Source of the DNA: Candidatus Izemoplasmatales bacterium
Lineage (GTDB): Bacteria > Bacillota_I > Bacilli_A > Izemoplasmatales > Hujiaoplasmataceae
DNA length: 24,818 nt
NCBI GenBank assembly: GCA_050177605.1
Contig: JBFXGX010000009.1
Coordinates: 1-24,818, forward strand
Direction: 5' to 3'
How positions within the stretch are numbered: the first letter of the stretch is position 1; each line of letters starts with the position of its first letter. Under the pieces are notes generated by a model. That model had not been told where the DNA came from and made no database searches. It saw only the letters and a program-made list of their open reading frames with translations. The translations under genes and the position numbers were made by a program. Of this stretch, positions 1-24,818 are shown piece by piece.

Positions 1-66
1 TAAATAGATATATATAATGAAATGAAAGTCCTAAGTGTACTACAGTTGTTGTATTGTTCTTTTTGG

Positions 67-95
67 TTTACAAAATCACGACGCAACTATATAAT
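67..95 (+). promoter_or_regulatory. sigma-A-type promoter of the HEPN-CBS gene
   Basis: TTTACA (67-72), 17 bp, TATAAT (90-95); followed by SD GAGGTG (103-108) and ATG at 114. Confidence 0.7.
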
Positions 96-113
96 GGATT
101 CAGAGGTGATTTT

Positions 114-839
114 ATGGATACTCAGAATGAATTTTTATCTTTGTTCAATGAATTAGAAATCTATTTGCGCATTGAATACAATGATGGAAGATTCAATGAA
201 TCTAGTTTTATGGGTACAGTACAGCGAATTCGCTCTCGAAGAGAGAATGCATTAATCGCAAGTAAGGAATATTTTGAAGTCTTGACTCAAGCAGCACAAA
301 TCAGAAACATTATGGTTCATAACGAGGATATCGTCGTTCCAACAGAAGATTTTATGAAGAAGTTCAGATATATCGTAAAGATGATTACTTCTCCAATCAC
401 CGTGGATAAAATCATGAATCCTATCAGAAAAGCAACAACCGTCACATTAGAAAAAACGATTGAAGAAGTGATTGCGATTATGAAAGAGAAGAAGTTCTCA
501 CATATTCCTGTGGTAGAAGATCATAAACTGAAAGGTGTTTTTACAGAAAGAACCTTATTCTACTATATGATGATGGACTTAGGTGATATCAATCTCCATA
601 TGACGATGAAAGATATCTTACCTTCGATGGATCTAGATAATGATCCTGCAGAGTATTTTGCATTCGTCGCTAGAGACAAAGATATCTATGAAGCATTTGC
701 TTTATTCACTGCAGATTCTAAAAATGATAAAGAACTAGAAATCCTCTTTGTGACAGAACATGGACAGAATCATGAAAGTATTCTTGGAATTGTGACACAC
801 TGGGATTTAGATCAAGCTTTTATGAAGTATGAAAGTTAA
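114..839 (+). CDS. CBS-pair protein with N-terminal HEPN-like domain
   Basis: Start moved from 54 to ATG 114 (SD and promoter upstream). The C-terminal half is a CBS pair (TVDKIM..., FSHIPVVEDHKLKGVFT, ILGIVTHWDL). The N-terminal helical region has ExxxR (EIYLR) and Rx4H (RNIMVH) motifs. Confidence 0.75.
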   Translation: MDTQNEFLSLFNELEIYLRIEYNDGRFNESSFMGTVQRIRSRRENALIASKEYFEVLTQAAQIRNIMVHNEDIVVPTEDFMKKFRYIVKMITSPITVDKIMNPIRKATTVTLEKTIEEVIAIMKEKKFSHIPVVEDHKLKGVFTERTLFYYMMMDLGDINLHMTMKDILPSMDLDNDPAEYFAFVARDKDIYEAFALFTADSKNDKELEILFVTEHGQNHESILGIVTHWDLDQAFMKYES

Positions 840-849
840 TCAATTCTAG

Positions 850-880
850 AGGCGAATGAATCCTAAATCATTCGCTTTTT
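850..880 (+). terminator. intrinsic terminator
   Basis: GCGAATGA (852-859) / TCATTCGC (868-875) stem followed by TTTTT. Confidence 0.7.
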
Positions 881-891
881 CAACATTTATT

Positions 892-900
892 TGATATAAT
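892..900 (+). promoter_or_regulatory. extended -10 promoter for the ecf-truA operon
   Basis: TG-A-TATAAT at 892-900; no clear -35. Confidence 0.55.
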
Positions 901-920
901 AAATGAGCGCAGGTGATGAT

Positions 921-1715
921 ATGTTAGTGAAGTTAGATCATATCGATTTCTCTTATGATTTAGAGAAAGAAATCCTCAAAGACATCAATATTTCGATTGA
1001 AAAAGGTGAATGGGTCAGTATTCTTGGACATAATGGTTCTGGGAAATCAACTCTTGCAAAAACCATCGTTGGTTTATTAGAAGCGATCAATGGAAAAGTC
1101 TATGTGGATGGTATTTTACTATCAGAAGAAACAGCATATGAAGTTCGAAAAAAAATTGGTATTGTATTCCAAAATCCAGATAATCAATTTGTCGGTGTCA
1201 CCGTAAGAGATGACATCGCTTTTGGTATGGAAAATCTATGTTTCTCAAAAGAAGAGATGTTAAAAGCAATTGATTTTTATGCAGATAAAATTGGCGTAAA
1301 AGAATTGCTTGATAAAGAGCCATCTTCATTATCCGGTGGTCAAAAACAACGTGTGGCGATTGCAGGAATTCTTGCGATGCAAACAGAGATCATTATTTTT
1401 GATGAAGCAACATCCATGTTAGATCCTTATGCTCGAGAAGACTTAATGAAATACATTAAACAATTACATCAAGAAGGCTTAACAATCATCATGATTACGC
1501 ATGATATTGAAGAAGCTCTTTTAAGCGACCGAATTATCGTTTTAAAAGAAGGAAAAGTCTTTTTAGATAATGATGTGGCTAGTGTATTAAAAGAATCAAA
1601 TAAACTAAAAGAAGCACATTTGGAGTTGCCTACAGCACTTCAAATAGTCGATAGTTATCCTGAAATGGACGCTTCTTGGAAGGAGTACTTATGGGAATCC
1701 GTTTTAAAGAAGTAA
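921..1715 (+). CDS. ecfA1: energy-coupling factor transporter ATPase EcfA1
   Basis: Walker A GHNGSGKS, Q-loop VFQNPDNQFVG, LSGGQKQR, DEATSMLDP. Start at ATG 921 after SD AGGTG (911-915); the ATG at 903 sits too close to the -10. Confidence 0.92.
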   Translation: MLVKLDHIDFSYDLEKEILKDINISIEKGEWVSILGHNGSGKSTLAKTIVGLLEAINGKVYVDGILLSEETAYEVRKKIGIVFQNPDNQFVGVTVRDDIAFGMENLCFSKEEMLKAIDFYADKIGVKELLDKEPSSLSGGQKQRVAIAGILAMQTEIIIFDEATSMLDPYAREDLMKYIKQLHQEGLTIIMITHDIEEALLSDRIIVLKEGKVFLDNDVASVLKESNKLKEAHLELPTALQIVDSYPEMDASWKEYLWESVLKK

Positions 1716-2548
1716 GCCATAGTTATCCTTCTAATTTTGTGTCTGATTTTCAAGCGATAAAGGATATATCATTAGAAATTCAAGATGAGTCTGAATTTAT
1801 TTGTCTTGTTGGTCATACCGGTTCTGGTAAATCGACCTTAGCGCAACATATGAACGCACTCATTTTTCCAACCGATGGGGTTGTGACGATTAACAATACC
1901 GAAGTAAGAAGTAAAAGAGACAAAAAGGTTTCATATAACCGGTTAAGAAAACATGTGGGTCTTGTTTTTCAGTTTCCTGAATATCAATTATTTGAGGAAA
2001 CAGTTTTAAAAGATATTATGTTTGGTCCACTCAATTTTAAAGTCTCCCAAGAGGATGCACTTGAATCGGCGAAACAAGCGATTCAACTGGTAGGATTAAA
2101 TGAGAGCTACCTAGAAAGAAATCCCTTTAATTTATCTGGTGGAGAAAAAAAGAGAGTATCGATTGCGGGTATCCTTGCGATGGATCCAGATATTTTAGTT
2201 CTTGATGAACCTACTTCAGGGTTAGATCCTCAAGGAAAAAGAGAAATGATGGAACTCTTTACGTCGATTCAAAAAGAGACGAAAAAAACGATTGTCATTA
2301 TTACGCATGACATGGATTTAGTTTATGAATATGCAAGTAGAGTCATTGTATTAAATGATGGATCTCTTGTTTTTGATGGCGAACCAGAAAACTTATTTAA
2401 ACAACCCACCCTAGAAAAGTGGGCGTTAAGTCTTCCTTCGACAATCAGGGTGTTAAAAGGGATTGAAGAGAAATTTCAGCTTGGAATCAATCCTTATCAA
2501 AAAACAGTTGAGTTAGCCTCCCTTGAATTAAGGAGGATATCCAAATGA
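1691..2548 (+). CDS. ecfA2: energy-coupling factor transporter ATPase EcfA2
   Basis: GHTGSGKS, VFQFPEYQLFEETV, LSGGEKKR, DEPTSGLDP; SD AGGAG (1681-1685) before ATG 1691; overlaps the ecfA1 3' end. Confidence 0.92.
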   Translation: MGIRFKEVSHSYPSNFVSDFQAIKDISLEIQDESEFICLVGHTGSGKSTLAQHMNALIFPTDGVVTINNTEVRSKRDKKVSYNRLRKHVGLVFQFPEYQLFEETVLKDIMFGPLNFKVSQEDALESAKQAIQLVGLNESYLERNPFNLSGGEKKRVSIAGILAMDPDILVLDEPTSGLDPQGKREMMELFTSIQKETKKTIVIITHDMDLVYEYASRVIVLNDGSLVFDGEPENLFKQPTLEKWALSLPSTIRVLKGIEEKFQLGINPYQKTVELASLELRRISK

Positions 2549-3507
2549 AAAACATCGTCATCGGACAATATATTCCTGGAAATGGATTCTTTTATAAAAT
2601 TGATCCTCGCACGAAAATTATTGCATTAGTTTTATTGATGGTATCCTTATTTTTACTTCAAACAATGACAGAGCTATTAGTCGCTTTTGGACTATCCGTT
2701 CTCGTACTTATTCTTGGAAAATTATCCATCGTACGAATTGTGAAAGGATTAAAACCAATCATTGTCTTACTTGTCTTTACTTTCTTTTTCCAAATATTGT
2801 TTAATCAATCAGGGGCACTCCTTGTCAACCAAACGATGGGATTTTCATTAACCAGTGTTCTTGGCATTATCGTGCTTACTGTTCTTTGGAGAGTTGGCGC
2901 AGCGCATTTTAGATATCGAACCTTATTAATGATTCTCTACTTTGCGCTTTTATATCTGACGTTTAGTTATTTTCACTATACACCAATTTGGTCTTCGTTC
3001 CAGTTCAAAATCTATGAATCTGGCATTGAAATGAGTGTTTTTGTAGTGATTAGATTACTCATTATTATTACTTTATCGACAGTACTTACCATCACGACGA
3101 AACCTACTGATTTAACTTTAGGTTTAGAAAAGTTAATGCATCCTCTTAAAAAAATAGGAATTAATTCCGAAGAATTTGCTTTGATTATCTCGATTAGTTT
3201 ACGTTATATTCCAACCATCCTTGATGAAGCAAACAAGATTATGCTCGCCCAGGCTTCAAGAGGAGCTGACTTCTCTGAAGGGAAGTTAAAAGATAAGGTA
3301 AAACAAATTGTATCTTTGCTTGTGCCGATGTTTATCATCGCCTTTAAGCGAAGTGAAGACCTTGCGGATGCGATGGAATCAAGAAACTTTATTCCTGGAA
3401 AACCAAGGACTCGAATCATGGATTTAGTTTTTTCAAAGTATGATATATTTACAACACTGTTTACCTTTATTTGCCTAGGTGTAGGCATTTACCTGAAGGT
3501 GATGTAA
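2545..3507 (+). CDS. ecfT: ECF transporter transmembrane component EcfT (long form)
   Basis: GQYIPG..DPRTK N-terminus, ISLRYIPT, AQASRG and AMESRN coupling motifs; ATGA overlap with ecfA2. Confidence 0.92.
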   Translation: MKNIVIGQYIPGNGFFYKIDPRTKIIALVLLMVSLFLLQTMTELLVAFGLSVLVLILGKLSIVRIVKGLKPIIVLLVFTFFFQILFNQSGALLVNQTMGFSLTSVLGIIVLTVLWRVGAAHFRYRTLLMILYFALLYLTFSYFHYTPIWSSFQFKIYESGIEMSVFVVIRLLIIITLSTVLTITTKPTDLTLGLEKLMHPLKKIGINSEEFALIISISLRYIPTILDEANKIMLAQASRGADFSEGKLKDKVKQIVSLLVPMFIIAFKRSEDLADAMESRNFIPGKPRTRIMDLVFSKYDIFTTLFTFICLGVGIYLKVM

Positions 3508-4469
3508 TGAAGATTACCAAGGATTTAATCGCAATCAAATGTGGATTAAAATATAATAAAGAAGTCATCCTTGATCAAGACAATGTCTATGATTTTGTTC
3601 TTCGTCATCAAGAATGGTTTGAAACAATTGAGTTAGGTTTAGGGAAGGACCATATGGAATATGGGTATTTCTCTGATGGAACGCTTTATAAGGTGGGAGT
3701 GAAAGATCATCTCATTGAACGGATTGTTATTGTATCGAAAACAAAAGGTTATACAAGAATCAAAGGAACCCTTTCTTACGATGGTTCCATGTTTTCGGGG
3801 TTTCAAGTGCAATCTAATGACAGAAGCGTCCAAGGTGAGTTAGAAAAAATTCTCTCTGAAATTCATCATGAAGAAACGAGAATTGCTGGTGCATCGAGAA
3901 CCGATGCGGGGGTCCACGCATTGAACCAAGTCTTTCATTTTGATACGACAAGAAGCGATGATTTGGATCGGTGGCTGTATTATTTCCACCGTCGAGCTCC
4001 AAAAGATATGTATGTCAAAGATTTAGAAATTGTACATCCACTTTTTCATAGTCGTTATGATGTATTGAAGAAAGAATATCGTTACCGAATTAATACGAGT
4101 GAGTACAATCCATTGATGAGAAATTATGAATGGTTTGTCCCAGGTCTTGATATAGCAAGACTAGAAAAAGAAATGGAAACTCTTCTCGGAACACATGACT
4201 TCTCATCCTTTTCAAAAGGAGAGAAAGAAGATAAAACAAGAACAATCTTCACTTCAAGCGTTGTGCAGCATCCAGGATATATTGAACTTGTCTTTGAAGG
4301 TGATGGTTTCTTACGATACATGATCAGACTCATTGTGAGTGCTCTTGTGAAGATTTCTTTAGGTAAATTAGATACAACAATGGCTTTATTGTTAGAAGAA
4401 AAATCAAGATTACAAACAGTTCATCTAGCGCCAGCTGGCGGATTATATTTAACAAAAATAGAGTATTAG
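3507..4469 (+). CDS. truA: tRNA pseudouridine(38-40) synthase TruA with N-terminal extension
   Basis: SYDGS.F.GFQ, catalytic RTDAGVHA, GTHDFSSF, GFLRYMIR, APAGGLYL; TAATG stop/start overlap with ecfT and SD AAGGTG place the start at 3507. Confidence 0.9.
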   Translation: MKITKDLIAIKCGLKYNKEVILDQDNVYDFVLRHQEWFETIELGLGKDHMEYGYFSDGTLYKVGVKDHLIERIVIVSKTKGYTRIKGTLSYDGSMFSGFQVQSNDRSVQGELEKILSEIHHEETRIAGASRTDAGVHALNQVFHFDTTRSDDLDRWLYYFHRRAPKDMYVKDLEIVHPLFHSRYDVLKKEYRYRINTSEYNPLMRNYEWFVPGLDIARLEKEMETLLGTHDFSSFSKGEKEDKTRTIFTSSVVQHPGYIELVFEGDGFLRYMIRLIVSALVKISLGKLDTTMALLLEEKSRLQTVHLAPAGGLYLTKIEY

Positions 4470-4481
4470 TGTTAACTGATT

Positions 4482-4505
4482 AGGAGAATTTATTCTCCTT
4501 TTTTT
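4482..4505 (+). terminator. intrinsic terminator after truA
   Basis: AGGAGAA-ttta-TTCTCCT followed by a T run. Confidence 0.8.
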
Positions 4506-4537
4506 ATTAATATCTTTTTTTGTATTCTTCAATTTTC

Positions 4538-4567
4538 TTGACAATGTTATAACATATGTATATACTT
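4538..4567 (+). promoter_or_regulatory. TA operon promoter with overlapping palindromic operator
   Basis: TTGACA (4538-4543), 17 bp, TATACT (4561-4566); perfect palindrome ATGTTATAACAT (4544-4555) and GTATATAC (4558-4565). Confidence 0.8.
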
Positions 4568-4587
4568 ATTCTGAGGAGAGTGGTTAA

Positions 4588-4830
4588 ATGAATACCAAAT
4601 TAAAGAAAATTGGCAATAGTCAGGGTATTATTATTCCATCATCGATGTTGAAGTTTTTAAACATTAATGAAAAAGAAATGTTAAACATTGAACTAGAAGG
4701 GGATGAAATCATTTTGACGAAAGCGAACAAATTCGATCCAAAGTCATTAGAAGAACTATTTGAAGGTTACACTGGCAAACTAGACAGCGAAATCGTTTTT
4801 GATGAGTCATTAGGAAGAGAAGTATGGTAA
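4588..4830 (+). CDS. mazE: AbrB/MazE-family antitoxin
   Basis: KLKKIGNSQGIIIP AbrB fold, SLEELF and acidic GREVW C-terminus; SD GAGGAG; overlaps the toxin gene. Confidence 0.88.
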   Translation: MNTKLKKIGNSQGIIIPSSMLKFLNINEKEMLNIELEGDEIILTKANKFDPKSLEELFEGYTGKLDSEIVFDESLGREVW

Positions 4831-5150
4831 ACCAAGGGGATATCGTCATTGTTGATTTTGATCCATCTTTAGGATCTGAACAAAAAGGGAAAAGACCTGG
4901 CGTAGTTGTTAGTAATGATATCTATCATCAAAAAACGAATGGATTTGTGATTGTTGTGCCAATCACTAAGGATCAAGCTATCAAGTATCCTCTTCATGTT
5001 GACCTTGATTCTAGAACAAATACTTATGGGCAAATAATGTGTGAACAACTTAAAACGATGGATACCAAAGTAAGAAACCTTATGAAGATTGAAAAACTAC
5101 CTGAGGATATCTTGGATAGAGTGATCAAAATCATTAAATTAGTTTTTTAG
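4824..5150 (+). CDS. mazF: PemK/MazF-family endoribonuclease toxin
   Basis: GDIVIVDFDP..GSEQKGKRPGVVVSN, VPIT, CEQLKTMD. Confidence 0.92.
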   Translation: MVNQGDIVIVDFDPSLGSEQKGKRPGVVVSNDIYHQKTNGFVIVVPITKDQAIKYPLHVDLDSRTNTYGQIMCEQLKTMDTKVRNLMKIEKLPEDILDRVIKIIKLVF

Positions 5151-5169
5151 CAAAAAATTCAAAAGGGTA

Positions 5170-5197
5170 TTGCATTATCAAAATCATGTGATATAAT
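5170..5197 (+). promoter_or_regulatory. promoter of the T-box/asnB transcript
   Basis: TTGCAT (5170-5175), 16 bp, TATAAT (5192-5197) with extended TG. Confidence 0.7.
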
Positions 5198-5212
5198 CTT
5201 ACCTAATATTAA

Positions 5213-5485
5213 AAGCGTTGAGAAAGAGAAGTAGTACTTAATTCTGTTTAAGCGACCCTAGGATTGGTGAAAGCTAGGGAACAAGAGAAGTATGAATAAC
5301 ACTTTTTAGCTGCTTACCGAAAGAAGAAATTCTAGTAGGATAAGCCGGGGTTTGTTTCCTCGTTAAAACAAATACAACTTTTAGAAACTTGAAAGTAGAG
5401 CAGGCTATTTTTTTAGCAAACTGGGTGGTACCGCGGATAGAACAGTTATTCGTCCCTTATTGTGGATGATAACTGTTTTTTTTAT
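5213..5485 (+). ncRNA. T-box riboswitch (transcriptional), Asn specifier AAC
   Basis: Stem I with AGTA, AGCGA bulge, GGTGAAA distal loop and GAA-T-AAC-A specifier (AAC 5298-5300); stem II with GAA/AGTA S-turn; IIA/B pseudoknot (TTTGTTT/AAACAAA, CGTTA); T-box GGTGGTACCGCG (5424-5435); antiterminator partner TTCGTCCC. Confidence 0.93.
5441..5485 (+). terminator. T-box leader terminator (attenuator)
   Basis: AACAGTTAT(TCGTCC)...(GGATG)ATAACTGTT followed by a T run; mutually exclusive with the antiterminator. Confidence 0.88.
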
Positions 5486-5510
5486 TTTCTAAAGAAAGAG
5501 GTGCGCCAAG

Positions 5511-7082
5511 ATGTGCGGAATAGTATGTTCAAGTAAAAATGTTTTTGGATTAGATAGTAGCCTTAAAAAAATTGAGAAGCGAGGACCTGATGCGTCAAGT
5601 TATTACATGGCAGGGGATAGCGTCTTGCTTTTTAACCGCTTAGCAATTATGGATCTTCATGAAAGTGGGATGCAACCATTTGTTCATGGAGACAACGTCT
5701 TAGTTGCGAACGCAGAAATATATAACTACAAACATTTTAGATCCACTTTTGAGGATACCTTTGTCTTTCGTGGACATTCAGATTGTGAAGTTTTACTTCC
5801 TTTATATGAACGATATGGTACAGAGATGTTTGAAATGCTCGACGCTGAATTTGCAATTGTATTATACGATAGTAAAAAGAAATCACTAATTGCTGGAAGA
5901 GACCCGATTGGCATTCGCCCATTATTTTATGGTTATCTACGAGAATCAAAAGAAATCATGTTTGCATCCGAAGGGAAAGCGATGATTGATATGGTGGATA
6001 AAGTCTATCCTTTTCCTCCTGGACATTTCTATAGTGATGGTGTTTTTACTAAATATTCTAAGCTACTCGATATTGAAAGGTATAGTCAAGACACTTTGCC
6101 AGAAATATTTGGTTCAATAAAAAAATATTTAGAAGAAGCCGTCATTAAGAGACTCGATAGCGATGCACCGATGGCATTTTTATTAAGTGGTGGACTGGAT
6201 TCATCCCTCGTTTGTGCAATTGCATCGAAGTATCTTAAAAAGCCAATTAAAACCTATAGTATTGGTATGGAAAAAGATCCGATTGATTTGAAATATGCAA
6301 AAGTAGTCGCAGACTATTTAGGATCGGATCACGAAGAAGTGATTATGACAAAGGATTTAGTATTATCTTCTTTAGAAGAAGTAATCAAAGCGCTAGAGAC
6401 CTATGATATCACAACGATACGCGCTTCGATGGGCATGTATTTGCTTGCTAAACACATTCATGAGACATCAGATATTAAAGTCCTTCTTACAGGTGAAGTA
6501 AGTGATGAACTCTTTGGTTATAAATACACTGACTTTGCGCCATCAAAAGAAGAATTTCAAAAAGAGTGCGTCAAACGTATCGATGAGATTTATATGTATG
6601 ATGTCCTACGCGCAGATCGTTGTCTTGCGGCAAATAGTTTAGAAGCTCGAGTCCCTTTTGGTGACATTACTTTTGCTTCTTATGTAATGAGAATTGATCC
6701 TTCAAAAAAAATGAATGTATATAAAGAGGGTAAATATTTACTCAGAAAAGCTTTTGAAGGTGATTATTTACCAGACAGTATTTTACACAGAGATAAAGCT
6801 GCGTTTTCAGATGCAGTGGGACATTCGATGGTAGACTATTTGAAAGAGTATGCGGAAGAATTATATTCTGATGAAGAATTTGAAATGAAAAAGAAAGCAT
6901 ATATCAACCCTTCTCCATTTACTAAAGAGTCACTTATGTACCGTGAGATATTTGAAAAATATTACCAAGGTCAAGCCCATATGGTCTTGGATTATTGGAT
7001 GCCAAACAAAACCTGGGAAGGATGTAATGTGCTCGATCCCTCGGCTCGTGTACTTTCAAACTATGGAGACTCAGGTAAATAA
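5511..7082 (+). CDS. asnB: asparagine synthase B (glutamine-hydrolyzing)
   Basis: MCGI Ntn Cys, RGPD, RLAIMD, RDPIGIRPLFYG, LSGGLDSS, SLEARVPF; Asn T-box upstream. Confidence 0.93.
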   Translation: MCGIVCSSKNVFGLDSSLKKIEKRGPDASSYYMAGDSVLLFNRLAIMDLHESGMQPFVHGDNVLVANAEIYNYKHFRSTFEDTFVFRGHSDCEVLLPLYERYGTEMFEMLDAEFAIVLYDSKKKSLIAGRDPIGIRPLFYGYLRESKEIMFASEGKAMIDMVDKVYPFPPGHFYSDGVFTKYSKLLDIERYSQDTLPEIFGSIKKYLEEAVIKRLDSDAPMAFLLSGGLDSSLVCAIASKYLKKPIKTYSIGMEKDPIDLKYAKVVADYLGSDHEEVIMTKDLVLSSLEEVIKALETYDITTIRASMGMYLLAKHIHETSDIKVLLTGEVSDELFGYKYTDFAPSKEEFQKECVKRIDEIYMYDVLRADRCLAANSLEARVPFGDITFASYVMRIDPSKKMNVYKEGKYLLRKAFEGDYLPDSILHRDKAAFSDAVGHSMVDYLKEYAEELYSDEEFEMKKKAYINPSPFTKESLMYREIFEKYYQGQAHMVLDYWMPNKTWEGCNVLDPSARVLSNYGDSGK

Positions 7083-7100
7083 AAAAAACAATAATTTTAC

Positions 7101-7129
7101 TTTGAATGTTGCCAAACCAAGTATATAAT
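7101..7129 (+). promoter_or_regulatory. putative promoter of the flavodoxin gene
   Basis: TTGAAT (7102-7107) and TATAAT (7124-7129). Confidence 0.5.
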
Positions 7130-7145
7130 GAAATTGGGTGATGTT

Positions 7146-7628
7146 ATGAAGGCAGTCGTTATGTGTTATTCATTTGAAGGAAATACTTTAAAAGTAAGTG
7201 AACATCTTGGAAAAGAATTAAACCTTGATGTCATTGAGATTAAACCAAAAAAGGAACTAAAGAGTAAAGGCTTCTACAAATATGTTTGGGGAGGAAGACA
7301 AGTTGTTTTTGGAGACAAACCTTCTATTGAGGACATCAGTTATAACTTTGATGATGTCGATATTATCTTTCTTGGCTCTCCAATTTGGGCAGGAACCTAT
7401 GCGCCTCCGATTAAGACTTTTTTAGAAAAAGGTTATGTTAAAAACAAAAGAATTGCCTATTTTTATACCCATGAAGGTGGCGCTAAAAACGCTGCTGTTC
7501 GTGGTCAAAAGGCAATTGAAAAGTATAATACTTATTTAGGTGATTTTAGTGTTTTCAATGTAATTAAAGGGAATGAAGATTGGAAAGAACCCTTGGTAAA
7601 ATGGGCAAAGAATATTCTTAGTAAATAA
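7146..7628 (+). CDS. flavodoxin family protein
   Basis: YSFEGNT phosphate-binding loop, LGSPIWAG, FYTHEGG; start moved to ATG 7146 (SD GGGTG; ATG 7128 overlaps the -10). Confidence 0.82.
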   Translation: MKAVVMCYSFEGNTLKVSEHLGKELNLDVIEIKPKKELKSKGFYKYVWGGRQVVFGDKPSIEDISYNFDDVDIIFLGSPIWAGTYAPPIKTFLEKGYVKNKRIAYFYTHEGGAKNAAVRGQKAIEKYNTYLGDFSVFNVIKGNEDWKEPLVKWAKNILSK

Positions 7629-7660
7629 TGTGTTAATCGCAATATCTGGTAATTTTACAT

Positions 7661-7693
7661 AAAGAAAAGGTATATCGAGTGATATACCTTTTT
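7661..7693. terminator. bidirectional intrinsic terminator between convergent genes
   Basis: AAAAGGTATATC-gagt-GATATACCTTTT perfect 12-bp inverted repeat with A and T tails. Confidence 0.88.
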
Positions 7694-7694
7694 G

Positions 7695-8042
7695 TTATTT
7701 TTGAATCGAAGATTTTATTGCGAATAAATCAAAGAAAAAATCAAAGACAGCTGCGATTCCGAGAGTGATCCAAATATTCGTTCTGCTTGTTAAATCAAAA
7801 CTGATAAGTGCATATAACACCACTCCGAAGAATACGGTATATAATGCTTGTATTGTATATTTATTTAGAAGAGAATCTTGATCAAATTTCTTTTTTTTGA
7901 AGAGATTGTTAATAAAGATTACCTTTCCTTTATACCAAATGCCAATAAACATTAATAATCCAAATAGAATCGTCACAACCGATAATACTAACAATACTTG
8001 AAACATAAAATCAGAAATCATCACGTCCCATATTCTTTCCAT
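7695..8042 (-). CDS. small hypothetical membrane protein (about 3 TM)
   Basis: 115 aa with hydrophobic segments; SD GGAGG inside the permease 3' end; 1 nt from the upstream stop. Confidence 0.75.
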   Translation of the reverse strand: MERIWDVMISDFMFQVLLVLSVVTILFGLLMFIGIWYKGKVIFINNLFKKKKFDQDSLLNKYTIQALYTVFFGVVLYALISFDLTSRTNIWITLGIAAVFDFFFDLFAIKSSIQK

Positions 8043-8043
8043 T

Positions 8044-8931
8044 TTATTCCTCCATTAAGAATTCGGATAATTTATCTTTTCGCAATTGTTTATATTGCAT
8101 AATCCGTTTAATGATTGAAACCAATAATAAGATTAGAACATTTATGCCTACAATTGAAGCTCCGCTCGGAATCATAAATGAGTAAGACATCCATAAACCG
8201 AAAAATACACTTAACTCTGAAAATACAATACCAATAATTGTTGTAGAACGATAACTCCAACCCACTTTCATTGCGGCCGCAATCGGAATAATCATCATTG
8301 AAGAGATGAGAAGAACGCCAACTGCTTCTAACAAAACACTGACCACAACACTTAGCATAATCATAAATAGGATTTGGAATAGATTTACATTCACACCGAG
8401 AAGTTTTGCATTGTTTTCTTCAAAACTAACAGAAAGAATTTGTTTCCCAAAAAGTAAAAATAATGTGAACACAAGTATAGCTGTGAGCAATATCATAAAT
8501 ACATTATTATAGTCAATTGTTAAGATTGATCCAAATAGATAGTTATATAAAGAACCAGTTTTCTTCGCTAAACTAAAGAAAGTGGCACTTAATGCAGCGC
8601 CTAAAGAAATGACAATGACCATTGAAATTTCCTTATAGTTTTTATATGATCGTCGGAATAGTTCAACGAGTAATCCACCTACCACAGAAAACAAGATACC
8701 TAAATAGAGAGGATTTTCAAAAAACAATGAGAAACCGATGGTGGATAAGAAAAGAGATACTGAAATACCAACCAATGAGAAATGCCCTAGAGTATCCGCA
8801 ATAAAGGACAATCTCCTAATAACAACAATGGATCCAATCACAGGTGCTAACATCCCAAGGATAATTCCAGCGACTAAAGCGCGTTGCATAAAATCTTGTT
8901 CTAAAAGATCGGTAAAAAACGATAAATACAT
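8044..8931 (-). CDS. znuB: Zn/Mn ABC transporter permease (ZnuB-like)
   Basis: FMQRALVAG, RRLSFIADTLGH, YLFGSIL, VGVLLISSMMIIP, PSGASIV: ABC-3 family motifs; metal specificity not determinable. Confidence 0.85.
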   Translation of the reverse strand: MYLSFFTDLLEQDFMQRALVAGIILGMLAPVIGSIVVIRRLSFIADTLGHFSLVGISVSLFLSTIGFSLFFENPLYLGILFSVVGGLLVELFRRSYKNYKEISMVIVISLGAALSATFFSLAKKTGSLYNYLFGSILTIDYNNVFMILLTAILVFTLFLLFGKQILSVSFEENNAKLLGVNVNLFQILFMIMLSVVVSVLLEAVGVLLISSMMIIPIAAAMKVGWSYRSTTIIGIVFSELSVFFGLWMSYSFMIPSGASIVGINVLILLLVSIIKRIMQYKQLRKDKLSEFLMEE

Positions 8932-8932
8932 C

Positions 8933-9604
8933 TTATTTCACCTCTCCCGCATTTAAGAAACGTTCTCTCGTTAAAAAACTGAAAGATTGATCAGAAAAAA
9001 GTGTTAATACATGTGAGTAATGAATCGGTTCTAAATTATCATGATGTGTTACTAAAATGATTGTAACGCCTTGTTCATTGAGATGATTCACTGCTTTATA
9101 AAAGAAGTCAGTCGATAATTTATCAACGGACGCCGTTGGTTCATCAAGGATAAGTAACTTTGGATCGTTTATCATACTTTTCACGATAAATGTTCTTTGA
9201 AGTTCGCCCCCCGATAAATTATTGATGTTTTGATTTAGAAGCTCTAATATTCCAAGTTGGTCAAGTAATCGAAGCCGGTGTTGCTGGTTTGTTTTTCTTA
9301 GACTAGAAATGGATAAGAATTCATTGACGGATAAAGGATATTCATAGTTAAATTCTTCAAACTTTTGACTAACATATCCGATTGATGTCCAATCTTTAAA
9401 GTTGACGACATCTTGATGATCAAAGAATATCATCCCGCTTTTAACACTATTAAAGCCGAGCATACACTTGACTAGTGTCGATTTTCCTGAACCATTTTTC
9501 CCTCTTACAACCAAATAATCTCCCCTTGTTATACTGAAAGAGAGATTATGTAATACTTTTTTATATCCATAGGAATACGTAAGATTATGAATATCAATTT
9601 GCAT
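8933..9604 (-). CDS. znuC: Zn/Mn ABC transporter ATP-binding protein (ZnuC-like)
   Basis: GKNGSGKS, IGYVSQ, LSGGELQR, LDEPTASVD, VTH. Confidence 0.85.
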   Translation of the reverse strand: MQIDIHNLTYSYGYKKVLHNLSFSITRGDYLVVRGKNGSGKSTLVKCMLGFNSVKSGMIFFDHQDVVNFKDWTSIGYVSQKFEEFNYEYPLSVNEFLSISSLRKTNQQHRLRLLDQLGILELLNQNINNLSGGELQRTFIVKSMINDPKLLILDEPTASVDKLSTDFFYKAVNHLNEQGVTIILVTHHDNLEPIHYSHVLTLFSDQSFSFLTRERFLNAGEVK

Positions 9605-9627
9605 ATCATCACCATGCCTTCTTTATT

Positions 9628-9636
9628 ATTGTATCA
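9628..9636 (-). promoter_or_regulatory. putative extended -10 for the metal ABC operon
   Basis: minus strand TG-A-TACAAT. Confidence 0.4.
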
Positions 9637-9714
9637 TAATGAGAGACTTAGTTAAAATAAGATATTTTAAATTTAAGCATTTTATGAGATAATAGTAAGG
9701 AAGTAGGTGAAACT

Positions 9715-10344
9715 GTGAACGGATATTTTATTTCATTTGAAGGAACAGAAGGTTCTGGTAAAACTTCAGTCATTCAAGCTGTCAAAGCTTATTTTGAAGA
9801 AAAACATGTACCTTTACTCATTACAAGAGAACCAGGTGGAATTCGTATTTCTGAAAAAATCAGAGATATTTTATTAGATAAAGAACATACAGAGATGGAT
9901 GCTCGTACGGAAGCATTGTTGTTTGCGGCTTCACGTCGTCAACATTTAGTCGAGAAAATTCGTCCTGCATTAAATGAAGGAAAACTCATCCTTTGTGACA
10001 GGTTTGTCGATAGTTCTTTAGTTTATCAAGGCATTGCTAGAAATCTTGGGATTGACCTAGTCTATGAAATCAATCGTTTTGCGATTGAAGATACACTCCC
10101 CGATTTAACCATCTTTATCGATGTACATCCAGAAATTGGGTTAAAGCGTGTGTTTTCTACCAAATCAAGAGAAGTGAATCGACTTGATTTAGAAAAACTT
10201 GATTTTCATAATATGATTTATCGTGGTTATTTAGATTTAATAACTAAATTTCCGGATCGAATCAAAAGAGTTAATGGAGAACGTCCGCTTGAAGAAGTAA
10301 CAGATGAAGTTATTTCTTTAATCGAAAGTCTTTTAAAGGGGTGA
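9715..10344 (+). CDS. tmk: thymidylate kinase
   Basis: FISFEGTEGSGKT, TREPGG, EALLFAASRRQHL, CDRFVDSSLVYQG; GTG start with SD AGGTG. Confidence 0.95.
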   Translation: MNGYFISFEGTEGSGKTSVIQAVKAYFEEKHVPLLITREPGGIRISEKIRDILLDKEHTEMDARTEALLFAASRRQHLVEKIRPALNEGKLILCDRFVDSSLVYQGIARNLGIDLVYEINRFAIEDTLPDLTIFIDVHPEIGLKRVFSTKSREVNRLDLEKLDFHNMIYRGYLDLITKFPDRIKRVNGERPLEEVTDEVISLIESLLKG

Positions 10345-10348
10345 TGTT

Positions 10349-11383
10349 ATGCCCGCGATGAACTGGAAAACACTTCACGAATACCAACCATTAGTCGAAA
10401 GAACATTAAAGAATAGTATTCGATTAAACCGATTGTCTCATTCCTACATCTTTGAAGGAATGAAAGGAACCAAACGTTATGATAGTGCTTTGTTATTCTC
10501 GAAAACATTACTATGTGAACATTTGGACGAGGAGTTAAATCCTTGTGAAAAATGTCATCAATGTGAACGTATCAACAAAGACGCTCATCCAAACGTTTTT
10601 ATTATTCGTCGTGATGGTGAAAAAATAAAGAAAAAACAAATGAAAGACTTAATCAATGAATTCAGTCGGAGTTCAGTCGAAAAAGGACCGAGAATTTATA
10701 TTATTGATGAAGCTGAAAGACTGAATCCAGAAAGTTCTAATGCATTGCTTAAAACCATGGAAGAACCAGGACAAGATATCTATCAAGTTTTGGTGACAGA
10801 TCAAATGAATTCACTGTTAAAGACGATTGTCTCTAGGGCACAAGTGATTCATTTTCGTCCAATTGATCAAAAATTGATCAAGAAAGATTTACTAGATAAG
10901 AATACAGACACATTAATTGCTGATGCGATTACGGAGTATACTTATAATTATGATGAGGCAGAAACGCTTGCGAAAAGTGAAGTTATCAAAGAAATCATCT
11001 TCTTCACAAAAGAAATGTACAAGAGCCTCGAAAAGAAAAGTGGGTCGATTATTTTATCTTTTAAGGATAAAAAAGATAAGTTTTTGTCGAACTATGATTT
11101 AGCAGATTTTACTATTTCAATGTTTATTCTGTTTCAAAAAGATATATTAAATTACAAATTACGACATCTCGAAAACATTGTATTTGAAGAAGAAAAATCA
11201 ATGTTTAAAGAATTATCTTCAAGAATGTCAGGCACATGGATTGAAGATACCCTAACCCAGATGTTAGAATTAAAACAAAGACTTAAGTTTAATATCAATA
11301 CTTCCCTTGCTTTTGATAAACTACTTTTGTCGTTAGAGAGAGGTTTTTACTATGGCGTATCAAGTCGCACAGATTCAATTTAA
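10349..11383 (+). CDS. holB: DNA polymerase III subunit delta'
   Basis: HSYIFEG, Zn module C..(PCEKCHQC), IIDEAE, NALLKTMEEP, TIVSR; position after tmk. Confidence 0.9.
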   Translation: MPAMNWKTLHEYQPLVERTLKNSIRLNRLSHSYIFEGMKGTKRYDSALLFSKTLLCEHLDEELNPCEKCHQCERINKDAHPNVFIIRRDGEKIKKKQMKDLINEFSRSSVEKGPRIYIIDEAERLNPESSNALLKTMEEPGQDIYQVLVTDQMNSLLKTIVSRAQVIHFRPIDQKLIKKDLLDKNTDTLIADAITEYTYNYDEAETLAKSEVIKEIIFFTKEMYKSLEKKSGSIILSFKDKKDKFLSNYDLADFTISMFILFQKDILNYKLRHLENIVFEEEKSMFKELSSRMSGTWIEDTLTQMLELKQRLKFNINTSLAFDKLLLSLERGFYYGVSSRTDSI

Positions 11384-12212
11384 TAAGTTAGGAAAGAAAT
11401 ATTACTTCGATTACAATCATCTACCAGTGAAAATGGGAGATCAGGTCGTTGTTGAAACGGTGAGAGGAATCGAAATGGGGTTTGTCGCTTCAAATCTTCT
11501 TGAAATCGAAGAATCAGAACTCGTATCTCCTTTGAAACCAATACTGCGTATTGCGACAGAAGAAGATAAACAAGCTTATATCGAGAATAAAGAAAATGAG
11601 AAAAAAGTTCTGGCAAGAACTTCATATTTAGTCAAGAAAAACCAACTTGATATGAAACTTTTGAACTGTGAATTTACTTTAGATAAATCAAAACTCATTA
11701 TCTATTTTAACTCGGATGGTAGAGTTGATTTTAGAGAATTAGTGAAAGATTTAGCAACAGAGTTTCACCTTCGTATAGAACTTCGTCAAGTTGGCGCAAG
11801 AGATGGCGCAAAAGTTCTCGGCGGTATTGGACCTTGTGGATACTTAACCTGTTGTACAAGCTTCTTAGGAGAGTTCCAACCTGTTTCAATTAAAATGGCG
11901 AAAAACCAAAATCTAAGTTTAAACCCATCCAATATCTCAGGTTTATGCGGGAAGCTTCTTTGTTGTATTAATTATGAAGATGAAGCCTATAAACAATATC
12001 GTAAAGAAATGCCTAAACTCGACTCCTTTGTTTCTACGAGTGATGGAAGAGGTAAGGTTGGTCAAGTCAACTTCTTAACTCAAATTGTTCGTGTTGATTT
12101 TGAGAATGGTGGTTCTGAATATTTCCATGTCTCTGAAATTAAGTTTAAACAAAGAGCGACAGAAGAAGACTTAAACGGTAATGGTCAAGATTTAAAAGAT
12201 CTAGAAGGGTAA
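11352..12212 (+). CDS. ricT: PSP1-domain protein RicT/YaaT
   Basis: GRVDFRELVKDLA, RIELRQVGARD, GPCG..CC, SIKMAKNQNLSLNP, SGLCGKLLCC. Confidence 0.9.
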   Translation: MAYQVAQIQFNKLGKKYYFDYNHLPVKMGDQVVVETVRGIEMGFVASNLLEIEESELVSPLKPILRIATEEDKQAYIENKENEKKVLARTSYLVKKNQLDMKLLNCEFTLDKSKLIIYFNSDGRVDFRELVKDLATEFHLRIELRQVGARDGAKVLGGIGPCGYLTCCTSFLGEFQPVSIKMAKNQNLSLNPSNISGLCGKLLCCINYEDEAYKQYRKEMPKLDSFVSTSDGRGKVGQVNFLTQIVRVDFENGGSEYFHVSEIKFKQRATEEDLNGNGQDLKDLEG

Positions 12213-12214
12213 TC

Positions 12215-12949
12215 ATGGAAAAAGAGTTACATGATTTATTTGGCATAGGAAATATCAAAATCTATCAAGATAAAAAGAATCTATCTTTTTCAATTGATAG
12301 TATTTTGCTTGCAAGTTTTGTGAAAGTTCAACCTCGCACGAAGAATATCATTGACTTTGGGACTGGCTTTGGTCCCATTCCTTTATTTTTATCGACCAAG
12401 ACAAAAGCACATATAATTGGGATTGATTTGAACCAAGAAGCATTGACGCTTGCTAAAGAATCTGTGATTTATAATCGTCTTGAGAATCAAATTGATATGG
12501 TATATCAAGACGCAAGAAGCGTCCACCTTGAGGAAAGATTTAAAGACGTGGACATTGTTGTCTGTAATCCACCTTTCTTTAAGGTTAGTGATAGTAAGGT
12601 TCAAAATAGTGAAAAAGCTAAGACTGATGCTAGACATGAGACAACCCTTACTTTAGAGGATATGATTATTTCAGCGAAAAGAATTTTGACAACGGGTGGT
12701 TCTCTTACTTTTATTCACCGAACAGATCGCCTAGAAGAAATTATTTTATTACTGAATAAACACAGATTTCATATCAAACGAATGTGTTATATCTATCCAA
12801 AACCAAACAAAAAGTCATTGATGGTTTTAATCGATGCTCGGCATAATAGTAGTCTGGGAAGTTTAGAATTGTTAGAACCAATCTATATTATGGATGATTT
12901 TGGAAACTATACAGAACAAGTAAAACAAGTCTTTTATCAGGAGGGGTAA
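12215..12949 (+). CDS. tRNA1(Val) (adenine(37)-N6)-methyltransferase, YabB-like
   Basis: FSIDSILL, DFGTGFG SAM motif, NPPF, ARHE; conserved position before rsmI. Confidence 0.85.
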   Translation: MEKELHDLFGIGNIKIYQDKKNLSFSIDSILLASFVKVQPRTKNIIDFGTGFGPIPLFLSTKTKAHIIGIDLNQEALTLAKESVIYNRLENQIDMVYQDARSVHLEERFKDVDIVVCNPPFFKVSDSKVQNSEKAKTDARHETTLTLEDMIISAKRILTTGGSLTFIHRTDRLEEIILLLNKHRFHIKRMCYIYPKPNKKSLMVLIDARHNSSLGSLELLEPIYIMDDFGNYTEQVKQVFYQEG

Positions 12950-12952
12950 CTT

Positions 12953-13804
12953 ATGTACCGAGAAAAAAGTTTTGCAAATGATTTACCTCATCTTGTATTT
13001 GTGCCAACACCGATTGGTAATCTAGAAGATATGACATTTCGTGCGATTAAAGAATTGAAAAATGCAGATGTCATCTTTGCAGAAGATACGCGAGTCACAA
13101 AGAAACTACTAGATCACTTTGAAATTGTGAAACCTTTAAGAAGTTTCCATGAGCATAATAAGGCCGCTAGTACCGAAGAGGTCTTATCTCATCTTCGAAA
13201 TAATGAAGTTGTTGCTTTAGTGAGCGACGCTGGTATGCCCATCATCAGTGATCCTGGTTTTGAACTGACAGAGGCTGTTCGAAGCGAAGGGTTTATCGTC
13301 TATGCTTTACCTGGATCAAATGCATTGCTGACTGCGTTAGTAACTTCAGGTATCAGAGCGATTCCTTTTTCTTTTCTTGGATTCCTGGATTCTAAGAAAA
13401 GTAAAAGACTTGAAGAAATAACAAATTTACAATACAAAACAGAAACACTGATTTTTTACGAAGCACCGCATCGAATTGAGGAAGTTCTTGAAGATTTTTA
13501 CGCGGTCTTTGGTTCTAGAAAAGCATGTATTGCAAGAGAATTAACCAAATTACATGAAGAGATTATTGTTGGAGACTTAAGTGAACTTCAACACCTAGAG
13601 AACATCAAAGGCGAAATTGTGCTTATCATCGAAGGATATTCAACCTCAGATGTCACAACGAATTTATCGATTGTCGAACAAGTCGATTTATTCATCGAAG
13701 AGGGCTATAAGAAAACCGAAGCAATGAAGAAAGTCAGCGTTTTAACAGGAATTCCTAAAAATAAAATCTATCAAGAATATTTAGATAATCAAGAGAAAAA
13801 ATGA
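12953..13804 (+). CDS. rsmI: 16S rRNA (cytidine(1402)-2'-O)-methyltransferase
   Basis: PTPIGNLEDMTFRA, AEDTR, VSDAGMPIISDPG, FYEAPHR, ARELTKLHEE. Confidence 0.95.
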   Translation: MYREKSFANDLPHLVFVPTPIGNLEDMTFRAIKELKNADVIFAEDTRVTKKLLDHFEIVKPLRSFHEHNKAASTEEVLSHLRNNEVVALVSDAGMPIISDPGFELTEAVRSEGFIVYALPGSNALLTALVTSGIRAIPFSFLGFLDSKKSKRLEEITNLQYKTETLIFYEAPHRIEEVLEDFYAVFGSRKACIARELTKLHEEIIVGDLSELQHLENIKGEIVLIIEGYSTSDVTTNLSIVEQVDLFIEEGYKKTEAMKKVSVLTGIPKNKIYQEYLDNQEKK

Positions 13805-13810
13805 TATAAT
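13782..13810 (+). promoter_or_regulatory. promoter for DJ-1-metG-yitT overlapping the rsmI stop codon
   Basis: TAGATA (13782-13787), 17 bp, TG-A-TATAAT (13802-13810). Confidence 0.55.
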
Positions 13811-13839
13811 ATATTTAGCATTTTTGAAGGAGTGAAATA

Positions 13840-14388
13840 ATGAAATTAGCCTGTCTATTATCCGATGGTTTTGAAGATATCGAAGCGATTGGAACGATTG
13901 CACTTCTAAGACGAAGTGGTATTGAATGCACGATTATTAGCGCTTTTAATAAGAAAACGATCATGGGTTCTTACAAGACTGAAGTCACGGCCGATTTGAT
14001 GATGAAAAAAATGAATCCTGATGAATATGACGGATTATTTATTCCTGGGGGAAGGCATGCGGCCATTCTTCGAGATGAAGAGTTTGTCCTTGACTTAGTA
14101 AAAGAATTTTATCAAAAAGATAAATGGATGTTCGCAATTTGCGCAGCACCATCCATCTTTGGTAAAGCAGGAATCTTGGATAACAAAAAATACATTAGTT
14201 TTCCTTCTTTAGAAAGTTTTATGCCTCGTGCGATTCGCACCAAAGAAAAAGCAGTGAGAGATGGTAAAATAATTACTGCAGCTGGGGCAGGAGCCGTTTA
14301 TGATTTTGCGTTCTTAATCATTGAAACGATTTTTGGAAAAGACGCAAGACAAGAAACAGAAAAAAGAACACAATACGTGCTTAATTAG
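13840..14388 (+). CDS. DJ-1/PfpI (YajL/ThiJ-like) family protein
   Basis: DGFEDIE, LFIPGG, AICAAP nucleophile elbow, DGKIITA.GAG. Confidence 0.9.
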   Translation: MKLACLLSDGFEDIEAIGTIALLRRSGIECTIISAFNKKTIMGSYKTEVTADLMMKKMNPDEYDGLFIPGGRHAAILRDEEFVLDLVKEFYQKDKWMFAICAAPSIFGKAGILDNKKYISFPSLESFMPRAIRTKEKAVRDGKIITAAGAGAVYDFAFLIIETIFGKDARQETEKRTQYVLN

Positions 14389-14398
14389 TGAGGTCCTT

Positions 14399-16339
14399 AT
14401 GAAAAAAACATTTTATATTACAACACCTATTTATTATCCAAGCGGGAAGTTCCATATTGGATCTGCGTATACCACTTGTTTATGTGATACTTTGACAAGA
14501 TACAAACAAGAACAAGGATATGATACGAGGTTTTTAACTGGAACAGATGAACATGGATTAAAAATCCAAGAAGCTGCAAAAGCGCTTGGCAAAAGTCCTC
14601 AAGAGCATGTGGATTATATTGCTGGACTAGCGCAAGACTTATGGAAAAAATTAGCCATCGAAAATGATGACTTTATTCGTACGACAGAACAACGTCATGA
14701 AGCCGTTGTTGAAGACATCTTTGAAAAGTTGCTTTCTCAAGATGATATTTATTTAGGAGAATATTCCGGAAACTACTGTATGCAATGTGAGGCGTATTTT
14801 ACGCCAACACAACTTGTTGAGGGGCATTTATGTCCTGACTGCGGAAGAGAAACAGTCATCGTCAAAGAGCAAACTTATTTCTTGAGATTATCTAAATATG
14901 AACAACAACTTCTTGATTTCATCGAACAAAATCCTGACTTTATTACACCTGAAACGAGAAAAAATGAAGTTGTTCAGTTTGTCAAAACTGGACTTCAAGA
15001 CTTGAGCGTTTCACGGACTGCTTTTGATTGGGGAATCAAAGTTAAGAGTAATCCAAAACACGTTATTTATGTTTGGGTAGATGCCTTAAGTAACTATATT
15101 ACTGCTTTAGGTTATGATTCAAAGGATGAATCTTTATATCAAAAATATTGGGTGAACGGGGATGAAGTTGTTCACGTTGTTGGAAAAGATATTTTAAGAT
15201 TCCATGCAGTATACTGGCCAATTATGTTGATGGCATTAAATGTACCAATCAAGTTTAAATTGTTCGCACATGGTTGGTATATGATGAAAGATGGAAAGAT
15301 GTCAAAATCAAAAGGAAATGTCATCTATCCAGAACAATTGACAGATAACTACGGGCTTGATCCATTTAGATATTATATCGTCAAGGAATTACCTTATGGT
15401 AATGACGGACTATTTACACCGGAAGATTATGTATCGAGAATTAATACAGACTTAGTTAATGACTTAGGAAACCTTGTTTCCCGTTCTATTAGCATGGTCA
15501 ATAAATACTTTGGCGGAACGGTTAAAAACGTAAAAACAGATCATCCATACAGTGCTTTCGCTCTAGATTTAGAACAAACAGCAAAGAAAGTATTTGCGGA
15601 TTATTGCACATTGATGGATGAATTTAAAGTAAGCGCAGCGTTATTTGAAGTTTCTCGTTTGGTTGGTAGAACCAACAAAATCATTGATGAAACATCACCT
15701 TGGGACCTTGCAAAAGATCCAAGTTTAAAAGATACATTAGAAATGGTAATGTATCATTTACTCGAAGCGATTCGTTTAGCGACGATTCTTTATAAACCTG
15801 TTTTAATTGAAACACCTGCCAAAATATTTGAAGAACTCGGTGTTGAGCTTGATGTTCAAACCTTTGGTAGTTTTGTTTTTGGTAAAAAGGACACTTATAC
15901 CGTCACAAGTCAACCAATTCACTTATTCCCTCGTCTTGATGTAGAGAAAGAAGTGGAAGCTATTAAAGCGTTAATGAATGCTGGCGTTAAGAAAAAAGAA
16001 GTCATTCAAAAAGAAGAAATTGGGATTGATACTTTTGAACAAATCAATCTACTTGTTGGCCTTGTTAAAAAGGCAAAAGTCCATCCAAATGCGAAGAAGT
16101 TGCTTGTATTTGATATCGATACAGGAGAACGAGTTCGTCAAATCGTGTCAGGAATCGCTGAGTTTTACAAACCAGAAGAGGTTGTAGGTAAAAAAGTCAT
16201 TGTTGTTGCCAATTTGAAACCAGTGAAATTACGTGGAGAACTCTCTGAAGGAATGATTCTTTGTGGTGAAACGGAGAATCATGAATTATATATTATAGAA
16301 CCTAATTCAAAATTAGAGCCAGGAGATAATGTTAGATAG
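14399..16339 (+). CDS. metG: methionine--tRNA ligase with C-terminal tRNA-binding domain
   Basis: FYITTPIYYP, HIGS, GTDEHG, Zn knuckle CxxC..CxxC, YVWVDAL, KMSKS, C-terminal OB domain; start moved to ATG 14399 (SD GAGGT). Confidence 0.96.
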   Translation: MKKTFYITTPIYYPSGKFHIGSAYTTCLCDTLTRYKQEQGYDTRFLTGTDEHGLKIQEAAKALGKSPQEHVDYIAGLAQDLWKKLAIENDDFIRTTEQRHEAVVEDIFEKLLSQDDIYLGEYSGNYCMQCEAYFTPTQLVEGHLCPDCGRETVIVKEQTYFLRLSKYEQQLLDFIEQNPDFITPETRKNEVVQFVKTGLQDLSVSRTAFDWGIKVKSNPKHVIYVWVDALSNYITALGYDSKDESLYQKYWVNGDEVVHVVGKDILRFHAVYWPIMLMALNVPIKFKLFAHGWYMMKDGKMSKSKGNVIYPEQLTDNYGLDPFRYYIVKELPYGNDGLFTPEDYVSRINTDLVNDLGNLVSRSISMVNKYFGGTVKNVKTDHPYSAFALDLEQTAKKVFADYCTLMDEFKVSAALFEVSRLVGRTNKIIDETSPWDLAKDPSLKDTLEMVMYHLLEAIRLATILYKPVLIETPAKIFEELGVELDVQTFGSFVFGKKDTYTVTSQPIHLFPRLDVEKEVEAIKALMNAGVKKKEVIQKEEIGIDTFEQINLLVGLVKKAKVHPNAKKLLVFDIDTGERVRQIVSGIAEFYKPEEVVGKKVIVVANLKPVKLRGELSEGMILCGETENHELYIIEPNSKLEPGDNVR

Positions 16340-16342
16340 TAC

Positions 16343-17215
16343 ATGAAATCAATCAATTGGAAGAAAGAAGGAAAAATCCTCTTTCAAGTCTTTCTAGGTA
16401 CTTTTATCTATGCTGCAGGTATTTTATTTTTCGTCAATCCTGTAGGACTTTACACCGGTGGTGTCACTGGTATTAGCCAGTTAATCATCAATTTTTTAGC
16501 ACTGTCTTCAGATGGTGCAGTTCATATTAATTTAGGTATTTTGGTCTTTATATTCCAAATTCCACTCTTAATCTATGGATGGTATAAACTATCCAAAAGA
16601 TTTATCATTTATACCATTATTTCCTCCATTATCGGATCAGTCATTTTAGCTTTTTCAGTGGATACAAGTATATTAGGAAACGACCTTCTAACCGCAGGTA
16701 TCATTGGTGGTATGTTAGGTGGTATCGGAAATGGTATTCTTGCAAAAGCAGGTACAAGCGGTGGCGGAACATCGATTTTATTTCAATACTGGTCGATTAA
16801 AACAGGAAAATCAATGGGTCTTTATCAAATCCTCCTTCATGGAATTATTATCCTTGTGGCCGGAGTAGTCTTTGGTTTAGACATTGCGATATACACCATT
16901 GTATCTCAACTGATTTCTTCGATTGTGCTCGATAAAGTATTTACAGGATACAATTTCATTAAGATTGAAGTGATTACCACGAAGGGATTAGAAATTGCTT
17001 CTATACTGAAAGAAAGATTACCACACGGAGTAACGATGATCAATGCGATTGGTGCTTATTATTTTCAAGAGAAAACAATCCTATACGCTGTGATATCTGT
17101 TCATGAAATGCAGCAGTATTTAGCCCTTGTAAACGAGGTCGATCCGAATGCTTTTATCGTGATGACACCGGTCCAAAACGTGAAGGGAAAATTCACAAAA
17201 AAGATTATTGATTAG
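16343..17215 (+). CDS. YitT family membrane protein
   Basis: LYTGGVTGI, GTSGGGT, C-terminal soluble domain (HGVT...GAY...VDPNAFI). Confidence 0.85.
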   Translation: MKSINWKKEGKILFQVFLGTFIYAAGILFFVNPVGLYTGGVTGISQLIINFLALSSDGAVHINLGILVFIFQIPLLIYGWYKLSKRFIIYTIISSIIGSVILAFSVDTSILGNDLLTAGIIGGMLGGIGNGILAKAGTSGGGTSILFQYWSIKTGKSMGLYQILLHGIIILVAGVVFGLDIAIYTIVSQLISSIVLDKVFTGYNFIKIEVITTKGLEIASILKERLPHGVTMINAIGAYYFQEKTILYAVISVHEMQQYLALVNEVDPNAFIVMTPVQNVKGKFTKKIID

Positions 17216-17227
17216 AATAAATTCTAT

Positions 17228-17256
17228 TTGACTAAATAAGGCGTTAGTGGTATTAT
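17228..17256 (+). promoter_or_regulatory. rplM-rpsI promoter
   Basis: TTGACT (17228-17233), 17 bp, TG-G-TATTAT (17248-17256). Confidence 0.78.
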
Positions 17257-17263
17257 ATAAAAG

Positions 17264-17310
17264 GTACATTTTTTGTTTTATAGCCCACAAGCTCTTTAAA
17301 AAACACTTTA
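17264..17310 (+). promoter_or_regulatory. possible L13 leader (ribosomal protein autoregulatory hairpin)
   Basis: 5' UTR hairpin TTTTA-TAGC-ccacaa-GCT-..-TAAAA with an AGCCC core just upstream of SD AGGAGG. Confidence 0.35.
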
Positions 17311-17323
17311 AGGAGGAAACAAA

Positions 17324-17758
17324 ATGAAAACTTACATGGCAAACGAAAACACAATCGAACGCGAATGGTTCGTTGTGGATGCCTCTGGAAAAAGATTAGG
17401 ACGTTTAGCAACAGAAGTCGCTTCCGTTTTAAGAGGAAAACATAAACCTACATTTACACCTCATGTGGATTGTGGAGATTATGTTATCGTTATTAACGCA
17501 GGAGAAATCGAACTTACAGGAAACAAATGGAATGATAAATTATATCATACACATTCAAATTTCCCTGGTGGTTTAAAGACAAAAACTGCAAAAGTCTTAA
17601 TGCAAGAAAAGCCAATCAGAATGGTTGAATTAGCGATCAAAGGGATGTTACCAAAAGGAAAATTAGGAAATCAAATGTACAAAAAATTATTCGTTTACCC
17701 AGGAGCTGAACACAAACATAGTGCTCAACAACCTAAGGTAATGGAATTAAAAGGTTAG
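17324..17758 (+). CDS. rplM: 50S ribosomal protein L13
   Basis: [35 protein letters not shown]. Confidence 0.98.
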
Positions 17759-17770
17759 GAGGATACAAAA

Positions 17771-18166
17771 TTGGCAAAGTCAGTGATGTATCGTGGAACT
17801 GGTAGAAGAAAATCTGCAGTTGCACGCGTTATATTAAGACCAGGAAAAGGAACAATTACAATTAATGGTAGAGAGTTCGCTCACTACATTCCTTCTTCAC
17901 TTGCACGTCTTGATATTTCACAACCTTTAGTTTTAACAGCGAATGAATCAACATTTGATATCTCTGTCAATGTACGTGGCGGAGGACTAATTGGACAAGC
18001 AGGAGCGATTCGTTTAGGAATCACTCGTGCATTATTAGAAGTAAACCCTGAATATCGTAAAATTTTAAAACCAGCTGGACTTATTACCAGAGACCCTCGT
18101 GCTAAAGAACGTAAAAAATACGGTCTTAAGGGCGCACGTAGAGCACCACAATTTAGTAAACGTTAA
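17771..18166 (+). CDS. rpsI: 30S ribosomal protein S9
   Basis: [46 protein letters not shown] start, SD AGGAGG. Confidence 0.98.
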
Positions 18167-18177
18167 TCAAAGCCAAA

Positions 18178-18213
18178 TAAAAGACACAAGACCCCACATC
18201 TTGTGTTTTTTTT
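18178..18213 (+). terminator. intrinsic terminator after rpsI
   Basis: AAGACACAAGA-ccccaca-TCTTGTGTTTT followed by a T run. Confidence 0.88.
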
Positions 18214-18227
18214 ATTTGCTAGAGTTG

Positions 18228-18236
18228 TGATATAAT
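18228..18236 (+). promoter_or_regulatory. extended -10 promoter for the membrane-protein cluster
   Basis: TG-A-TATAAT; SD GAGGT at 18261-18265. Confidence 0.55.
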
Positions 18237-18272
18237 AGTGGTAATTATGCTTTTTATATCGAGGTAAAAGAG

Positions 18273-18947
18273 ATGCCACAGGTTTATGGATTGGAACACT
18301 TTTTATATTTGTTCACGGTATTTAGTATTTATGCAGTTGGTTTTTATTTGATTCATAAGTTTATCAAAACAGAAAAACAAGTGACTTGGTTAATTAAAGG
18401 ATTAGGACTAGTACTTTTTCTAGCAATTATGTGGAATAGAATCAGCGTAAGTGCGCTTCGCGATGGCTGGGACTTCTTTATTCCAAGTACCTTTTGTGGA
18501 TTTTCAAGTTTAGCACTCAGCCTAGGCGCTATTTTTTTAAAGAAGGATCATCCTTTCTTTCACTCGGTTGCCTTTGTTGGATTACTCGGTGGATTACTCA
18601 CAACTTTTTATCCAGATTTTATTGGACAATCAGATTCGATCTTTTATCCGATGACAATTTCGGGATTAGTTCATCATTCAGTGATGGTTTTTCTAGTAAT
18701 CGTGATGATTCAAACAAAGTTTTTAATTCCTACAAAAAAGAAATGGTTCTATCTTCCACTAGGGCTTAGTTTATACATGACATTTGGGTTATTCCAAATT
18801 ACCGTACTTGGTTATAATGATGCAATGTATATCTATCATCCAATTCTAGAGGGCACAGCGCTGAATTGGTTTGTTCTTGGAATGATTTTTCTTCCATATC
18901 ACTTTATCTTTGTTAGTGTATTTGATTATTTTAGAGGTCGTCAATGA
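18273..18947 (+). CDS. YwaF/TMEM164-like integral membrane protein
   Basis: Multi-TM; YGLEH N-terminus, P-x-x-x-C motif (PSTFC), YPD, later His pair; resembles the YwaF family pattern. Confidence 0.6.
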   Translation: MPQVYGLEHFLYLFTVFSIYAVGFYLIHKFIKTEKQVTWLIKGLGLVLFLAIMWNRISVSALRDGWDFFIPSTFCGFSSLALSLGAIFLKKDHPFFHSVAFVGLLGGLLTTFYPDFIGQSDSIFYPMTISGLVHHSVMVFLVIVMIQTKFLIPTKKKWFYLPLGLSLYMTFGLFQITVLGYNDAMYIYHPILEGTALNWFVLGMIFLPYHFIFVSVFDYFRGRQ

Positions 18948-20146
18948 AAAAGAAAAACTTTGCACCAATTTTATTACTTGTTGTTATTTATTTAGCATTT
19001 ATCGCGCTTGGCTTGCCAGACGCGATTTTAGGCTCTGCATGGAATCTTGTAAGAATGGATTTACAAGTGTCTTTAGGGACACTTGGAATCATGACTGTGA
19101 TGGTCTATATTTTCAGTGTCTTATCGACATTTAATGCGCCAAGGATTTTAAGGCTTTTAGAGACTAAAAAAGTCGTTTTTATTTCGATATTATTCACTGG
19201 GGTTGCTTTGTTACTGATCAGTCGAGTGAGTGCATTTTATCAAATGCTTTTCTTTGCGATTCCTTTAGGGATTGGTGCGGGAGCGATTGATGTTAGCCTA
19301 AATCATTATTTAGCATCGAATTATAAAGCAACTCATATGAATTATTTACATACTTTCTATGGAATTGGCGTAACCCTTGGTCCTTCTGTCATGGCGTTTA
19401 CACTCAAAAATAATTCTTGGCGAATTGGTTATGTTGTTGTTGGAAGCATTTTGCTTATTATTGCACTGATTGTATTTGTTTCTTTTAAACTATGGAAAGA
19501 ACAAAGCGAAGAAGAACGAAGTGAACTTCACACACCGATTTCAACCAAAGAAATTGTCAAAACGAAAGGTGTGATTGCTTCCATTTTAATTTTTCTTTTT
19601 TATGTTCATATTGAATCTTTAGGTGGTGTCTGGATTAGTTCTTATTACTTTGAGACGAAATCGATCACTTATTCTGATGCGGCACTTTTTACTATGACTT
19701 TCTACTTAGCGCTCACGATTGGAAGGTTCTTAAGTGCCTTGTTATCACATGTTGTGAAACCAAATACATTAATTCTACTTGGCGAATCTTTGATTGTTTT
19801 ATCAGGAGCACTTATGTTTATCAAGGTGAATCAGATTGAAGTATATTACGCTGTTGTATTCTTGTTTGGGCTTGGGTGTGCACCGGTTTTCCCAAATATG
19901 ATGTATATGAATAGTCAGAATTTTGATAAATCGAAAATGAGTAAAGTCATTTCCTTGCAAATGGCATTTGGTTATATAGGATTTGGGTTACTCACTCCGC
20001 TTGCCGGACTATTGTTCGAAAAGATTAATATTTCAATTTATCCCATCTTTATCTTACTTGTTTCATCGCTCATTCTAGGAATGACGATTCGGTTTATTTA
20101 TACAATCAAAAAAGGAGAAAAAACACATGAAGTTTTCGAAGGATAA
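18944..20146 (+). CDS. MFS transporter
   Basis: 400 aa, about 12 TM; FIALGLPDAILGSAW, GIGAGAID..LN, MNYLH.FYGIG..LGP, GCAPVFP. Confidence 0.88.
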   Translation: MKKKNFAPILLLVVIYLAFIALGLPDAILGSAWNLVRMDLQVSLGTLGIMTVMVYIFSVLSTFNAPRILRLLETKKVVFISILFTGVALLLISRVSAFYQMLFFAIPLGIGAGAIDVSLNHYLASNYKATHMNYLHTFYGIGVTLGPSVMAFTLKNNSWRIGYVVVGSILLIIALIVFVSFKLWKEQSEEERSELHTPISTKEIVKTKGVIASILIFLFYVHIESLGGVWISSYYFETKSITYSDAALFTMTFYLALTIGRFLSALLSHVVKPNTLILLGESLIVLSGALMFIKVNQIEVYYAVVFLFGLGCAPVFPNMMYMNSQNFDKSKMSKVISLQMAFGYIGFGLLTPLAGLLFEKINISIYPIFILLVSSLILGMTIRFIYTIKKGEKTHEVFEG

Positions 20147-20834
20147 TCTCATTTTACTTTCTACAGTTGGTGTTGCGCTTATTTTAGGACTAGCTACTCA
20201 ATTTTTCTATGGAGGAGTGGATGTACTAAGTATATTGAGAGTGCTTATTTGGTTTAGTCTCGCTCATATTCCGTTTTTACTGATCGCAACGAAAACAAAA
20301 TATAGAAAAAATGTCTTTGTACCTGCTTTTATCCTTATTTTGTTTGTAATTGCGATTTTGATCATTTATTTCATTACTAGTCATACTAGTGATTCGTGGG
20401 CTGATTTAATCTATGCCATCTTCATTGCTTTTGGATCAGTATTTGCCGTCCTAAGCTTCTTTATTAACTTACTAATCTATCGAAGATTGAAGAACCATGA
20501 TACTTTATCTTCTAATCCTCTTTTGGTTGCGGATTCGTTGGCGCTGTTCCTTAGTATCTTGATGCTCTTTTCTTACCTTGATATCTTAGGTGATATGAGC
20601 ATTCGTTTAGCACCGGCCTATTATTTATTTGTGGGTGGATTTGGAATTTTGTTAGCGATACTCCTTTATTATATAATGAAAAACAAATGGCATTATTATA
20701 AATTAGGTCTGTCAACTATTCCGATGTTTTATGTCTTAATGTTTCACCTAGAAGGAATACAAGATGTTTCAACTATCCTAGTGAGTTCAGTTACGACGAT
20801 TATTTTTGTATTATTAAGTCAACTAAGAAAATGA
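20127..20834 (+). CDS. hypothetical polytopic membrane protein
   Basis: 235 aa with 7-8 hydrophobic segments; SD AAGGAG; 20-nt overlap with the MFS gene. Confidence 0.75.
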   Translation: MKFSKDNLILLSTVGVALILGLATQFFYGGVDVLSILRVLIWFSLAHIPFLLIATKTKYRKNVFVPAFILILFVIAILIIYFITSHTSDSWADLIYAIFIAFGSVFAVLSFFINLLIYRRLKNHDTLSSNPLLVADSLALFLSILMLFSYLDILGDMSIRLAPAYYLFVGGFGILLAILLYYIMKNKWHYYKLGLSTIPMFYVLMFHLEGIQDVSTILVSSVTTIIFVLLSQLRK

Positions 20835-20873
20835 AGTTGGCTTTTTCTTTACATAGAAAAGAAGATTCCTCTA

Positions 20874-20882
20874 TGATATAAT
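20874..20882 (+). promoter_or_regulatory. extended -10 promoter
   Basis: TG-A-TATAAT upstream of the 425-aa ORF. Confidence 0.5.
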
Positions 20883-20913
20883 GAATTTAAAGTGTATTCA
20901 ATTATTGTGAAAG

Positions 20914-22191
20914 GTGCCTATGGATAAACAATTAAAATATGATGTAGAGCGTGGGCTTGGTAAAGTTTATCGCTATTTAAAAGATAAAGATGATATACAA
21001 AAATATAAAGAAGATTTGGTTCATCTTCTTTTAAAAGATCAAACCTATGATTTCAACTTCGAAGGTTCGAAAGGGTTATACTTGTATGACTTAGTTCAAT
21101 TATTTAACGACCCTCTTGAGTTTTTACAACCGATTACCTCGAAATTCGACTCAAAAATACGATATACCTTATTTGTTCAACTGGCAGATTTGTTAGTATT
21201 ATTTCATCATGATTATAAAGAACTACGTATTATAGATAAAATAATATTGAAGTTTCATGAATTAATATCCAATAAAATATGGAGTAAAGATTCCCTTCTT
21301 AAAATAGACTATTTACTTATCGTGTTCTCTCAAAATTTGAGTAAAAAACAACTTTTGAAACAAATCATTTTGTGGCAGGAGCAGTTGCTAAAACATAAAA
21401 ATTGTTCGATTCAAGATTTTGGTTGGTCAATACACTACATAAACGAACGGATTCCTGGACTCATTCCTATGGATGAAAGACCAGAAAAACCGGGCGAACC
21501 AAGAACCTTTGAAAAGGCATTTAAATTCGCTTCTACTGAAGATTTTCATCAAAAAATATTCATTTTAGATGACCCTTTTGAACTTAAAAAGCTGATGGAT
21601 TTTATTTATTCGGCCAAGGATATCGATGAAAAAGTGTTAAGGAGATTATTCATGACTGTTTCCTTAACGATGAGCTCTTTTAACTATAAAAAGATAGATT
21701 ATCCTTGTATCGATACACAGATGTTATTATCTTTGTTTCATCAATATAGCGATCCTATATTGAAACAAATGACGTTAAAGCTAATGATCCAATATAGCGA
21801 TTTGCCTCAACGCTCCTTCGGGTATGAGTTATTAAATACATCATTTCATGCATATGGAATTGGATTTATTTTGAAAAGTTATCAAAAAAATGATAAAATG
21901 ACCCTTTTTAACTATGTGTATCATCTTGATTTTTCTAGAAACAATCATGATGTTATCACTGTAGTCAATTATTTCATGGATTTCTTTAAACACCACAAAT
22001 CCAATGAACTGAATGAACTATTGTTTGTCTTCTATGAACGAGGTGTTAGTTCATATAAAAGAGAAGAAATCGTCAAACTGATGGACAAAAAGAAACTTTT
22101 AACAATAAGTGATTATGAGGACTTATTGCATGATTCGAACCAAGACATTCGAAAACTTGCAAAAAAGGTTTATAGAAATTTAACTAAATAA
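20914..22191 (+). CDS. hypothetical all-helical protein, possibly HEAT-like
   Basis: Long uninterrupted ORF, Leu/Lys-rich, C-terminal LLHDSNQDIRKLA resembles a HEAT repeat end; true start may be ATG 20920. Confidence 0.7.
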   Translation: MPMDKQLKYDVERGLGKVYRYLKDKDDIQKYKEDLVHLLLKDQTYDFNFEGSKGLYLYDLVQLFNDPLEFLQPITSKFDSKIRYTLFVQLADLLVLFHHDYKELRIIDKIILKFHELISNKIWSKDSLLKIDYLLIVFSQNLSKKQLLKQIILWQEQLLKHKNCSIQDFGWSIHYINERIPGLIPMDERPEKPGEPRTFEKAFKFASTEDFHQKIFILDDPFELKKLMDFIYSAKDIDEKVLRRLFMTVSLTMSSFNYKKIDYPCIDTQMLLSLFHQYSDPILKQMTLKLMIQYSDLPQRSFGYELLNTSFHAYGIGFILKSYQKNDKMTLFNYVYHLDFSRNNHDVITVVNYFMDFFKHHKSNELNELLFVFYERGVSSYKREEIVKLMDKKKLLTISDYEDLLHDSNQDIRKLAKKVYRNLTK

Positions 22192-22213
22192 GAAGATTTA
22201 TATATTTTTCTTA

Positions 22214-22244
22214 TTGACTCTCACCTTGGGGAAGATATTATAAT
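22214..22244 (+). promoter_or_regulatory. MerR-type promoter/operator (19-bp spacer)
   Basis: TTGACT (22214-22219), 19 bp, TATAAT (22239-22244); imperfect dyad TCTCACC-TTG-GGGAAGA (22219-22235). Confidence 0.8.
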
Positions 22245-22263
22245 TCAAAATGAGGTGAGATTG

Positions 22264-23118
22264 ATGAAACAAATAGGTGAATTTGCAAAAGAAAATAATG
22301 TCACAATTAAAGCACTACATCACTACGAAAAAATAGGGCTAATTTATCCTTCTTTTGTGGATGAAGAAACTGGATATCGATACTACTCAGAGAATGAAAG
22401 CAAAGAGTTAAAGTCGATTTTATTTCTTAAGGATCTAGGATTATCATTATCTGAAATTAAAGACATCAAAGAAAAGGACACAGACAAATCCAAACTCATT
22501 CAATTTTTTTCTCTTAAACTGAGACAAGCTACTAACGAAATTAATCTTACTTCAAAAAGAGTTTTTAAACTCAATAAAATCATTTCGAATATTACAAACA
22601 GTAATATCGAACAAAACAATTTGGAGGAGGTATTAATTATGTTAGAAAAAGAATTGGATACTGGAAAATATGGGCAAGGTAAATTCATTGAAGAAACAGA
22701 AAAATTATTTGAGAAGGCTTTAAGCAACCATACACCATTAAGTGTGATTGAACTAGATTTAGATTATTTCAAGGCCATCAATGATAATTATGGTCATGAT
22801 GCAGGAGATATTGTACTTCAAAGAACATGGGACAGTATTGTGAGTACACTACAAACATCGAAATACATTTCGACATTTGAAAGACGTGGGGGAGATGAAT
22901 TTACTGTGGTCGTTGAAGCAACCCCATATCAGGCATCGAAATTAGCCACAGATATTTTAAATAATGTGATCGACTGTGATTTTTCAGATATTCATGAGAA
23001 TCTTAAAATGAGTATGACTGCTGGGATCGCTGGTATCAGTAAAAAAAGAAATACATACCAACAATTACTTCAAGATGCGACCCTAGCAATGTATCAAAAT
23101 AAGAGAAATCGTAAGTAA
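22264..23118 (+). CDS. MerR-family regulator fused to a GGDEF (diguanylate cyclase) domain
   Basis: IGEFAK..NVTIKALHHYEKIGLI.P..VDEETGYRYY, LKDLGLSLSEIK (MerR); DLDYFKAINDNYGHDAGD and R.GGDEF (22888-22902); SD GAGGTG favours ATG 22264. Confidence 0.9.
   Translation: MKQIGEFAKENNVTIKALHHYEKIGLIYPSFVDEETGYRYYSENESKELKSILFLKDLGLSLSEIKDIKEKDTDKSKLIQFFSLKLRQATNEINLTSKRVFKLNKIISNITNSNIEQNNLEEVLIMLEKELDTGKYGQGKFIEETEKLFEKALSNHTPLSVIELDLDYFKAINDNYGHDAGDIVLQRTWDSIVSTLQTSKYISTFERRGGDEFTVVVEATPYQASKLATDILNNVIDCDFSDIHENLKMSMTAGIAGISKKRNTYQQLLQDATLAMYQNKRNRK
22639..23118 (+). CDS. predicted internal in-frame product: stand-alone GGDEF domain (159 aa)
   Basis: GGAGGAGG (22623-22630), 8 nt, in-frame ATG (22639) at the MerR/GGDEF boundary. 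Confidence 0.55.
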   Translation: MLEKELDTGKYGQGKFIEETEKLFEKALSNHTPLSVIELDLDYFKAINDNYGHDAGDIVLQRTWDSIVSTLQTSKYISTFERRGGDEFTVVVEATPYQASKLATDILNNVIDCDFSDIHENLKMSMTAGIAGISKKRNTYQQLLQDATLAMYQNKRNRK

Positions 23119-23164
23119 AAGAATGCTTATGAATTAAAAACGTCAACGAAGAAGAGGATAGGCA

Positions 23165-23857
23165 ATGAAAAGGATAGGATTAATCGGTGGAATGAGTTAC
23201 GAGTCTACCAAAGATTATTATGATATTATCAATAAAGAAGTCAATAAAATCTTAGGTGGAAGTCATAGCGCTGAAATCTATTTATATTCTTTTGATTACC
23301 AAGTTCTTGATGATTTTCTGCATCATGGAGGAATGGATCAAGTCTCAAAAAAGGTGAGTGAAGCAGCCATCAAACTTGAACAGGCTGGCGCAGAAATGAT
23401 TTTAATATTGGCGAATACAATTCATCTTGTTGCGGAAGATGTCAAGAAACAGATTCACGTTCCTTTGGTCCATATCGTCGAGTCGACACAAGAGGCGATT
23501 CATTCTTTAGGGATGAAGAAGGTTGGGTTACTTGGAACGAAGTTTACGATGGAAAGCAATCTTTATCCATCGATTTTGGAAAAGAGCGGAATTCGAGTTC
23601 TTATCCCTAGTAAGGAACAAAGGGATTTTATCCATCAAACCATTTATTTTGAACTCATTGTTGGAAAATTGCTTGAAAGTTCAAGAAAGAAATTCATCGA
23701 CATCATCGAAGATTTAACAAAACAAGGTTGTGAGGGAATTATTCTAGGGTGTACTGAAATCCCACTGTTAATCAAACAAGAAGACGTTCCTGTTCGAATT
23801 TTTAACACAACGAAAATCCATGCGTTGTCCGCTGTAAAAAAAGCATTTGAAGAATAA
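23165..23857 (+). CDS. aspartate/glutamate racemase family protein (YgeA/RacX-like)
   Basis: IGLIGGMS.EST..YY, ANTIH, GLLGTKFTM, ILGCTEIP. Confidence 0.9.
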   Translation: MKRIGLIGGMSYESTKDYYDIINKEVNKILGGSHSAEIYLYSFDYQVLDDFLHHGGMDQVSKKVSEAAIKLEQAGAEMILILANTIHLVAEDVKKQIHVPLVHIVESTQEAIHSLGMKKVGLLGTKFTMESNLYPSILEKSGIRVLIPSKEQRDFIHQTIYFELIVGKLLESSRKKFIDIIEDLTKQGCEGIILGCTEIPLLIKQEDVPVRIFNTTKIHALSAVKKAFEE

Positions 23858-23873
23858 TTATTTCAAAACTCAT

Positions 23874-23905
23874 TAAGCATCCAACCCTGGATGCTTATTT
23901 TATTT
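23874..23905 (+). terminator. intrinsic terminator after the racemase
   Basis: TAAGCATCCA-accc-TGGATGCTTA followed by TTTTATTT. Confidence 0.85.
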
Positions 23906-23957
23906 GACCTATTCGCTCCTTAGGAGTATAATTAATAATGGTTTACCAGTAAACTAT
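23904..23957 (+). promoter_or_regulatory. marR promoter and putative MarR operator
   Basis: TTGACC (23904-23909), 17 bp, TATAAT (23927-23932); inverted repeat GTTTAC-CA-GTAAAC (23941-23954) just downstream of the predicted +1. Confidence 0.75.
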
Positions 23958-23974
23958 ATTAATGGGGTGATACG

Positions 23975-24403
23975 ATGGAATTTGATCAAGCCAAAAGGTT
24001 AAGAGCTTCTATCCAAAATGTGAATACGTACATAAGTAAAGAACTGAAGGAACATCAAGTAGGCTATGGACAAATCGAATATTTTATTACGATTTTTTTT
24101 AATCCAGGACTTTCTCAAAACGAGTTGTCTAAAAAACTATTCGTCACAAAAGCAAGTGTCACAAAAGCGCTGAAAGTTCTTGAAACAGAAGGTTATATTG
24201 AAAGAAAGAGTAGTGCGGAAGATAAAAGAGAACTACGTTGTTTTGTGACAAAAAAAGGAGAAGCAATCGTCGAAACCTTTCTGCCGAAAGCTGACAAGAT
24301 TCGTAGTACATTATTTCACGGATTTAGTAATGATGAAATGGAAACTTATATGCGCCTTACGATGCGCTTTTATGAAAACTCTTGTAATTTATTAGTTGAC
24401 TAA
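23975..24403 (+). CDS. MarR family transcriptional regulator
   Basis: PGLSQNELS..LFVTKASVTKALKVLETEGYIER...EDKR....VTKKG winged helix. Confidence 0.92.
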   Translation: MEFDQAKRLRASIQNVNTYISKELKEHQVGYGQIEYFITIFFNPGLSQNELSKKLFVTKASVTKALKVLETEGYIERKSSAEDKRELRCFVTKKGEAIVETFLPKADKIRSTLFHGFSNDEMETYMRLTMRFYENSCNLLVD

Positions 24404-24430
24404 TTAAGATAGAGAAAGAAGAGAAACAAG

Positions 24431-24818
24431 ATGAGAAAATATACACAAACCATTATGAAATTTAGAAAGCCATTATTTGCCTTATTTGCAATACTCAATC
24501 TAACGGCTATTTTTGGAATATTCCATTTAAAGTTAAGTACCGACTTTTCAATGTTTACGACAACAGACTCGGCTGCAGTAGCAGCGATGAATGAAATCGA
24601 AACTACTTTCCAAACTAAAAATAGTCTGGTGATTGTCGTAGAAGACAATAATAATGCCTTTGAACAGGACGATATTGTGTCTTTAACTAATCTTCAAAAT
24701 GATATCACTTTAAATGCGGATGTAGCCTTTATTTCACAGGTAATACCTGATCAAATTATTACGGATAGTGGTGTCATCACAAGTGAGTTCTATACGAGTA
24801 GTTTATTAGAAAACTATT
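24431..24818 (+). CDS. probable MMPL/RND family transporter, 5' partial (runs off the window)
   Basis: Not in the ORF track. Open frame from ATG 24431 to the window end: MRKYTQTIMKFRKPLFALFAILNLTAIFGIFHLKLSTDFSMF...EIETTF....LVIVVE, i.e. one TM then an extracytoplasmic loop, typical of MMPL N-termini. Confidence 0.65.
   Translation, partial: MRKYTQTIMKFRKPLFALFAILNLTAIFGIFHLKLSTDFSMFTTTDSAAVAAMNEIETTFQTKNSLVIVVEDNNNAFEQDDIVSLTNLQNDITLNADVAFISQVIPDQIITDSGVITSEFYTSSLLENY

Follow-up and report, generated by a model that had tools for sequence, protein, structure and literature searches.

Can one gene supply the same GGDEF domain twice, once as part of a DNA-binding regulator and once as a free protein? 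This question is raised by a locus in a stretch of 24,818 nt (hereafter the window) from a Candidatus Izemoplasmatales bacterium (GenBank assembly GCA_050177605.1, contig JBFXGX010000009.1, positions 1 to 24,818 of the forward strand). In a MerR-GGDEF gene of this window, an earlier note made from the letters of the DNA had pointed out a Shine-Dalgarno (SD) sequence followed by an in-frame ATG and had proposed that the gene yields two proteins in the manner of TipAL and TipAS of Streptomyces. In this study, we analyzed the gene, its internal start site and its promoter, compared them with those of relatives at the protein and codon level, and searched the literature for comparable systems.

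Domains of the gene and the internal start site

The reading frame 22264..23118 on the plus strand encodes a 284-aa MerR-GGDEF protein and ends with the stop codon TAA at 23116-23118 (Table 1). ATG 22264 was assigned as start of the long form because the N-termini of all 46 homologs read MKxIG. GTG 22255, the start picked by the ORF program, was rejected, since it falls within the gene's own SD GAGGTG at 22252-22257. An N-terminal winged helix-turn-helix, as is typical of the MerR family, is present in the protein (PF13411, PF00376), and a second feature of that family, a long helix after the helix-turn-helix, is found at residues 75-112 of an AlphaFold2 model of the single chain, for which the 46-sequence alignment served as input (mean pLDDT 84.8). 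From what is known of the MerR family, we take this helix to be the antiparallel coiled coil. It is followed by a linker helix at residues 117-131, which contains Met126, by a loop of low confidence at residues 132-139 (pLDDT < 50 at residues 134-137), and by the GGDEF fold, which comprises residues 140-281 of the model. By these domains, the gene belongs to both the MerR and the GGDEF family.

Table 1. Positions of the features of the MerR-GGDEF gene and its promoter in the window.
Feature	Position	Strand	Basis and details
MerR-type promoter	22214..22244	+	-35 TTGACT 22214-22219, spacer 22220-22238, -10 TATAAT 22239-22244; sequence and family conservation
Gene's own Shine-Dalgarno GAGGTG	22252..22257	+	6 nt before ATG 22264; predicted pairing -9.9 kcal/mol
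Long-form ORF, 284-aa MerR-GGDEF	22264..23118	+	Start fixed by MKxIG of 46 homologs
MerR helix-turn-helix DNA-binding domain, residues 4-69	22273..22470	+	Pfam PF13411 E 1.1e-13; PF00376 E 5.3e-10
Long helix, residues 75-112, putative MerR dimerizing coiled coil	22486..22599	+	AlphaFold2 model
Short linker helix, residues 117-131, motif [KE]-E-[LIM]-[IL]-x-M	22612..22656	+	AlphaFold2 and column counts
Internal Shine-Dalgarno GGAGGAGG	22623..22630	+	Codons TTG GAG GAG GTA; predicted pairing -13.4 kcal/mol
Internal in-frame start ATG, Met126	22639..22641	+	(22639-22264)/3 = 125, so in frame
Predicted short-form ORF, 159-aa free GGDEF protein	22639..23118	+	Pfam GGDEF E 1.5e-26, residues 13-158
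GGDEF domain, residues 138-283, RGGDEF at 208-213	22675..23112	+	Pfam PF00990 E 6.9e-26

The GGDEF-family fold and sequence are present in the C-terminal part: 34 solved GGDEF sequences match at E <= 1e-8, and full-length alignments with the solved cyclases 6hbz, DosC, PleD and WspR have E values from 3.6e-16 (6hbz) to 4e-12. The motif GGDE[FY] occurs in 39 of the 46 family members, the others having SGDE, AGDE, -GDE or GGDEC. Residues D165, N173, D182 and K280 are invariant in 46/46 homologs, and by PleD numbering they presumably serve in metal/GTP binding (guanine binding). None of the 46 members has the inhibitory (I) site RxxD at its usual place, five residues ahead of the motif; such a site is common among GGDEF cyclases, yet not required for membership. 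From its sequence, the domain looks like a catalytically complete, GTP-binding cyclase domain that is free of product inhibition. A complex prediction with two GGDEF copies (residues 126-284), GTP and Mg returned a score of 0.00 and carries no weight either way.

As the earlier note had described, the internal SD GGAGGAGG is followed by an 8-nt spacer made up only of A and T (tattaatt, 22631-22638) and by the in-frame ATG 22639. The SD had also been claimed to be a better match than the gene's own GAGGTG, and the predicted pairing energies with a generic anti-SD, which we used as measure of SD strength, agree with this (-13.4 versus -9.9 kcal/mol). By the same measure it ranks first among the SD-like sites of the window gene, with 0 of 802 positions of the CDS being stronger. 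Because the coiled coil spans residues 75-112, Met126 lies in the linker helix and the GGDEF fold begins at residue 140, the internal start is located exactly between the dimerizing part and the enzyme domain; Pfam and AlphaFold2 thereby confirm the position after the coiled coil and before the GGDEF domain that had been read from the sequence. If translation starts at 22639, as we infer, the resulting 159-aa short form covers positions 12-158 of the 161 positions of the Pfam GGDEF profile, beginning with its residue 13.

The codons of the internal SD had further been regarded as unusual, Glu being mostly encoded by GAA. This holds for the remainder of the MerR-GGDEF gene, where GAG makes up 4 of 23 Glu codons, and for the whole genome (G+C 34.4%), where GAG accounts for 17.4% of the Glu codons and Glu-Glu is spelled GAGGAG in 81 of 3141 cases. 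For an estimate of chance occurrence, 1566 crude ORFs of at least 120 aa were scanned for GGAGG or AAGGAG located 4-11 nt upstream of internal in-frame ATGs, and such a strong SD was found before 48 of 11,289 of them in the whole genome. An internal SD with an ATG in one gene of one genome is therefore a weak signal and not rare, so that the significance of the site has to come from relatives.

Conservation of the internal site and alternative explanations

A protein search yielded 46 full-length MerR-GGDEF homologs of 283-299 aa with 33-57% identity; the named ones are metagenome-assembled genomes labelled Izimaplasma or Bacilli. In the protein alignment, the column of the internal start contains Met in 40/46, Leu in 4/46 and Val in 2/46 homologs. 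Five columns upstream of the start, Lys is found in 40/46, Glu in 5/46 and Arg in 1/46, and four columns upstream Glu is found in 45/46, which gives the conserved protein motif [KE]-E-[LIM]-[IL]-x-M at this site. Since K, E and M lie in a predicted helix, part of this conservation may be structural, and codon choice alone is the part of the conservation signal that is specific for the RNA level.

Codon choice was analyzed in 16 family members with available DNA sequence, which belong to three clades and share 26-74% pairwise protein identity; duplicate loci were counted once. The start column is encoded by ATG in 14/16, by TTG in 1/16 (the Leu) and by GTG in 1/16 (the Val), the latter two being the only such cases, with a chance use of ~0.3 each; the codon check covers these 16 members. 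At the SD position, AAGGAG is present in 11/16 members and a sequence containing GGA or GGG in 4 more. All members having Lys-Glu at this position spell it AAG GAG (11/11), and the window gene has GAG GAG. At the two SD columns of the codon alignment, the fraction of G-ending codons is 0.93 and 1.00, versus 0.11-0.57 at 24 control Lys/Glu columns of the same alignment; per gene, AAG use ranges from 7 to 67% and GAG use from 6 to 76%. The naive joint probability of this codon pattern is 1.6e-14, a value that overstates the case because the genes are kin.

In terms of predicted pairing, the internal SD is comparable to each gene's own SD in the 16 genes. It is the top SD-like site of the whole CDS in 7/16, and in 14/16 genes at most 21 positions are stronger. 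Weaker SDs with GGA or GGG cores are found in 4/16, namely L012 (AAA GGA), L013 (AAG GGA), L184 (AGG GGA) and L186 (AAG GGG), the site ranking 112/850 in L184 and 49/874 in L186. Predicted RNA accessibility of the region from SD to start is ordinary, with a mean percentile of 0.60 relative to other parts of the genes. At that position, two MerR-GGDEF genes that are more distantly related, L172 and L188, have neither an SD nor a Met, so the MerR-GGDEF architecture alone does not force the signal. A scan of metagenome contigs with MerR-end patterns returned generic MerR genes and no further full-length member, L089 being a fragment at a contig end. The comparison that the earlier note itself had suggested, i.e. 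conservation of SD and Met at synonymous positions, thus came out positive for Met as well as for the AAG GAG spelling. It supports the reading of the gene as a source of a 284-aa MerR-GGDEF and a 159-aa GGDEF protein, and on these comparative grounds the internal start is likely to be used.

Among other explanations, translational pausing survives best and is still unlikely. According to this explanation, the conserved AAGGAG/GGAGG slows elongating ribosomes at the domain border, the resulting delay would let the MerR part fold or dimerize before the GGDEF domain emerges, the Met is structural, and no short protein is made. The location of the motif exactly between two folding units, the conservation of K, E and M as residues, and a site that is not predicted to be unusually open are in line with this. 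Pausing leaves unexplained, however, why a start-capable codon is always present 9 nt downstream (ATG 14, TTG 1, GTG 1 of 16) and why the spacing is fixed. Moreover, where SD plus start occurs in unrelated MerR fusions, it is specific for the frame (21 in-frame loci versus 1 locus in each of the other two frames; see last section), as expected for initiation. SD-driven pausing in ribosome profiles is itself disputed as a technical artefact.

The short form could also come from a transcript of its own via an internal promoter, which we consider quite unlikely. Upstream of the internal SD, at 22551-22580, there is indeed a promoter-like sequence, TTCAAA-18-TAAAAT, with a weak match of 9/12. Against its relevance, the region contains 6 promoter-like sites, as many as expected from shuffled sequences (6.4), and only 5/16 homologs have a 9/12 match within the 128 nt before the SD, at differing positions. 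This candidate was therefore rejected as not conserved, and in the absence of a conserved internal promoter one mRNA is the simplest source of both forms.

Still less probable is that the site is a relic of a fusion between merR and a downstream GGDEF gene, with the old ribosome binding site and start codon decaying without function. Such fusions do leave an SD and an ATG behind, the site lies at the domain junction, and the weakened SDs of L012, L013, L184 and L186 would suit decay. However, the family is old, reaching down to 26% identity, and its other synonymous sites have been randomized over this divergence (the control columns above), which makes a relic very unlikely; a relic would also not persist in two classes of bacteria. 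Unfused relatives, which the earlier note had named as the finding that would speak for a recent fusion, were looked for and not found: all 46 close homologs are fused, and among 37 candidates for a stand-alone GGDEF protein (87-279 aa) only 1 matched at E <= 1e-10, the best being only 36% identical. In a search of 1.84 billion representatives with the N-terminal 125 aa, the closest relatives were fusions of 283-298 aa. Fragments of uncertain completeness (77, 78 and 203 aa) were also among the matches of this search, and complete short MerR proteins appeared only at lower scores. Finally, a mere coincidence of an SD-like string and a Met codon, for which the 48 sites counted in this genome would speak, is extremely unlikely in view of the synonymous-site conservation over 16 divergent genes.

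Promoter and proposed two-product mechanism

The gene is preceded by a promoter of the layout TTGAC[ATC]-N19-TATAnT, which is present in 15/16 family members at a distance of 18-33 nt upstream of the start codon; for the remaining member, L183, only ~80 nt of upstream sequence are available, and they do not contain it. In the window, the 19-nt spacer ctcaccttggggaagatat (22220-22238) contains the presumed operator. A generic promoter scan, which allows spacers of 16-18 nt only, paired the same -35 with TATTAT. Dyads were seen in the spacers, those of one clade being of the type CTCC...GGAG and those of a second clade CCTTAC-GTAAGG. Dyads that are perfect, as CCTTAC-GTAAGG is, were found in several members and not in the window's own spacer. 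Promoters activated by MerR proteins are characterized by an over-long spacer (19-20 bp) that contains a dyad operator, a layout to which the 19-nt spacer corresponds, and for this reason the MerR-GGDEF gene is very probably its own regulatory target, as predicted from the promoter sequence.

No neighboring genes and no regulon common to the clades were found. With a MerR-type promoter in 15/16 members and neighbors that are not conserved, the locus fits a minimal self-regulated unit. The distribution of the gene is patchy: it occurs in 0/70 genomes of the window's own family, in 7/77 of a sister family, and in 4/23 and 5/21 genomes of two families of another class.

Taken as a whole, the locus is probably a gene that regulates itself and encodes, in the manner of TipAL/TipAS, two proteins, the complete regulator and the 159-aa GGDEF domain in free form. 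According to this model, one mRNA from the MerR-type promoter would give rise to two proteins. The long form (284 aa, ATG 22264) would bind its own 19-nt-spacer promoter as a dimer and would activate it once its GGDEF domain senses a signal; candidates for this signal are binding of GTP or c-di-GMP, or GGDEF-GGDEF pairing. The short form (159 aa, ATG 22639, internal SD) would represent a free GGDEF domain without the DNA-binding or dimerizing parts. By analogy with TipAL/TipAS and AlbAL/AlbAS, both forms would rise when the promoter is switched on. We favor the possibility that the free GGDEF domain would share its ligand or partner with the tethered copy and would either buffer the signal or pair with the tethered GGDEF domains; the roles of a "sponge" or a "modulator" that had been considered for the short form are guesses.

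With respect to enzyme activity, an antiparallel coiled coil of the MerR type would place the tethered GGDEF domains at opposite ends of the dimer, so that they may be too far apart to build the active site, which takes two domains. A free GGDEF domain that lacks the dimerizing part should be a weak cyclase. A more far-reaching reading, which we put forward only tentatively and regard as doubtful, is that the free GGDEF domain would be a working partner of the tethered domains, that the ratio of short to long form would set c-di-GMP synthesis or promoter sensing, and that the internal start would follow a rule found throughout MerR fusions.

If the short form is real, a c-di-GMP enzyme domain would occur in two states from one gene, DNA-tethered and free. 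The whole unit would comprise ~900 bp with one promoter, one mRNA and two proteins, and would thus be compact and testable. It would be suited for asking how a GGDEF domain can receive the signal within a transcription factor, and also whether free and tethered GGDEF copies cooperate or compete.

Known systems and candidate internal starts in other MerR fusions

According to PMC7762955, translation of tipA of Streptomyces lividans can start at either of two codons, TipAS predominates among the products, and the gene is a minimal autoregulated unit; two in-frame products are described for tipA and proposed for albA (PMC7762955, PMC6078987). In TipAL/TipAS, an N-terminal MerR helix-turn-helix and coiled coil are followed by a second in-frame start, which leads to a free C-terminal effector domain (PMC7762955, PMC6078987), and the gene studied here shares with tipA the MerR-type promoter in front of the gene and an internal SD and start at the domain border. 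The parallel to tipA is closer than the earlier note saw, because the promoter with the 19-nt spacer is present on the gene in 15/16 members. The C-terminal domains differ, being GGDEF (PF00990) here and the antibiotic-recognition domain TipAS (PF07739) in TipA, and the likely ligand would be a nucleotide here instead of a thiopeptide. Covalent drug capture and a role in resistance are not implied for the gene studied here, and its two products are predicted from the conserved SD and start. Pfam finds GGDEF at the place where PF07739 would be expected and no TipAS domain in the protein, and the gene is thus not a member of the TipA class; it would only work like one.

For AlbA of Klebsiella oxytoca, long and short forms (AlbAL/AlbAS) were proposed by analogy to TipA, with a dimeric long form and a monomeric short form, and its authors state that the two species still need in vivo identification (PMC6078987). 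As in our case, a MerR-family gene with two in-frame starts is proposed there to encode a full-length regulator and, in addition, a short form that binds the ligand. In contrast to the free GGDEF protein predicted here, AlbAS is a tandem TipAS-like drug binder without an enzyme domain.

A combination of a MerR-like factor and a GGDEF protein in joint control of transcription is given by MlrA with DgcM and PdeR in Escherichia coli (PMC3715855). These are separate genes, whereas here one polypeptide and probably a free GGDEF copy are concerned; the sequence comparison of the two cases covers their domain families. DgcB (6hbz), DosC, PleD and WspR, solved cyclases of the stand-alone or sensor-linked kind, resemble the GGDEF domain studied here in the full-length alignment (E 3.6e-16 to 4e-12), in the RGGDEF motif and in the invariant binding positions. 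They differ in their N-terminal partner, which is a receiver, haem or PAS sensor there and a MerR module here, and in the RxxD sequence, which is lacking at the usual place in 46/46 members of this family. Judging from the MerR family, the antiparallel coiled coil here would, in addition, hold the GGDEF domains apart.

Full-text searches, whose coverage excludes subscription journals, found no paper with "MerR-GGDEF" or "HTH-GGDEF", and among the matches listed by further searches of this kind there was none that connects diguanylate cyclases and internal starts. The terms GGDEF, c-di-GMP, TipA and MerR were absent in a term search of PMC13515050, a review of bacterial N-terminal proteoforms. 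A match of "MerR" in PMC13725321 was discarded, as it was the author name Merritt. For the proposed two-product internal-start design with a GGDEF domain, no counterpart turned up in the c-di-GMP literature that was searched.

Independently of the GGDEF gene, internal starts were also scanned in MerR fusions in general. The sample consisted of 106 non-redundant MerR-family ORFs of at least 180 aa from generic matches, and ATG, GTG or TTG preceded by GGAGG or AGGAG was taken as signal. In-frame SD plus start piles up at residues 100-129, with 23 of 55 matches in 21 of 106 loci, and the bin of residues 110-119 contains 14 in-frame matches. In the other two frames, 1 locus each has such a signal at residues 100-129. 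Since the sample lacks phylogenetic correction and many of the GyrI-like genes are kin, we regard this accumulation as a lead and not as a result. It would be possible, albeit with considerable doubt, that MerR fusions in general follow a largely unrecognized design rule by which an internal start comes just after the coiled coil, so that this would not be peculiar to TipA and AlbA, and that many MerR fusions would release their C-terminal domain. If this were true, C-terminal domains would be freed in GyrI-like, glyoxalase-like, GGDEF and even metabolic-enzyme fusions. The signal in about one fifth of the sampled MerR fusions suggests that annotation may systematically miss a second product, and this side observation may matter more than the GGDEF gene itself. 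As C-terminal domain, 13 of the 21 loci encode a GyrI-like domain, 2 a glyoxalase-like domain, 1 SAICAR synthetase and 1 cobalamin adenosyltransferase, and 4 loci have none in Pfam.

Candidate internal starts in other MerR fusions

Among 106 other MerR-family fusion ORFs (non-redundant, at least 180 aa, not phylogenetically corrected, and including many related GyrI-like ones), 21 loci carried a Shine-Dalgarno sequence (SD) with an ATG, GTG or TTG in frame at residues 100-129 (L020, L042, L052, L060, L078, L090, L092, L094, L098, L102, L106, L109, L113, L116, L124, L134, L140, L151, L158, L164 and L166). In the same set, each of the out-of-frame readings yielded a single locus with SD and start. 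The in-frame sites cluster directly after the coiled coil. In the GyrI-like group, GAG precedes the start column, in which the codon is again ATG, TTG or GTG. Such frame-specific clustering behind the coiled coil suggests, at the level of sequence, that free domains resembling TipAS, the C-terminal product of an internal start in Streptomyces lividans tipA, are common in the MerR family.

Two of these loci (L052 and L060; see table) hold apparent fusions of MerR to metabolic enzymes, namely a complete SAICAR synthetase and a cobalamin adenosyltransferase, respectively. In both, an SD with in-frame start lies ahead of the enzyme domain. Each may be a genuine fusion or a pair of genes whose intervening stop codon has been lost.

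Distribution of the MerR-GGDEF gene and a frameshifted homolog

A search of 70 genomes belonging to the window's own family did not find the MerR-GGDEF gene. A sister family has it in 7 of 77 genomes, and it also occurs in two families belonging to another class. This patchy distribution suggests transfer or repeated loss.

One homolog, L171, contains a 1-nt frameshift within an A-run (LLLPKK...) at about codon 30, which severs the HTH and leaves the remaining ORF open, including the internal SD and ATG. Either misassembly of the homopolymer or genuine loss of the long form could account for the frameshift; the genome carrying it is 99% complete and consists of 10 contigs.

Genomic surroundings and GGDEF content

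The next gene after MerR-GGDEF encodes an Asp/Glu racemase-family protein, and no terminator-like site was detected in the gap between them. Judged from this arrangement, both genes may be co-transcribed. The racemase-family neighbor was not conserved at the loci of MerR-GGDEF homologs. The ORF upstream of the MerR-GGDEF gene had no match in Pfam and contains AAGGAG with an ATG in frame at codon 247.

Locations of neighboring and homologous features
Feature	Location	Strand	Length
ORF upstream of MerR-GGDEF	window 20914-22191	+	425 aa
Gap from MerR-GGDEF stop to racemase-family ORF	window 23119-23164		46 nt
Asp/Glu racemase-family ORF	window 23165-23857		
MerR-SAICAR synthetase	L052:2720-3955		
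MerR-cobalamin adenosyltransferase	L060:2992-3915		
Frameshifted homolog L171	G072:C8	reverse	

The genome containing the window (G000; 1.94 Mb, 89% complete) showed 17 GGDEF-domain matches, which is a high number for its size.
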